From a virus, in IMG/VR virus record IMGVR_UViG_3300038679_000131, positions 1-64,000 of that record: 64,000 nucleotides of DNA. One strand, 5' to 3'. Every line of letters starts with the position of its first letter. Within the stretch, counting starts at the first letter, position 1. The notes under the pieces are model-generated. The model was not told the origin of the DNA. It did no database searches and was given only the letters and a program-made list of their open reading frames with translations. Both the position numbers and the translations under genes were made by a program. Positions 1 through 64,000 of this stretch are shown here, piece after piece.

Positions 1-2
1 TA

Positions 3-2798
3 AGATATGATGAAGTAAATGCTTTAGGTATGGTTGTTGACAAAATTAAGTTAGCTACTCAAGGACAGATTTCTACTATTCAGATTGCACAGGAAATTCG
101 TTCATTGTTAAATGGTCAGGCTCGTACTACTGACCAGATAGCTTTACTCTTAAAAGATAAGTATGGTAAGGCATGGAAAGATATTGTAAATGACCATAGA
201 AAAGCAGGAGATTTGCTACAATGGTTAGCTGAAGAATGGGAAGGTTTAGCTGCTGCCCAAGAAAAAATAGAAAATACTCTTGAGGCTCAATCTACTAATT
301 TATGGACAATGATTAGAAGGGTTGGTCGTGAGGGATTGGGAGGAGCTTATCAGTATATTGTTGATGTTTTAAAAGACATTAATACTTATTTGATGGAGCA
401 GGAAGGAGTAATATCTAGTGGGATTCAGGCTGCTTGGTTGGCAATGGAACCTGCTATTTCTGCTATAGGTCTTGCTTTACAAGCTATGCTTTCTTATTTA
501 TGGGAAAATGGTGAAGCTATTGGTGCTATGGTCAGGTCAATATCAGATGTTATTGTTTGGGTTTTAGAGGCTACTCAGGCTGTAGCTGCTTGGGTTGCAG
601 AGCATAAATTGTTAGTATTAGCTGTTTTATCTGTTATAATGGCTTATAAAGGGGCTGTAATTCTTGGTGTTATTATAGCTTCTATAACTGCTGCATTTGC
701 AACTGCAACGGCTGCTGCAAATGCTTTTGCTGTATCTTTAGGATATGCTTCTATTGCTGCAATGGGATTAACAGCTTGTATTCCTGTTATTGGTATTATT
801 GTAGCAGTTCTCGGTGCTGCTGCTTTGGCAGCATATGGATTAGGTCAGAATCTTGATGCTGTTCTTGAAAAACAAAAAGCAGTACAATATGGAGCATCTA
901 GACTTTCACCGGAAAAAGTAAGAGAGGAATTTCAAGATAGAATAAGGTATTCTCCAAGTAAAATGGTAGAACTTGCATCCAAAGGTGCAGTTATTCCTAC
1001 TGAAAGAGGAGAACAAGAAGTTCAACAACAGATAAACAAAGTGAGAGAATTAGATACTGCAATAGAAATTTTAGGCAAGACAAAGGAGAAAAAACAACAG
1101 ACTGATGCTGTAGCTAATACTATGATGGGTGAGTATTCTGTTAATGTTGACTCTGCCGCAGGTACGGTAAAAAAACTTCATGAAGTGGAATCTGCAAGAA
1201 ATCAAGAGTTGGAAAAAGCTAGAAAATTAGCTAAAGAAAAAGGTTTTTTTATTGATGAAACTAAAAAAGGAGAATACAGGCTCCCAAGTGCTCTTGGTTA
1301 TGAAGACCTTACATTTTCTAGAAGACAGCAAGAAGAAGCAATCAAAAATTCATTAGAAGGTAAAAAATATTCAGAACGACCAGATGATGAAGGAAAAGGG
1401 GCAAAGGGAAAAGGTCCTGAGAGACTTTCCGATTGGCCTGCTATAAAGGCTGAGAGGGATGCAAAACTTCAGTTATTAAAGAATGAACTTAATGCAATTG
1501 AAAAGAATAATGAACTTGAGAAAGCTTCTAATGATAATAAGTATGCCCAAGGGATTCTCTCTGGTACTCAATATGCCCAAGCTATTCTTGATATGGAGGA
1601 AAGGTCTTATCAGGCCAGAGTTAAAATTATTCAACAAGAAATAGCAAATGAAAAAGAGGCTTATGCATTTAGAAAAGCTAATATAGAAAGTGAAGTTGAA
1701 CGAGGAGCATTGTCTCCTGACAAAGCTAAAATAGAATTAAGAAAAGCCCTTGCAGAACATACTAAAACTTTAACTATTAGAGAAAAGGAAATGTTTGATG
1801 CAGGAATTGAAAAAACTAAAGCTCTTACTGAAGCAACAAAAGACCTTATTGCAGCTAGAAAATCTATAGTTGATATATCTGCTAGTCTATTTCAAAAAAT
1901 AACTGGAGGACCTCTTACTGAACAGGCAAAACAATTACTTTCTATACGATTGGAATTTGTTGAATTGGCTAGACAGATTGATAAATTAAAAATTAATGCT
2001 GACGGAAAATTAGAAATTGACCCAGCTTTAGAAAAGTCTGCAAATTATATGATTGAGGCTGGAAGGTTACTCAATGCAGATTGGGCAGAGCCTTTAGCTC
2101 AAGCAGTTAGGGAATTAGCAGAAGCAAGGACAGGAGCAGAAGCAAGTGTAGCTCAACAAAAGATTAAAGAAATTTTACCCCAAGCCCAAAAAACAGTTGA
2201 ATTTGATGTAAAATATAAATCTCAAATAGATAGTTTTGTTAATGATATTACAAATGGTATTTCCTCTATAGTAGATGCTATGATGGATGGGGGGAAAGAT
2301 TTAAAGAAAGCAGCTAATAATATGTTCAGAGCTATTTTTAAAGATGCAATGAAACCTGGGCTTGATTTTCTAAAAGAAACTTTGACTAAAGGATTTGAGG
2401 ACTTATTTGGTGAAGTGGGTGGGGAAGTAGCTAGTGCCATTATGGGAGTTATTGGTATAATTGGAATGATGTTTACTTCAGGGAAAGGGGAAAAGTCTTT
2501 TTCTGCTGCTGGTGTTCAATCTGGAGTTACTTCTACTGAGCCGGTTAGAGGAATTATAGCAGGGCCAACTTCTATTCCTATTGCACAAATAAGTGTCAGT
2601 ATTCGAGAAGCCTTTGCTAATTCAGAAAGTTATTTAGCTGAAATAGCTGAAAACACTAGAGGGATCAGAGGAGGAATTTCTGGAGGAGGTACTAATCTTA
2701 ACATTTCAATGTTGGTTTCAGAGATCAAATCTTCAATTACTGGTGTAATGGATCAATATTTTAAAGATTATTTATTAACACAGGCGGCATTAAGATGA
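3..2798 (+). CDS. Tail tape measure protein, C-terminal part (5' truncated by window)
   Basis: Frame is open from base 3. Long Ala-rich helical protein with a hydrophobic TM-like block and coiled coil, directly upstream of tail genes. Confidence 0.85.
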   Translation, partial: RYDEVNALGMVVDKIKLATQGQISTIQIAQEIRSLLNGQARTTDQIALLLKDKYGKAWKDIVNDHRKAGDLLQWLAEEWEGLAAAQEKIENTLEAQSTNLWTMIRRVGREGLGGAYQYIVDVLKDINTYLMEQEGVISSGIQAAWLAMEPAISAIGLALQAMLSYLWENGEAIGAMVRSISDVIVWVLEATQAVAAWVAEHKLLVLAVLSVIMAYKGAVILGVIIASITAAFATATAAANAFAVSLGYASIAAMGLTACIPVIGIIVAVLGAAALAAYGLGQNLDAVLEKQKAVQYGASRLSPEKVREEFQDRIRYSPSKMVELASKGAVIPTERGEQEVQQQINKVRELDTAIEILGKTKEKKQQTDAVANTMMGEYSVNVDSAAGTVKKLHEVESARNQELEKARKLAKEKGFFIDETKKGEYRLPSALGYEDLTFSRRQQEEAIKNSLEGKKYSERPDDEGKGAKGKGPERLSDWPAIKAERDAKLQLLKNELNAIEKNNELEKASNDNKYAQGILSGTQYAQAILDMEERSYQARVKIIQQEIANEKEAYAFRKANIESEVERGALSPDKAKIELRKALAEHTKTLTIREKEMFDAGIEKTKALTEATKDLIAARKSIVDISASLFQKITGGPLTEQAKQLLSIRLEFVELARQIDKLKINADGKLEIDPALEKSANYMIEAGRLLNADWAEPLAQAVRELAEARTGAEASVAQQKIKEILPQAQKTVEFDVKYKSQIDSFVNDITNGISSIVDAMMDGGKDLKKAANNMFRAIFKDAMKPGLDFLKETLTKGFEDLFGEVGGEVASAIMGVIGIIGMMFTSGKGEKSFSAAGVQSGVTSTEPVRGIIAGPTSIPIAQISVSIREAFANSESYLAEIAENTRGIRGGISGGGTNLNISMLVSEIKSSITGVMDQYFKDYLLTQAALR

Positions 2799-3148
2799 CA
2801 AATCTAAATTTTTCAATGCAAAGTGTGTTATTCAGTATGTTTGGCGGGATAGAGAAGTTTGATTGTTGGCTTACACAAATAGCTGAAACCTTAGCAGATG
2901 TTAATAATCCACGAGTTAAACCAATTAAGTTGGATGAAAAGATGTTTCCGCCAATGGTACAAGGTTTGATGCGTAGACCTCACGAAGTAGTAGACGGTTT
3001 TTTAGAAATGTTAGAAGGAATTAATACTTGGGAATACAAAATAAAAGGGAATGGGGGATTATCACAAGTAATTGATATGGTAAGTGGTCATGTGATTGAA
3101 GAAGGAAATGAATCGGAATTAATAAAAAAATATGAAGGTAATAAATGA
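2795..3148 (+). CDS. Hypothetical protein
   Basis: 117 aa ORF with ATGA overlaps to both neighbours. Confidence 0.6.
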   Translation: MTNLNFSMQSVLFSMFGGIEKFDCWLTQIAETLADVNNPRVKPIKLDEKMFPPMVQGLMRRPHEVVDGFLEMLEGINTWEYKIKGNGGLSQVIDMVSGHVIEEGNESELIKKYEGNK

Positions 3149-4203
3149 CGACGCCTGCCGACATTCTTGTTGTTAATTTTGCTCCGAGAATTGGGGGAGG
3201 AGGAGTAATTACAGCTAAGGGTGATATGGAAGGACAGGCAGTTTATTGGGAATTAGTTTCTTATGATCCATTAACTGAATTAGAAGGAGCACCTTACGGA
3301 AGTTTAAGATGGCAAAGAACCAAAACGGATGCTTCTGCATTAACTGCTAATGTTTATCTTGCACCAACAGATCCAATACACGAAGGGAAAACTGATAGGG
3401 TTAAAGTTAAATATGTTCCTGAATTTGTGAGTTCAAGAAGCCCTTCACTTTCACCTTCAGCATCACTATCACCAAGTAAAAGTCCTAGTTTGTCTCCTAG
3501 TGCATCACCTAGTGTTCCTGGTCCTTCTTTCAGTCCAAGTCTCAGTCCAAGTCTATCCCCTTCTGTACCGGGTTCTATTTTCTTTGATGATTTTGAAGCT
3601 GGAAATTTGCACTTGTGGGATGAGGTATCTGGTGTAACAATTTCTACTGGTATGTCAGGTAGTTATTGTGCTGAAGTTCCTGCTGTCAATAATTATATCA
3701 AAGTGAAAATGAATTCTTTGATTGAGGTATATGCTTGTTTTAAAATTAATATTGAAGAAACTGATGGTGCAGTATTTAATTTTTATAATGATGATACTGT
3801 ATTAGGATTGTTACAAGCAGAACAAGTATGGGGTGAACCTACTAAAGCAGCTTTTACTTTTTATGTAGGTGAATGGGATGATTGGTTCTCTGATGAAGTA
3901 TATACTTTTGATAAAGGTGTTTCTTATGAAATAAAGATTTATTATCTTCCTCATGTATCAAATGGAAAAGTTATAGTAAAGGTTAATGAAGTTACAATAA
4001 TTAGTGAATCTGGTGTTCAGACAGCACCTTCTACATTACCTGTGAACAAGTTTGGGTATGGTGATGTTTTGTCAGATTATTGGTTGGGAGCTATTTTTAA
4101 AATTGATGATGTATTAGTTGAAACTACTTCTGGGCCTATGTCTCCTAGTATCAGTCCGAGTCTTTCCCCTAGTCTAAGCCCAAGTGTGAGTCCTTCATCA
4201 TGA
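3145..4203 (+). CDS. Tail/virion protein: Ig-like N-terminus, Ser-Pro linker, ConA/LamG-like beta-sandwich, Ser-Pro tail
   Basis: SPSLSPS repeats; 'IFFDDFEAG...IDDVLV' lectin-like domain boundaries; position after tape measure. Confidence 0.6.
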   Translation: MTTPADILVVNFAPRIGGGGVITAKGDMEGQAVYWELVSYDPLTELEGAPYGSLRWQRTKTDASALTANVYLAPTDPIHEGKTDRVKVKYVPEFVSSRSPSLSPSASLSPSKSPSLSPSASPSVPGPSFSPSLSPSLSPSVPGSIFFDDFEAGNLHLWDEVSGVTISTGMSGSYCAEVPAVNNYIKVKMNSLIEVYACFKINIEETDGAVFNFYNDDTVLGLLQAEQVWGEPTKAAFTFYVGEWDDWFSDEVYTFDKGVSYEIKIYYLPHVSNGKVIVKVNEVTIISESGVQTAPSTLPVNKFGYGDVLSDYWLGAIFKIDDVLVETTSGPMSPSISPSLSPSLSPSVSPSS

Positions 4204-5126
4204 TAGAGCTTATTTATACAAGTAATAAAATAACTGGTCTAACTCCTGCTTATGATTGGTTTATGTTATATGCTAACAGTCCAGATGCATTAATTATTTG
4301 TAATAATACTTATCTTTATAAAGTTTTTAGGGATGGGACAACTTGTTTTATAGGGAGAGTTTCTGATTGCAAAGCTATTTCTTTGAATGAAGGAAGAATT
4401 GGTTGGTATGACAACATACCAAGTAGGTCTACTTATCAAAGATTTTTATTATCCGATGAATTTGCATTTCAGCCACATTTTATGGAGATTATTAATCCAG
4501 ATTGGTTATTTCCTAGTGCTTATGGTTCTGATAAATCTTATATTGACTTGAACAAAAGGTTGTGGATTGGTTGGAGTAGTGGGTATCCCAAGCTACTTAA
4601 TTGCATAAATATTGATAGTGGGGAAGTAATTTGGACTGTGGATCTTGTTCCTTTGGGAACATCCTACCTTCCAATACATTATTTAAGTAAGGATTATGTT
4701 ATAGTTGTTGGTATAGGAGACACAGCTTACATTGTCAATATTGATACTGGAGTTTTAAAAGATACTTTTCAAATCCCAGTATGTTGGGGAAATGCGTATG
4801 ATTTTAACCATGGGTTGTTTATTACAATAGAAAGTGATCAAAAAGTTAGAGTTTACTTAGCTGATAGGTATCCTGCGAGTTTTAGTGCAGTCATATCAGA
4901 ATATGGTGTATTGCAAGCTTATAGAGGGTGTGATATTAAAGTTAGATTACTTAGTTCAAATAATTTGCCTTGTCCTGATAGATTAGTAACATGGGAACTT
5001 CCAAATTCTCTTGGTGCTTTAGAAAAGGTAGTATCTGAAACTGATATAGATGGTTATGCTTGGAATTACTATTATGGACCTACTGTAGCAGGTGGGACTG
5101 AGAAAATAAAGGTGAGTTGGGGATGA
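4200..5126 (+). CDS. Tail protein, beta-propeller-like plus C-terminal Big-1/invasin-like Ig domain
   Basis: Beta-rich repeats ('NIDSGEVIW', 'NIDTGVLK'); C-terminal 'VTW...SETDIDGYA'. Confidence 0.5.
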   Translation: MIELIYTSNKITGLTPAYDWFMLYANSPDALIICNNTYLYKVFRDGTTCFIGRVSDCKAISLNEGRIGWYDNIPSRSTYQRFLLSDEFAFQPHFMEIINPDWLFPSAYGSDKSYIDLNKRLWIGWSSGYPKLLNCINIDSGEVIWTVDLVPLGTSYLPIHYLSKDYVIVVGIGDTAYIVNIDTGVLKDTFQIPVCWGNAYDFNHGLFITIESDQKVRVYLADRYPASFSAVISEYGVLQAYRGCDIKVRLLSSNNLPCPDRLVTWELPNSLGALEKVVSETDIDGYAWNYYYGPTVAGGTEKIKVSWG

Positions 5127-6202
5127 GTTTAAGTTTAATTAAAAGTATAGAACCTTTTCCTGCATATAATGGAAGTTGGGGAATGTGGGGAGGAGCAGAA
5201 TATGGGATGCTCAGATTTGTTTATGATAGAGGAAACGATGAGTTTATAACTGGATTATGGCTTCTTCCTGATGATTGGCTTTCACCATTAGATTCTATAT
5301 TTTATAATTATTTTTTTGATGGGGAAACAGGTGCTTTTAAAAGGTTAGAGCCAGTAGATTCTTATTACTATTTATATATGTCATACAGACTTTTGCCTTG
5401 GGCAAATGGTTCTTTTGGTCAGATTTATGCTTCAACCCATAATGGTATTTTACTTGACGAACAGGGAATAGAGATTGATCATACAAGTTGGTCTTGGAAA
5501 ATAGGAGGTTGGTATTCTCCTCTTTTTAACACGTGGAATCCCGCACCTACAGATTTATATGTTTTAACTTATTGTGCAGAAAGAAATTTGGTAATAGGGA
5601 TAAATGATCAAGATGTTCAAGTTTGGGATATGAATGGTACTCCAACACTAACATCACAATTGAGATTACCTGGTAGTGCATCAAGCATTGGTTATGAGAA
5701 CAAGACTTATGTATGGTTTGTTACTGAGGATGGAATAATAATTAAAATGAATTATGGTCTTGATCCTCCTCGTTTTGAAATGATGTCGTCTGTCCAAGAA
5801 AATGAGCCTGATGTAGTAGCATATCGCACTTGTTATGACTCGAAAAGAAAAAGAGTTGTAATTTTAAAATGCAAAGAAGATATAGGAAATCAAAATCCTA
5901 GTGTGATTGAGTTTTATAGACCGTATTATGTTGCTTCTCAAATTACTGATCCAGTTCCAATAAATAGAATAGCAGGAAATGAAGTGACTAATTTTATTGG
6001 TCATCTTATTGGTTCTGCTGGTGAAGGTGTAGCTTCTAAACTGGTCACAGCCAGTTTAGCAGAACCTGTTGAAGGGTCTTTACTTACTAACATTGCTCCT
6101 ACAACGCAAAATGGTTCATTTATTGTTAAATATCAATGTCCTAATAATGCATATACAGGAACACTTCAATTAAGTGCAGAAACTTCTATAGAATGGGATT
6201 AA
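5123..6202 (+). CDS. Tail protein, beta-propeller-like plus C-terminal Ig-like domain
   Basis: ATG at 5123 overlaps the upstream stop; aromatic beta-rich sequence; C-terminus resembles the preceding gene. Confidence 0.5.
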   Translation: MSLSLIKSIEPFPAYNGSWGMWGGAEYGMLRFVYDRGNDEFITGLWLLPDDWLSPLDSIFYNYFFDGETGAFKRLEPVDSYYYLYMSYRLLPWANGSFGQIYASTHNGILLDEQGIEIDHTSWSWKIGGWYSPLFNTWNPAPTDLYVLTYCAERNLVIGINDQDVQVWDMNGTPTLTSQLRLPGSASSIGYENKTYVWFVTEDGIIIKMNYGLDPPRFEMMSSVQENEPDVVAYRTCYDSKRKRVVILKCKEDIGNQNPSVIEFYRPYYVASQITDPVPINRIAGNEVTNFIGHLIGSAGEGVASKLVTASLAEPVEGSLLTNIAPTTQNGSFIVKYQCPNNAYTGTLQLSAETSIEWD

Positions 6203-6215
6203 TAAGAGGTTTTGA

Positions 6216-7094
6216 ATGGCTATTATAACTTCGGAAACTGAATTTGTTGTTGAGGAAATCACTCCAGTTTTGAGTGATGACTATGATATGCTTCTTCTTC
6301 CAGAAAATGATGGAACAGATGCATTTAGAGAACTTCATTACCCTAATGATCTTTTTGCACCTATAATTTATGATGATAGACCAGATAAATGGACAAATTT
6401 TGATACTGATGTTTTAACTGCCAGACCTTTATATAAAGTGGAAAGGGCATTATCTGCAACAAAAATGACTTCTTGGGATGGTTTTGCATCTGACAATACT
6501 ATAGTGGAAATATGGTCAGGTGACCAAAAGAAAAGCAGAATGACAGCATATTTCCTACGTAGGCTATGGGAATATTTTGTAAATCCTCCAGGAGTTGGTT
6601 TTATTACTTGGTGGCCTAAAGATAGAACCACAAAGTCTTACAATGTGATTATTGAAAATTTATCTGTTGGTGGAGCAGATTTAATTACTTTTGATCACTT
6701 TGCCATACGAGAAGGCTATATAATGAATGAAGTAACACTTACATTAAGAATAGTAAGTGAAAATACAGCATTTGATCCTTCTTACTCACCTTCGACTTCG
6801 CCAAGTTTAAGCCCAAGTAAATCGCCAAGTCAGAGTCCTTCTGTAAGTTTAAGTCCAAGCACATCACCTAGTGTAAGTGTAAGCCCAAGTGCAAGTGTTT
6901 CACCTAGCACAAGTTTAAGTCCAAGTAAATCTCCAAGTGAATCACCTAGCACAAGTTTAAGTCCTTCTAAGTCACCGTCGTTGTCGCCTAGTGTTTCACC
7001 TTCACTTTCACCAAGTCTAAGCCCAAGTTTATCACCGAGTCTATCACCTTCTTTATCACCTAGTTTAAGCCCAAGTGTTTCACCATCAACATGA
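6216..7094 (+). CDS. Tail protein (distal-tail-like) with ~100 aa Ser-Pro C-terminal tract
   Basis: RBS GAGG; SPSx repeats; tail operon context. Confidence 0.55.
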   Translation: MAIITSETEFVVEEITPVLSDDYDMLLLPENDGTDAFRELHYPNDLFAPIIYDDRPDKWTNFDTDVLTARPLYKVERALSATKMTSWDGFASDNTIVEIWSGDQKKSRMTAYFLRRLWEYFVNPPGVGFITWWPKDRTTKSYNVIIENLSVGGADLITFDHFAIREGYIMNEVTLTLRIVSENTAFDPSYSPSTSPSLSPSKSPSQSPSVSLSPSTSPSVSVSPSASVSPSTSLSPSKSPSESPSTSLSPSKSPSLSPSVSPSLSPSLSPSLSPSLSPSLSPSLSPSVSPST

Positions 7095-7114
7095 TTTATA
7101 GGAATAGAAAATAA

Positions 7115-8665
7115 ATGAGAACATTATCTAGTTCAATGATAGCAGTACAAAGCACTTATAATAAGAAGCCTACATATAAAATACTGGCTTATGATCCAGC
7201 TGTGGATAATATTTCTGCTGTAGTGAGAGGAACCGCCACTCAAACTCCTTTTGATGCAACTGAATATTGTTTGAATGTTTCTTGGAATACAACTAAAATT
7301 TCTTTTACATTGGTTGATTCAGATGGAATATTTCATCCGGATACAGGAGCAAACAGGAATTATTTTTCAAATAACGCAACGATCAGACTAATAGAAGGAT
7401 ATGAAGGAATTGACGAATCGGAATGGGTTGCTTCTTTTACCGGACAAATTCATGGTCAAGTGGGTTGGAGAAACTCTAGAAGGACTAAAAGCCTAGAGAG
7501 TAAGATAACAGTTTATTCTAGAGAGAGCAGCCAAGCATTATCCCGTAGGTTAATTACTACAAATGAATATACTATTGGTACTGACATAGGAGTAGCAGTA
7601 TATGATCTTTGTGTTAATTTTATTGGTCTTGACCCAACTGAAGTTAGAATCCCTACTGCCTTGGGTTATCAGTTTATGCATCTTACAAATCAACTCTCAC
7701 AGGTTAGTCCATGGCAAGGAATAAATTCTTTATTAGAAACTGTTGGAATGGTTCCCTTTTTTGATGGGGATGGGAAATTAACTGTATTTAATAAAAGTTT
7801 AAATAGGGCACCGAATAGAACCTTTGAACTTACTGATATTTATGATTATGAGATTCCTGAGAATGTGCAGGATGGAATAAATAAAATTATAGTTACATTC
7901 CTTAGTGCAAGTTTGTCAAAGATTACCGGAGATACTCAAGTATTAGGAACAGCTAACATAACAACTGGTTTTTTTACTGGGTCAGAAAGATTGGAATGTT
8001 GGTGGTCTGAAGATCGTAGACAGAGGGCAGAAAATACTTGGATGCATACATTAAAAGGAATTAATGATAATTTAATTCCTTTTATTGGAACAGAAAGTTA
8101 TTCTGAAAGCAGTGAATTTGGTGGTGTTATTTCAATTTCTATTTCAGTTTGGGTTCCTATATTAGCTACAGTTATGGTTATAATTTATGTAGTGATGTCC
8201 TTTATTCCGGACTTTTGGGCAGGAATGTTTTTTGGGGTTACAATTCCTTGGGGAAGAGTCATACAATCTATTGCTTTATTGACAATTCTGATTCTAATGA
8301 TGTCTCTTGGTTCAGCACAGTATGAAATAGTTGGCACTCCTTTTGATTATGCTTATAAAGAACTTAAATCTATAGCAATAGAAGATGGATTAGCTTATTG
8401 GGAAGAAAATGAAAAAGAAATTAGGAATGATTTTATTGGTAATTACGAACAGGCTGATTACATTGCCTTTGTAGAATTGTGTTGGGAAAAAACCATGGAG
8501 TATTCTAGAAGATTACTTGTGGTTGATGATTTAGCTTTAGAAAGAGGTGATATTGTAGTGGTTCCAGATGGAAGAAAGTTTGTTATTATGGAAATGAGCA
8601 AAACTCTCGTAAGAGGTGAAGTTCCAGTATTAACTATAGATTGCTATAAGGTGATGGCAGGATGA
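7115..8665 (+). CDS. Tail tip/baseplate hub-like protein with internal hydrophobic hairpin
   Basis: 'PFFDGDGKL' and 'LERGDIVVV' hub-like motifs; two TM-like segments. Confidence 0.5.
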   Translation: MRTLSSSMIAVQSTYNKKPTYKILAYDPAVDNISAVVRGTATQTPFDATEYCLNVSWNTTKISFTLVDSDGIFHPDTGANRNYFSNNATIRLIEGYEGIDESEWVASFTGQIHGQVGWRNSRRTKSLESKITVYSRESSQALSRRLITTNEYTIGTDIGVAVYDLCVNFIGLDPTEVRIPTALGYQFMHLTNQLSQVSPWQGINSLLETVGMVPFFDGDGKLTVFNKSLNRAPNRTFELTDIYDYEIPENVQDGINKIIVTFLSASLSKITGDTQVLGTANITTGFFTGSERLECWWSEDRRQRAENTWMHTLKGINDNLIPFIGTESYSESSEFGGVISISISVWVPILATVMVIIYVVMSFIPDFWAGMFFGVTIPWGRVIQSIALLTILILMMSLGSAQYEIVGTPFDYAYKELKSIAIEDGLAYWEENEKEIRNDFIGNYEQADYIAFVELCWEKTMEYSRRLLVVDDLALERGDIVVVPDGRKFVIMEMSKTLVRGEVPVLTIDCYKVMAG

Positions 8666-9144
8666 AACCAATCAATAAAATCATTGACCAACGAATCGAA
8701 ATGAGTAAAACAGATGCAATAGGTGTGATTGATTCTGATTTTTCTCAAAGAAGTGATCAAAATTCTGGAGATACTTGGACATGGGCTTGTGACGTAAAAT
8801 TGCAAGGAGAAGATACTGTATTAAAAGGTGTACCCATTGCTACAAATAATCGGGATGTCCTTTATGCTGAATTTGGGAAAGCAGTTGAATTAAGACAAAC
8901 AAACGGGAAATGGTCTATAGTAGGACTGTCTAAAACAGTATTTGGGGATACTCATATTTCTAAATATACTTTTACTGAAGATGTGGCTGTCTATATAAGT
9001 GAAGATTGGTCAGGTCATACTACTCGTAAGTTGACATATGGAGAGATTGGAGAAATAACGGTTACTGGATATGGTTTTCTTCCTTATGGGATTATGGGGA
9101 GATTCACTAGAGCAGGTATCTTTATTGAATTTGTGGGGTATTAA
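8662..9144 (+). CDS. Putative tail protein
   Basis: Translationally coupled ORF in the tail operon. Confidence 0.5.
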   Translation: MKPINKIIDQRIEMSKTDAIGVIDSDFSQRSDQNSGDTWTWACDVKLQGEDTVLKGVPIATNNRDVLYAEFGKAVELRQTNGKWSIVGLSKTVFGDTHISKYTFTEDVAVYISEDWSGHTTRKLTYGEIGEITVTGYGFLPYGIMGRFTRAGIFIEFVGY

Positions 9145-9146
9145 AA

Positions 9147-9827
9147 ATGACAACTTTATATAAAACTTTTGTAACTGGGATGACTGATTATATTGTCCGT
9201 CATGTGAGTAATTATACCTTAATTGAAAATGCTTTGAATTTATTAGAAGCGCAATTAGCAGCTTTATCTGGGACAATTATTCCACAAATTCCAGTTCCTT
9301 ATTGTTCATATCTTACTCCTGATCTTAGTGATTTAGCTTTTTCTGGTGAGATAGCTTCTTTGACAGCAGGAGAAGCATTAGCGATTGGAGAAATTTGCTA
9401 CTTAAAATCTGATGGAAAACTTTATAAAGCAAAAGCTGATTCCAGTACAACTGTTCCTGTTATAGCTATGGCAACTGCTACTATTGCTATAGATACGGCA
9501 GGTTATTTTCTTTTGAGAGGCTATTTAAGAAATGATGCTTGGTCGTCTTTGACAATTGGAGCTATTAATGGTCTTATATATGCATCTGATGTAACAGGTG
9601 GAGAATTTACCCAAACAAAAACAAGAATAGTTGGTAACTATTTACAAATTATTGGGTTTGCTTATGCTACAAATATTTTGTTTTTTGAACCAAATTCTGC
9701 AATAAAGAGATTGGGGTATAGTGAAGCTTCTGTTTCACCATCTACTTCACCATCTATATCTATTTCACCGAGCCTCAGTCCTAGTTTAAGTCCTTCTCTG
9801 AGTCCAAGTGTATCTCCTTCAACATAG
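9147..9827 (+). CDS. Virion protein with 'AGEALAIGEICYLKSDGK' domain and Ser-Pro tail
   Basis: Motif typical of phage cement/fibre-type domains; SPSL repeats at the C-terminus. Confidence 0.55.
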   Translation: MTTLYKTFVTGMTDYIVRHVSNYTLIENALNLLEAQLAALSGTIIPQIPVPYCSYLTPDLSDLAFSGEIASLTAGEALAIGEICYLKSDGKLYKAKADSSTTVPVIAMATATIAIDTAGYFLLRGYLRNDAWSSLTIGAINGLIYASDVTGGEFTQTKTRIVGNYLQIIGFAYATNILFFEPNSAIKRLGYSEASVSPSTSPSISISPSLSPSLSPSLSPSVSPST

Positions 9828-9836
9828 GAGTAAAAA

Positions 9837-10136
9837 ATGAATAAAGGAAAATTGACTTACTATGCTGCTAAAAAATTTAACATAACTAGAAGGACTATTT
9901 ACAGGTGGATTGAGGAAGGTGTAGAATTACAAAAGATAGAAGATAAAATGAAAGAAGTTGGAAATGATGTACTAATAACGCCAACAGTTGCAGCAAGGAT
10001 TTTAAATGTAACAGTCCAAACTATATACAGATGGATAAACTCACAAAAGTTAGAATGCTTTGAGCTTTTTTTCAATGCTATTCGCATTAGGAAACAAAGT
10101 TTATATGATATGAAGGATACTACCAATGGAAAATAA
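9837..10136 (+). CDS. Tandem MerR/excisionase-type HTH DNA-binding protein
   Basis: Two 'AAxxxNxTxxTIYRWI' HTH repeats. Confidence 0.75.
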   Translation: MNKGKLTYYAAKKFNITRRTIYRWIEEGVELQKIEDKMKEVGNDVLITPTVAARILNVTVQTIYRWINSQKLECFELFFNAIRIRKQSLYDMKDTTNGK

Positions 10137-10578
10137 TAAAGAATTTATAGAAGCATTTGGTCTCCATCTTACTTTAGATGGTTATAATTGTGATTATGAT
10201 TCTTTAATTAATTTAGATAAAGTCTATTCTTTTTTAGATGAAACACCTAATTCAATTGGTATGACAAAGATAATGCAACCATACGTTTTTAAATATCAAG
10301 GAAAAGTTCCAGAAGATTGGGGACTATCTGGTTTTGTATTAATTGCTGAATCTCATATTAGTATCCATACTTTTCCAGATAAATTATACCTTTCTATTGA
10401 TATTTTCTCTTGCAAGAGATTTGATCTTTTGTTGGCTGCTAATAAAGCTAAAAAATGTTTTGGAATTAAAAAATATGAGTCTCATGTTCTTAACAGAGGG
10501 ATTGAATTTCCAAGAGAGGTAAGACCAGTAGTTGAGCACATTCTTGGAGAAAGGGGAGAGATAAATGGCAAATGGTGA
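10126..10578 (+). CDS. speD: S-adenosylmethionine decarboxylase proenzyme
   Basis: 'GLHLTLD', 'GLSGFVLIAESHISIHTFP' (E-SH autocleavage site), 'DIFSC'. Confidence 0.93.
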   Translation: MENNKEFIEAFGLHLTLDGYNCDYDSLINLDKVYSFLDETPNSIGMTKIMQPYVFKYQGKVPEDWGLSGFVLIAESHISIHTFPDKLYLSIDIFSCKRFDLLLAANKAKKCFGIKKYESHVLNRGIEFPREVRPVVEHILGERGEINGKW

Positions 10579-10855
10579 TGCGAAGGTCTGGAATCTTGCG
10601 AATGTGATAATCACTATTATGGCTACAGTAATTGCCGTTATTATCGGTTTTGGATTAAATTCCATAACATCCAAGATAGAACAAGGTGACGCTTCAATTT
10701 ATGCCAGAATGGGAGAAATCAAAGCTGAGATTAAAGGTATGAATGATTGTATGATGAGGATGCAATCAGACATTACTAGACTTGATACCTTGCAAAAGAT
10801 GCGGCTTGAAAAGGAAGCAAGAGAGGAAAATCGAAAGAAGGGGTATTCCCAATGA
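10565..10855 (+). CDS. Single-TM plus coiled-coil protein (holin/antiholin candidate)
   Basis: N-terminal TM; upstream of endolysin. Confidence 0.45.
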   Translation: MANGDAKVWNLANVIITIMATVIAVIIGFGLNSITSKIEQGDASIYARMGEIKAEIKGMNDCMMRMQSDITRLDTLQKMRLEKEAREENRKKGYSQ

Positions 10856-11313
10856 AATTAGATGAGATAAAAGAATGTGTTGCTAAGTTTTTATTCCTTC
10901 TTGGGACAATGCTTATTGCTATGGTCATTTATTATGGAATTGAAGGAATGATAGTAGAGAGACCCGTTGTTGTTCCTATAAATGAACCATTTACAATTTG
11001 TAATGGCTATAAAATTGTTAAGCCAGGAAATGCAGTCTGTTATAAAATTCATTACTTTAAAAGGATTGATATTCCTGGAGACCTTACAAAGCAACTTATT
11101 ATTACAGCAAAGGACGGAAAAGAATATTATCTTCCTTTAGAGAGCACATCAGGTCATTTGCCAGCAGGAGAAGTAGAAAAACTTGCTTTTGCTAAAATAT
11201 CTGATTGGTCTCCAGAAGGTATAGCACATATAAAAATAAGTTCTATTCATCAAACTAGTAAGGGTCCACAGTTTTCAACTGTTATTACTGACAAATTCGA
11301 GGTGAGGAAATGA
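10852..11313 (+). CDS. Single-TM protein, lysis region
   Basis: N-terminal TM followed by a beta-rich domain. Confidence 0.45.
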   Translation: MKLDEIKECVAKFLFLLGTMLIAMVIYYGIEGMIVERPVVVPINEPFTICNGYKIVKPGNAVCYKIHYFKRIDIPGDLTKQLIITAKDGKEYYLPLESTSGHLPAGEVEKLAFAKISDWSPEGIAHIKISSIHQTSKGPQFSTVITDKFEVRK

Positions 11314-11789
11314 AATACGAAGTCATTGACAATCTCTTGTATTTAGACGGAAGCCCTGTAGAATTTTTACAGTCTCCTAATCATGGGAGAGAAATTAAGC
11401 CCCGTATAATTGTAATTCATTATACTGGAGACAATTCTTGTCAAGGAGCTGTTTCTTGGCTGACTTCAACTCAATCTGGCGTATCTGCTCATTTAGTAAT
11501 TGACAAAGATGGAACTATTTATCAATTACTTCCATTTAATATTGCTGCTTGGCACGCCGGGAAAGGTTCATATAATGGTGAACCTTATGTTAATAACTTT
11601 TCAATTGGAATAGAAAATGTAGGAATTGGGGATGAATGGCCTGAAGAACAAATCACAGTGATTGGTGAAGTTATTAAAGCTTTGTTTGCAGCCTATCCTC
11701 TCGAAAATGTAGTGGGTCATTCTGATGTAGCGCCTGGCCGTAAGGCTGATCCTGGTCCTAATTTTCCTTGGGATAAGGTAACGTCATAA
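11310..11789 (+). CDS. Endolysin, N-acetylmuramoyl-L-alanine amidase (Amidase_2/AmpD-like)
   Basis: 'IVIHYT', 'SAH', 'AWHAG', 'SIGIE', 'GHSDVAPGRKADPG'. Confidence 0.93.
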   Translation: MKYEVIDNLLYLDGSPVEFLQSPNHGREIKPRIIVIHYTGDNSCQGAVSWLTSTQSGVSAHLVIDKDGTIYQLLPFNIAAWHAGKGSYNGEPYVNNFSIGIENVGIGDEWPEEQITVIGEVIKALFAAYPLENVVGHSDVAPGRKADPGPNFPWDKVTS

Positions 11790-12115
11790 TGGACACTGAA
11801 GTAAAGATTACACAAGATAATTGCCTTGATGAAGTTGAAATGTTGTGGCAGGCTGTTTGTGCTTTTTTTGGTATGGATCCTGATCTTATACCTAGACCTA
11901 GATATTCATGGGTGGGAGATCAAATTCTTGAAATGGGAGAAATGAGAATTGCCGGTCTTGGTAGAGATAGGAAAACAATTTATTTGTCCAATGAAACTGA
12001 TGTTTATCGTGGACATATAGCTCATGAAATAGCTCATTATATTAGATGGCAGATAGCTAGGGATGAAAGTGAGCATTACCCTGTTGAAGTAGACAAGGAG
12101 CTTTACAGGTTATGA
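11789..12115 (+). CDS. Small HExxH zinc-metallopeptidase-like protein
   Basis: 'IAHEIAH' plus downstream Glu. Confidence 0.5.
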   Translation: MDTEVKITQDNCLDEVEMLWQAVCAFFGMDPDLIPRPRYSWVGDQILEMGEMRIAGLGRDRKTIYLSNETDVYRGHIAHEIAHYIRWQIARDESEHYPVEVDKELYRL

Positions 12116-12447
12116 CAAGGTATCGTGGGTTCTGGAGAGAATTAATTAGCCGAAGTAATCAATATGTTAATACTATGGCTATTATCTCTTTAATCATTTC
12201 TGCTCCTATTGTTTTACTATCTGTTGCTGCTTTAATTTATGATATTTGGATATTAGGATATGGATTGACTGAAGTTTCTGTTAAATTACTTATTGCATTG
12301 ATTGGTGCGGCCACTGGAGGTTTGGCAGTAAGTCAATTTTCTAAAAGAACATATACTGAAATGTCTGGGATGATTTCAGGAATGGGACCAAGTTCAGATA
12401 AATCAAATATTCCTATTCGTGGTCCAAAAGGAGAACGTGATGACTAG
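12112..12447 (+). CDS. Two-TM protein, holin candidate
   Basis: Two hydrophobic helices; lysis cassette. Confidence 0.55.
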   Translation: MTRYRGFWRELISRSNQYVNTMAIISLIISAPIVLLSVAALIYDIWILGYGLTEVSVKLLIALIGAATGGLAVSQFSKRTYTEMSGMISGMGPSSDKSNIPIRGPKGERDD

Positions 12448-12730
12448 AATAATTTCTATTTTAACTTTGATTGGGATGGCCTTTGCCTTGTTCTTTTGGG
12501 CAGATAGTAGGTTTGCTAAGTGTGCTGAGGTAAAGGCTGTTGAGCGGCGGCTGGACTACAAGATTGAATCAGACAAGTTGAACTCTGCCCAAGCCCGGCT
12601 CTGGACCCTGGAGGATAGGTATGGTAGTAATTTGGATGCAGTAAGACAACCTGAAGTTAGACAACAGATGAAAGAACTCAAGGCTATTGTTAATACTCTG
12701 GATAACCGGGTAAAAGCATTGGAGAAATGA
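12440..12730 (+). CDS. Single-TM plus coiled-coil protein
   Basis: RBS AGGAG; N-terminal TM. Confidence 0.5.
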   Translation: MTRIISILTLIGMAFALFFWADSRFAKCAEVKAVERRLDYKIESDKLNSAQARLWTLEDRYGSNLDAVRQPEVRQQMKELKAIVNTLDNRVKALEK

Positions 12731-12731
12731 T

Positions 12732-13088
12732 ATGTTTGGATTGGGAATATTTACCTATTTGAAAATAGGACTGGTGATTGTTGTCTTGGCTGTCTGCGGG
12801 TACTATGTCTGGTCATACCAACATATGAAGGGGCAGATCACCGAACTCAAGGCCGAGATAGATGGTCTCAAACTCCGAGCCGAGATCATTGAGAAGGCCC
12901 AGAAGGCCACCGATGAATATCTGAAGAAAAAGACCATCATCCAGACCAGGGTGGTGAAGGAGAAGGCTAATGTCGATAAGGTTGTGGAGTCTAATGACAA
13001 TCCTGCTATGCGTGATCTGTTTATCCGGAATGGCTTGCTCCAAGACAATCGCAACGATCCCAAAGGTGGGGCCACGAGCCGTCCCTGA
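12732..13088 (+). CDS. i-spanin (Rz-like)
   Basis: N-terminal TM plus periplasmic coiled coil; overlapped by a lipoprotein gene. Confidence 0.75.
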   Translation: MFGLGIFTYLKIGLVIVVLAVCGYYVWSYQHMKGQITELKAEIDGLKLRAEIIEKAQKATDEYLKKKTIIQTRVVKEKANVDKVVESNDNPAMRDLFIRNGLLQDNRNDPKGGATSRP

Positions 13089-13275
13089 CATCATTTTGCC
13101 AGAACGTCCTACCTTCACCCCTCTGACACAGGCTGAGTTCGATGCTATCCCGATCCAAGCCAAGGGGAAAATACTCAAAAACCAAACTGACTGGATTGCC
13201 TGGGCGGATATTGCTGACGCTGCGGTGCAGGGGTATCGAGGTTATATCAAGGACCTGTTTATGGAAAAGAAGTAA
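12994..13275 (+). CDS. o-spanin (Rz1-like lipoprotein)
   Basis: RBS GGAG; signal 'MTILLCVICLSGMAC'; Pro-rich; overlaps the i-spanin 3' end in another frame. Confidence 0.72.
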   Translation: MTILLCVICLSGMACSKTIATIPKVGPRAVPDIILPERPTFTPLTQAEFDAIPIQAKGKILKNQTDWIAWADIADAAVQGYRGYIKDLFMEKK

Positions 13276-13281
13276 TGCGCA

Positions 13282-13659
13282 TCACTTCACCCCCGTAGCC
13301 TTGGCTGCAAGGAGGATGGCGAGGGCAGGATTGTTTGCTGATGGCCCTCTTAACCATCTCCCCGGATCATTGGTAGAAAATAGCCCTTCCCAATTTCCTG
13401 CCACACATCCCTGGCGTACTTCAAAGCCTTTCCACCCCAACTCCCTCATTCTCTCCACCACCATGAAGGTTTGGTTGAGGTCGGTTAGTGGATTCCATAA
13501 TTTTGTGAACATGACAAAATCAGGCTCCCCATCTATTTTGTTAGTTTCCCAATACTCTTCATCGGTTAAGACAGAATCGGGGATGGTAATAATTCTTTTG
13601 TACCACCCCATCACCCCCGCTGCCCAATCCCGTAATTCAAGTCGATGTTCTTCGTTCAT
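13282..13659 (-). CDS. Phage ABA-sandwich-like protein
   Basis: 'WNPLTDLNQTFMVVERM' and 'PALAILLAA'. Confidence 0.6.
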   Translation of the reverse strand: MNEEHRLELRDWAAGVMGWYKRIITIPDSVLTDEEYWETNKIDGEPDFVMFTKLWNPLTDLNQTFMVVERMRELGWKGFEVRQGCVAGNWEGLFSTNDPGRWLRGPSANNPALAILLAAKATGVK

Positions 13660-13673
13660 GGTTTCTTATCCTT

Positions 13674-13931
13674 CTATAAAAAGAGCATAGTTTGTGTTTC
13701 AGAGTATTCATAATTTTCGGCCATCAATTCCACTTTATCTAATGCCCTGTCATTCCTAAACCCATAGTCCTTCGTGTCGAGAAACTCTCTTACTTTTTTA
13801 TAGGCATGGTCTGGGTTTGCGGCTATGACATAAGAAATCTTGTAATTTATACCAGTTACATACCCCCCAAAGCCCCTTAAGATAACTCTGTAAAGTTTAG
13901 GGTAATCAAATTTATTTGCCTGTTCGTTCAT
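13674..13931 (-). CDS. Hypothetical protein
   Basis: RBS GGAGG; coupled to the upstream gene. Confidence 0.6.
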   Translation of the reverse strand: MNEQANKFDYPKLYRVILRGFGGYVTGINYKISYVIAANPDHAYKKVREFLDTKDYGFRNDRALDKVELMAENYEYSETQTMLFL

Positions 13932-14290
13932 GACTTTTCCTCCATTATCGCCTTGACCTTGGGGCTGGATAAGACCTCTCTAACAATGGACGCAGAACAC
14001 AGAGGGCTATGTCCTTCGTCTTGGTCCATACCACACTCTAAACACACAAATCTGTCAGAGAGGTCTATCCGACGATAATTTCCCGTATACTGACTTAGTA
14101 TTGGGACTATCTTTCTCACCAAGGAGCGGAGGGTGGTGCATTCGGTTTCTTTATTATTGACCATTGCAGCTAACCCAAGGGCCAAGTCTTTTAAATCATT
14201 TATTACCTCTTTGCTTGGAAGACATTTATGTGGATGAACATAAGTCTTGCCACATTTGCGACATTCGCATATACCAACAAGGTCATCCAT
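13928..14290 (-). CDS. Cys/His-rich small protein
   Basis: CxxC motifs; shares DNA blocks with the neighbouring gene. Confidence 0.6.
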   Translation of the reverse strand: MDDLVGICECRKCGKTYVHPHKCLPSKEVINDLKDLALGLAAMVNNKETECTTLRSLVRKIVPILSQYTGNYRRIDLSDRFVCLECGMDQDEGHSPLCSASIVREVLSSPKVKAIMEEKS

Positions 14291-14308
14291 TTCTTTCTCC
14301 TTACTTCG

Positions 14309-14602
14309 TTATCTGTTTTGTGGATATACTAAATCTTCGCTGTGAGGCATATCTTTGGGGCCAATATTTTCCATTATAGCCTTGACCTCTGGGCGGTTGA
14401 GTATTTCTGCCTTGCCTAAAGTTAGTTTAGATATAACCAGTCCCATCTCTCTTACCAAGGAGCGGAGGGTGGTGAGTTCGGCTTCGTAGCAGGGGCTTAG
14501 TCTCCATATCTTACCATTTTTAATATAGGACATACAATTAAATACGGTATAGTATAAATGATCGTGAACACCAGCCTCGCAAAATGGACATTTATCCATC
14601 AC
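14309..14602 (-). CDS. Cys-rich small protein
   Basis: CPFC; RBS GGGAGG. Confidence 0.6.
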   Translation of the reverse strand: MMDKCPFCEAGVHDHLYYTVFNCMSYIKNGKIWRLSPCYEAELTTLRSLVREMGLVISKLTLGKAEILNRPEVKAIMENIGPKDMPHSEDLVYPQNR

Positions 14603-14604
14603 AA

Positions 14605-14646
14605 CCTCCCCGACCCACTATTTCTTACCCGCCGTGGGGCTGGCAA
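14605..14646 (-). promoter_or_regulatory. Putative H-type pseudoknot leader, copy A
   Basis: TTGCC/GGCGG and CCCAC/GTGGG stems directly before the RBS. Confidence 0.5.
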
Positions 14647-14940
14647 CTATAATAAACCTGCTTTGATAATTTCAGGTTCATAATCTACTGCTACTTCCCA
14701 AAGTGAACCTAAACAGATACATCCATCTATCTCATATTGAATTATGTTATAAACTTCGTGACAGAAGTTGCAGTATTTATAAGAATTGATTTTACCATCC
14801 CATTTTCCGGTAAAGATATGGTATTCTTCCCCTGGGTCTATAACCGATAAGCATTCACAGCATATATGGCTTTTCCTGGCCTTTCGTTTCGTGTCCACCC
14901 AAAAATCAAAGCCATCTGAATAATCACAATAGCAACCCAT
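14647..14940 (-). CDS. Zn-binding Cys-rich phage protein
   Basis: 'KARKSHICCEC...YCNFC'. Confidence 0.65.
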   Translation of the reverse strand: MGCYCDYSDGFDFWVDTKRKARKSHICCECLSVIDPGEEYHIFTGKWDGKINSYKYCNFCHEVYNIIQYEIDGCICLGSLWEVAVDYEPEIIKAGLL

Positions 14941-14945
14941 ATTCT

Positions 14946-14987
14946 CTCCTCGCCAGGCATTTCTAACCCGCCCCTGGCTGGCGGGGG
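14946..14987 (-). promoter_or_regulatory. Putative H-type pseudoknot leader, copy B
   Basis: CCCGCC/GGCGGG and GCCAGG/CCTGGC stems directly before RBS GAGGAG. Confidence 0.55.
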
Positions 14988-15052
14988 TTACGTAGGACGA
15001 GGGTTCTCGTCAAACATGACAACCACCCCCCTCTCTCGCAGTAGCGAAGTCT

Positions 15053-15229
15053 CTATTCCCAAAACACCCTGTGACAATACTGACACTGACTAACTCTATG
15101 AGGTTCAAGCATAATATAGAATAGTGATTGTTTTTCACAGTAAGGGCAATACCCAAGTTGTATATTGCGTAAATCAGCATCCGTCATTATATGCAGTTTA
15201 ATTTGTAATTCAGGATAGAACGAAATCAT
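15053..15229 (-). CDS. 58 aa zinc-ribbon protein (not in ORF track)
   Basis: MISFYPE...CPYC...CQYCHRVFWE; RBS-like GAGGGAG upstream. Confidence 0.55.
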   Translation of the reverse strand: MISFYPELQIKLHIMTDADLRNIQLGYCPYCEKQSLFYIMLEPHRVSQCQYCHRVFWE

Positions 15230-15290
15230 ATACTCCCTCTCGCTGTAGCGAATTGTCCCTCATCACGCCCAGGGGCATGGGGAGCTACGA

Positions 15291-15491
15291 TCACCACCCT
15301 ATATCAAATTGCCTAATTATACCGTTACAAAGCAAGACCTTAAAACGATCTTCCCTATGCCTTTTGTGTTTAGATTTCCATAAAGCATTGGCCCTCTTTT
15401 GGATAAAGACTGCATATTCAAGAGAACCCTTAAAGCTACCAATAAAGATGGCGGTCCTTGTCGAAATAGCTTGAAATATATCCCAATGCAT
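15291..15491 (-). CDS. Hypothetical 66 aa protein
   Basis: Strong RBS AAAGGAGG. Confidence 0.6.
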   Translation of the reverse strand: MHWDIFQAISTRTAIFIGSFKGSLEYAVFIQKRANALWKSKHKRHREDRFKVLLCNGIIRQFDIGW

Positions 15492-15541
15492 TGTCTTTTC
15501 CTCCTTTCAAAATGGTCCCGGGTTTGTCCAGGTCCGGGAAC

Positions 15542-15621
15542 TGGTTTGGTTGTGGGCCGGATTCCCCACCCGAAGGGGACGTTCGACTCAACCTCGACGC
15601 TGCCACGCCGCCACAACCAAA
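15542..15621 (-). ncRNA. tRNA-like structured element, short copy
   Basis: 11-bp closing stem, GNRA and UUCG loops, shares GAATCCGGC with the long copy, followed by CCA. Confidence 0.45.
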
Positions 15622-15718
15622 TCCTGTAATCAATGCGCCTTGGGAGGTCTTATCTAACTCCGCTCAAAATTGGCGTTCCTTCCAATCAGGCGTAGTGCCT
15701 CCCTCAGCGCAATCCTAA

Positions 15719-15886
15719 TCCTGGGGGCCGGATTCGATACCGGCTTCGGTTACCCTTTATCTTTGTCGTTAACTTTTAATCAAAGGGAGGATTACCGAAA
15801 CCCCTGTACTTCACTTTCCCCTTGTCTTTTAGGTTGGGATGGAGAAGCACCACCACCTATCCCGGTTCCCGCCGGGCCGCCCCAGG
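15719..15886 (-). ncRNA. tRNA-like structured RNA (~168 nt)
   Basis: 7-bp acceptor-like stem CCTGGGG/CCCCAGG, D-like arm, T-like arm GCCGG-TATCGAAT-CCGGC, long extra arm. Confidence 0.55.
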
Positions 15887-15892
15887 TAATTT

Positions 15893-16177
15893 TTATTTCT
15901 TAACTTCTTGAAAATGTGTTTTCAAACTATTGTGCATTTTAAAATGCACAACCATTTTTTCAGGAACATTGACTGGAGAACCATCTTTTGGGTTCCTAGC
16001 AATTCTTGCTTTTCTTACCCTAACAGAAAAAGTACCAATTCCATTGATTTGAATGGATTTGTCTTTTTCTAATGCTTCTACAAGACACTCAGGCAAATTC
16101 TGAAGGATATGAGTTAAACTTGCCTTTTGATAACCTGTTTTTTCAAACATTGGTCCCACTAATTGTGTGATTGCCAT
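15893..16177 (-). CDS. HU/IHF-family DNA-binding protein
   Basis: 'IQINGIGTFSVRVRKARIARNPKDG...VHFK'. Confidence 0.9.
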   Translation of the reverse strand: MAITQLVGPMFEKTGYQKASLTHILQNLPECLVEALEKDKSIQINGIGTFSVRVRKARIARNPKDGSPVNVPEKMVVHFKMHNSLKTHFQEVKK

Positions 16178-16832
16178 TTTCCTTCCTCCTTTTTATTTCT
16201 TCACCTATTATTTTATTTAAATACTCACAGTGTTTTATTCTTCTTTCCAATCTTATCGGGGTTGTTCCCATTGCAAACGAAGCTTTTCTTATTGAGAGAC
16301 CTTTTTCAACAATTAAATATTCTATACAATCCACAACAGAATCAAAACCAAATTTATTTGCTCTTTTAAGCCACCTAACATAATCTGGAGTTTTTCTTAT
16401 CCCGAATCTAACTTTATCAGGAAAAATAGTATTTCCTGAAAGGTCAACAGGAAATTTTCTGAGGTCTCTCCAGATATTTTTAGGATATGACCCTAAATCT
16501 TCTGCAATCTTCGCAAGGGTGTATCCTCTTTTAATTCTGTCATGAACAAAATTTACTATGCTTGCACTTACATTGCCTCTCCCTGAATTTATAACTGATT
16601 TTCTTTTAAAATGCCCTGCTGTAGAACGATTAAAATTAAGGGGAGCATATTTTCTCAAGTAAGTATTTAACCATGTTTTACTAACTTGTATCCCAAATCT
16701 TTCCAATATCACTTTTTTTAAGCTTACAAATGAATTACCTTTATAGATATGCTCTCTTACAAATTCCTGTATGTCTTTATAACCGTTTTTTAATACGGCA
16801 GCTTCTAACCTGATTATATGTGGAGTTCTCAT
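16143..16832 (-). CDS. Multi-HTH DNA-binding protein
   Basis: 'YTLAKIAEDLG', 'LSIRKASFAMG'. Confidence 0.55.
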   Translation of the reverse strand: MRTPHIIRLEAAVLKNGYKDIQEFVREHIYKGNSFVSLKKVILERFGIQVSKTWLNTYLRKYAPLNFNRSTAGHFKRKSVINSGRGNVSASIVNFVHDRIKRGYTLAKIAEDLGSYPKNIWRDLRKFPVDLSGNTIFPDKVRFGIRKTPDYVRWLKRANKFGFDSVVDCIEYLIVEKGLSIRKASFAMGTTPIRLERRIKHCEYLNKIIGEEIKRRKENGNHTISGTNV

Positions 16833-16877
16833 ATTAATCTACCTTTATTTTATATCTTAATTGGAATTTCCTTAATT

Positions 16878-17345
16878 TTATGATAAATCCACAATACGAA
16901 TATATTTCTCTTTTAATACTTGTTTTTGTTCCTGTTGTTTATTTTCTTTTGTAAAACCACGTCTATGTATATTTTCAAGCAAGTAATTTTTTCTACACCC
17001 CCTTTCAGTAAGATAACTAAGTTCATTAAGACTTATTTCCCAAGGAGAATCATTAATCTTTCTTGGAATAGTATCCTCAACTATATTCACAAGAAAAGAA
17101 CAAAAGTGAAAATTCTCTTTTTTAAGAAGTTCTTCATCAATATAAAGACCAATTATTTCTTTAGTAAAAGACCTCATTTCAGCAATTAATTTGAATCTAT
17201 GCTCAATTATAGAAAGATGATTGGAATCATCTAATAGGGCATTAAAAGAAATTTTAGGATAACTAGGGATATAAAATAAACTAACTAAGTTCCCCTTATC
17301 AAAATTAATTTTTCCTGTTCTGTGAATAAATACTCTTATGTTCAT
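16878..17345 (-). CDS. Hypothetical protein (C-terminal KYIRIVDLS)
   Basis: Coupled to the SbcC-like gene. Confidence 0.55.
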   Translation of the reverse strand: MNIRVFIHRTGKINFDKGNLVSLFYIPSYPKISFNALLDDSNHLSIIEHRFKLIAEMRSFTKEIIGLYIDEELLKKENFHFCSFLVNIVEDTIPRKINDSPWEISLNELSYLTERGCRKNYLLENIHRRGFTKENKQQEQKQVLKEKYIRIVDLS

Positions 17346-19543
17346 ATAGCAATCCTGCTTCCGTTTTCCTCTTTAACAATTGTAATTACTTGATCAAATC
17401 TATCTTGAAAATATCCTTCATGATCGACACAAAGTAAAGTTTTATTCTCTGCAATTTTCTTAAAGACCTGAAAATTTGTGTCTTTGCCAATATCGTCTAA
17501 GGCATTATTAGGTTCATCAAAAACTACAATGTTAAAATCTTTTCCACATTTCTCCTTAATAACTTCAGCTAAGGCTAAACTGACCGCCATCTTGACCTTT
17601 TGACGTTCACCGCCACTATAAGCCTCAAAAGAAGATTTCTTCCCCTTTGTATTTATTACTTCAATATAAATTTCATCTTTCTTACCGCCACCCTTTAAAT
17701 CTTTTTCACCAGTAATTGAAATTGTCAGTTCTGTGCTATACTCAGAAAGTTGGTCTTGAGAGAGTTCTTCAAGTCGGATGATGAAGGAATCAAACATCAT
17801 CATCCTCAATCTTTTATAGCCATCAATCCAATAAGAAAGATAATTTCCTTTTTCTTTTTTAATATCTACTTCTTCCTGCATAGCATCAATTTCTTGCTGG
17901 ACTTCTTTTATTTGTTGGTCATTTTTTAATTTCAAACCAATATAAATATTCTCAAGCTGTCTTGTAGACTCAATTTGAGATTCTAAAGCGGCCACGAGCT
18001 TCTCACCTGTGTCTGAAGCGATTTTAATCTGTAGTGATTGCTGCTCAAGTTCTAAAGCATGAAGCTGTTCTTTAAAATTTTGAATCAGGTCATTGAGATG
18101 GTTGAGATGGTCAGTCTCAATTTTATATTTTTCATCTCTTAAAAGGTTTATTTCAGTGTTCGTATTCTCAATGTAATTAAGTTCAAGTTTTTGTCTTTCC
18201 CTTCTTTTTACTTCCAATTCTCTTTCATATTTTTTCAAAAGAGAATAAAGGTCTTGAAAACCTTTTAGAGTTATAGCAGAGGATTCTTTCTTTTTATTTA
18301 ACTCAAATCTTTTTGTCTCTAAAACAAGAAGGTCAGATTCCATATCAGTTAAACGGTCTTGTAAATGCTCAGTAGAAACTGCTTGTTTGCAAGTAGGACA
18401 AATCCCTATTCCAAGAGTTTGAAATTTATGTATTTCAAGACTTAATTTTTCAATGTCTCGGACAAGGACTGCAATTTCACTATTTATTTCAGTATCATAT
18501 TTTATTTGGCTGTGAAGCTGTTCTTCTACATTTGGAAGATTTTCAAGCTCTTTGACTAATTCTAAAGTTCTATCTCCAAGTTCTTTAGGAGAAATGTATG
18601 TTTGTCCTTTTTTGGCTTCCAAATAAATTATTTTATTTGACAATTTAATTAGTTCTGGTTTATCTATTGGCAAAGTCTTTTTATGTTCCAGTTCTGTTAT
18701 TCTTTCATTACATTCCTCAATTTTTAAACTATTTACAAATAATTCCTCTTTAGATTTTTTCTTTTCATCTTCATATTTAGTCTTTTCATCCCTCTGTTGT
18801 TTTCTCAAACCAATAATTCTCTGCTGTCTATCAGTTTCAAATTGTTCTATCTTCTCTTGATAATCCGTGACTTTCAAGCGTTCTAAGCTCTGTAGCCGTG
18901 TTATAATATCATGCTCAAGCAAATTGACTCTGTTGTTAATTAAATTTAATTTTTTACTGGACAATTTAGCAGCTTCAAGATAAATATCTAAATCAGCCAC
19001 TTCACTAAGAATTTCTGCACGTTGAGGAGGTTTTAGGTCTGGAAAGGCAACAAAATCTTGATGGAACATTACAGCACAAGACCAGGAAGTAAAAGAAAAA
19101 CCAAGTAAATGCTCAAGCCAAGCTTGTTTTGTCTTATTATCAGCTTGTGGAAGAACCTCTCCAGACCTTTCAACACCAACCATATGATAAATATCTAAAG
19201 TTGTTGCCTTTCCTATTTTTCTTTCCCTTTTAATCTCATAACATTCTTGTCCTACTTGTATTTCAGCAAAAATTTTGCATTCATCAGAATCCCAATTAAT
19301 TACTTCATCAGCATACTTCAAAGCCCTACCAGTAGTTCCAAAAAACACAAAGTTCAAAGCTTCAATTAGGGAGGATTTACCTGATCCATTTGACAAAGAT
19401 TTGACATCAACATGGTTCTCTCCAACAATTAAGACAGGAGCGTTCCCAAACTTCTCAAAATCCTGAATGAATGTATCTTTGAAAGTGAGAAAACCTTTAC
19501 CTGATATGGATTTAACTATGATTTGCATATCATATTTCCTCAC
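17342..19543 (-). CDS. sbcC: SbcC/Rad50/gp46-like SMC ATPase
   Basis: Walker A NGSGKSS, CPTC zinc hook, YSGGE signature, FDEP. Confidence 0.92.
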   Translation of the reverse strand: MRKYDMQIIVKSISGKGFLTFKDTFIQDFEKFGNAPVLIVGENHVDVKSLSNGSGKSSLIEALNFVFFGTTGRALKYADEVINWDSDECKIFAEIQVGQECYEIKRERKIGKATTLDIYHMVGVERSGEVLPQADNKTKQAWLEHLLGFSFTSWSCAVMFHQDFVAFPDLKPPQRAEILSEVADLDIYLEAAKLSSKKLNLINNRVNLLEHDIITRLQSLERLKVTDYQEKIEQFETDRQQRIIGLRKQQRDEKTKYEDEKKKSKEELFVNSLKIEECNERITELEHKKTLPIDKPELIKLSNKIIYLEAKKGQTYISPKELGDRTLELVKELENLPNVEEQLHSQIKYDTEINSEIAVLVRDIEKLSLEIHKFQTLGIGICPTCKQAVSTEHLQDRLTDMESDLLVLETKRFELNKKKESSAITLKGFQDLYSLLKKYERELEVKRRERQKLELNYIENTNTEINLLRDEKYKIETDHLNHLNDLIQNFKEQLHALELEQQSLQIKIASDTGEKLVAALESQIESTRQLENIYIGLKLKNDQQIKEVQQEIDAMQEEVDIKKEKGNYLSYWIDGYKRLRMMMFDSFIIRLEELSQDQLSEYSTELTISITGEKDLKGGGKKDEIYIEVINTKGKKSSFEAYSGGERQKVKMAVSLALAEVIKEKCGKDFNIVVFDEPNNALDDIGKDTNFQVFKKIAENKTLLCVDHEGYFQDRFDQVITIVKEENGSRIAI

Positions 19544-19727
19544 AACATTTTAAACAGAATTGATAACCATCGGAAGTTCTTCCATAAAGTGAGCCATCTT
19601 TTATAGAATAATTGCATTTACGACAATAATAACCATTATAATAACGAGAAGATAAAGCTTTGCAAATAGTTACTTTACGTGGCTTTAAATTAACAATAGC
19701 TTTATCACCTTTTTCAAATGTTTTCAT
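19530..19727 (-). CDS. Small Cys-rich protein
   Basis: CxxC pairs; RBS GGAGG. Confidence 0.5.
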   Translation of the reverse strand: MKTFEKGDKAIVNLKPRKVTICKALSSRYYNGYYCRKCNYSIKDGSLYGRTSDGYQFCLKCCEEI

Positions 19728-20800
19728 GTCTGTACCTCCTTTATCAAATCAAGTCCAACTTCAAGTAATCTTTTCTTATCAAGACCTGTTTCGGATTGTT
19801 GTAAAAATTCAGATAAGACAGCTTGATGGTCACTTTTAGCCACATCAATCCTAGTTTTCTTCTCAGTTCGATACTTTACGGCAGAAACAACAAACTTAGG
19901 ATTCCAACTTTCCAATATCTTTTTACACTCTTCCACCTGTTCTTTCTTTTCTTTTAAGACTTCTCCAATCATACGAACATAGTTCCCTTCAATATCCTTT
20001 TGTTCTATGTCATTAATTGTACTGACATCAACACTTATAAATTTAGGATATTTTAATTCAACAGGTGTAAGAATATCTCCTTCAGTTTTGTAAAGATAAA
20101 CAAACTTATCTTGTCCTTCTTCTCCAAAGTCCACTTGGTATGGAGAACCAAGATACTGAATTGGTCCTACTTTTTGTGGTAAATGAATGTCCCCTGCTAA
20201 ATAACGCACATTTTTAATTGTTGGTAAATCAAATTCTCCTTCAGCTTTACGATTATTAGCAAATTTAGAACCAGGAACCGTGTTATGGAATAGAAAAAGT
20301 TTAGTAGGTTCACTATGACCTTCAATCAAAAAATGAAGTCTTTTCCACTCCTCTACAAATTGATTCCATTTTCTAAAGTAAGGAAGGAAAGCGATACCAT
20401 TGGAAGTAGAAGTTTTACTAAAATCTACCCAAGGATTACTAATAAAATCAATCTTTCCTTCTCTTTCAAGTAATCTAATTGGAGCATATTCATCTTCCGC
20501 AAAATCATGATTTCCTCGAAGTATTGTTAAAGGACAAGGGTATTTTGCCACTGCCTCAGCAAAGAGAATCATAATTCTTGCGGGAATCCGATCCTTAAGC
20601 TCGAACACATCTCCTAAAAGAAAAATTCTTTTTACTTGGTATTTTCTTCCTAATTCTCCTACTTGATTGACAATATCAATTCCTTCAAGTAGACGAGAAT
20701 TTAATCCTGACTTAGTAGGAACATTTAAATCCTTTCTTTCTCCCAATTGCAAATCTGCAAAAAATAAAAAATCGTAGGTTTTTTCTCTAATCTTTCCCAT
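19724..20800 (-). CDS. sbcD: SbcD/Mre11/gp47-like nuclease
   Basis: 'ADLQ', 'GDVFE', 'GNHD', 'GDIH', 'GSPYQ..FGE'. Confidence 0.9.
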   Translation of the reverse strand: MGKIREKTYDFLFFADLQLGERKDLNVPTKSGLNSRLLEGIDIVNQVGELGRKYQVKRIFLLGDVFELKDRIPARIMILFAEAVAKYPCPLTILRGNHDFAEDEYAPIRLLEREGKIDFISNPWVDFSKTSTSNGIAFLPYFRKWNQFVEEWKRLHFLIEGHSEPTKLFLFHNTVPGSKFANNRKAEGEFDLPTIKNVRYLAGDIHLPQKVGPIQYLGSPYQVDFGEEGQDKFVYLYKTEGDILTPVELKYPKFISVDVSTINDIEQKDIEGNYVRMIGEVLKEKKEQVEECKKILESWNPKFVVSAVKYRTEKKTRIDVAKSDHQAVLSEFLQQSETGLDKKRLLEVGLDLIKEVQT

Positions 20801-21362
20801 TTATCCTCCATTTTAAGTCTACTAAATCTGCTTGAATTATTTCAAAGAAGACTTTACCATCTATAACTACAGTAGGGGAAATTCTTTCTTCTTTTATTGC
20901 ACTTGGTCTGTCAAGTACAATCATCCATTCTGTGTCTGGATAGAGGTTAGCTTGGCATTGTTTAATTGCAGCTGGAAGATTCCATTGATTTCCACTTTTG
21001 CACTCAAGAGTAAAAGGAAAAAGTTTTCTGGCATTAGTGGACATCCTAACATCTGGACCTGATTGCCCCATTTCTCGGCTAGCTATTTCCTCATCTTTTC
21101 CCCATGGTAAATCAGTAAAAACACTTATCATTTTACAAGCCCATTGCTGAAGATTTCTACCTTTCCCTTTTGCACTTGATCTAGTAATAGTCTTTTTAAA
21201 TAGACTATTAAGAAGCTTTTCTTTCTTCTTTTGCGTTTCTGGAATAGGTAATCCTCTAAGTTTAGAAATCAAAGACCATTGTTCTTCAGTCATAGAATTA
21301 ACTAAAAATGTGACAATATCACCTTTTCTGAGCTTATCTTGTTTCTTTTTTAATCTTGCCAT
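20787..21362 (-). CDS. Holliday-junction-resolvase-like PD-(D/E)xK nuclease
   Basis: 'SSAKGKGRNLQ', 'MGQSGPDV', 'LECK'; start chosen at MARLKK, 1 nt after the recA stop. Confidence 0.7.
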   Translation of the reverse strand: MARLKKKQDKLRKGDIVTFLVNSMTEEQWSLISKLRGLPIPETQKKKEKLLNSLFKKTITRSSAKGKGRNLQQWACKMISVFTDLPWGKDEEIASREMGQSGPDVRMSTNARKLFPFTLECKSGNQWNLPAAIKQCQANLYPDTEWMIVLDRPSAIKEERISPTVVIDGKVFFEIIQADLVDLKWRINGKD

Positions 21363-21363
21363 A

Positions 21364-22449
21364 TCAGAACCGTACCTTTGGTGAACGAATTTGATCAAAC
21401 TTTGCTTCAATTTCCATCCACAAATCAATTGTTTGTTTTCTTAAATCAGCTTGTAGATTGTTTTCCTCAATATATTGAATAGCTTTTTTCATGGAAGAAT
21501 AATCTTTCGTTATGCAATCATATTGGGTGTTCCCCTTTATATCTTTTATCCATTGCAGATTTGCTCTAACATCGTCGATACCATATCCGAATATGATATA
21601 AAGAGGAACTTCACGATAAGGATCATCACAAGTATTTTTAATGCAATAAGCATAAGGGTGTATTCCTATTACTTTTTGAGCTTTTCCTTTATCAAGTTTC
21701 ACTTCATCTTCAATTTTAAATGTTCCTCCTTTTCCATAAGGGGGAGGCCCAATTCTGATTCTTAAAGAAGCATAAAATGGGAATGCTTCTCCTCCAGGGA
21801 CTATTTCTTTAGGCTTCCCTTGAGGAGTTGAACCTTGCCTAATTTGATTTGTACAAACAAGTAAACGCCTTTCTTGAGCAAGGTTAAGAGCATTTTTACG
21901 AAGGCTCTCTGACATTTTCTTTGCCTTCATCTGTCCTCTTTTATCTTCATCTTCCATTTCAACTTCAGTAGAAAGGGCAGCAAGAGAATCAACTGCCATT
22001 ACATCAATTTCACCTGAACCTTCTTCTTCTACCCATTCTTCAACTCGTTCAAATACCTCCTCAACTGTCTTTGACCTTCGATATTTTCCTTTGGCTGAAA
22101 GGTCAAGACCATTTGTCAAACGAGCATATTCTTTATCAAGACGCCCTTCTGGATCATTAAATTCGGCAAGACCTCCTTTAGCTTCAGCAGAGGAACAGAT
22201 TTCTACTACAAGCAAGGTTTTTCCATGTGCTGAAGGACCAAAGATTTCAACAACAATTCCTCCAGGTATCCCTCCTCCATATATTCGATTGCCAGAAATA
22301 GCACAATCAAGAAGGGTTGAACCTGTGCTTACTACTTTGTCAAATCTGATTGACTTGGCAATGGTTTTATTAAATTCAATGTCAGGATTAGTAGCAATTT
22401 TAGCTACTTCTTTAGCAAGTTCTTTTGGTTCACGGTTTAGTCTTCCCAT
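21364..22449 (-). CDS. recA: RecA/UvsX recombinase
   Basis: 'STGS..LD', 'GGIPGG', 'EIFGPSAHGKT', 'VDSLAAL', 'NQIR', 'PGGEA'. Confidence 0.93.
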   Translation of the reverse strand: MGRLNREPKELAKEVAKIATNPDIEFNKTIAKSIRFDKVVSTGSTLLDCAISGNRIYGGGIPGGIVVEIFGPSAHGKTLLVVEICSSAEAKGGLAEFNDPEGRLDKEYARLTNGLDLSAKGKYRRSKTVEEVFERVEEWVEEEGSGEIDVMAVDSLAALSTEVEMEDEDKRGQMKAKKMSESLRKNALNLAQERRLLVCTNQIRQGSTPQGKPKEIVPGGEAFPFYASLRIRIGPPPYGKGGTFKIEDEVKLDKGKAQKVIGIHPYAYCIKNTCDDPYREVPLYIIFGYGIDDVRANLQWIKDIKGNTQYDCITKDYSSMKKAIQYIEENNLQADLRKQTIDLWMEIEAKFDQIRSPKVRF

Positions 22450-22623
22450 GTTGATTGGCACCTTTTTAGTTTTTTATAAAAGGTTATTGTGGAAAAAATA
22501 GTAATAACATCAAGTACTATCCAGACAAGATATAATCCTAAAGATTTGTTTACTGCTAAAAGAAAGAAAAGAATAAGGAGTATTCCGGCAAGAAAACCAA
22601 GCCCGAAAATCTGAGTAAGATTC

Positions 22624-22899
22624 TTAATCATCATTATCCTCATCATCATGGTTATATCGAGACTTCTTTCCGTCCCTTTGCTTTTCAACTTTTCCTTTGT
22701 AATTGGATTTTTCATCATAAATTCTACCGCTTTTCTCAACTTTACCTCTGTAGTGATAGTCAGAATCATAAATTCTCCCGTTCTCTACAAAACCAACCCA
22801 ACGAGAATTTTCATCATAGATTTTTGCTTTCTTACCTGCAAAAACAGGAGCAGCAAAAAGAGAAATGACAATAACAGCAATTACAATTTTCTTTTTCAT
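22624..22899 (-). CDS. Exported small beta-repeat protein
   Basis: Signal peptide ending in VFA; three 'IYD...G.VE' repeats. Confidence 0.65.
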   Translation of the reverse strand: MKKKIVIAVIVISLFAAPVFAGKKAKIYDENSRWVGFVENGRIYDSDYHYRGKVEKSGRIYDEKSNYKGKVEKQRDGKKSRYNHDDEDNDD

Positions 22900-22913
22900 A
22901 GGTTACCTCCTTT

Positions 22914-23774
22914 TTATAGTAATCCAAAAGCTTTACGCCATTCATTATATTTATCTTTTTGTAAGAAAGACCTGAATCCATAATGGAAACAAACATTCTC
23001 AAACTGAAAAATGTTCAGTTTGTCTCCGCCATTGATATTAATTTCTTGTGTCCTATGATAAGGCAAAATAATTAAGTTTAGGTTGTCCTCTTTTAATTGT
23101 TTGTTTGCCCAGATAGCGGATAATTTGCTCTGGGGAATTTTCTCCTTCTTGATAAATCTCAAAGCAGTTTTAATTCCTACTCCTTCAACTCCAAGAATAT
23201 TGTCACTTCTGTCACCTGCAATAGCCTTAACTTCAGGCCATTGATTAGGAAAAATACCATATTCATTAACAAAATCTAACTCAGTTAAGATTTTCTTTTT
23301 GTCTATCTGATAGATTCCTCTAATTTTGTGTAGTAATTGCCAGAGGTCATTGTCAGCAGATACAATGTAACTATCTGACATATCAAGATTTTTAGCTATC
23401 CAAGCAATTAAATCATCAGCTTCCAATCCTTCTTGCATAAAAACATTATGAAAACCAATTGTAGGTAAGATTTCCATTCTGATTTCATCAAATTGGGCGA
23501 AAGCCAATTCATAGCTCTCTTTTTCTTCTGGTGTTATCTCTCTTTTTTCTTGTCTACCTGCTTTGTAAATAGCACTATCTTTTTTACGAAATGATTGTTT
23601 ACTATCCCAACAAAAAATAAAATCTTTTACTTTGAGTTTAGTGGCAATATGCAGAATAGAATTAAAAAAACCAAAAATCACTCCTGTTTTCATTTCCTCA
23701 TAACTCAAATCAGAGAGGCGATGAAAGGAGCGATGGCAAAGATAATTGCAGTCTATGATAGCATATCTTGGCAA
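22914..23774 (-). CDS. 5'-3' exonuclease / RNase H (FEN-like)
   Basis: 'IIDCN', 'EADD', 'SADNDL.Q', 'GDRSDNI.GV.GVG.KTA'. Confidence 0.92.
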   Translation of the reverse strand: MPRYAIIDCNYLCHRSFHRLSDLSYEEMKTGVIFGFFNSILHIATKLKVKDFIFCWDSKQSFRKKDSAIYKAGRQEKREITPEEKESYELAFAQFDEIRMEILPTIGFHNVFMQEGLEADDLIAWIAKNLDMSDSYIVSADNDLWQLLHKIRGIYQIDKKKILTELDFVNEYGIFPNQWPEVKAIAGDRSDNILGVEGVGIKTALRFIKKEKIPQSKLSAIWANKQLKEDNLNLIILPYHRTQEININGGDKLNIFQFENVCFHYGFRSFLQKDKYNEWRKAFGLL

Positions 23775-23793
23775 TTAATCCTCCTTTGGAAGT

Positions 23794-23880
23794 ATGTGCT
23801 TTGGGAAATATAGAAGGTCATTTAAAGCCTTCGCTTTTCACCTTGTGATTACTGTTCCAAGTCAGTATCCCAAAGCACAT
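23794..23880 (-). ncRNA. Putative four-way-junction RNA element
   Basis: 13-bp perfect closing stem enclosing three hairpins. Confidence 0.45.
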
Positions 23881-23885
23881 TTGAT

Positions 23886-25019
23886 TTACCTTTTCAATCT
23901 TCCCGTTCCCCCACCTTCAGCAGCCCTAGCAGCTTTCTTTTCTGCTAAGCGACGGGAATGTTCTTCAGAACAAGGATCCCAAATTTTACATTCAGCACAA
24001 GCCCCCAGTTTCTCAAGGTCTACTCCAAATACTCCGCCTTCAAAAGGACAGACAAGAACATCATCACCTTCTTCTTCATCGACTACATTTTTAGCTTCAG
24101 CCTGTTTTTCTTCTTTATCAGATTCAGGCTCTTTCTTTTCTTCTTTCTTTTCTTCTTTCTTTTCTTCTTTCTTTTCTTCTTTGGGGGCTTGAGAAGGCGT
24201 AGGTGCAACGGAGCGTCCCCGCCTCCGAGCACCATCAGAAGGGATGTCTTCTTCTGATTCTTTTTCTACAACTTCAAGACCAGATTCAAGGGCTGTTTTT
24301 ACTTCTTCATAGGTCGGGATATGAATGATTTCATCAAGTACAAATGCTGCATTGATGGTTTCATCATCCAAATCATAATCCCTATCAAGGAATTTAAAGC
24401 CCTTGTAAGAAGTATTCCTCCGAGTTCCTTCCCGAGTAAAAGCGATGCTCTTTCCGTCTTTATCGGGAGAAGCAAAGTAAATCTTCTCTCCAGTTTCAGC
24501 ACCGCCACGTTGACGTGGACGAGACAATGCCAAAAGCTCAGGTTCCATATAATAGTGTGCAATATCAAACACCTGCACACCTTTGGCCTGTTCTTTTTCA
24601 TTGTCATAGACAAGAACATTGTAAAGAGACCGACGAGTAGGATTCCACTTTTTGATTTCATCATCTGATGCGTCTGTGTCTTTCAATCTTGCCTGAAACT
24701 CACAGACAGGACAGCTTTTACCATAAGTACGAGCCATACAAATAAAAGAATCTTCGTTTACTCCAATTCCACGATGTACCCAAAGAATACAGGTATAAGT
24801 GAAATCGCCAGGAGCGATTTTCTTGTCAGGGTCATTGTTCCCAGCAGCATAAGGAACAATGTCAAATTCATGGTCACCTTCTCCTGGCTTCCACAACTTG
24901 AGACCTTCAATATTCTCTTTAAAGATAGTACGGAATTTCCCCCTATCATCTTTAGTTTGTTCTGAGGTCTCTTGCTTTTTTGCCAAAGAACTTTTCATTG
25001 CACTACGGTCTAAAGCCAC
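23886..25019 (-). CDS. gp32-like single-stranded DNA-binding protein
   Basis: 'WKPGEG..FDIVPY', 'C..TYGKSCPVCE', 'YNV', acidic tail; context next to UvsY-like gene. Confidence 0.7.
   Translation of the reverse strand: MALDRSAMKSSLAKKQETSEQTKDDRGKFRTIFKENIEGLKLWKPGEGDHEFDIVPYAAGNNDPDKKIAPGDFTYTCILWVHRGIGVNEDSFICMARTYGKSCPVCEFQARLKDTDASDDEIKKWNPTRRSLYNVLVYDNEKEQAKGVQVFDIAHYYMEPELLALSRPRQRGGAETGEKIYFASPDKDGKSIAFTREGTRRNTSYKGFKFLDRDYDLDDETINAAFVLDEIIHIPTYEEVKTALESGLEVVEKESEEDIPSDGARRRGRSVAPTPSQAPKEEKKEEKKEEKKEEKKEPESDKEEKQAEAKNVVDEEEGDDVLVCPFEGGVFGVDLEKLGACAECKIWDPCSEEHSRRLAEKKAARAAEGGGTGRLKR
24134..24182 (-). repeat. 12-nt tandem repeat (KEEK x4) in SSB
   Basis: TTTTCTTCTTTC units on the + strand. 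Confidence 0.8.
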
Positions 25020-25020
25020 T

Positions 25021-25515
25021 TTATTCCCCTCCTGTTAATTTTTTAAGTCTTGCGTTGTCGGCAAGACCTTCTTCTTGGAATCTTTTTGCTTCAGAGGTTG
25101 CTGCTTTTTCTGGGTCAGAATAATACTGACCTAACTGAAGATGAACAAGGTTAGTTAATTGTCTTTTACGGTCATCAAAAGCCTCTTTAGCTGCTTTAAG
25201 AATCTGAAGGTTTTTATCAGCTTCAAGAAGCAAATCTTCAGCTTCAAGAATTTCATGATGGGTGTCCATCACAGCTTGAATAGCCCCTTCAGTTACCCCC
25301 CTAGCTCCAGCTACAGCGCCATAAAGCTCAGGGTCTTGTCTGACTCTTTGCTGTACTTGGGCTGAAACAACTTTTAGATTTTGCTTTGCTTTATCTCTTT
25401 TAAAGATAGCTTCAGCATAAGCTTCAGACCAAGACATAAAACGACGTGGTTGATCAACACATTCCTCTTCAAGTCGGAATCTGTCAATCACCAGGTCTTG
25501 ATAATACTCACTCAT
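25021..25515 (-). CDS. UvsY-like recombination mediator
   Basis: 'DL.ID...L.EE...QP', helical; adjacent to SSB. Confidence 0.55.
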   Translation of the reverse strand: MSEYYQDLVIDRFRLEEECVDQPRRFMSWSEAYAEAIFKRDKAKQNLKVVSAQVQQRVRQDPELYGAVAGARGVTEGAIQAVMDTHHEILEAEDLLLEADKNLQILKAAKEAFDDRKRQLTNLVHLQLGQYYSDPEKAATSEAKRFQEEGLADNARLKKLTGGE

Positions 25516-25758
25516 TTATTTTTCTCCTTCTGCAACTTTCTGAGCAAGATGTAACGAAGCAACAGCAAAATGGTTGAGAACTTTTGCCAAAGATAAATCA
25601 CTCGGGTAATTTACTTTAATTAACTCTGCCTTTTCATTAAAAATAATTTCAAACTGATAATTTGTGTCATCTTCAGGTTTGAAAACTTTTACTTTTTTTG
25701 ATATAGGACTAACAGGTGAAGTTGGAATAATATCAGGCATTTTGTTCTCCTTTATCAA
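25516..25758 (-). CDS. Hypothetical protein
   Basis: First ORF after the promoter; likely start at MPDII (RBS AGGAG). Confidence 0.5.
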   Translation of the reverse strand: MIKENKMPDIIPTSPVSPISKKVKVFKPEDDTNYQFEIIFNEKAELIKVNYPSDLSLAKVLNHFAVASLHLAQKVAEGEK

Positions 25759-25780
25759 GTTAAAATTGTTTCTCTACAGC

Positions 25781-25807
25781 ATTATACGATAGAGAAGTAA
25801 TTTTAGA
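25781..25807 (-). promoter_or_regulatory. Phage-specific promoter copy 1
   Basis: TCTAAAA-N11-TCGTATAAT. Confidence 0.75.
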
Positions 25808-25820
25808 TAAGAAAAATATA

Positions 25821-27785
25821 CTATTTTGAAGTTTTTGCTGCATAACAAGCAAGGATTAGTCCTGGCTTTCCATTTCTATCAAATGGCTGAGAAAATTCAA
25901 ACATGATTTGAGCATGGGAAGAAACCCCAGAACTAAGTAAAGCTTTACTAAAATAACTAAGGACTGCAAGTCTTACTTTTTCAACATCTTCATCAATTCC
26001 ATTAATTATTTTAGCTACAGTTTTCCAATCTTCAGGACCATCTAAAGCCCTACATAAATCAATTACATTACTTTCTTCAGTATATTTTTGAACTACTTCA
26101 AGAGCGTCCTCTTCACTTTCAAGATTAATAACTTGACTAAGTAGGACTAATGCTTCTCTAGGAATTCCATTGGCATATTTGACAATTTCCCTCATTACAC
26201 CTGGCCAGATTTCTCTCCCTTCCTCTTTTAACACCCAACGTAATAAAGTTATCATTTCTTGTCTATTCAAAGTTTTAACTTGAAATTTGGTACAACGTGA
26301 TTTTAGAGTTCCTGTCAATTTTTCTGGATTAGTTGTGGCAAAGATAAAATAAACATGAGGAGGTGCACCATCTTCAGTTACTTTAAGTAAAGCTTCGGCA
26401 GCAGCACTGGTTATTTGATGGCAATTATGGACAAGAATATTATTTACATAGTAAGACGGGTGATTGCTTATTTGTAAATCATAAAAAGTTATAAATCCTT
26501 TATTCTCTCCTGTATCATTTTCAATACCATAGGTAGATACTCCACCACTTCTTTGTTGGAGAATCTCAATACTTTCCACCCTAACTCCGACAGCTTTTCC
26601 TCTTTCTTTTTGTCCTTCAATGAAACTTTTTTCGACCGGTGACAACGACCATCTATTTCTATTGCAACTTTCAATTTCCGATTCCCTACATCTACTTTGT
26701 AACAGTTTGGAAATCCTACCTGTTGCGGTTTTATTGAGATTGGTACTTCCATTTCCCAACCTAACGCAAGTGCAAGGGTTTTCTGAGGAATTGTAAGGTG
26801 TCCATTCCCACCCCGAGTTCCTGAGAAGGTATTCAAAGTTTGATTCATCCTTTTCGTGGTCATCATCTTTTCGATATTTTCTTCTTTGTGCATCGGGTTG
26901 TTTTTCTTCATTCTTTCTGAATTTTCTTCTTTCAATTCCTTCCAAAGAGAAGGATTCTCCTCTTTCAATCTTAGTCGCCCATTTGATATTGCCTTGGACC
27001 TTTCCGGAGTATATATCTTCTTCCACTCTGGTTGTTTGTTTCTCCATTTCCCTACACAACTCTGACAACAAAATCTTACTTTTTTTCTTTTTGGGAGAAA
27101 CATTTCTTTGCACTCTTGGCATGGTTTCTCTTCCATTATTTTCATCTCCTTGTAATTTGATGTCTCTCAGTGTATTACAAGGCAAATCAAAAAGCAAATC
27201 ATTTTTTGTCAGAAAAATTGCTTCCTTCCAACCTAAATTGGTAAGGAATAAATGTTCTTTTGAACAAACAACATTTATTCCATTTATAAATTTTATTTTT
27301 ACAATCCTTTCAAAAGGAACTTTATTTTTAAAAACTTTCTTAACTTTTCCTCTTCCAATAAGATTAAAAACTTCTTCTCCTTCTTCAATATCTTCAATTG
27401 GTTTAGTTCCAGAACAAGTGCTTACTAGTGTTCCAGAAGCAAAACACTCATCATAGAAATAAATTCTTGATTTCCCACCTTCTCCCATAGGTGCATAAGA
27501 GCATTGAGAAACATCTTCTCGAATAGTCTCAATTCCTCTAGTATTAGCTGCGTTTCTTTCTTTAAAGTCTACATCATGACATTGTAAAAGGGTTTTTAAA
27601 ATCCTAGCAAACGTAGTTTTTCCGGATCCTTTTTCCCCTGTGAAAAGAAAAGTATGTTCCCTTTCTTTTGGAGGTTTTGCTATGATGGATTGCAATGACA
27701 TTACAATTTCATCATTGCCAATTATTTCATCAAGAGATTGTGGTCGGTATTTTATGTAAAGTGGACCGGACAACCTTTTAATCAT
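25821..27785 (-). CDS. dnaX: Clamp loader (DnaX/RFC-like) with intein
   Basis: 'KYRPQSLDEIIG', 'GEKGSGKTT', 'DE|CH', 'FATT', 'SRC'. Confidence 0.88.
   Translation of the reverse strand: MIKRLSGPLYIKYRPQSLDEIIGNDEIVMSLQSIIAKPPKEREHTFLFTGEKGSGKTTFARILKTLLQCHDVDFKERNAANTRGIETIREDVSQCSYAPMGEGGKSRIYFYDECFASGTLVSTCSGTKPIEDIEEGEEVFNLIGRGKVKKVFKNKVPFERIVKIKFINGINVVCSKEHLFLTNLGWKEAIFLTKNDLLFDLPCNTLRDIKLQGDENNGRETMPRVQRNVSPKKKKSKILLSELCREMEKQTTRVEEDIYSGKVQGNIKWATKIERGESFSLEGIERRKFRKNEEKQPDAQRRKYRKDDDHEKDESNFEYLLRNSGWEWTPYNSSENPCTCVRLGNGSTNLNKTATGRISKLLQSRCRESEIESCNRNRWSLSPVEKSFIEGQKERGKAVGVRVESIEILQQRSGGVSTYGIENDTGENKGFITFYDLQISNHPSYYVNNILVHNCHQITSAAAEALLKVTEDGAPPHVYFIFATTNPEKLTGTLKSRCTKFQVKTLNRQEMITLLRWVLKEEGREIWPGVMREIVKYANGIPREALVLLSQVINLESEEDALEVVQKYTEESNVIDLCRALDGPEDWKTVAKIINGIDEDVEKVRLAVLSYFSKALLSSGVSSHAQIMFEFSQPFDRNGKPGLILACYAAKTSK
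26424..27446 (-). mobile_element. Intein (341 aa) in the clamp loader Walker B
   Basis: Starts CFASGT, block B 'CSKEHLF', ends 'YDL...LVHN' before +1 Cys. Confidence 0.92.
26489..27136 (-). CDS. Nested out-of-frame DUF559/Vsr-like endonuclease with N-terminal Zn finger
   Basis: Own RBS AGGAG 9 nt before ATG; 'CQEC..FCCQSC', 'YKVD', 'AIEIDGRCH', 'D..K...L..LGWKVLRF'. Confidence 0.82.
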   Translation of the reverse strand: MEEKPCQECKEMFLPKRKKVRFCCQSCVGKWRNKQPEWKKIYTPERSKAISNGRLRLKEENPSLWKELKEENSERMKKNNPMHKEENIEKMMTTKRMNQTLNTFSGTRGGNGHLTIPQKTLALALGWEMEVPISIKPQQVGFPNCYKVDVGNRKLKVAIEIDGRCHRSKKVSLKDKKKEEKLSELGWKVLRFSNKEVVEYLPMVLKMIQERIKDL

Positions 27786-27795
27786 TTTGATTCTC

Positions 27796-28371
27796 CTATT
27801 GTGTATCAAGATGTTTCCAAGTGTGCCCTCTATTTATATCACCAATGCAATCTCTACTTACACCAAAAATATTTCCTATTTCTCTATAAGAAAATACCTT
27901 TTTAGAAAGGAGACCTTTGATTTTCAAAACTTCTTCTTCTTTTAATATAGAAAAAGGGTTTTCTTCTCCTTTCATTTGCACAGGCTCTCTCATTCCTATT
28001 TCATAGGAATGTTTGATATTTTCACTTCGTGTCACCCATTCAAGATTTCCTACTTTATTTTTGGTATAATTTCCATCTTTATGGTTACATTCACAATTCT
28101 CAGGACAAGGTCCTACAAAAGTCTCAAGGACCAATCTATGAACCTGCATCATCTTTGTTTTATAACTTGAAATATATAATAGAACTACTAGACGACCACT
28201 ATTATTCACAGCAGGTTTTAGTAGTCTTCCTTTCTTCCTACTTATTTCTCCATATCTTCCTGGTTTTGAATCTGTGGCTCTCCTTACTCTTCCTAGGGAA
28301 GATATTTCATAATCAGTATAGATAGGATGAACTCTCCAATCTTCCTTTTCACGTTGTTTTAATCTTGACAT
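27796..28371 (-). CDS. NUMOD4-HNH homing endonuclease
   Basis: 'YEISSLGRVR', 'VHRLV..FVG', 'NHKDG...N...NLEW'. Confidence 0.9.
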   Translation of the reverse strand: MSRLKQREKEDWRVHPIYTDYEISSLGRVRRATDSKPGRYGEISRKKGRLLKPAVNNSGRLVVLLYISSYKTKMMQVHRLVLETFVGPCPENCECNHKDGNYTKNKVGNLEWVTRSENIKHSYEIGMREPVQMKGEENPFSILKEEEVLKIKGLLSKKVFSYREIGNIFGVSRDCIGDINRGHTWKHLDTQ

Positions 28372-28407
28372 ATTTTTCTCCTTTATAAAGTGGGCCGTCA
28401 GGGCGCA

Positions 28408-28590
28408 TTAAATTCCTCCTATTTGGATATGTATATAAACCTCTTCCCAACTCCAAATATAAGAATATTTTGGAATATATGCTGACTTATAGCATTTATA
28501 ACTACGACAGGACTTACAATAACCATTCTTAGTTTGATTATGAAAACGCAGTCTAGGTAATGGTTTTACTCTACCCTTTCTATATCTCAT
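28408..28590 (-). CDS. Small basic Cys protein
   Basis: RBS AGGAGG; overlaps the polymerase stop. Confidence 0.45.
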   Translation of the reverse strand: MRYRKGRVKPLPRLRFHNQTKNGYCKSCRSYKCYKSAYIPKYSYIWSWEEVYIHIQIGGI

Positions 28591-31100
28591 TTTTCCTCCT
28601 TTTTAATTTCGATGAGTTTTCCATCAATTAAATTCTGTTTTTTCATAATGGCCCAGCTTCCATTTATTTCAGACAAAGAAAATTCAGATAGAAGAGGAAT
28701 ATGAATCCAATCAAATCTCTCCCTAGTTTTTTTAGTCATAACATCTTCTGTAACTTGAGCAATATGATTTACCTCATTTGGCATAGCATCCTGCAAGATT
28801 TCATCGTGTATCTGAGCAACCATTTGACTTTTCCATTTTTCTTTAGTTTGAATCTTTCCAATTTCATCAAGACTCCATAAAAGAAGGTGAAAAGCAGCAC
28901 TTTGAATTGGATAATTAGCAATCATATTTCTAGTCATTAAGCCAGTAAATTTAAAACCAAATTTAGTTTCAACTTCTCCAGTTTTGTTATAATGATGGGT
29001 AACTCTTTCTAACCACTCTTTTGAATAGGAATACTTATTCCAAAACTTATCTTCTCCTTGTTTTACTTTCGATTCAGTAAGATGTGTGTACCCTCTTTTA
29101 ACAAATTCTTTATAAATACTTTTGTAATATGATCCATAGATAAGAGGAAATACAAAAGCGTTTTTAGCATCATACCTTGAAACATTGAAAAATTCTCCCC
29201 ATTCTCCGTGCATATCTTGATCTTTTTCAAGATACTTTGTCAATACAGGGTCTTTAGTATAACAACACCAAATTCTTACTTCCATTGAACCGTAATCAGC
29301 AGCAAGAAATTGTCTATCTACTGAAGGAATTATTCCTGATCTGATAATTCGTTTTGCTTCTTCATCATGTTTTGGCACGTTTTGGAAGTTGGGAGAATCA
29401 CTAGAAGAACGAAGTGTCTTTGCTCTGTGGAGGTTAAATGAAGGATGAATCCTGTCATTTTTGTCAATTAAAAACAAGTAATTTGCTAAATAATCTTTAA
29501 TCTTTTTAAGCCTACGGTGACTGACAATTTTTTGTGCAAATGGATTGTTCATCCCCAACAATACTTCTGCATCAGCAGAAAGTTTCTTTCCACTTGTAGT
29601 TTGTTTTATTCCTTTCAATTTCATAATATCAAACAAAACAATGCGAATGTCGTCCGGAGATTCAATATTTATTTCTTTTCCTTTCTTAGTTTTAAAAGAC
29701 ATACACTCAGGCATTGTCTTGATTTCTTTTTCAATATCTGTCATTTCTCCTTCTAATGCTTCATGTTCATCCTTACAATAAAAAGCATTAATATTTATTC
29801 CTACCCTTTCCAGTTTAGCCATGTTTACAATACCTCTTTGAAAGAAGGCATCAGCATTTCTTAATTCTCCAATTAATCTCTGAGTAGGAACTAAACGTCT
29901 AGTAAACATTGCATCCATAGCATTGTATTGACCTATTTTATAATAAGGCAATTTAGTCATACTATTAAAATGAAAACCTTTCTTTGGTTTTTTATAAGGA
30001 GCAACTTCAGTATCATAACCGTAAGTTCCAAAATTAATATAGGTCTGAAAGTTTAGATTGACATAATTATCTCTTGTATCAATGACGTGGGCACGAAGTA
30101 AAGTATCTGCATACCACAACTCACTAGTGTCCCCAAATCTACTTTGATTCCAGGATTCTTCCATAGGAACAGAATGAGCAATCAATAGCTGTTCATTAAA
30201 TAAAACATTTTCTTGCCATAGTTTTTTAATAGTTTCTTTCTGACTTGTCGTCCAGTGTCCCGGGTATTCATAAGGAAAAGCATAAGCGGATTGACCATCA
30301 AAAGAAACAGCCATAGTAAGAAGTAAATTTCCATCCCAATATGGTCTAAGTGCATTTGTTTCATAATCAATTGCCCTTGGTCCATATATAGTCCTGAATG
30401 ACTTCAACAATGTTACAGCATCATCAAAACGTGAAATTACCGTAACTTTGCTCTTTTCATTATTAAAGACCGGCGGTTTAAAGCTCAGACAGCTTACTAC
30501 CCAACGCATATCATTAACAAATATCTCTTTAGCATCAGGGTTTCTTGTGAAATAAGAGGGATGGACAATAGGAAGAACCCAAGCATTTGTATCAGGATCA
30601 GGAATACAAAGCCTGCGATAGCGTCCTATTGTATACGGTCTAAAATCAGACCATTTCCTATCCCCGTAGAATGATTCTATAGCAGTACCACCTGCAAGAA
30701 TTATAAATTGAGGATTCTTTTCTTTTATTAATGCCTTTTGAATAGGACGACAATATTCAATTTCTTTAGGAGTTGGTGTACGATTACTGCCTTTTTCATC
30801 AGTGGGTCGGCAATTAATAGCATTAATCTTCCAGAAATCTTTCTCAAGATCAATTCCAAACTTTTGTAAAGTTTCTCTAACAATTGTTCCTGATTCACCA
30901 ATTAATTGGATCCCTAATTCATCTTCTTTGGAGCCCGGAGCTTCAGCAATCAAAAGAGTGTTTAATCTGCCTTCTCCTGTATAATTCATTTTTGGAGAAT
31001 GACATTTTTTGTGTAATCCACAAGCAGAACAATTTGCTTCTCCAATTGTAGGTGCAGTATTTCCTAAAGTGAAGAAGGGTTTGATAATTCTATTGTTCAT
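28587..31100 (-). CDS. Family A DNA polymerase with N-terminal family-4 UDG domain and 3'-5' exonuclease
   Basis: 'C..C.L', 'AEAPG', 'HPS' (UDG4); 'DYET'; 'SSDSPNFQN', 'ADYGSMEVR', 'NYPIQS', 'QIHDE'. Confidence 0.93.
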   Translation of the reverse strand: MNNRIIKPFFTLGNTAPTIGEANCSACGLHKKCHSPKMNYTGEGRLNTLLIAEAPGSKEDELGIQLIGESGTIVRETLQKFGIDLEKDFWKINAINCRPTDEKGSNRTPTPKEIEYCRPIQKALIKEKNPQFIILAGGTAIESFYGDRKWSDFRPYTIGRYRRLCIPDPDTNAWVLPIVHPSYFTRNPDAKEIFVNDMRWVVSCLSFKPPVFNNEKSKVTVISRFDDAVTLLKSFRTIYGPRAIDYETNALRPYWDGNLLLTMAVSFDGQSAYAFPYEYPGHWTTSQKETIKKLWQENVLFNEQLLIAHSVPMEESWNQSRFGDTSELWYADTLLRAHVIDTRDNYVNLNFQTYINFGTYGYDTEVAPYKKPKKGFHFNSMTKLPYYKIGQYNAMDAMFTRRLVPTQRLIGELRNADAFFQRGIVNMAKLERVGININAFYCKDEHEALEGEMTDIEKEIKTMPECMSFKTKKGKEINIESPDDIRIVLFDIMKLKGIKQTTSGKKLSADAEVLLGMNNPFAQKIVSHRRLKKIKDYLANYLFLIDKNDRIHPSFNLHRAKTLRSSSDSPNFQNVPKHDEEAKRIIRSGIIPSVDRQFLAADYGSMEVRIWCCYTKDPVLTKYLEKDQDMHGEWGEFFNVSRYDAKNAFVFPLIYGSYYKSIYKEFVKRGYTHLTESKVKQGEDKFWNKYSYSKEWLERVTHHYNKTGEVETKFGFKFTGLMTRNMIANYPIQSAAFHLLLWSLDEIGKIQTKEKWKSQMVAQIHDEILQDAMPNEVNHIAQVTEDVMTKKTRERFDWIHIPLLSEFSLSEINGSWAIMKKQNLIDGKLIEIKKEEK

Positions 31101-31323
31101 TTTCTATCCTTAAAGAAAGGACTAAATTAATGGGATGAACAATACAAATACCTGTTATTTTGTCAACTTCATCTCCAAAAGCTTTTCTTGCCTCAGCCTC
31201 AGAACAAGAGAATAAATAGAATGGTTTATGATTTTTTGTTATAGATTCTTTTCCGAAAGAGAACCAAAATTCATCAGGATATCCATCACGGCTTCTTACT
31301 GTTTTCCATGCTACTAAGCGCAT
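31090..31323 (-). CDS. Hypothetical protein
   Basis: RBS AGGAGG before MRLVAW. Confidence 0.5.
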   Translation of the reverse strand: MRLVAWKTVRSRDGYPDEFWFSFGKESITKNHKPFYLFSCSEAEARKAFGDEVDKITGICIVHPINLVLSLRIENEQ

Positions 31324-31492
31324 TTTCTTTCTCCTCCTGTTCTTTTTCCCATACTCGGGCACAATCAGCTACCTTGTTGCAAGGACCTTGGCCGGTGAAG
31401 AAAGAAACAAGTCTGTGTCTTACACCGTCATTAAACATTTGATGTTGGCGGGAACGGGGAAGTCCCTCCCCCCCGGCGAAAAAAATCTTCAA
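31286..31492 (-). CDS. Small protein resembling the N-terminus of TGT/DpdA-like proteins
   Basis: 'MKIFFAG...RLVSF'; TTG start overlaps the TGA of an upstream 59 aa ORF. Confidence 0.5.
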   Translation of the reverse strand: MKIFFAGGEGLPRSRQHQMFNDGVRHRLVSFFTGQGPCNKVADCARVWEKEQEEKENALSSMENSKKP

Positions 31493-31668
31493 AAGTTAAA
31501 CCCCCTTTTATTGAAAATATCTTGGTTTTCATTTAGATATGGTGCTATAACATTCATCATAGCATCAAGGAACAAATCAAGGACTTCTTGACCAGTCTTA
31601 GGTTTATTTCTTGCAGATAAAATTTTAAATTCATCTTTTACTAAATTTTTAAGTTTATCAGGGGACAT
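31489..31668 (-). CDS. 59 aa hypothetical protein (not in ORF track)
   Basis: MSPDKLKNLV...RGFNF; abuts both neighbours. Confidence 0.5.
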   Translation of the reverse strand: MSPDKLKNLVKDEFKILSARNKPKTGQEVLDLFLDAMMNVIAPYLNENQDIFNKRGFNF

Positions 31669-31953
31669 TTATTTTATCCTTTTTAAATGGGTTACTCTAG
31701 GCCAGTAAAGTTTTGGCTTAGCTGGATTCTTTGTTGCTTTACCTTGTGGTGGAACTTCCACTAAATATGATTCATGTTCTCTTGACCAACCATCAAACTT
31801 GATCATGTGATTTGGATAATCTATAGAATATGGTCTTTCATGTGAAGGAATCACTTCAATAACTGTTCCTTTCTTTTGAGTCATTGAACCTGCAGATTGG
31901 CTTTCCCAAAAAACCTTGTCCCCTACTTTTAATGCTCCTTTTATTGGAATCAT
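31669..31953 (-). CDS. SH3-like phage protein
   Basis: 'KVGDKVFWESQ...KKGTVIEV...YWPR'. Confidence 0.55.
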   Translation of the reverse strand: MIPIKGALKVGDKVFWESQSAGSMTQKKGTVIEVIPSHERPYSIDYPNHMIKFDGWSREHESYLVEVPPQGKATKNPAKPKLYWPRVTHLKRIK

Positions 31954-31954
31954 T

Positions 31955-33007
31955 TTAATCCTCCTCTTCAGTTTTTTCAGAAGAAGCATTAACGACCATT
32001 AAATGATTAAATGGTCCTACTTTGAAAGATAAAAAGTTTTCACACAAAGAAACTGTCTGAACCTTGTCAAGTATTTGTTCAAATAGTGCAGGAACAACTA
32101 AGAAGCCCATATCAGGACCATCATATTCTAAATCATTTTTCTGTTCAAAATAACCTGTGCTTTTTATTCCCTTACACTTTATTTCTCCCTTCTTAATGAG
32201 AATATCAATAACTTTTGATTCCTCAGATACTCCTTCAACAAACTTCCCAGACCTTTTAATTAATTCTTTTAATCCTTCAGGCAATTTAATAGTCTCTCCT
32301 TCTTTATCAAAGAAAGATTCTATCTTTTCAGGTAAATCACCAATCACCAAACGAACTCCACACATCATTTCAGTTTTGGGATTACGAATACAAAACCATG
32401 ATTCTCCAATTACTCCAAACTCTGTAGCGTCAGGAAAAGAAGATAAAATAGGAACAGCTTCCTTAGGAATGAGAGCAGTTATTCCCATATCTTCTTCCAT
32501 CACAAAACGAGAAATTCTAAAACTATCAGTAGAAAGAACTTTATTATTTAAAACTTTTAAACAGGTGTGGGGTTTAATAGAAATATCTTTAGAAACTGAA
32601 AATTTGCACCAGTCTAAAGCAGTTAAAAAATCTTTAGGAAGATCAGACCAGTGCATTTCTTTGTCAAGTCCTGATTCCTTCATCCAAGATAAAGGAGCCC
32701 CTACATCTGCTAAAGCCAATTTTGCTTTCATTTTTCCTGATTTAATTTGTATATGTGCTTCTTTCAAAGTGAAGTCAGCATTTTCTCCTCCACCCTCAAG
32801 GACAGTAATCAAATCTTTTCCATTAACAGAGAAGTCAAAATCAAAAGGAGCAGGGCCAATAACAACTAACTTATCGTTTCCTGTGAACAATCTTTTATCA
32901 TGGAATACAACATTACCAGTAAAATCCATCAAGCCTTTATCATCAAGAGCAGCCTGAGCTAAAGACAGTTTTACTCTTAAATCAGATATTTTTACTGTCT
33001 GTTTCAT
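31955..33007 (-). CDS. Sliding clamp (DNA Pol III beta-like)
   Basis: 350 aa, three-domain length; 'STDSFRI', 'ALIP'; near polymerase and loader. Confidence 0.7.
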   Translation of the reverse strand: MKQTVKISDLRVKLSLAQAALDDKGLMDFTGNVVFHDKRLFTGNDKLVVIGPAPFDFDFSVNGKDLITVLEGGGENADFTLKEAHIQIKSGKMKAKLALADVGAPLSWMKESGLDKEMHWSDLPKDFLTALDWCKFSVSKDISIKPHTCLKVLNNKVLSTDSFRISRFVMEEDMGITALIPKEAVPILSSFPDATEFGVIGESWFCIRNPKTEMMCGVRLVIGDLPEKIESFFDKEGETIKLPEGLKELIKRSGKFVEGVSEESKVIDILIKKGEIKCKGIKSTGYFEQKNDLEYDGPDMGFLVVPALFEQILDKVQTVSLCENFLSFKVGPFNHLMVVNASSEKTEEED

Positions 33008-33236
33008 TTAATTCTCCTTTCAATAGTTTAGAAATCATTTCTTTTTGATTAGAACTTTTTATAATCATGTCCAAGTTTTTGTTCATAACATCAACTGCTT
33101 CTACTAAAATAACTTGGGTATGTTCTGGAAGTGTTCTTACCCATTTTTCAACTTCTTTAACAGGAACATCATTAATAAGTTTTATTGTCAATTCATTAAT
33201 ATACTTTTTTTCTTCTTCAGAAATTTCTTGATACAT
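32982..33236 (-). CDS. Hypothetical protein
   Basis: Start at MYQEISE with RBS GGAG. Confidence 0.5.
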   Translation of the reverse strand: MYQEISEEEKKYINELTIKLINDVPVKEVEKWVRTLPEHTQVILVEAVDVMNKNLDMIIKSSNQKEMISKLLKGELNETDSKNI

Positions 33237-33270
33237 TTTATAAGGTCTCCATATAGGAAATTGAATAATC

Positions 33271-34221
33271 TTACCCAAAGAAACCAACCATTTCTGCCTT
33301 AAATTGTCTCGGGTATAACAAAGTGTATTCCTCCAATTTTTTAAAGTAATAGGTATTAATTGTGTTGCGAATTTGCATACTATTTCCAAAACCTGGCTCA
33401 ATGATTTTTTCAACTAATCTGTTTTCTTTATCAGCCCAATACTCCAATTTAGTAAAATCAATTTTATAATCGTCTGAAACTGTAAAAAACTCAGACTTTC
33501 CTAATTTAAAACCACCAACTTCCTCAGCAAATTGATAGACCAATTTTTGTGCTGTTGGTGATAGATGGCTCATATGGTTATTACTTTTACTATGTCGCAT
33601 ACTGACAGAAACCATCTCAGGAGAGATGCCATAAAAAAACTTACCATCTCTCATTTTAGGAACAATAAGAAGTGCATATCTTTCACTAACTAACCAACTT
33701 GTACTGTCGGTACTGAACCAAGGATAACGCAGCATCAAATCAATGCTTGTCATGGCAAAACCATGTGTTTTAATTTTAGTGAATCCATTAGCATCACAAA
33801 TATCTTTGAAGATTCTATCAGCATAGTAAATAAATTTAGACTTAGGAACCTCTTGTCCGAGCCCTCCAATTCCAACGTAGTCGTAATTATCCATATATTT
33901 GTAAAGCCATTTAATGTCTTCACCAAAATGAAAGACAGGAAGTAATGTGAGGTCATATTCTCCCTCCATCATCTTCATTACTTCCCAAGTCTTCTCAGGG
34001 TGGAAAATTACATCCATGGTGACTGTGGTAGTGAATTGATAACCAAATTCTTGAAGGAATCGGCAATATTTATGAATGTAATCCCAAAACTCAGGAGTAG
34101 TAGAATAGGAATAGTCTCGGACAAAACTTGCCTTGCGAAACATCATATTGTAAACCGCATGGGCCCCAGAGTCTAAAAACAGTTCAATTTGCTTGGTTTT
34201 TCGAGATTTTAATCGGCTCAT
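33271..34221 (-). CDS. dpdA: DpdA/TGT-family 7-deazaguanine DNA transglycosylase
   Basis: 'LFLDSGA', 'PVFH', 'GIGG', 'HGF', 'PWFSTDSTSW'; que-gene context. Confidence 0.8.
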   Translation of the reverse strand: MSRLKSRKTKQIELFLDSGAHAVYNMMFRKASFVRDYSYSTTPEFWDYIHKYCRFLQEFGYQFTTTVTMDVIFHPEKTWEVMKMMEGEYDLTLLPVFHFGEDIKWLYKYMDNYDYVGIGGLGQEVPKSKFIYYADRIFKDICDANGFTKIKTHGFAMTSIDLMLRYPWFSTDSTSWLVSERYALLIVPKMRDGKFFYGISPEMVSVSMRHSKSNNHMSHLSPTAQKLVYQFAEEVGGFKLGKSEFFTVSDDYKIDFTKLEYWADKENRLVEKIIEPGFGNSMQIRNTINTYYFKKLEEYTLLYPRQFKAEMVGFFG

Positions 34222-34654
34222 TTTCTCCCTTTTTGAACACCCCTGATTCTCTGTTTTTCTTTTCCAATTTTTTTATGGTTCGATAATATCCCTCATTGAA
34301 AGCTGCATTGTATTTTTTGAGGGATTTTCTTTGGTCTTTATATCTTGCCAAAGCTCGGATTCCTACTTCTGTATTAATGTAAGGGTCATTAATAGCCCAC
34401 TTTTTAAGAAAGCATTTGTGTATTCCAAACGGTCCATAGTAAGTTCCTTTTCCCATTTTTCCAAATCTGAATCTCTCTCCTTTATAACTGGATTCTACTT
34501 CCGCCACAGCTAAAGCAAAGTTAGGATCAATTCCATACTTTACTGAAGTCTTGTGAACAAAAGCTAACCACTCTCGCATAGAGGGTACTGACTGGCCATG
34601 TGCAAAGAATGGGTTAAAGGTTAAAAGTAGTAAGCATATATTTATAACTTTCAC
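34184..34654 (-). CDS. Lytic transglycosylase (SLT) with signal peptide
   Basis: 'YGIDP..ALAVAEVESS', 'GPFGI', 'DP..N...G', 'YN'. Confidence 0.8.
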   Translation of the reverse strand: MKVINICLLLLTFNPFFAHGQSVPSMREWLAFVHKTSVKYGIDPNFALAVAEVESSYKGERFRFGKMGKGTYYGPFGIHKCFLKKWAINDPYINTEVGIRALARYKDQRKSLKKYNAAFNEGYYRTIKKLEKKNRESGVFKKGENEPIKISKNQAN

Positions 34655-34691
34655 TCTGGCATTTTATAGGCGGCCAGCCTCAAAAGATTAA

Positions 34692-35582
34692 TTACCATTT
34701 TATTATTTCCCTCCTTGTTTCCCAATGTTTTTTGATAGACAAACTCATTCGTTGACGTTGTTCATCAGTAAACTTATATCCTTTTGAATTGGATGGTTTT
34801 CCACGCCGAGCTAAACTCATCTTCTCCTTAGTTTCAGGAGAATGCTTTTTCCCTAAGAAACCCTGACCATTTCCAGTTTTTCTTCCTAACCATTTCTGTT
34901 TTGTTTCTTCAGAATGAGTCTTACCATAAAAAGGATTTTTTTCTCCTGAATTATTTAATCTCATCTTCTTCTTTGTTTCTTCACTATGCTTCATACCAAG
35001 AGTTTTAGCTTTCCCTTTTCCAGCTTTAGAAATCTTTTCTCTTGTTTCATCTGATACTTTTCTACCTGTGTTTATTAATCTATGATGTTCTTTTTCTTCT
35101 TCAGTCCAAGTTCTTCCAACCTTTGCTCGATATTTTGGATTATTCATAGGATTTTTAGTTCCTAATTTTTGTTCACTAAGTTTCTTCCTTATTTCCTTTG
35201 TAAAAACTAATCCAGTTAATCCTCCTCCCCCATCAGTTAAATTAGTTAATATTCCGGTTCCAATATCTATCCTTCCATAAGAAGAAATAAAGGAAATTTC
35301 TATTTCAAATGCCTTTTGTTCAGTTAGATTGTCAAAAATAACATCCACAATAAAATCTAATCCCTTACTCCATAATTCATGAATAATAGAAATTCTCAAT
35401 ACTTTTTTATTAAGAGAAGTAAGTGTATTTTTAGCTTGTTTTCTATGCATTAATTTTCTATCTTTTACTCCTTTTCCTATATAAAAAGGCTGAAACTTCC
35501 CCGGATCTAAAGGATCTTCTTTATCTGGTCTACGAAGAAAATAAACATAATAGTCTGTTTTACGTTTTTTTAAACGAGACAT
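34692..35582 (-). CDS. GIY-YIG-like (LEM-3 type) homing endonuclease with NUMOD3 repeats
   Basis: 'YYVY', 'PFYIGKG', 'LTNLTDGG', repeated 'GKKHS.ETK.KMS'. Confidence 0.88.
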   Translation of the reverse strand: MSRLKKRKTDYYVYFLRRPDKEDPLDPGKFQPFYIGKGVKDRKLMHRKQAKNTLTSLNKKVLRISIIHELWSKGLDFIVDVIFDNLTEQKAFEIEISFISSYGRIDIGTGILTNLTDGGGGLTGLVFTKEIRKKLSEQKLGTKNPMNNPKYRAKVGRTWTEEEKEHHRLINTGRKVSDETREKISKAGKGKAKTLGMKHSEETKKKMRLNNSGEKNPFYGKTHSEETKQKWLGRKTGNGQGFLGKKHSPETKEKMSLARRGKPSNSKGYKFTDEQRQRMSLSIKKHWETRREIIKW

Positions 35583-35604
35583 ATAACTTTATCTTCATTT
35601 CTCC

Positions 35605-35670
35605 CTACTGGCTTTGAGATTGAGAGGGTAAAAAGATTAAAAGCGATAGACATATAATCCATTTTTTCAT
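35605..35670 (-). pseudogene. Orphan 21 aa signal-peptide remnant similar to the SLT N-terminus
   Basis: MKKWIICLSLLIFLPSQSQSQ vs MKVINICLLLLTFNPFFAHGQS. Confidence 0.5.
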
Positions 35671-35697
35671 TCGTGCTGGCGGTGGGTGCCAGCCCTA

Positions 35698-35922
35698 CTA
35701 CAGTTGAGAGTTATCATGTTTTTCCTCCTTCGGTAAAGTTACAAAACCTTGTTCTACACCAAGACTTATTACCACATGATGAATATCATAAAGCAGCATC
35801 GCAGTCGCTTTATGAGAGCACATTTGTAATGGTTCATGCCAGATTGCACAAAGTTGCTTTGAACAAGTTTTCCCGAAATTGTTATTAACTGGTGCTGTAT
35901 ATGGGCAACGGATAATAGACAT
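35698..35922 (-). CDS. Small Cys-rich protein
   Basis: 'CP...C...CAIW...C'. Confidence 0.5.
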   Translation of the reverse strand: MSIIRCPYTAPVNNNFGKTCSKQLCAIWHEPLQMCSHKATAMLLYDIHHVVISLGVEQGFVTLPKEEKHDNSQL

Positions 35923-35923
35923 A

Positions 35924-36976
35924 TTATTTCTCCATCATAATTTTTACCATATTTTCAATAGCATTTTTACCTAAATTAGTAAAAAATTGTTGTTGATAAA
36001 AGAAATTATCTTCATTTCTTTCATTCCAGTTTTCCCATCTTTCGATCCTAAGTCTTACCATTTCAACTAATTCTTCATAGGTATCATAACGAAATTCATT
36101 TGCATAAAGTTCTTTATAACTGAGTCTGTTTGGAACAACGGGAACACAGCCACAAAGAACAGATTCAATCATGGCAATTCCGTAAGTTTCTTGCAAGGCA
36201 CAAGATATAGAAATCTTGGATTTATTAAGTACGTTGTAATACTCTTGTTTAGTTTTGCAAATTTCCTTAGTGCTTACTAAAGACCATTTAAAATTACTTT
36301 CAAACTCAGTTCTTAACTTGCTAAAAATTTCTGGTTGTTTTTCTGGATCAAGGCGATGAGGGAAAACAATAATATTTTCTTTATAAGTAGTTGGTTTTAT
36401 AAACTCAGGATAAATAGGTAAACCTGTAACATGAATTTTGTTTGTTAATTCATTGTTATGTCCTTGGTACTCAAAAAAACCTTTTCGTTGATTTAAAATC
36501 AATTCCTTATGAAATTCTGTAGCAACAAATATTCCATCATAGATTCTAAACCAACATCTTTCAAGATGTCCTCCCCAGTTTCTCATTCCTCTCTGAGTGA
36601 TAAAATCGTAAGGGTCATACGTCCCGGCGTGCATTATTGCAAAAATCTTAAATTTTAAGCCTAAAGCATTCCTAATGTAAGCTAACATTTCTATTCCAGG
36701 AAACCAGCCATCGGCTATTAAAAAAGAATCATTGTCTTGGACTTCTCCATTTTCAAACATTCTACAAATTGATTGTAATTGTGTGGATTTATAGTAATTT
36801 GTTCCAATAACATCTAGAAAGGATCCTTGTCTTATCTTATCAGTTAAAGGAACACCTGTTGCTAAAAAAGTATAAGGGATTTTTAATCTTTCAAATTCTG
36901 TTTGAAACCAATTCCACCATTGCATAGAATATCGTTCTTCAAGGGGCTCTATAGGGACAAAGATGATTCTTCTCAT
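35924..36976 (-). CDS. GT-B (GT4-like) glycosyltransferase
   Basis: 'HRLDPEKQP', 'QETYGIAMIES..CG..P..P'. Confidence 0.85.
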   Translation of the reverse strand: MRRIIFVPIEPLEERYSMQWWNWFQTEFERLKIPYTFLATGVPLTDKIRQGSFLDVIGTNYYKSTQLQSICRMFENGEVQDNDSFLIADGWFPGIEMLAYIRNALGLKFKIFAIMHAGTYDPYDFITQRGMRNWGGHLERCWFRIYDGIFVATEFHKELILNQRKGFFEYQGHNNELTNKIHVTGLPIYPEFIKPTTYKENIIVFPHRLDPEKQPEIFSKLRTEFESNFKWSLVSTKEICKTKQEYYNVLNKSKISISCALQETYGIAMIESVLCGCVPVVPNRLSYKELYANEFRYDTYEELVEMVRLRIERWENWNERNEDNFFYQQQFFTNLGKNAIENMVKIMMEK

Positions 36977-37209
36977 GGAACATATCCCCCAGCCTTCCCT
37001 CTTGGCATAGCATTTTTCTTAGGGGTAAATTCCTCAATTTCTTTTTCTATTTCTTTTAAGACAATTTCTTTCAAAGCAGCACGGGCTTTATCCATATCAT
37101 AATCTTCATTTACAAGGACTTCTTCACTGTAATCTACTCTGATGGACTCGAAATTGCCTATATTTAGGGTTCGACCGAGACTATATTTAATTCTGCGTTC
37201 AGAAAACAT
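36973..37209 (-). CDS. Conserved phage hypothetical protein
   Basis: 'RTLNIGNFESIRVD'; RBS AGGAGG. Confidence 0.6.
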   Translation of the reverse strand: MFSERRIKYSLGRTLNIGNFESIRVDYSEEVLVNEDYDMDKARAALKEIVLKEIEKEIEEFTPKKNAMPRGKAGGYVP

Positions 37210-37624
37210 TTTCAATCCTCCTTCTTTTATGAGATTCACTAATTTTCCTTTTATGTTCCTCTGTGAACTTTTTTCCTTTTTTATGGATTCTCTCATGCTT
37301 TATACGAAGAACATAATCTAAATTGGAAAGAAAATTGTTAGTTTTTATTTCATCTTTGTGATGGCCACAATAACCTTTAGGGCATTCTCCTACAAAGGTT
37401 TTTAATACTAATCTATGAATAAGTTTATATTTTCTCTTTACTTCATCGTCTTTTCTTATCATTACAAAAAAATATCCCATATTGTTTAGTACAGGATTTA
37501 AAATCCTACCTGAATAAGTTCCATAACCAGAAGATATCCTTTTGATTCTTCCCATGTTACTTATTGCATAGTTTGAATATCCAGGAATATCTTTCCAAAT
37601 TTCTTCTCTCTTTTTAAGTCTCAT
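37199..37624 (-). CDS. NUMOD4-HNH-NUMOD3 endonuclease
   Basis: 'WKDIPGY', 'IHRLV', 'HHKDE.KTNN..SNL'. Confidence 0.88.
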   Translation of the reverse strand: MRLKKREEIWKDIPGYSNYAISNMGRIKRISSGYGTYSGRILNPVLNNMGYFFVMIRKDDEVKRKYKLIHRLVLKTFVGECPKGYCGHHKDEIKTNNFLSNLDYVLRIKHERIHKKGKKFTEEHKRKISESHKRRRIENVF

Positions 37625-38571
37625 CTATTTTTCCTAATAGAATTAAAAAACAAATTCCAATGTAACAGAACAGGTGATCGTGCTGTGCATTTCATGCATA
37701 AATCAGGTAAATGAATGAATCCTTTACTATGTTGATTCCTTAACTTCTTTACTTTTTCTCCATTCCAAATTTCTTCAAGAGATTGCTCATATAAATTCCC
37801 ATATACATTTCCTTCGTTGTCTCCCCAAGCGAAGCAACAAGAAGAAACATTGCCGTTACTTTGTACTGAAACCGATAGCCAGGGATTTAAACAGATTCCA
37901 ATATTGTTGTTTTCTTCTGGTTTAAGTCTGTCTCCAGAACGATGCAAAATGCAGCAATCAGGAATAGAACGGATATTTATTCTTTTAAAGACGTTTCCCA
38001 TTCTACACATTAGAAAATTTTCAAGAATGGTTTTCTCTTTTTCCCAACCTTTCAATTCAATAAACTGAAAATCAATCGGGATTCTCCTCTCTGCAAAATA
38101 AAAAGCAGTATGGAGTAGCTGTTCTAAGTATGTATCAGGATCATCAAACTTACTTCCTTTGCGAATTTCATTTCTCTTGGTAATAGAATCAACAGAAATA
38201 GTAATATAATCTAAGTCTTTACAAGAATCTAACAGTTTTGGAAATAAGTCTCCGTGTGTGCTTAATCCAACTAATATTCCTTGACTTTTCAGAAGTTCTA
38301 TCATAATAGGAACATCGGGATTAAGAAGGGGCTCACCAGACATCTGAAGTTCTATAAAATAACTTCCTTCTAAGTCTCCTCTCTTTATCATGGTCTTTAG
38401 CAAATCAATGTCAAACATTTTTCTTTTATCTTCACGATGATAATATTTTCTAGGACACATTTTACAATCATGGTCACAATGAGAGGACGCCTCTATTTGA
38501 TAGATTTCAGGCAGTTTTACTTTGAAAGGAGGAGGAAATTTAGGCATTAAAAACCTCTTTTGGTTGTTCAT
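37621..38571 (-). CDS. Radical SAM enzyme with SPASM/twitch domain
   Basis: CxxxCxxC (CDHDCKMC), 'GEPLL', 'C..PW...G.V..CC', 'GNL..SLEEIWN', CxxC. Confidence 0.9.
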   Translation of the reverse strand: MNNQKRFLMPKFPPPFKVKLPEIYQIEASSHCDHDCKMCPRKYYHREDKRKMFDIDLLKTMIKRGDLEGSYFIELQMSGEPLLNPDVPIMIELLKSQGILVGLSTHGDLFPKLLDSCKDLDYITISVDSITKRNEIRKGSKFDDPDTYLEQLLHTAFYFAERRIPIDFQFIELKGWEKEKTILENFLMCRMGNVFKRINIRSIPDCCILHRSGDRLKPEENNNIGICLNPWLSVSVQSNGNVSSCCFAWGDNEGNVYGNLYEQSLEEIWNGEKVKKLRNQHSKGFIHLPDLCMKCTARSPVLLHWNLFFNSIRKNR

Positions 38572-38880
38572 TACCTATAACAGAAATTATAAGTTTTTTA
38601 AGTAAATCTACTGACAGTTCCTCGTCGTCAGAAGCGAGACTGGCTACATAGGCTATAGCTGTGAAGGCTATATTTTCCATATATTTATTAGTTTCCTTCT
38701 CGTTTTTGACCTGGTCTAGCCGGGTGCTGTAGGTCATAAAGATTTGCTCGCTTTTTCCCATCGGTCGGACACACAAGAGGTCCTTTTGGAAGTCCACAAT
38801 GTTTTGCAGTATATGGCAGTCTTAAATAAACACAAAGACCTTCAATTGATTTATCTGGATGGATTTTAAATTGGCAAATC

Positions 38881-39228
38881 TTATTCAAAATAAACCTCAC
38901 TGCCATTTTCTTCATCTTCAAAAACTGAAACCATATAAACTGGAAACATAGGAGTAAGATACATTCCTATCTCTTTAGCAAGCATTTCACATGAGGTACT
39001 TTTTAAATCAAGTGGAAAAAGTTTTAAGTATTCTTCCAGTTCTCTTTTCACTCGGATAAATTCAAGTTCTCTATCATCATGGGAGACTTCAATTTTAAGG
39101 GTGACATGAAAAATATGTCGGTGAGGCCAACGTAAAAAAGAAACGTCATCATGAGGGCATTTATCCCAAGAATGAATACCCTCAAATTGAGACTTGACAA
39201 CTATCAAAGTTTTAAATGGTCTTCTCAT
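38881..39228 (-). CDS. QueD-like T-fold protein, DpdL-type (putative CDG decarboxylase)
   Basis: LxxxHRHxF ('LRWPHRHIF'), 'SCEMLA', 'EDEENG'. Confidence 0.65.
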   Translation of the reverse strand: MRRPFKTLIVVKSQFEGIHSWDKCPHDDVSFLRWPHRHIFHVTLKIEVSHDDRELEFIRVKRELEEYLKLFPLDLKSTSCEMLAKEIGMYLTPMFPVYMVSVFEDEENGSEVYFE

Positions 39229-39229
39229 T

Positions 39230-39793
39230 TTATCTCCGACTATGTGCCAATAATTGAAAAAATTCTTCCCTAGTTGAAGCACTATCCATAAATGCTCCCG
39301 CCATTACTGAAGTTATTACAGGACTTAAACTCTTTACTCCCCTACATCTGATACAGTTGTGTATTCCTTTCACAACAACCGCCACCCCTTTAGCTTTAAT
39401 AATTTTTATGAAAGCATTAGCAATTTGTTGGGTATAGGTTTCTTGCAAAATTGCTTGTTTTGACAATAACTGAGCCAGCCTAATAATTTTTGATAGTCCG
39501 ATTACTTTGTTAAGTTCTTCTCCTGGAATATAAGCAATGGTTGAATCATATTCTACTGGCAATAGGTGATGAGGACAAATCGAATGAGAAATAATATCTG
39601 AAACAAAAATAATTCCTGAATAGTCTGTTGGAAATGCTTTTGAAAAAATCTGGTCTAAACCTTCTTGAATTTTTTGTGGAGACAGAATCATTTCGTCAAA
39701 TGCTTTCCTTACTCTTTCAGGTGTATCTCTGAAATTTGGATCTTTTAAATTGATTCCTAACTTGGCAAGCATACTTGTGATAGCTAATTCCAT
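39230..39793 (-). CDS. folE: GTP cyclohydrolase I
   Basis: 'TPERV', 'CPHHLLP', 'GLSK', 'QE', 'H.C...RG'. Confidence 0.95.
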   Translation of the reverse strand: MELAITSMLAKLGINLKDPNFRDTPERVRKAFDEMILSPQKIQEGLDQIFSKAFPTDYSGIIFVSDIISHSICPHHLLPVEYDSTIAYIPGEELNKVIGLSKIIRLAQLLSKQAILQETYTQQIANAFIKIIKAKGVAVVVKGIHNCIRCRGVKSLSPVITSVMAGAFMDSASTREEFFQLLAHSRR

Positions 39794-40324
39794 TTATTTT
39801 TCCTCTTTCCATCTTCGTTTAGCAGAATCACTCAATTTTTGTTTATGTTCCTCTGAGAAAATCCTTCCTTTACATGATTTACTTATTTTCCTTTTCCATT
39901 CTTCAGTAATAATTCTTCCTTTTAGTGTAATACTCATTTTTTGTTTGGATTCTTTTGAAAGAATCTTTCCTGTTTTATGTTTTGTTATATGTTCTCCATT
40001 ATAAACCCATTCTAAATTAGATAGAAAATTACTTGTTTTTATTTCATTTTTGTGATGACCACAACATCCTTCAGGACAAGGACCTACAAAAGTTTCAAGG
40101 ACTAATCTATGGATTTTACAATTATTTTTTTCTTCTCCATTTTTTCTTAAAACCAAAATGAAGTAACCATTATGATTAATATAAGGTTTTAAAATTTTTC
40201 CTTCTCTTGTTCCTCCTTTTCCACATTTCCAAGGAGTAACTCTTTTCACCCTTCCCCAATCAGATACTTCATAGTCAGTATAAATTGGGTGTATCTTCCA
40301 TATTTCACGTTTTAATCTACCCAT
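39794..40324 (-). CDS. NUMOD4-HNH-NUMOD3 endonuclease
   Basis: 'YEVSDWGRV', 'IHRLV', 'HHKN...N...NLEW'. Confidence 0.88.
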   Translation of the reverse strand: MGRLKREIWKIHPIYTDYEVSDWGRVKRVTPWKCGKGGTREGKILKPYINHNGYFILVLRKNGEEKNNCKIHRLVLETFVGPCPEGCCGHHKNEIKTSNFLSNLEWVYNGEHITKHKTGKILSKESKQKMSITLKGRIITEEWKRKISKSCKGRIFSEEHKQKLSDSAKRRWKEEK

Positions 40325-40342
40325 TTTTTGTCTTTTAAAAAT

Positions 40343-40386
40343 TCAAAAGGCACTTGCGGGAGAGAGAACTTTCAAGTGCCTTTTGA
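40343..40386 (-). terminator. Intrinsic terminator-like hairpin
   Basis: TCAAAAGGCACTTG / CAAGTGCCTTTTGA inverted repeat after the Lys-rich gene. Confidence 0.65.
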
Positions 40387-40420
40387 GGTTGAAGGTTAAT
40401 AAGAAACAGGCTGGGTTCAG

Positions 40421-41182
40421 TTATTGCGCCGCCTCTGCTTCCCCAGCTACAGGAACATCCTTTCCTTCTTCTTCAGTTGGAACAGTTTCAGCCTTCTTGG
40501 CTTTCTTAGCCTTTTTGATTTCTTTATCTTCCTTTTCCAACTTTGCACCCTTTGGAACAGGAACAGGCTTAGGATTAGGAGAAGCTTTAAAAATCTCTAC
40601 AAAAATATCAGAGTAAATCCGACCTGCCCTAATCATACCATAAGCATGATCACCTAACCCCGCATCCACATAAACCTGAGAAAGTTTCTCTTTGATTTCT
40701 TTTTCTTTTTCTTTAACCTGTTCTAGATTCATTTCACCAAAGAGATTACGGCACATTGGTTTCATGCCCACACCACCCAATTTTGGCTTCATAGCCCTTG
40801 CAACTTTCTCTTTCTTGGGCTTTGGTTCTTTCGGAACTTTTTCTTTCTTCACTTTCTCAGCTTTTTCCTTTTTGGGCTTCTTAGCTTTTTTAGGATCAGC
40901 ATCTTCAGGAGAACCAACAATTTTCGCTCCGTCTACTAGAGCGGATTGAATATTAACCAACATATCAGAAAGGGTGTTTTCTTCTTCGGAATCAGGCTCA
41001 ACTTTATCCAGATTAGCTAAGAAATCTTCTTTCATCTGAAGAACAGTTTTACCTTCTACAAACTCAATTCCCCTTTCTGCACAAACAATTAGAAAATCAT
41101 TCCAGGAAACTGCCAATTCTTTAGCAGGTTCAGGAACTTCTTCTCCCATTGCCGCCGCCACTGCGATTTCTGCTTCTGTCAT
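40421..41182 (-). CDS. Lys/Glu-rich, histone-H1-like low-complexity protein
   Basis: KKAKKPKKEK tracts; own promoter, RBS and terminator. Confidence 0.65.
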   Translation of the reverse strand: MTEAEIAVAAAMGEEVPEPAKELAVSWNDFLIVCAERGIEFVEGKTVLQMKEDFLANLDKVEPDSEEENTLSDMLVNIQSALVDGAKIVGSPEDADPKKAKKPKKEKAEKVKKEKVPKEPKPKKEKVARAMKPKLGGVGMKPMCRNLFGEMNLEQVKEKEKEIKEKLSQVYVDAGLGDHAYGMIRAGRIYSDIFVEIFKASPNPKPVPVPKGAKLEKEDKEIKKAKKAKKAETVPTEEEGKDVPVAGEAEAAQ

Positions 41183-41223
41183 GTTGACCTCCTATCATAA
41201 TGTGAGTAATTCTTATCTATCAC

Positions 41224-41250
41224 ATTATACGACAATGGACGATTTTTAGA
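41224..41250 (-). promoter_or_regulatory. Phage-specific promoter copy 2
   Basis: TCTAAAA-N11-TCGTATAAT. Confidence 0.75.
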
Positions 41251-41270
41251 GTCCTAAAAATTAAATTATT

Positions 41271-41996
41271 TTAATTTTTTATTTCTAAAGTTCCTGAAGG
41301 GTCTAACCATAATTTATGGAGTTGATAATTAATAATACAATTACCTAAGATTTCACTGTCAGAGCGCAAAAGAGCATCTGCTAAATCCTTTATATCAAAT
41401 TTTCCCCAACAAGGGGAATAAGCAAAACGAGCCCCACAATCAGTATTATCTTGAATAGTTCTTTGAATTTCAAAGGCAAATTTTAGATCATTTTCATTTT
41501 GGATAACAAATTTAATAAAATCCCTTCCACTAAGATTTTTAAACGATTCAATCGGCATCATATATTCTTCCATTCCAGAAGAAGGAAGCTTATAATCCAC
41601 AACCCAACTATCAACATAAGCTTGAATGTTATTTAAGTTTAGTGGACAAACTAATGGCATACTGCCATTAGTTTCAACAGAAATATTCCAATCCTCTTCA
41701 CCAAGAGTCTCAACTAATTTCCAAAACTCAAAATATTGTAAAAGGGGTTCACCACCAGTAATAGTTACTTTTTTAAACTTAGCTTCACTTAAATACCTTT
41801 TTTCATATCCTTTTACCCGATTAAGAACTTCTAAAACAGAAACAGATTCTCCTGATTGAAGACTATTCCATTGTTTCGTGTCACAATAGAAACATCGGAG
41901 GTTACAACCAGCAAAACGAATAAACACAGAAGGAGTTCCTTGACCAAAGAAATTCACTTCTCCGTCGAATCCCATGAACATTTCAGCGAGTCTCAT
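41271..41996 (-). CDS. queE: 7-carboxy-7-deazaguanine synthase
   Basis: 'G.PSVFIRFAGCNLRCFYCDT', 'TGGEPLLQ', 'ETNG', 'QLHK'. Confidence 0.92.
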   Translation of the reverse strand: MRLAEMFMGFDGEVNFFGQGTPSVFIRFAGCNLRCFYCDTKQWNSLQSGESVSVLEVLNRVKGYEKRYLSEAKFKKVTITGGEPLLQYFEFWKLVETLGEEDWNISVETNGSMPLVCPLNLNNIQAYVDSWVVDYKLPSSGMEEYMMPIESFKNLSGRDFIKFVIQNENDLKFAFEIQRTIQDNTDCGARFAYSPCWGKFDIKDLADALLRSDSEILGNCIINYQLHKLWLDPSGTLEIKN

Positions 41997-42008
41997 TCAC
42001 TCCTCCTA

Positions 42009-42266
42009 TTAACTTAGAATTACCCATCCTTTTTTAAGTCCATATATTGGACCAAAAAGAATATAATTAATTTTCATATTCTTTTCTCTACCAGTATAGA
42101 TAAGGGGTTTTCCATTTTTCATTTCTTCACCAGAATACTCAGTTTCTTGAAGTATAATTGAATCTCCTACTTGAAAGTTACGATCATTTAACCTTAATTC
42201 ATAAGGTTTATCTCCAATATAAGAAGCAATAAATACATCTTTGTCTGTCTTTAAAGTATGAACCAT
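42009..42266 (-). CDS. DUF3850/ASCH-like protein
   Basis: 'HTLK...K.YELR.NDRNFQVGD...YTGR'. Confidence 0.75.
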   Translation of the reverse strand: MVHTLKTDKDVFIASYIGDKPYELRLNDRNFQVGDSIILQETEYSGEEMKNGKPLIYTGREKNMKINYILFGPIYGLKKGWVILS

Positions 42267-42267
42267 T

Positions 42268-42639
42268 TTAGTTTCTCCTCCATTCTGCAAAAGAATTTTC
42301 AGTTTCATGTAATTTAATCCTACTAAGAATACAATTATGACTAAAAAACTTTCCTTTTAAAAGTACAGCAAAATGACGGACAAGATTCTCAGCAGTAGGT
42401 TCAAAATCAGGAAACACATGATTTAAAACTGTATGGTCAACCTTATTGATAATTTCTGTCTGAATAATTTTTTTCAAATCTGAAAAATCAATAATCATAT
42501 CACCTTGAAAAGTATCAGTTGCTTTAACTTCTATTTCAAGTTCAAACCGATGGCCATGCATATTCGCACATTTTCCAGGATGATATGTTAAATAATGACT
42601 TGCTTCAAACGTAAACCGTTTACAGACTGTGAGTGACAT
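42268..42639 (-). CDS. queD: 6-carboxytetrahydropterin synthase
   Basis: 'FEASH', 'CANMHGH', 'DF..LK', 'PTAEN', 'ET'. Confidence 0.93.
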   Translation of the reverse strand: MSLTVCKRFTFEASHYLTYHPGKCANMHGHRFELEIEVKATDTFQGDMIIDFSDLKKIIQTEIINKVDHTVLNHVFPDFEPTAENLVRHFAVLLKGKFFSHNCILSRIKLHETENSFAEWRRN

Positions 42640-42859
42640 GATTTCTTTTCCCATTTTTCCCGAATTTTGAAAACGCAATCCCACCTTTAGCTTTCATTTT
42701 AATTTCTAATTCAACTATCTTCCTTTGCAAAGTAGATCGTCCTACCCCTAACTTTTCAGAAATTTCATCTATTGTTAAGTTCTCTTCCCAGTGCATTTTT
42801 GAAATCATTTCTTTGACTGAACCGTATCCGTTGTGGAGTAAATTTTCCCAATATATCAT
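42620..42859 (-). CDS. HTH protein
   Basis: 'LTIDEISEKLGVGRSTL'. Confidence 0.7.
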   Translation of the reverse strand: MIYWENLLHNGYGSVKEMISKMHWEENLTIDEISEKLGVGRSTLQRKIVELEIKMKAKGGIAFSKFGKNGKRNHVTHSL

Positions 42860-43329
42860 TCTTCTACCCTCCTTTTTGGAATCTCAACGGGAAGTGGGCA
42901 AATCGTAACCATTTCAGGATTACCGGGGATAGTATCTTTATGCTTATTGCTAAGGCCGAAACCAGCTAACAAACCTTTTCCTTCACACGACATAATAGTA
43001 TTATACACAAATTTTATTAATTTTTCCCTATCTTTTGGAATGAACTTTGAACTTTTTGTAGTCCATGCCCTAAACCTAGTAAATCTTGCGTTTACTTCTC
43101 CTGAAACAGATGAATTAACTTCTTTCAATTCTTTCTTAACCTGCTCTCCAAAATCATTAATCATAACAAATGAACCTGTAACAAACCCTCTCAGAGCTTC
43201 AGCAGACCAGTACATAATGTCCGGAACAGAGCAAAATATATTTTGTAAAATCTCCTTCGGGTCACAAGTATAAACTGGTTCGTTGTTGATAATAAAACGA
43301 GTTCGTAATACTTTGTCCAGTCTTATCAA
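42856..43329 (-). CDS. Hypothetical protein
   Basis: RBS AGGAGG; TTG start. Confidence 0.55.
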   Translation of the reverse strand: MIRLDKVLRTRFIINNEPVYTCDPKEILQNIFCSVPDIMYWSAEALRGFVTGSFVMINDFGEQVKKELKEVNSSVSGEVNARFTRFRAWTTKSSKFIPKDREKLIKFVYNTIMSCEGKGLLAGFGLSNKHKDTIPGNPEMVTICPLPVEIPKRRVEE

Positions 43330-43370
43330 GTAATTGTCCCTCCTTAAGTAAAAATCAGTTTTATTTTTTA

Positions 43371-43577
43371 TTACCTAGACCCAGACCCAGACCCAGACCT
43401 AGACCTAGACCAAGACCAAGACCAAGACCCAGACACAGACCAATACCCAGACCTAGACCCAGACCTAGACCTAGACCAAGACCAAGACCCAGACCCAGAC
43501 CCAGACCAAGACCAAGACCCAGACCTAGACTTAGACCCTGCAGAATCAAGCCCAATTCTCAAAGTGGTGGCGTTCAT
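43371..43577 (-). CDS. Ser-(Gly/Arg/Trp) dipeptide-repeat protein
   Basis: ATGA overlap with the upstream gene; TCT-NGG hexamer repeat. Confidence 0.55.
   Translation of the reverse strand: MNATTLRIGLDSAGSKSRSGSWSWSGSGSGSWSWSRSRSGSRSGYWSVSGSWSWSWSRSRSGSGSGSR
43374..43538 (-). repeat. Degenerate hexamer tandem repeat (AGACCN on +)
   Basis: Roughly 27 units seen directly. Confidence 0.9.
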
Positions 43578-43903
43578 TTTTGATCTCGCGGGGTCACAGA
43601 AATTTGGATTGCATCAATAACTGCGCCTCTGCCAACTATTACCTGTCCATCTGGAAACGGTTCAACCTCATTGAATTTACCTGTTTTAATTGCATCAGCA
43701 AAGCGCCCGGTGTCAGCAATCCAAGCGGCATCTTCTAAGACTAACTCTTGTGAGGTAACGGCTACTAATCGTCCGGTTTGAATCATAGTTACGGTGCGAA
43801 TAAGATAGGCTTTACCGATAACCCAAGGTGAATTCTGGGAGCATTTAAGGAACATTTGAGACAATTCTTTTGCTTCACCAATAGTTAAATCATTTATATT
43901 CAT
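43574..43903 (-). CDS. Sm-like (DUF6948-type) phage protein
   Basis: 'IGKAYLIRTVT...GRL...LEDAAWI'. Confidence 0.6.
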   Translation of the reverse strand: MNINDLTIGEAKELSQMFLKCSQNSPWVIGKAYLIRTVTMIQTGRLVAVTSQELVLEDAAWIADTGRFADAIKTGKFNEVEPFPDGQVIVGRGAVIDAIQISVTPRDQK

Positions 43904-43923
43904 AAATCCTCCTTTCTATTTGT

Positions 43924-43950
43924 ATTATACGACACTCAAGACTTTTTAGA
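43924..43950 (-). promoter_or_regulatory. Phage-specific promoter copy 3
   Basis: TCTAAAA-N11-TCGTATAAT. Confidence 0.75.
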
Positions 43951-44038
43951 TTGACAAAATGCAGTTCTCAGAGTTTTTTATTTATGCCGTACAGCGATGG
44001 GAAATGCCTCTTGGCCGTTTTAAAATTTGAAATGAATA

Positions 44039-45283
44039 TCAATCATCATCAAAATTATTTCCTTTTAAAAATATGTGGTTGGGCCAAAGTTCTTTTGCTT
44101 CTTCTTTAGAAAGGATATATTCAGTATGTTTGATTGTCCCTTCCCCATGAACTTCGGGAAGATATATGTCAGTATCCTGCTCAGTATCTACAAAATAGTC
44201 AATTATCACTTTATTCCAAAACCAATCTTGTAATAAAACCTTTGTAGATACTTTAAATTTTCGATACTGTTTTTTCTTCCAATTTAAGGAACCGATAACA
44301 TATCCTACCCATCTACTTGTATATCCACTTATTCCGCCATGTGCTTCTGCAAAGTCATAGAGAATCATAGACGCTTTAATTAAATCATTTTCTTCCTTTT
44401 CATTCTCAATTGAAAACATCATATCATATCTTTCAGTAAGAACATGGGTTACTACTTTAAGTAATTCTTCATCCCTTTTAGTCCTTTTAAGTTTGAAATC
44501 TTTTTCAGCTTCCTCTTCCATTTTCATTTTTTGAACTTCAATTGCTGCGGTAAGATTTGGGGGATTATGATAAAAATGCATAAATATCGACTTATCTTTT
44601 AGGTAAGAAGCTTGTTCATAAAACAAAACATCAAGTAATTTTTTCTTTGCCAAAAATTCTTTGTTATACGGAAGATAATTACTTGAATAAGCAGCTTTAC
44701 AATATCTTTTTATTGTATCAATTATTTCATCTACTGTAAAAGACTGATTTAATTCTCGTAATTCAATTACCGGAACTTTAGAGAAGAAGGTACCTGCAAT
44801 TAGCTTTCGCAAAGATTTAACAGTTCTCTTTAAGGTTTCAGTAGGTACAGGATAGACACCATTAATAGGTTCGGGTATTTTAATATTTGGAGTGCATTCA
44901 AGACCATTCCAATAATTGAGAATTTTTAAAATTGAAGGTGGAATAGTTAAAAATGAGGACAAATCCTTTGGTTTTTTCTTTCTACGGTTCATTGTTTCTT
45001 TAATACCCTTTGTTGCAATCTCAACAATCGACGGTTCAATGATTTCTCTCTTACGCAAACGAGCCATTTTAGTCTCCTTCTGCAAAGTGATAAAGTTACT
45101 ACGTCCATCTTGTTTAGATTTTTTAATACAAAGTTTCCCTTGCTCTTGTAAAGAGCAAAGGATTCTTTGTGTTCGTCGATATGATAGTTGTAAATAATGA
45201 CAAAGTTCATTATAAGAAAAGAATTTGTTTGGATGTTTGGCAAGCAGTTCCAATAACAGTTCTGGTTTTTTAGATATTCTCAT
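44039..45283 (-). CDS. wHTH protein, possible replication initiator/helicase loader; second in-frame start at 45067
   Basis: N-terminal wHTH; 'ILNYWN'; follows dnaB and a large inverted repeat. Confidence 0.5.
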   Translation of the reverse strand: MRISKKPELLLELLAKHPNKFFSYNELCHYLQLSYRRTQRILCSLQEQGKLCIKKSKQDGRSNFITLQKETKMARLRKREIIEPSIVEIATKGIKETMNRRKKKPKDLSSFLTIPPSILKILNYWNGLECTPNIKIPEPINGVYPVPTETLKRTVKSLRKLIAGTFFSKVPVIELRELNQSFTVDEIIDTIKRYCKAAYSSNYLPYNKEFLAKKKLLDVLFYEQASYLKDKSIFMHFYHNPPNLTAAIEVQKMKMEEEAEKDFKLKRTKRDEELLKVVTHVLTERYDMMFSIENEKEENDLIKASMILYDFAEAHGGISGYTSRWVGYVIGSLNWKKKQYRKFKVSTKVLLQDWFWNKVIIDYFVDTEQDTDIYLPEVHGEGTIKHTEYILSKEEAKELWPNHIFLKGNNFDDD

Positions 45284-45469
45284 TTTTATCCCTTAACAAA
45301 GTATTCCGATTCTCTGAAATCATTTTCGACCAAAGATGTAGAAACGAAGTTTCTACTAATTTCAAAACTAGTAATAGTATTTGTTATTAGTAGTATTACT
45401 ACTACCAAAGATTATTCTTTTTTTCACAATATAGATAGGATGTCTTTTGTTTATCACAGTTTTGCTAAA

Positions 45470-45532
45470 AATTAGGGGACGTTTAGACAGTAGGATAGGG
45501 TACTTTTTCATCTTTCTAAACGTCCCCTAATT
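45470..45532. repeat. 18-bp perfect inverted repeat with 27-nt spacer
   Basis: AATTAGGGGACGTTTAGA / TCTAAACGTCCCCTAATT. Confidence 0.9.
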
Positions 45533-45583
45533 CTGTTGGTTTTGTAAACTTTTTTCCATTAGGAATATTTTTCATTTTTTCTC

Positions 45584-48334
45584 TTAGTTTTTATTATTTT
45601 TTCTTTTTACTAAACGGCTTCCAAGATAAGGCTGTCCACATTGTAATTGAGAAAGGGCTATGAGTTCTTTTCCTGGCTGCATTTCTGTCCATCTATCAGC
45701 AATTTTACCAATTCTCATTACCCTTTGTTCATAATCTGTCTCGTTTTGATTGAGAGTAATACAAATATCCATATGAGCAATTATCTGTACATACCCTGCT
45801 GTGTGGCTAATTTTTAAGTGTTCAGAATCCCCTCCTTTTCTATCAGTTTGAAGGGGAGCAATAAAAAGAACTTGCTTTTCTTCAGCAATCCTTTTAATTG
45901 TTTTCCAAGTCTCTCCAAAAGCAGAATATTCTTTACTTGTTTCCCTTTCTTCTTTTAGAATAGCTGGGTAATCTAAAACAATTACATCTGGAATAAAATC
46001 TTCCCGCCATTCTAAAACATCAATGTCATTGATAATTTGTGTTAAATTAGCCGAAAACATTGGATAACATAAAAATCTAACATTGTTCTTTCCATGCATT
46101 AAATGGAAGTTTTTTATCTTCTTAGTAAGTTTTTGAGAATCTATTCCTTTTTTGTGGTAGGAATGTAAAGAAATAGTTAAATCCAATCCTTCTTTTACTT
46201 TACAAATGTCACAAGGGATATATCCTTGTTCACCATATTTTACATCACAAATTCGACTTGTTTTTTTGCAGGTATTGTATTTATTTTTAGAGCAGTCAAA
46301 GAAAGGAAATTCGTAATTTCCATCTTTTTCTGGGAAGCATCCTAGCTGTTGCCAAAATCTTTTGACTAGTTTTTTATAGGGCATTTCTAAAGAAATGAAT
46401 ACCACTCTTAATCTTTCTTCTAAGGCTGTTATAAGGAAATTTTGAGCCCACCAGGTGTTGTGGGCGATAATGTCGTTAGAAACGAAATTATGGGTTTCAG
46501 AAATAGATAAGTCATAAGTCTGTTCCATTCCCATATCTATTATAGATTCAATTTTATCCCAAAGGATATCAGAGTTTGCAATTGATATTAATTCTTGGTC
46601 TTTTAGGAAGTCTCCAATTTCTTTTACAGTAGATCGGGAAACCCTTTCTTTATTTCTTATTATACGGGATATTCTTGATGTAAATGGATTAATAGATTTA
46701 TAAAAGGACCATATTTGTTTATTAACCATAATTTGTTTAATTCTTTCTGCTAATTCTGTAGGGAAGCTATCAGCAGTTCTTCCATAAAGTTTAAGACTAT
46801 TAGAAGACGAAAGTAAATCAATGGCTTTTTCTTGTTTTGAAAAAATGAATCCTATTTCATTTATAAAGGTTATGACATTTTCTTTGTCTCCGAAAAGGAT
46901 TTGATAATTTGAATTTTTAGTTGTTTTCTTTTTACTTATCTTACCTATAATTCCAAATCTTAATAGGAGATGCTGTACTTGATGGATTAATTTTTTACTT
47001 GCTGAAGCATATCCTATTACTACACCGGTCTTGCTTTTCCAGATTGTACCATCACAAGTGAATAAAACAGAAAGGAATAATTTTAGATTATCTTTGGTTA
47101 AAGAAAATACAATCTCAGGAATTTCTTTTTTTTCTGATTTTACCAATTTGGTTTTTATTTCTTTTAACCAGGTCTTTGTTTTAGTAGGAATTGAACTAAG
47201 TTTTTCTTGGTCTTTTTTTATTCTTAATGTTATTTCTTCTGTAGTTTCTGAGGTAGTGTCACCCATTAATTTAATCATGGAGGAAAAATCTTCCCTTATC
47301 TTTTTCTCTCCATTGGTAAAACAAATATTTCCAGAGCCAATCATTCCTTCAGCTAAAAGATATGATAATATTTTAATCTTGTATTCAGGCCATTCTACTG
47401 TTCCAAAGAAATCAATTTTTCTTGGTACAGCAATAAAATCACTAAGGGATAAATCTTTTACCTCTTTCCAACCTTTGTAAGTAAGAAGTGGATGATTAAG
47501 TGTAATTTTTATTTCTCTTCCTGTTTTAGTTTTTATTTTGATAACAGGTTTTTCTCCATTCTTCCAAAAATCTGCAACTGTTCCTTTAATTAATTTCCCA
47601 TCTTTTGATAAGGTTACAATATTTTTCTCTTTGTCCTTAATGACATCAATCAATTTTTTTACTCTTCCATCGGAGAGAAGAATTTCATTATCTCCGGTTA
47701 AGCACTTCCCTCTCTTTTGACTACCTAATATTCCTAATACGTACCCCCTATGGAGAGGACCAATAAAACTCCCAAGAGGTTCTGGCATAGTTAGAAGTGG
47801 TGTTTTGTCATCTTCTAAACAGCTAAGGGCAAAAGACAAATTACATGGATCTAAAGAAGGAACATTTTTAATTGTGGCCTTTTGACTCCTAGCCACTGCT
47901 GCTTCTGCCGCACTTATAGCAGCCATATCTCCATTACTACTTTCTAAGATGAGGGAGGCTTCTTTTATTCCTAATAGAAAGCTTTGTTTTTTTAAATAAA
48001 CCTCAGCTTGTTTTTGGAGATAGTCTTCATTAGGGGGATTTTCAAGGTATTGTTCTGAGAGGGTTTTGAGAAATTCTTCAATATCTAGTGCATCTTCTGG
48101 GTTAAGTTCACTCCTTTCCGCCAGGTAGATTTCCTGAATGTCTTTCCCTGGAGCACGATTGTATAAACTATAATAATCTTTAATCCATTTGGAGATTTTC
48201 TGTCCAACATTTAGTTGGAATAGTTTTGGGTCTATCAGAGATTTTAATGCATGGTTTATTTTGTCTGAGGTGATGAAACCTATAAGAACTTGTTTTTCTA
48301 TATCTTTGTTGACAACACGGCGTCGCAGTCTCAT
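45584..48334 (-). CDS. dnaB: Replicative DnaB-like helicase with intein
   Basis: 'GSQKRGK|T' Walker A, 'ISLEM', 'VIVLDY', 'Q..R'. Confidence 0.88.
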   Translation of the reverse strand: MRLRRRVVNKDIEKQVLIGFITSDKINHALKSLIDPKLFQLNVGQKISKWIKDYYSLYNRAPGKDIQEIYLAERSELNPEDALDIEEFLKTLSEQYLENPPNEDYLQKQAEVYLKKQSFLLGIKEASLILESSNGDMAAISAAEAAVARSQKATIKNVPSLDPCNLSFALSCLEDDKTPLLTMPEPLGSFIGPLHRGYVLGILGSQKRGKCLTGDNEILLSDGRVKKLIDVIKDKEKNIVTLSKDGKLIKGTVADFWKNGEKPVIKIKTKTGREIKITLNHPLLTYKGWKEVKDLSLSDFIAVPRKIDFFGTVEWPEYKIKILSYLLAEGMIGSGNICFTNGEKKIREDFSSMIKLMGDTTSETTEEITLRIKKDQEKLSSIPTKTKTWLKEIKTKLVKSEKKEIPEIVFSLTKDNLKLFLSVLFTCDGTIWKSKTGVVIGYASASKKLIHQVQHLLLRFGIIGKISKKKTTKNSNYQILFGDKENVITFINEIGFIFSKQEKAIDLLSSSNSLKLYGRTADSFPTELAERIKQIMVNKQIWSFYKSINPFTSRISRIIRNKERVSRSTVKEIGDFLKDQELISIANSDILWDKIESIIDMGMEQTYDLSISETHNFVSNDIIAHNTWWAQNFLITALEERLRVVFISLEMPYKKLVKRFWQQLGCFPEKDGNYEFPFFDCSKNKYNTCKKTSRICDVKYGEQGYIPCDICKVKEGLDLTISLHSYHKKGIDSQKLTKKIKNFHLMHGKNNVRFLCYPMFSANLTQIINDIDVLEWREDFIPDVIVLDYPAILKEERETSKEYSAFGETWKTIKRIAEEKQVLFIAPLQTDRKGGDSEHLKISHTAGYVQIIAHMDICITLNQNETDYEQRVMRIGKIADRWTEMQPGKELIALSQLQCGQPYLGSRLVKRKNNKN
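46457..47704 (-). mobile_element. Intein (416 aa) with in-frame LAGLIDADG endonuclease
   Basis: CLTGD start, 'T.NHP', 'YLLAEG' and 'LFTCDG', ends 'IAHN' before Thr; P-loop insertion. Confidence 0.93.
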
Positions 48335-49254
48335 TGTAGTTCCTTCATAAGGTAAGAAGCATCAGTAGGAGTTAAAAGAGCAGGATCAGGAATACCAATT
48401 TCAATTATCTCTGTTTCTGTAAACCAAAGTTTATTTGCTATCTTTTCTGGTTTTCCTTTATCAAGGGTGTCTTCATCAAGAAGAATGAAGACTTTAGTGG
48501 GTTTCTTTTCTCTAATTAGACTGACTTGTGTTGGGGTAAGTTCACTTTTGAAGATAGCAACAGAACCTGTTCCTAACCGCCACTGATCAAAAATTCCTTC
48601 AACAATGACAATTGGTGATTCTGGGGGAAGGTCATCATAACCATATAGCAAATCATTTATGTCTATTTCAGCTTTTTCGTTTGGGCAAGTTTTGTAGGAG
48701 AGAGGGTTTTTTTCTGATAGTGCTCTGGCTGTGAAATTTACTATTTTCCCTTTTGATGTTATTGGAATAATCAATCGGTATTTGTAATCTCCTCTCAGTC
48801 CTGAGTAGAACAAATTATATTTTTTTATTATTTGTTCCGGGTCAAAGTTGCGTTCTGTTAAATAAGAAGAAACTATTTTTGGAATATTACTTGGAATTAT
48901 TAGTTCAAATTCTTTAGGCCAAACAAGTATTCTTGAGATATTTACTTCTTGTTCTTGGTATGTTGCTACTAAATTGAAATCTTGATATTTTTCTGCTGTT
49001 TCTTTTGCTTCACCCCAAGAGCATTTTTCAATTTCTTTTATGAGTTTTACAGGATTTCCCCTATTGCCACAAATCCAACAATAGAAAATTTTACTTTGAA
49101 GATTAATTCCACAATGAAATGAATGGTCAGTACAAATTGGAAAAGGACAAGTAATGCCAATCCATCCATCAGAAATGTTCTTGCCTGAAGATAAATAAAG
49201 GATGTTTTTATCATTCAAATAAGAAATAACGTCAAAAGAGCTTGACATAAACAT
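48331..49254 (-). CDS. DNA primase (Zn finger plus TOPRIM)
   Basis: 'CPF..C...HC', 'CWIC', 'VEGIFD', 'LDED'. Confidence 0.88.
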   Translation of the reverse strand: MFMSSSFDVISYLNDKNILYLSSGKNISDGWIGITCPFPICTDHSFHCGINLQSKIFYCWICGNRGNPVKLIKEIEKCSWGEAKETAEKYQDFNLVATYQEQEVNISRILVWPKEFELIIPSNIPKIVSSYLTERNFDPEQIIKKYNLFYSGLRGDYKYRLIIPITSKGKIVNFTARALSEKNPLSYKTCPNEKAEIDINDLLYGYDDLPPESPIVIVEGIFDQWRLGTGSVAIFKSELTPTQVSLIREKKPTKVFILLDEDTLDKGKPEKIANKLWFTETEIIEIGIPDPALLTPTDASYLMKELQ

Positions 49255-49370
49255 AGGGTGGAGAACCTTTTGAAATTACTGAGAAAAATGAGTTGCAGAG
49301 TTGACATTAAAACAGAAAATAAGTAATGTCAAGAAAAAAGATGCTTGGTGTTTTAAATAATGTGACATCC

Positions 49371-49700
49371 TTACTTAATTTTATTTATGACTTTATCAAA
49401 TAATTTTAAACCAATTGCTCTCCTCTTTTGATATTCTTTTGAGGAAGGATCATTATTAGGACCAACCCAAGTCTTAGGGTCTTTACTGTAGGCATTTTTT
49501 CTACGGTTGAATGATTCTTTATAATAAAATTCAGGAGTTAAGAGTTTACTTGGGTGATTGGCTAATTGACTTATTGCTCTACTTTCAAAGTAGAGGAGAG
49601 CATCAAGGGCTAACATTGCCCAATAACATTCGTCATGGGTTGGCTTCTCTCCTGATTTAGCTGCATCAATAATTTCAAATAAAGTTTTCATTTTATCCAC
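49371..49700 (-). CDS. Hypothetical protein
   Basis: Overlaps the helicase stop. Confidence 0.55.
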   Translation of the reverse strand: MDKMKTLFEIIDAAKSGEKPTHDECYWAMLALDALLYFESRAISQLANHPSKLLTPEFYYKESFNRRKNAYSKDPKTWVGPNNDPSSKEYQKRRAIGLKLFDKVINKIK

Positions 49701-51046
49701 CCCCGATCGAAATATAAAATTAGCCTTTCTCCAAAGTGTTCAATTAAGAATCTGTGACTAGGATCAAAGAAATCTACAAGATGGATTTCTTTTTTCTCAT
49801 CAGTTACTCTAAGCCCCCTACCTATTTTTTGAAGAATAGCAATTTCACTCTTACCGCCAGCAGCATTTATTACTGCACCAAGACTCGGTATATTTACACC
49901 TTCATTAAATATTGTCGTTGCTATTGCCACTTTGATTTCTCCTGATACTAAACCCTTTCTCACTTCCTCTCGGTCTTCATCTTCGGAACCGCCATGGATA
50001 TACTTTAATTTTAATTCTGGAAATTGATTTTCAGCCATGGATTCAAGGATATGACCATGTTCTATCCTAACTGTCAATATGAGAGAAGATAGACCTTTCT
50101 CCAAATATTCTTTTGCACATTCCAATATCCTTTTATTTCGGACTTTATTTTCTACTATAGCAGCTTGGTATAGTTCAGGATACTTTTGGATATTTCTAAA
50201 GTGGGGATTCCTAGCAATTTTAATAAGCCTTAATTTAGGTTCAGCAAGGAAACCTAAGTCAATAAGTTCATCCATCTGGACCTCTGCAATGACAGGTCCC
50301 AGATGTCCTTCTGCGGCAAGTTGCGCTTCCGGGAGGTAGCCAAGGGTTGCAGTAAGTCCAAACCTGTGGGCAGCATTGATAAGTCTTTCTAGGACTTTAG
50401 CATAAGACTTACCAAATCCTGATACGTGGTGAGCCTCATCTACTATTACAACTGTAGGAATTTTGTCAAAGTCAGTAGGACTAAGTCTATTTAGAGTCTG
50501 AATCATTCCAACTGTTATTCTATTGGGGTCTAATTTTCCTGAGCCTATAACACCAACTTCATTAGGAAACCATTTCTCAAATTCATCTAATGTTTGTTTG
50601 AGAAGGTCTTTAGTATGTACGATAAAAATAATATTTTCTTTAGGGAAGGAACTAATTAATGCTCCGGCAATTATAGTCTTTCCACTTCCTGTAGGCGAAT
50701 GAATAATTCCTCTTGAACAGTTCAAAGCTTCTGTTAGGGCTTTATGTTGGTAATTGTGTAAAGTTATTTCGGGTAAAGAAGGTGGAACAATATGTGTGTG
50801 ATGGTCAAATCCCCATTTGATCTCCAGGGGTCGGTTGTGCTTATCACAAAACTGTTTAATTTTTGGTATGAAGCCTGTTAAGAACCTTCCGTTTTTGTCA
50901 ATAACTAATTTATTAATTATTTTCTCTTTTCTGCGGAAAGGACCTTGTATCCATACAGAACTTTTGTAAGAAAGAATCGGATGAAGAAATGAATGATCTC
51001 CAGACACAACTTTGGAATATATGGGAGAAGCAGCGTAAATCTTCAT
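49688..51046 (-). CDS. SF2 helicase (UvsW-like)
   Basis: 'PTGSGKT', 'DEAH', 'GLTAT', 'QKIGRGLR'. Confidence 0.92.
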   Translation of the reverse strand: MKIYAASPIYSKVVSGDHSFLHPILSYKSSVWIQGPFRRKEKIINKLVIDKNGRFLTGFIPKIKQFCDKHNRPLEIKWGFDHHTHIVPPSLPEITLHNYQHKALTEALNCSRGIIHSPTGSGKTIIAGALISSFPKENIIFIVHTKDLLKQTLDEFEKWFPNEVGVIGSGKLDPNRITVGMIQTLNRLSPTDFDKIPTVVIVDEAHHVSGFGKSYAKVLERLINAAHRFGLTATLGYLPEAQLAAEGHLGPVIAEVQMDELIDLGFLAEPKLRLIKIARNPHFRNIQKYPELYQAAIVENKVRNKRILECAKEYLEKGLSSLILTVRIEHGHILESMAENQFPELKLKYIHGGSEDEDREEVRKGLVSGEIKVAIATTIFNEGVNIPSLGAVINAAGGKSEIAILQKIGRGLRVTDEKKEIHLVDFFDPSHRFLIEHFGERLILYFDRGWIK

Positions 51047-51300
51047 AATTCCTTCTCAAATAATCTTATTCCAGCACAGGCATAGGAACCACACGGGAGA
51101 AACTTGTCATAAAATGCTTGTGATTTTGCAGCAGCATCTAAAGCAGCCTTTTCTGTTTTATATTTACTCTCAACTCCACATGGTCCTGCTATTTCATATC
51201 CGATGGTTGGACCATGCTCAGTCCACTCATGTCCTGAGATTGGGTTCTTCTTATGGATTCGTTTGAAGACTTCTCGGATTCTTAGTTTTATTTTCTTCAA
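51043..51300 (-). CDS. Hypothetical protein
   Basis: Coupled ORF with RBS GAGGAGG. Confidence 0.5.
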   Translation of the reverse strand: MKKIKLRIREVFKRIHKKNPISGHEWTEHGPTIGYEIAGPCGVESKYKTEKAALDAAAKSQAFYDKFLPCGSYACAGIRLFEKEL

Positions 51301-51737
51301 ATGTGTCCTCCTCTAAGCAACGGCCATTTCATTTCCCAGTTGTCAATTACACCATAACTTTTTCTTTCCAGAAGAACTTTGGAAACATATTTTATACTGA
51401 AGAAAACCCCAAAATATTCTGTTCCTGTTTCCCACGTAGTGTCAATTACATGAAAGTCCTTGTCAAGGCACCAAGCGTGAAGAACAGGAATAACACCCAT
51501 TGCATAGCCTTCATAATAGATTAAATTATGCTCAACCGCCAGGAGATAGGCATTACGAAAACATTCTTTTATAGTTCCTTTTGGATAGTCGTCAGACCTT
51601 GTACTTCTTTCTCCCATCTCCTTTCCGTTTTTTAGAATGAAGGATTCAATTGAATGGTATTTAAAGTCGGGTCGAAGGGTAGAAGATTTTATATGAAAAT
51701 CGTGAATGGTTTTTAAATAATTTTGGATATTATTCAC
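51297..51737 (-). CDS. Transglutaminase/papain-fold-like protein
   Basis: 'CFRNA', 'YYEG', 'HAW', 'D.T' triad-like. Confidence 0.5.
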   Translation of the reverse strand: MNNIQNYLKTIHDFHIKSSTLRPDFKYHSIESFILKNGKEMGERSTRSDDYPKGTIKECFRNAYLLAVEHNLIYYEGYAMGVIPVLHAWCLDKDFHVIDTTWETGTEYFGVFFSIKYVSKVLLERKSYGVIDNWEMKWPLLRGGHI

Positions 51738-51952
51738 AGATTTTCAACCCTAGTTACAAATTGGTTTTTAATAGATTGATTAAAAAATTTCCCAACAGAT
51801 TCAGCAGCCATTAATTCATCATAGGTGTATGAAGGAACTCTTTCATAAGAGTAAACTTTTCCACCTTTAAATCTGATGTAAAGGATTTCATTTGGTTCGT
51901 TATAACCGATTGCCTCAATATTGCTTGAGGTTACTGGAATCATGTTAATCAT
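51734..51952 (-). CDS. KTSC domain protein
   Basis: 'V.SSNI..IGY', 'Y.Y..VP', 'A.S.GKFFN'. Confidence 0.9.
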   Translation of the reverse strand: MINMIPVTSSNIEAIGYNEPNEILYIRFKGGKVYSYERVPSYTYDELMAAESVGKFFNQSIKNQFVTRVENL

Positions 51953-51971
51953 ATTTTCCTCCTTTTAATTG

Positions 51972-52047
51972 TGGTCGGGACGGTGGGTCACGATCCCACG
52001 ACTTCAGGCTCCCAAAGCCTGCACTCTACCAACTGAGCTACGCCCCG
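51972..52047 (-). tRNA. tRNA-Pro(TGG), encoded CCA
   Basis: CGGGGCG acceptor, TAGCTCAGTTGGTAGAG D-arm, CAGGC-TTTGGGA-GCCTG anticodon arm, atypical T-loop. Confidence 0.92.
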
Positions 52048-52071
52048 AGATATATTTTTATTGCTCTTGAT

Positions 52072-52098
52072 ATTATACGATAGAAGAACAGTTTTAAG
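52072..52098 (-). promoter_or_regulatory. Phage-specific promoter copy 4
   Basis: CTTAAAA-N11-TCGTATAAT, just upstream of the tRNA. Confidence 0.72.
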
Positions 52099-52102
52099 CA
52101 GT

Positions 52103-52624
52103 TTATTTTGCCAGGAAAAATGAATCTAAGCACGGTTCCCTTCGACTTGTCGTTACATATGAGGCAAAGTCAAAAGCATTTTTTCTTTTCCAATTTAATT
52201 CTTTGGTTAGGAACTTTATTAATGTTGATTTATTTATGTTGTTTTTTGGGAACATTTCTGCAAACTTCTCTGGGTTTTCATAGATTCTTTTTACCAGGGT
52301 TTTCATGTGAAAAGGGAGTTCTTCAAATTGAAGGCGGGATACTTTGACTGTTCTGTTTGACAAGTTATCAATAAATTGGTTTCGATCAAGGTTATTGTTT
52401 AACCTCTTTGCCACCCGATACATATCTGTAAAGCGTTGTTCTATTTGATTCCCAAGAGCAGTTATGAAACTGCAAGATAGGTCTGAGTTAAGTAATTTAG
52501 CATATATCATATATGCTTCCGACCATAAGTCTTCTATGGTTATAGACGGATCAATAAAAGTTATGTTCTTAAACCTTTTTATGTAGTTAAACATAAAAGC
52601 ATCGTACTCGGTAGATACTTGCAT
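52103..52624 (-). CDS. Sigma70-family-like phage sigma factor
   Basis: Region-2-like 'EDLWSEAY...SFITAL...F.D..R'. Confidence 0.55.
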   Translation of the reverse strand: MQVSTEYDAFMFNYIKRFKNITFIDPSITIEDLWSEAYMIYAKLLNSDLSCSFITALGNQIEQRFTDMYRVAKRLNNNLDRNQFIDNLSNRTVKVSRLQFEELPFHMKTLVKRIYENPEKFAEMFPKNNINKSTLIKFLTKELNWKRKNAFDFASYVTTSRREPCLDSFFLAK

Positions 52625-52646
52625 ATATCCTCCTTTTTATAAGGTT

Positions 52647-52675
52647 ATTCTTTCATTAATTTCATAGAAAGTCAA
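52647..52675 (-). promoter_or_regulatory. Sigma70-like promoter
   Basis: TTGACT-N17-AAGAAT with extended TG. Confidence 0.45.
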
Positions 52676-52683
52676 GTAATTTT

Positions 52684-53103
52684 TTAGCGGCGCTTCAGTT
52701 TATTTGGCCGGTTTATAGCAGGACAAAAATCAGAGTGATGAAAACCATGTATAAATTCTATTCCTTTTTTGGTTTCTTGAGCATAAAGGCATTTTACATT
52801 CTTAGGCCCGATTCTAAGGTGCATGACTTTCTTCACATTTGATTTAAGTTTTTCAGCAGGAACTTCAGATAGGAATATTGAACCATTCTCATCTTTTCCT
52901 TGAAAGAACTTATCCCAAAATCTGAAGTTATCCATAATCTTCCTAGCTTCTTCCGGCTTTCTTGTCCGAAGTTTTAAGGTAAAGATAATTCTTTTTCCAA
53001 TATCTTCCCCACAGATTTGGCATTTTCCGTAGACAGTTGGAGATAAAATAACTTTATCTCCAGCAATTTCCTGATTACAGGAATTACAGACAAGGAATGA
53101 CAT
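52684..53103 (-). CDS. Zn-finger hypothetical protein
   Basis: CNSC...CQIC. Confidence 0.55.
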   Translation of the reverse strand: MSFLVCNSCNQEIAGDKVILSPTVYGKCQICGEDIGKRIIFTLKLRTRKPEEARKIMDNFRFWDKFFQGKDENGSIFLSEVPAEKLKSNVKKVMHLRIGPKNVKCLYAQETKKGIEFIHGFHHSDFCPAINRPNKLKRR

Positions 53104-53129
53104 GGTGAACCCTCCTTTTTTGTTAAGAA

Positions 53130-62362: not shown

Positions 62363-63271
62363 TTAAGCAGCTTCCTCTTCCACCTCAACAACTCTAACGT
62401 ATTTCCCAGAAATCTCTCCCAAATCATCCAATGCCACAGCCTTTTTCATCACTTCATCCGCCAACTTGCTAACCTGCATCTGCAAGTCTTTGTTACCTTT
62501 GAAGAAGGCTGCATCTTCTGGGAGAGCATTCTTGAGCTTATCCAATGCCGCATCAATATCTTTATCACCAAACACATTTAATTCTTTAAACCAGCTATGA
62601 ATCGACTTCACCGACTCAATACTGGAGTTTTTGATGACCTTGCCGTCCGCCAGCTTCTTAGCCAGTGCCTCGACTGTCTGCCCGATTTTCTTCCTGAGCA
62701 AGATAACTGACTCTTCCACAAACTGAGCCATCTTTTCATTGACTTCCTGTTGAGCCTGATTGTAGGCTTCAATCAGTTCTTCCGAATCAAGCTCAGAAGT
62801 ATCAGGGCCTTTTACCTCAAAGATAGCCCACCACATATCAAACTTCTTACGGAGTTTGGCTCTCTCTGGAATGTCATTTGCCTTGAAAGTATCAGGATAA
62901 TCTTGCAGCATCTGGATGATGATTTCTTCCCTGCTGTCGCAAAATTCCTCAACCAACTCCATATACTGCGCCTTAAACGCATTGAGATTGGTTACGATTT
63001 TGTCAATTCTCATTCGAGGAACAGCCCGAACATTGTCAAGCAAGAAAGGAAGACTATTGCTTTTCAGATAATTTATTGCCTTCCCTTGTATCTTGCTGAA
63101 CTTTGCCCTCCAGTCTTCAGGATAAAGTTTCCGATGACCCAGAACGATGTTTTCCGCCACATCGCTTTCTTCCAAATCTAAATCTTCAGCTTGAAGTTTG
63201 GTTTGGCCGGGCCATCTTTTTACCCTGACCTGCATACAAACAATAGGCAATTTGGTTTTCTCTTCCGGCAT
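62363..63271 (-). CDS. DUF3150-like helical protein
   Basis: 'W.G..KL', 'LG.RKL', helical C-terminal half; next to AAA. Confidence 0.55.
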   Translation of the reverse strand: MPEEKTKLPIVCMQVRVKRWPGQTKLQAEDLDLEESDVAENIVLGHRKLYPEDWRAKFSKIQGKAINYLKSNSLPFLLDNVRAVPRMRIDKIVTNLNAFKAQYMELVEEFCDSREEIIIQMLQDYPDTFKANDIPERAKLRKKFDMWWAIFEVKGPDTSELDSEELIEAYNQAQQEVNEKMAQFVEESVILLRKKIGQTVEALAKKLADGKVIKNSSIESVKSIHSWFKELNVFGDKDIDAALDKLKNALPEDAAFFKGNKDLQMQVSKLADEVMKKAVALDDLGEISGKYVRVVEVEEEAA

Positions 63272-63305
63272 AGTGATCCTCCTTTTTTGGTTGTAGAACC
63301 CTTGT

Positions 63306-63512
63306 TTAGGATTTTTTGGTGTACTTGTCCTTTACTGTATCCAGAACAAACTCATGTTCACCAACACATTCAAAAACCCAAATGTTGTAAGGTTTATTGT
63401 CTGGATCAAAATCTCCAGACTCAAAACCTCCAGCAAGGGCTTCTTCTGGGGAAGCATATTCCCCCACTTCAAGCCACTTGTCATGTGAATCCACCACTAC
63501 ATACTTTGGCAT
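63306..63512 (-). CDS. Hypothetical acidic protein
   Basis: RBS AGGAGG. Confidence 0.5.
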   Translation of the reverse strand: MPKYVVVDSHDKWLEVGEYASPEEALAGGFESGDFDPDNKPYNIWVFECVGEHEFVLDTVKDKYTKKS

Positions 63513-63750
63513 ACTTCCTCCTTATCCTTGAAAGTTGTAAACCCTGCCAAACTCACCAGAATCAAGAGTAATCTGGGCTTGTTCCTGAGTTGCATAGTAC
63601 CCAGATTCTCTGCTGTAAGGCCCACAATGACAATAAGTCCCGACATACCATCCGCCACCACTACGATAAACTCCAAGCTTCGGGGTTTTGCCGCAGTCGG
63701 AGCACGTTGGTGCTGCTCCAGTTGCCAATGTTTCTCCAATTCCTGCCATA

Positions 63751-63993
63751 CTAATCCTCCTTCCATCCAAAATACACTCTGGGAGAGTGTTTAAACATCA
63801 AACTTCCTTTCTTTCCAGTAGCCCTGTTTCTGACTATGACAAACGGAGCTAAGAAGCCCAATACTTCAAACTCCTTAGTTAATTCATCAGTAGTCCATTC
63901 ATGACCCTCTGGGGGAATAACTCCAGAGTTGATTGCATGAACTAATTCTCTACGAATTCCTTCAGTTGGATCAGTCATTTCAATCCTCCTCAC
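63751..63993 (-). CDS. Conserved phage hypothetical protein
   Basis: 'FEVLGFLAPFV.V...G.KGSL.F.HSPR.YF'. Confidence 0.6.
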   Translation of the reverse strand: MRRIEMTDPTEGIRRELVHAINSGVIPPEGHEWTTDELTKEFEVLGFLAPFVIVRNRATGKKGSLMFKHSPRVYFGWKED

Positions 63994-64000
63994 ATTTACA

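What the first reader, a model, noticed from the sequence alone, without database searches (positions are those of the whole stretch)
26424..27446. Intein whose homing endonuclease is hidden in a different reading frame
Seen: the 341 aa clamp-loader intein has normal splicing ends, but its central ~215 residues have no nuclease motifs. The +1 frame of the same DNA encodes a Zn-finger plus DUF559/Vsr-like endonuclease with its own SD (AGGAG, 9 nt before ATG 27136) and stop (26489). Both frames stay open for more than 200 codons in AT-rich DNA, which implies dual-coding selection. The DnaB intein, by contrast, has a conventional in-frame LAGLIDADG. Inference: a free-standing nuclease gene invaded a mini-intein and is translated independently. 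Out-of-frame nucleases in phage insertion elements have some precedent, but standard annotation misses them.
Basis: partly seen in the sequence, partly recalled or inferred. Interest (0 to 1): 0.8.

Follow-up and report, generated by a model that had tools for sequence, protein, structure and literature searches.

The report
Intein with out-of-frame homing endonuclease gene
A phage clamp-loader gene carries a self-splicing protein insert (an intein), and the middle of that insert also encodes, one base out of step, a complete DNA-cutting "homing" enzyme; the layout is real, under selection and typical of a large phage-borne family, but the kind was already described in 2025-2026 preprints.

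Summary
The minus-strand ORF 27809-25821 is a phage DnaX-like clamp loader. A 341-aa class-1 intein (27446-26424) splits it straight after the Walker B Asp-Glu.

The +1 frame holds a 218-aa ORF (27145-26489): a zinc ribbon, a helical region and a DUF559/Vsr-like nuclease, with AGGAG 9 nt before ATG 27136.

Synonymous shuffling of the nuclease codons predicts 11.4 stops in the host frame; none is seen. The third frame has 26 stops against 23 expected.

The same +1 nesting is found in all 80 IMG/VR relatives fetched, in three cultured-phage records, and in 61 of 64 fuller-length relatives in prokaryote assemblies. In every nested case the element sits behind Walker B of a clamp loader or helicase.

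Conservation follows the nuclease frame. The in-frame middle is predicted to be disordered. The intein's closest solved relative is gp41-1, a split intein of the "fractured genes". Three close relatives of this phage carry intein-less alleles (DE|AHQ).

Splicing, translation of the nested ORF and cleavage are inferred, not shown.

Out-of-frame intein endonucleases were reported by the Gogarten laboratory in 2025-2026, so this is a new variant of a known kind. Earlier notes of this scan record the same layout in at least 16 other genomes.

The parts
25821..27809 (-). Clamp-loader (DnaX-like) precursor ORF, 662 aa including the intein. The true start may be the ATG 8 codons in (MIKRLSG...).
   Evidence: phrog_5846 'clamp loader of DNA polymerase' E 1.2e-54; Pfam DNA_pol3_delta2 E 1e-13. 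Relatives L084-L086 align from that region.
27447..27809 (-). N-extein, ending in Walker B ...YFYDE.
   Evidence: Walker A G-G-K and Walker B D-E are invariant in 44 host proteins.
26424..27446 (-). Intein, 341 aa, read in the host frame (Cys1 ... His340-Asn341, followed by Cys+1).
   Evidence: C1, H65, H340 and N341 are invariant in 40 relatives.
27162..27446 (-). N-terminal splicing (Hint) subdomain, intein residues 1-95, with blocks A (CFxxxT) and B (S-K-E-H65).
   Evidence: AlphaFold2 pLDDT 82-96. The family profile matches the gp41-1 intein at E 6e-19 over this part.
26595..27161 (-). Host-frame linker, intein residues about 96-284. It is kept free of stops but has no fold or family of its own.
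   Evidence: pLDDT is below 50 for residues 106-266. No Pfam or PHROG hit. Identity to relatives is 26%, the same as the closed third frame at 25%.
27148..27182 (-). Hairpin (9-bp stem CCUUGUAAU/AUUACAAGG) that pairs the first bases of the SD of the nested ORF.
   Evidence: SD pairing probability is 0.81 against 0.49 with shuffled upstream sequence (1 of 30 shuffles as high). Similar hairpins with different sequences occur in about half of 21 relatives. Suggestive only.
27146..27150 (-). Shine-Dalgarno AGGAG of the nested ORF, 9 nt before ATG 27136.
   Evidence: Strong SD motifs sit 6-9 nt before the first ATG in most close relatives.
26489..27145 (-). Nested +1-frame ORF, 218 aa (215 aa if translation starts at ATG 27136); the coordinates include the stop codon. 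Predicted homing endonuclease.
27056..27121 (-). Zinc ribbon of the nuclease (CxxC ... CCxxC, residues 9-30).
   Evidence: C9, C12, C26 and C30 are invariant or nearly invariant. Weak matches to YacG- and MYM-type zinc fingers.
26501..26791 (-). Vsr-like / DUF559 nuclease core (residues 119-215), with D152, E163, D165, H169 and D178.
   Evidence: Pfam DUF559. Profile hits 3hrl at E 9e-13 and I-Bth0305I (3r3p) at E 2.7e-4. Foldseek top hits are 3r3p, 3hrl and Vsr 1cw0.
26492..26590 (-). True double-coding stretch: nuclease residues 186-218 (LGWKVLRFSN...) over intein residues 287-319 (VRVESIEIL...).
   Evidence: The intein strand E287-295 belongs to the Hint model. All three codon positions are more conserved here (0.68/0.78/0.54) than in the rest of the overlap (0.54/0.58/0.38).
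26424..26594 (-). C-terminal splicing subdomain (intein residues 285-341, blocks F and G, ...SYYVNNILVHN).
   Evidence: pLDDT is about 95 for residues 318-341. Aligns to the gp41-1 C-terminal block.
25821..26423 (-). C-extein, starting at Cys+1 (CHQITSAAAEALLKV...).
   Evidence: It is 79-85% identical to the intein-less alleles L084-L086, which read AHQIT....

Best explanation
This is a mobile composite element: a class-1 intein plus an overlapping homing-endonuclease gene.

Ribosomes reading the clamp-loader frame make a 662-aa precursor. The two ends of the insert (residues 1-95 and about 285-341) fold into a Hint domain. About 190 disordered residues in between act only as a tether. The insert then excises itself and joins ...YDE to CHQ..., which restores the Walker B region.

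Separately, ribosomes start at AGGAG/ATG 27136 in the +1 frame of the same mRNA. They make a 215-aa protein: a zinc ribbon, a helical DNA-binding part and a Vsr-like nuclease. In a mixed infection this enzyme is expected to cut the unoccupied Walker-B site of an intein-less clamp-loader allele (...TATGATGAA|GCCCATCAA...). Recombinational repair then copies the intein, the nuclease gene and the Cys+1 codon into that allele.

The host frame across the nuclease gene is held open purely by synonymous codon choice in the nuclease.

**Shown:** frames, homology, folds, selection, family-wide conservation of the layout, and presence/absence polymorphism. **Inferred:** splicing, independent translation, and cleavage specificity.
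For: - **Layout and families:**
- **Host frame kept open by codon choice:** in the window, 0 stops against 11.4 expected, with 0 of 400 shuffles open. Across 70 distinct loci, 0 stops against 658 expected in total. The third frame has 19.3 stops observed against 17.8 expected per locus.
- **Selection acts on the nuclease frame:**
  - Mean identity to the window is 40% in the nuclease frame, 26% in the host frame and 25% in the third frame.
  - Pairwise nucleotide identity by nuclease codon position is 0.56/0.61/0.40. That is the coding pattern seen for the host frame in the N-splicing domain, 0.48/0.59/0.34.
  - All 20 invariant residues of 26 relatives are kept.
- **Folds:**
  - The nuclease model has pLDDT 91.3. 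Its best matches are I-Bth0305I, DUF559 3hrl and Vsr.
  - The in-frame intein model has confident Hint ends and a middle with pLDDT below 50. Its best matches are gp41-1 and other inteins.
- **Family-wide layout:**
  - The nuclease is +1-nested inside a long ORF reading DE|C...HN|C/S in 80 of 80 IMG/VR loci, in 3 of 3 phage records (Vibrio phages CP-T1 and K391, Corynebacterium phage phi673) and in 61 of 64 prokaryote-assembly loci.
  - Hosts are clamp loaders, SNF2 helicases and ResIII/DEAD helicases.
- **Translation signals:** an SD-like motif plus start codon is present in 52 of 70 loci, against 11% at control start-like codons.
- **Mobility:**
  - Intein-less alleles are 79-85% identical in the C-extein.
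  - Intein-bearing clamp loaders are only 37-43% identical to the window in the C-extein.
Against: - No experiment exists. Splicing, translation of the nested ORF and cleavage are untested, and the phage is an uncultivated IMG/VR record.
- The window's intein scores below the Pfam gathering cut-off for Intein_splicing (29.6 against 35.8 bits), although relatives reach E 1.7e-21.
- Foldseek E-values for the nuclease are modest (1.5e-3).
- The codon-position test used an alignment built on the nuclease protein, which favours that frame.
- The SD control is generous to the test set, because the first start codon with an SD was picked among several candidates.
- No close intein donor is in the databases, so gain cannot be told from precise loss.
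Confidence: 0.85

Rival explanations
1. The nested ORF in this phage is a relic. The intein now behaves as a mini-intein with a long junk tether, and the nuclease is no longer made or no longer active.
For: - The homing cycle predicts decay once an element is fixed (discussed in the paper read).
- No sigma-70-like promoter above chance lies near the ORF.
- The nearest relative is only about 50% identical, so recent constraint on this particular copy cannot be measured.
Against: - There is no stop in 218 codons at 31-39% G+C.
- All 20 family-invariant residues are kept, including D152, E163, D165, H169 and D178.
- The model has pLDDT 91.
- The SD and ATG are intact.
- Intein-less alleles still circulate in close relatives, so targets exist.
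Confidence: 0.08
2. The nuclease is not started independently. It is made by a programmed +1 ribosomal frameshift as an N-extein / N-intein / nuclease fusion.
For: - Both ORFs are on one mRNA and always in the same relative frame.
- One metagenomic protein, P0109, is exactly such an in-frame fusion of Walker B, the N-splicing domain and the nuclease C-half.
Against: - In the window the nuclease frame opens only 7 codons before the first ATG (27166), leaving almost no room for a shift site.
- A strong SD sits 6-9 nt before the first ATG in most close relatives.
- The zinc ribbon starts right after that ATG.
- Free-standing relatives start at the equivalent point.
Confidence: 0.04
3. The nuclease is expressed, but it serves the phage (competition with co-infecting relatives, or host-DNA attack) and does not only drive homing.
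For:
- Intein-less and intein-bearing alleles coexist in close relatives, as expected if cutting the rival allele gives an advantage.
Against: - This is not exclusive of homing, because cutting the vacant allele gives both effects.
- The nuclease tree follows the host-gene class (7 label changes against 29.2 in shuffles). That fits site-specific homing better than general DNA attack.
Confidence: 0.08
4. Assembly or sequencing artefact: a normal in-frame endonuclease intein displaced by two compensating indel errors.
For: The window is a metagenome-derived virus record.
Against: - The host frame is open throughout and needs no correction.
- The same frame relation is found in more than 140 independent loci, including cultured phages.
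- The nuclease has its own start, and its own stop lies inside the C-splicing domain.
Confidence: 0.01

Closest known systems
[quoted passage not shown]
   Same: The host is also a clamp-loader (DnaX) gene. The intein is contiguous, with a disordered in-frame middle. A sense-strand overlapping ORF with SD motifs encodes the endonuclease, and purifying selection follows the endonuclease frame. Intein-free and intein-bearing alleles coexist.
   Different: There the enzyme is a LAGLIDADG protein in the +2 frame, in cellular genomes of one phylum. Here it is a Vsr-like/DUF559 enzyme with a zinc ribbon in the +1 frame, in phages. The intein family also spans several host-gene classes. The Spirulina DnaX mini-intein is only a distant structural match (rank 34).
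Non-canonical actinobacteriophage inteins (Gosselin, Arsenault and Gogarten, bioRxiv 10.1101/2025.01.02.630785)
   Same: Contiguous inteins in which the homing endonuclease lies outside the intein frame. The same origin is proposed (a free-standing endonuclease gene invading an intein), with the same warning that annotation misses such elements.
   Different: Their VSR-like endonucleases are antisense, and their sense-strand out-of-frame case is an endonuclease VII-like enzyme in frame 3. Their hosts are polymerase, minor capsid, terminase and thymidylate synthase genes of actinophages. A sense-strand +1 Vsr-like nuclease at Walker B of clamp loaders and helicases is not among them.
'Fractured genes': split inteins with a free-standing Vsr-like or GIY-YIG endonuclease gene between the halves (Dassa et al. 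2009, PMC2677866), including the gp41-1 split intein
   Same: The nuclease belongs to the same superfamily. The gene order on one strand is the same. The 3' end of the endonuclease gene overlaps the start of the C-intein coding region (6-69 bp there, about 100 nt here). RNA hairpins lie over the endonuclease start. gp41-1 is the closest solved relative of this intein (E 6e-19; Foldseek E 3.4e-7, 32% identity).
   Different: There the host frame is broken into two genes and splicing occurs in trans. Here the host frame runs through the endonuclease gene, so the intein is contiguous and should splice in cis.
I-Bth0305I, prototype of the EDxHD (Vsr-like) homing endonucleases (Taylor et al. 2011, PMC3239194)
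   Same: A Vsr-like catalytic domain at the C-terminus behind a DNA-binding N-terminal part. It is the best structural match. The profile aligns H169 to its mutated His213, and the Asp-to-His spacing of 17 residues is the same (D152/H169 against D196/H213).
   Different: It is encoded in a group I intron of a phage recA gene, uses NUMOD motifs where this protein has a zinc ribbon, and is only remotely similar in sequence (E 2.7e-4 with a family profile).
ShiLan insertion with a hidden out-of-frame HNH endonuclease in phage methylase genes (Arsenault et al. 2025, PMC11855218)
   Same: An insertion that stays open in the host frame while another frame encodes the endonuclease.
   Different: That element has no splicing domain and an HNH enzyme. 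Here the intein blocks are all present.

Membership tests
Class-1 intein (Hint fold) | Block A: Cys/Ser as the first residue | tested here: met
   Cys1 (CFASGT). C1, F2 and T6 are invariant in 40 relatives.
Class-1 intein (Hint fold) | Block B: T/S-x-x-H | tested here: met
   S62-K-E-H65. H65 is invariant, and Ser or Thr sits three residues before it in every row shown.
Class-1 intein (Hint fold) | Block G: His-Asn at the end, followed by Cys/Ser/Thr in the extein | tested here: met
   H340-N341|C. H340 and N341 are invariant, and the +1 residue is Cys or Ser across the family.
Class-1 intein (Hint fold) | Hint fold formed by the N- and C-terminal parts | tested here: met
   The AlphaFold2 ends have pLDDT above 90. 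Foldseek gives 34 intein/Hint matches at E <= 0.001, led by gp41-1. The family profile matches gp41-1 at E 6e-19. Pfam Intein_splicing on the window copy alone is below its cut-off.
Class-1 intein (Hint fold) | In-frame insertion at a conserved site, with homologues that lack it exactly | tested here: met
   L084, L085 and L086 read ...YFYDEAHQIT... with no insert.
Class-1 intein (Hint fold) | Protein splicing activity | not testable with these tools
   Needs expression of the precursor.
Vsr-like / EDxHD (DUF559) homing endonuclease | Sequence membership of the Vsr/DUF559 nuclease family | tested here: met
   Pfam DUF559, 45.6 bits against a cut-off of 20.6. There are 166 homologues, nearly all with PF04480 on record. 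The profile hits 3hrl at E 9e-13 and I-Bth0305I at E 2.7e-4.
Vsr-like / EDxHD (DUF559) homing endonuclease | Vsr-type fold | tested here: met
   Foldseek top hits are 3r3p, 3hrl and 1cw0, with probability 0.95-1.0 but E only 1.5e-3 to 4e-2.
Vsr-like / EDxHD (DUF559) homing endonuclease | Conserved catalytic Asp, His and acidic residues | tested here: met
   D152, E163, D165, H169 and D178 are invariant in 26 relatives. H169 aligns to position 213 of I-Bth0305I, and the Asp-His spacing is the same. The equivalence of D152 and D196 rests on that spacing, not on an aligned column.
Vsr-like / EDxHD (DUF559) homing endonuclease | Cuts the element-free allele of its host gene | not testable with these tools
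   The candidate site is known from L084-L086.
Inteins with the endonuclease in an overlapping alternative frame (Gogarten-laboratory preprints 2025-2026) | Contiguous intein frame plus a complete endonuclease ORF in another frame with its own start | tested here: met
Inteins with the endonuclease in an overlapping alternative frame (Gogarten-laboratory preprints 2025-2026) | Constraint follows the endonuclease frame, and the in-frame middle is unstructured | tested here: met
   A formal dN/dS for overlapping genes could not be done, because close pairs have too few changes.
Fractured gene with split intein (Dassa et al. 2009) | Host gene broken into two ORFs by the endonuclease gene | tested here: not met
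   The host frame is open across the whole element in the window and in all nested relatives. The element is a relative of this arrangement, not a member.

The most novel reading that the evidence does not exclude
The window is one member of a large, old and so far undescribed intein lineage. The lineage is specialised on the Walker-B Asp-Glu of clamp loaders and SF2 helicases. Its Vsr-like homing endonuclease has stayed in the +1 frame through divergence down to 30% identity.

Under this reading the lineage is the contiguous counterpart, either ancestor or descendant, of the gp41-1-type 'fractured genes'. One stop in frame 0 would convert one form into the other. The SD-sequestering hairpin inside the translated host frame would couple nuclease synthesis to translation of the host gene.
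Probability: 0.4. Interest if true: 0.7.

Novelty: new variant of a known kind. Interest (0 to 1): 0.55.

Why it matters
- **Annotation.** Gene callers and intein surveys score these elements as decaying or mini-inteins and miss the nuclease. The cultured phages CP-T1, K391 and phi673 are annotated simply as 'helicase' at this place.
- **Prevalence.** The preprints call out-of-frame intein endonucleases rare, with few broadly distributed examples. Here one family alone gives 263 viral and 216 prokaryote-assembly matches, and nearly all the fuller-length copies inspected have the same frame layout.
- **Evolution.** The link to gp41-1 ties contiguous inteins to split inteins. It offers a concrete test of the model that free-standing endonuclease genes invade inteins and can break them.
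- **Tools.** gp41-1 relatives and Vsr-like nucleases are both used or proposed as protein-ligation and gene-targeting tools.

Tried and rejected
- blastn of the gene against phage records gave no match.
- The search for related loci with the single nuclease protein found nothing. An alignment query was needed.
The contexts of the 166 database proteins, including the in-frame fusion P0109, could therefore not be fetched.
- Codon-position counting on near-identical pairs gave only 5 changes in the overlap, too few for dN/dS.
- The promoter and terminator scan gave nothing above chance near the nested ORF.
- The 120-nt fold around the start has a z-score of only -1.0. The local SD-pairing test is better, but it holds in only about half of 21 relatives, so the hairpin is reported as suggestive.
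- Nucleotide identity near the insertion site against the intein-less alleles showed no clear co-conversion tract.
- Gorbalenya 1998 ('Non-canonical inteins') is not in the searchable library. It is cited only as quoted by the preprints.
- Frameshift fusion, relic and artefact readings were considered and are scored as rival explanations.
Full report
**1. Observation**

On the minus strand, ORF 27809..25821 (662 aa) reads ...SRIYFYDE|CFASGTL......ILVHN|CHQITSAAAE....
- The flanks are a phage clamp loader: phrog_5846 E 1.2e-54 and Pfam DNA_pol3_delta2 E 1e-13.
- The 341-aa insert (27446..26424) hits only Hint and intein-splicing models.
- A second ORF, 27145..26489 (218 aa), lies wholly inside the insert. 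It starts 664 nt (3x221+1) after the host start, so it is in the +1 frame.
- AGGAG (27150-27146) lies 9 nt before ATG 27136.
- G+C here is 31-39%.

That includes the contrast with the window's other intein. That intein is in the DnaB-like ORF 45584..48334 and has an in-frame LAGLIDADG_3 domain.

**2. The nested protein**

- It passes the Pfam DUF559 cut-off (45.6 against 20.6 bits).
- It has 166 homologues in the large protein collection, up to 50% identical over 98% of its length.
- In an alignment of 26 of them, 20 columns are invariant, and the window protein has every one: two Cys of a zinc ribbon, N83-P84, R111-G-G, Y149, D152, E163, D165, G166, H169, D178, K181, G189-W190, R194-F195 and N197.
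- AlphaFold2 gives pLDDT 91.3.
- The best structural matches are the catalytic domain of the homing endonuclease I-Bth0305I (3r3p), the DUF559 protein 3hrl, and E. coli Vsr.
- The family profile finds 3hrl at E 9e-13 and 3r3p at E 2.7e-4. H169 sits on the position mutated in that crystal (His213), and the Asp-to-His spacing of 17 residues is the same.

**3. The in-frame intein**

- Forty relatives share Cys1, the block-B His (S-K-E-H65 here) and the terminal His-Asn, followed by Cys or Ser.
- The AlphaFold2 model has confident ends: residues 1-95, strand 287-295 and residues 318-341. Residues 106-266 have pLDDT below 50.
- Foldseek returns 34 inteins or Hint domains at E <= 0.001.
- By both structure and profile, the best match is gp41-1, with 32% identity in Foldseek and profile E 6e-19. 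gp41-1 is a split intein from the 'fractured genes' of Dassa et al. 2009.

**4. More than chance**

- *Shuffle test.* I kept the nuclease protein and its codon usage and shuffled synonymous codons.
  - The host frame then has a mean of 11.4 stops and was open in 0 of 400 trials; the real sequence has none.
  - The third frame has 26 stops against 23.0 expected.
  - Over 70 distinct loci the host frame has 0 stops against 658 expected in total.
- *Identity by frame.* Identity to the window over the same nucleotides is 40% in the nuclease frame, 26% in the host frame and 25% in the closed third frame.
- *Codon periodicity.* Nucleotide identity by nuclease codon position is 0.56/0.61/0.40. That is the usual coding pattern, and it matches what the host frame shows in the N-splicing domain (0.48/0.59/0.34).
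- *The last 33 nuclease codons.* They overlie the Hint strand VRVESIEIL and are more conserved at all three positions, 0.68/0.78/0.54.

So over most of the overlap, frame 0 is selected only to stay open. The few conserved frame-0 residues (LQSR, RxRW) sit over the nuclease motifs YKVD and EIDG.

**5. This is the normal state of a large family**

- *Cultured phages.* tblastn of the nuclease against phage records hits 40 records. In the listed records the match lies under an annotated helicase or P-loop protein. In Vibrio phages CP-T1 and K391 and Corynebacterium phage phi673, the match is +1 to a helicase ORF that reads DE|CF...VHN|CHH.
- *IMG/VR.* A profile scan gave 263 confirmed relatives. 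In all 80 loci fetched, the nuclease ORF lies inside a 640-2200-aa ORF in the same relative frame, and the third frame is closed.
- *Prokaryote assemblies.* A scan gave 216 relatives. Of the 64 fetched matches that reach beyond the catalytic core, 61 are nested the same way. L109, L143 and L150 are free-standing; in L143 and L150 the gene lies just upstream of a helicase gene with an intact Walker B motif (DECHH in L143, DESHH in L150). The 16 matches to generic DUF559 proteins (mostly Brevundimonas) sit in no long ORF and no intein.
- *Host proteins.* Of 44 hosts scanned, 10 match the clamp-loader model DNA_pol3_delta2, 16 SNF2-rel_dom and 10 ResIII. Four carry a DNA methylase domain (N6_N4_Mtase). 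Walker A, Walker B D-E and the intein's C-F are invariant columns.
- *Tree.* A quick nuclease tree groups by host class, with 7 label changes against 29.2 in shuffles. A few placements suggest host switches. The window falls in the clamp-loader group.

**6. Expression signals**

- An SD-like motif before a start codon of the nuclease frame is present in 52 of 70 loci, against 11% for control start-like codons. Most close relatives have AGGAG or GGAGG 6-9 nt before the first ATG.
- In the window the nuclease frame opens only 7 codons before its ATG.
- A 9-bp hairpin (27182-27148) pairs part of the SD. Similar hairpins with different sequences occur in about half of 21 relatives. This recalls the start-site hairpins of endonuclease genes in fractured genes. 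I rate it as suggestive.

**7. Mobility**

- Three IMG/VR contigs (L084-L086) carry clamp loaders 79-85% identical to the window's C-extein. They have no insert and read ...YFYDEAHQIT....
- The intein-bearing clamp loaders are only 37-43% identical to the window in the C-extein.
- The element is therefore patchy relative to its host gene, as expected for gain by homing or for precise loss. The data cannot say which.

**8. Mechanism**

The mechanism is as stated under the best explanation. Frames, homology, folds, selection and polymorphism are shown. Splicing, an internal translation start and cleavage of the vacant Walker-B site are inferred from what is established for class-1 inteins and for I-Bth0305I.

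**9. Comparison with the literature**

- Gosselin et al. cite Gorbalenya 1998 for LAGLIDADG endonucleases encoded on the antisense strand of inteins. Phillips et al. cite the same paper for endonuclease homologues in alternative reading frames of the dnaX intein.
- Actinophage inteins have antisense LAGLIDADG, antisense VSR-like, and sense-strand frame-3 endonuclease VII-like genes.
- The cyanobacterial dnaX intein has a +2 LAGLIDADG ORF.
- Vsr-like endonucleases are known from split-intein fractured genes and group I introns.
- I found no paper describing a sense-strand +1 Vsr-like nuclease in a contiguous intein, this Walker-B family, or its tie to gp41-1. The library lacks most subscription journals, so this is weak evidence of absence.
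- Earlier notes of this scan report the same layout in at least 16 other genomes, with the same conclusion. My results were obtained independently and agree.

**10. Verdict**

This is a new variant of a known kind. Interest is 0.55: a specialist would not be surprised by the principle, but the breadth of the family, its fixed frame, the short true double-coding stretch and the link to split inteins are worth a study.

Noticed in passing
window 27796-28371 (-): A free-standing HNH_3 + NUMOD4 endonuclease gene (191 aa) lies between the DNA polymerase and clamp-loader genes. Its 3' end overlaps the longest clamp-loader ORF start by 14 nt.
   Followed up: partly
window 45584-48334 (-): A DnaB-like helicase (phrog_19) with a conventional intein carrying an in-frame LAGLIDADG_3 domain.
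   Followed up: partly
protein P0109 (372 aa, metagenome contig of 2047 nt): Walker B, the N-splicing domain and the C-half of the nuclease are in ONE frame and end at the nuclease stop. This could be a frameshifted copy, a fractured-gene form, or a step towards an in-frame endonuclease.
   Followed up: no
L143:1714-2163 and L150:3001-3453: Free-standing relatives of the nuclease sit immediately upstream of a helicase gene whose Walker B is uninterrupted (DECHH in L143, DESHH in L150). This looks like the state before invasion of an intein, or like intein-less homing next to the target.
   Followed up: partly
L047 vs L050 (host ORF 1755-4670): There are 50 nucleotide differences in the 2916-nt host ORF, but only 1 falls in the roughly 515 nt of the overlap counted. 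Either the double constraint is at work, or the element transferred recently between diverged hosts.
   Followed up: no
L001 (Vibrio phage CP-T1), L002 (K391), L003 (Corynebacterium phage phi673): In these cultured phages the same intein-plus-nested-nuclease element is annotated only as 'putative helicase' or 'DNA helicase'. Neither the intein nor the 212-263-aa nuclease ORF is annotated.
   Followed up: yes
window 28587-31100 (-): A family A DNA polymerase with an N-terminal uracil-DNA-glycosylase-superfamily domain.
   Followed up: no
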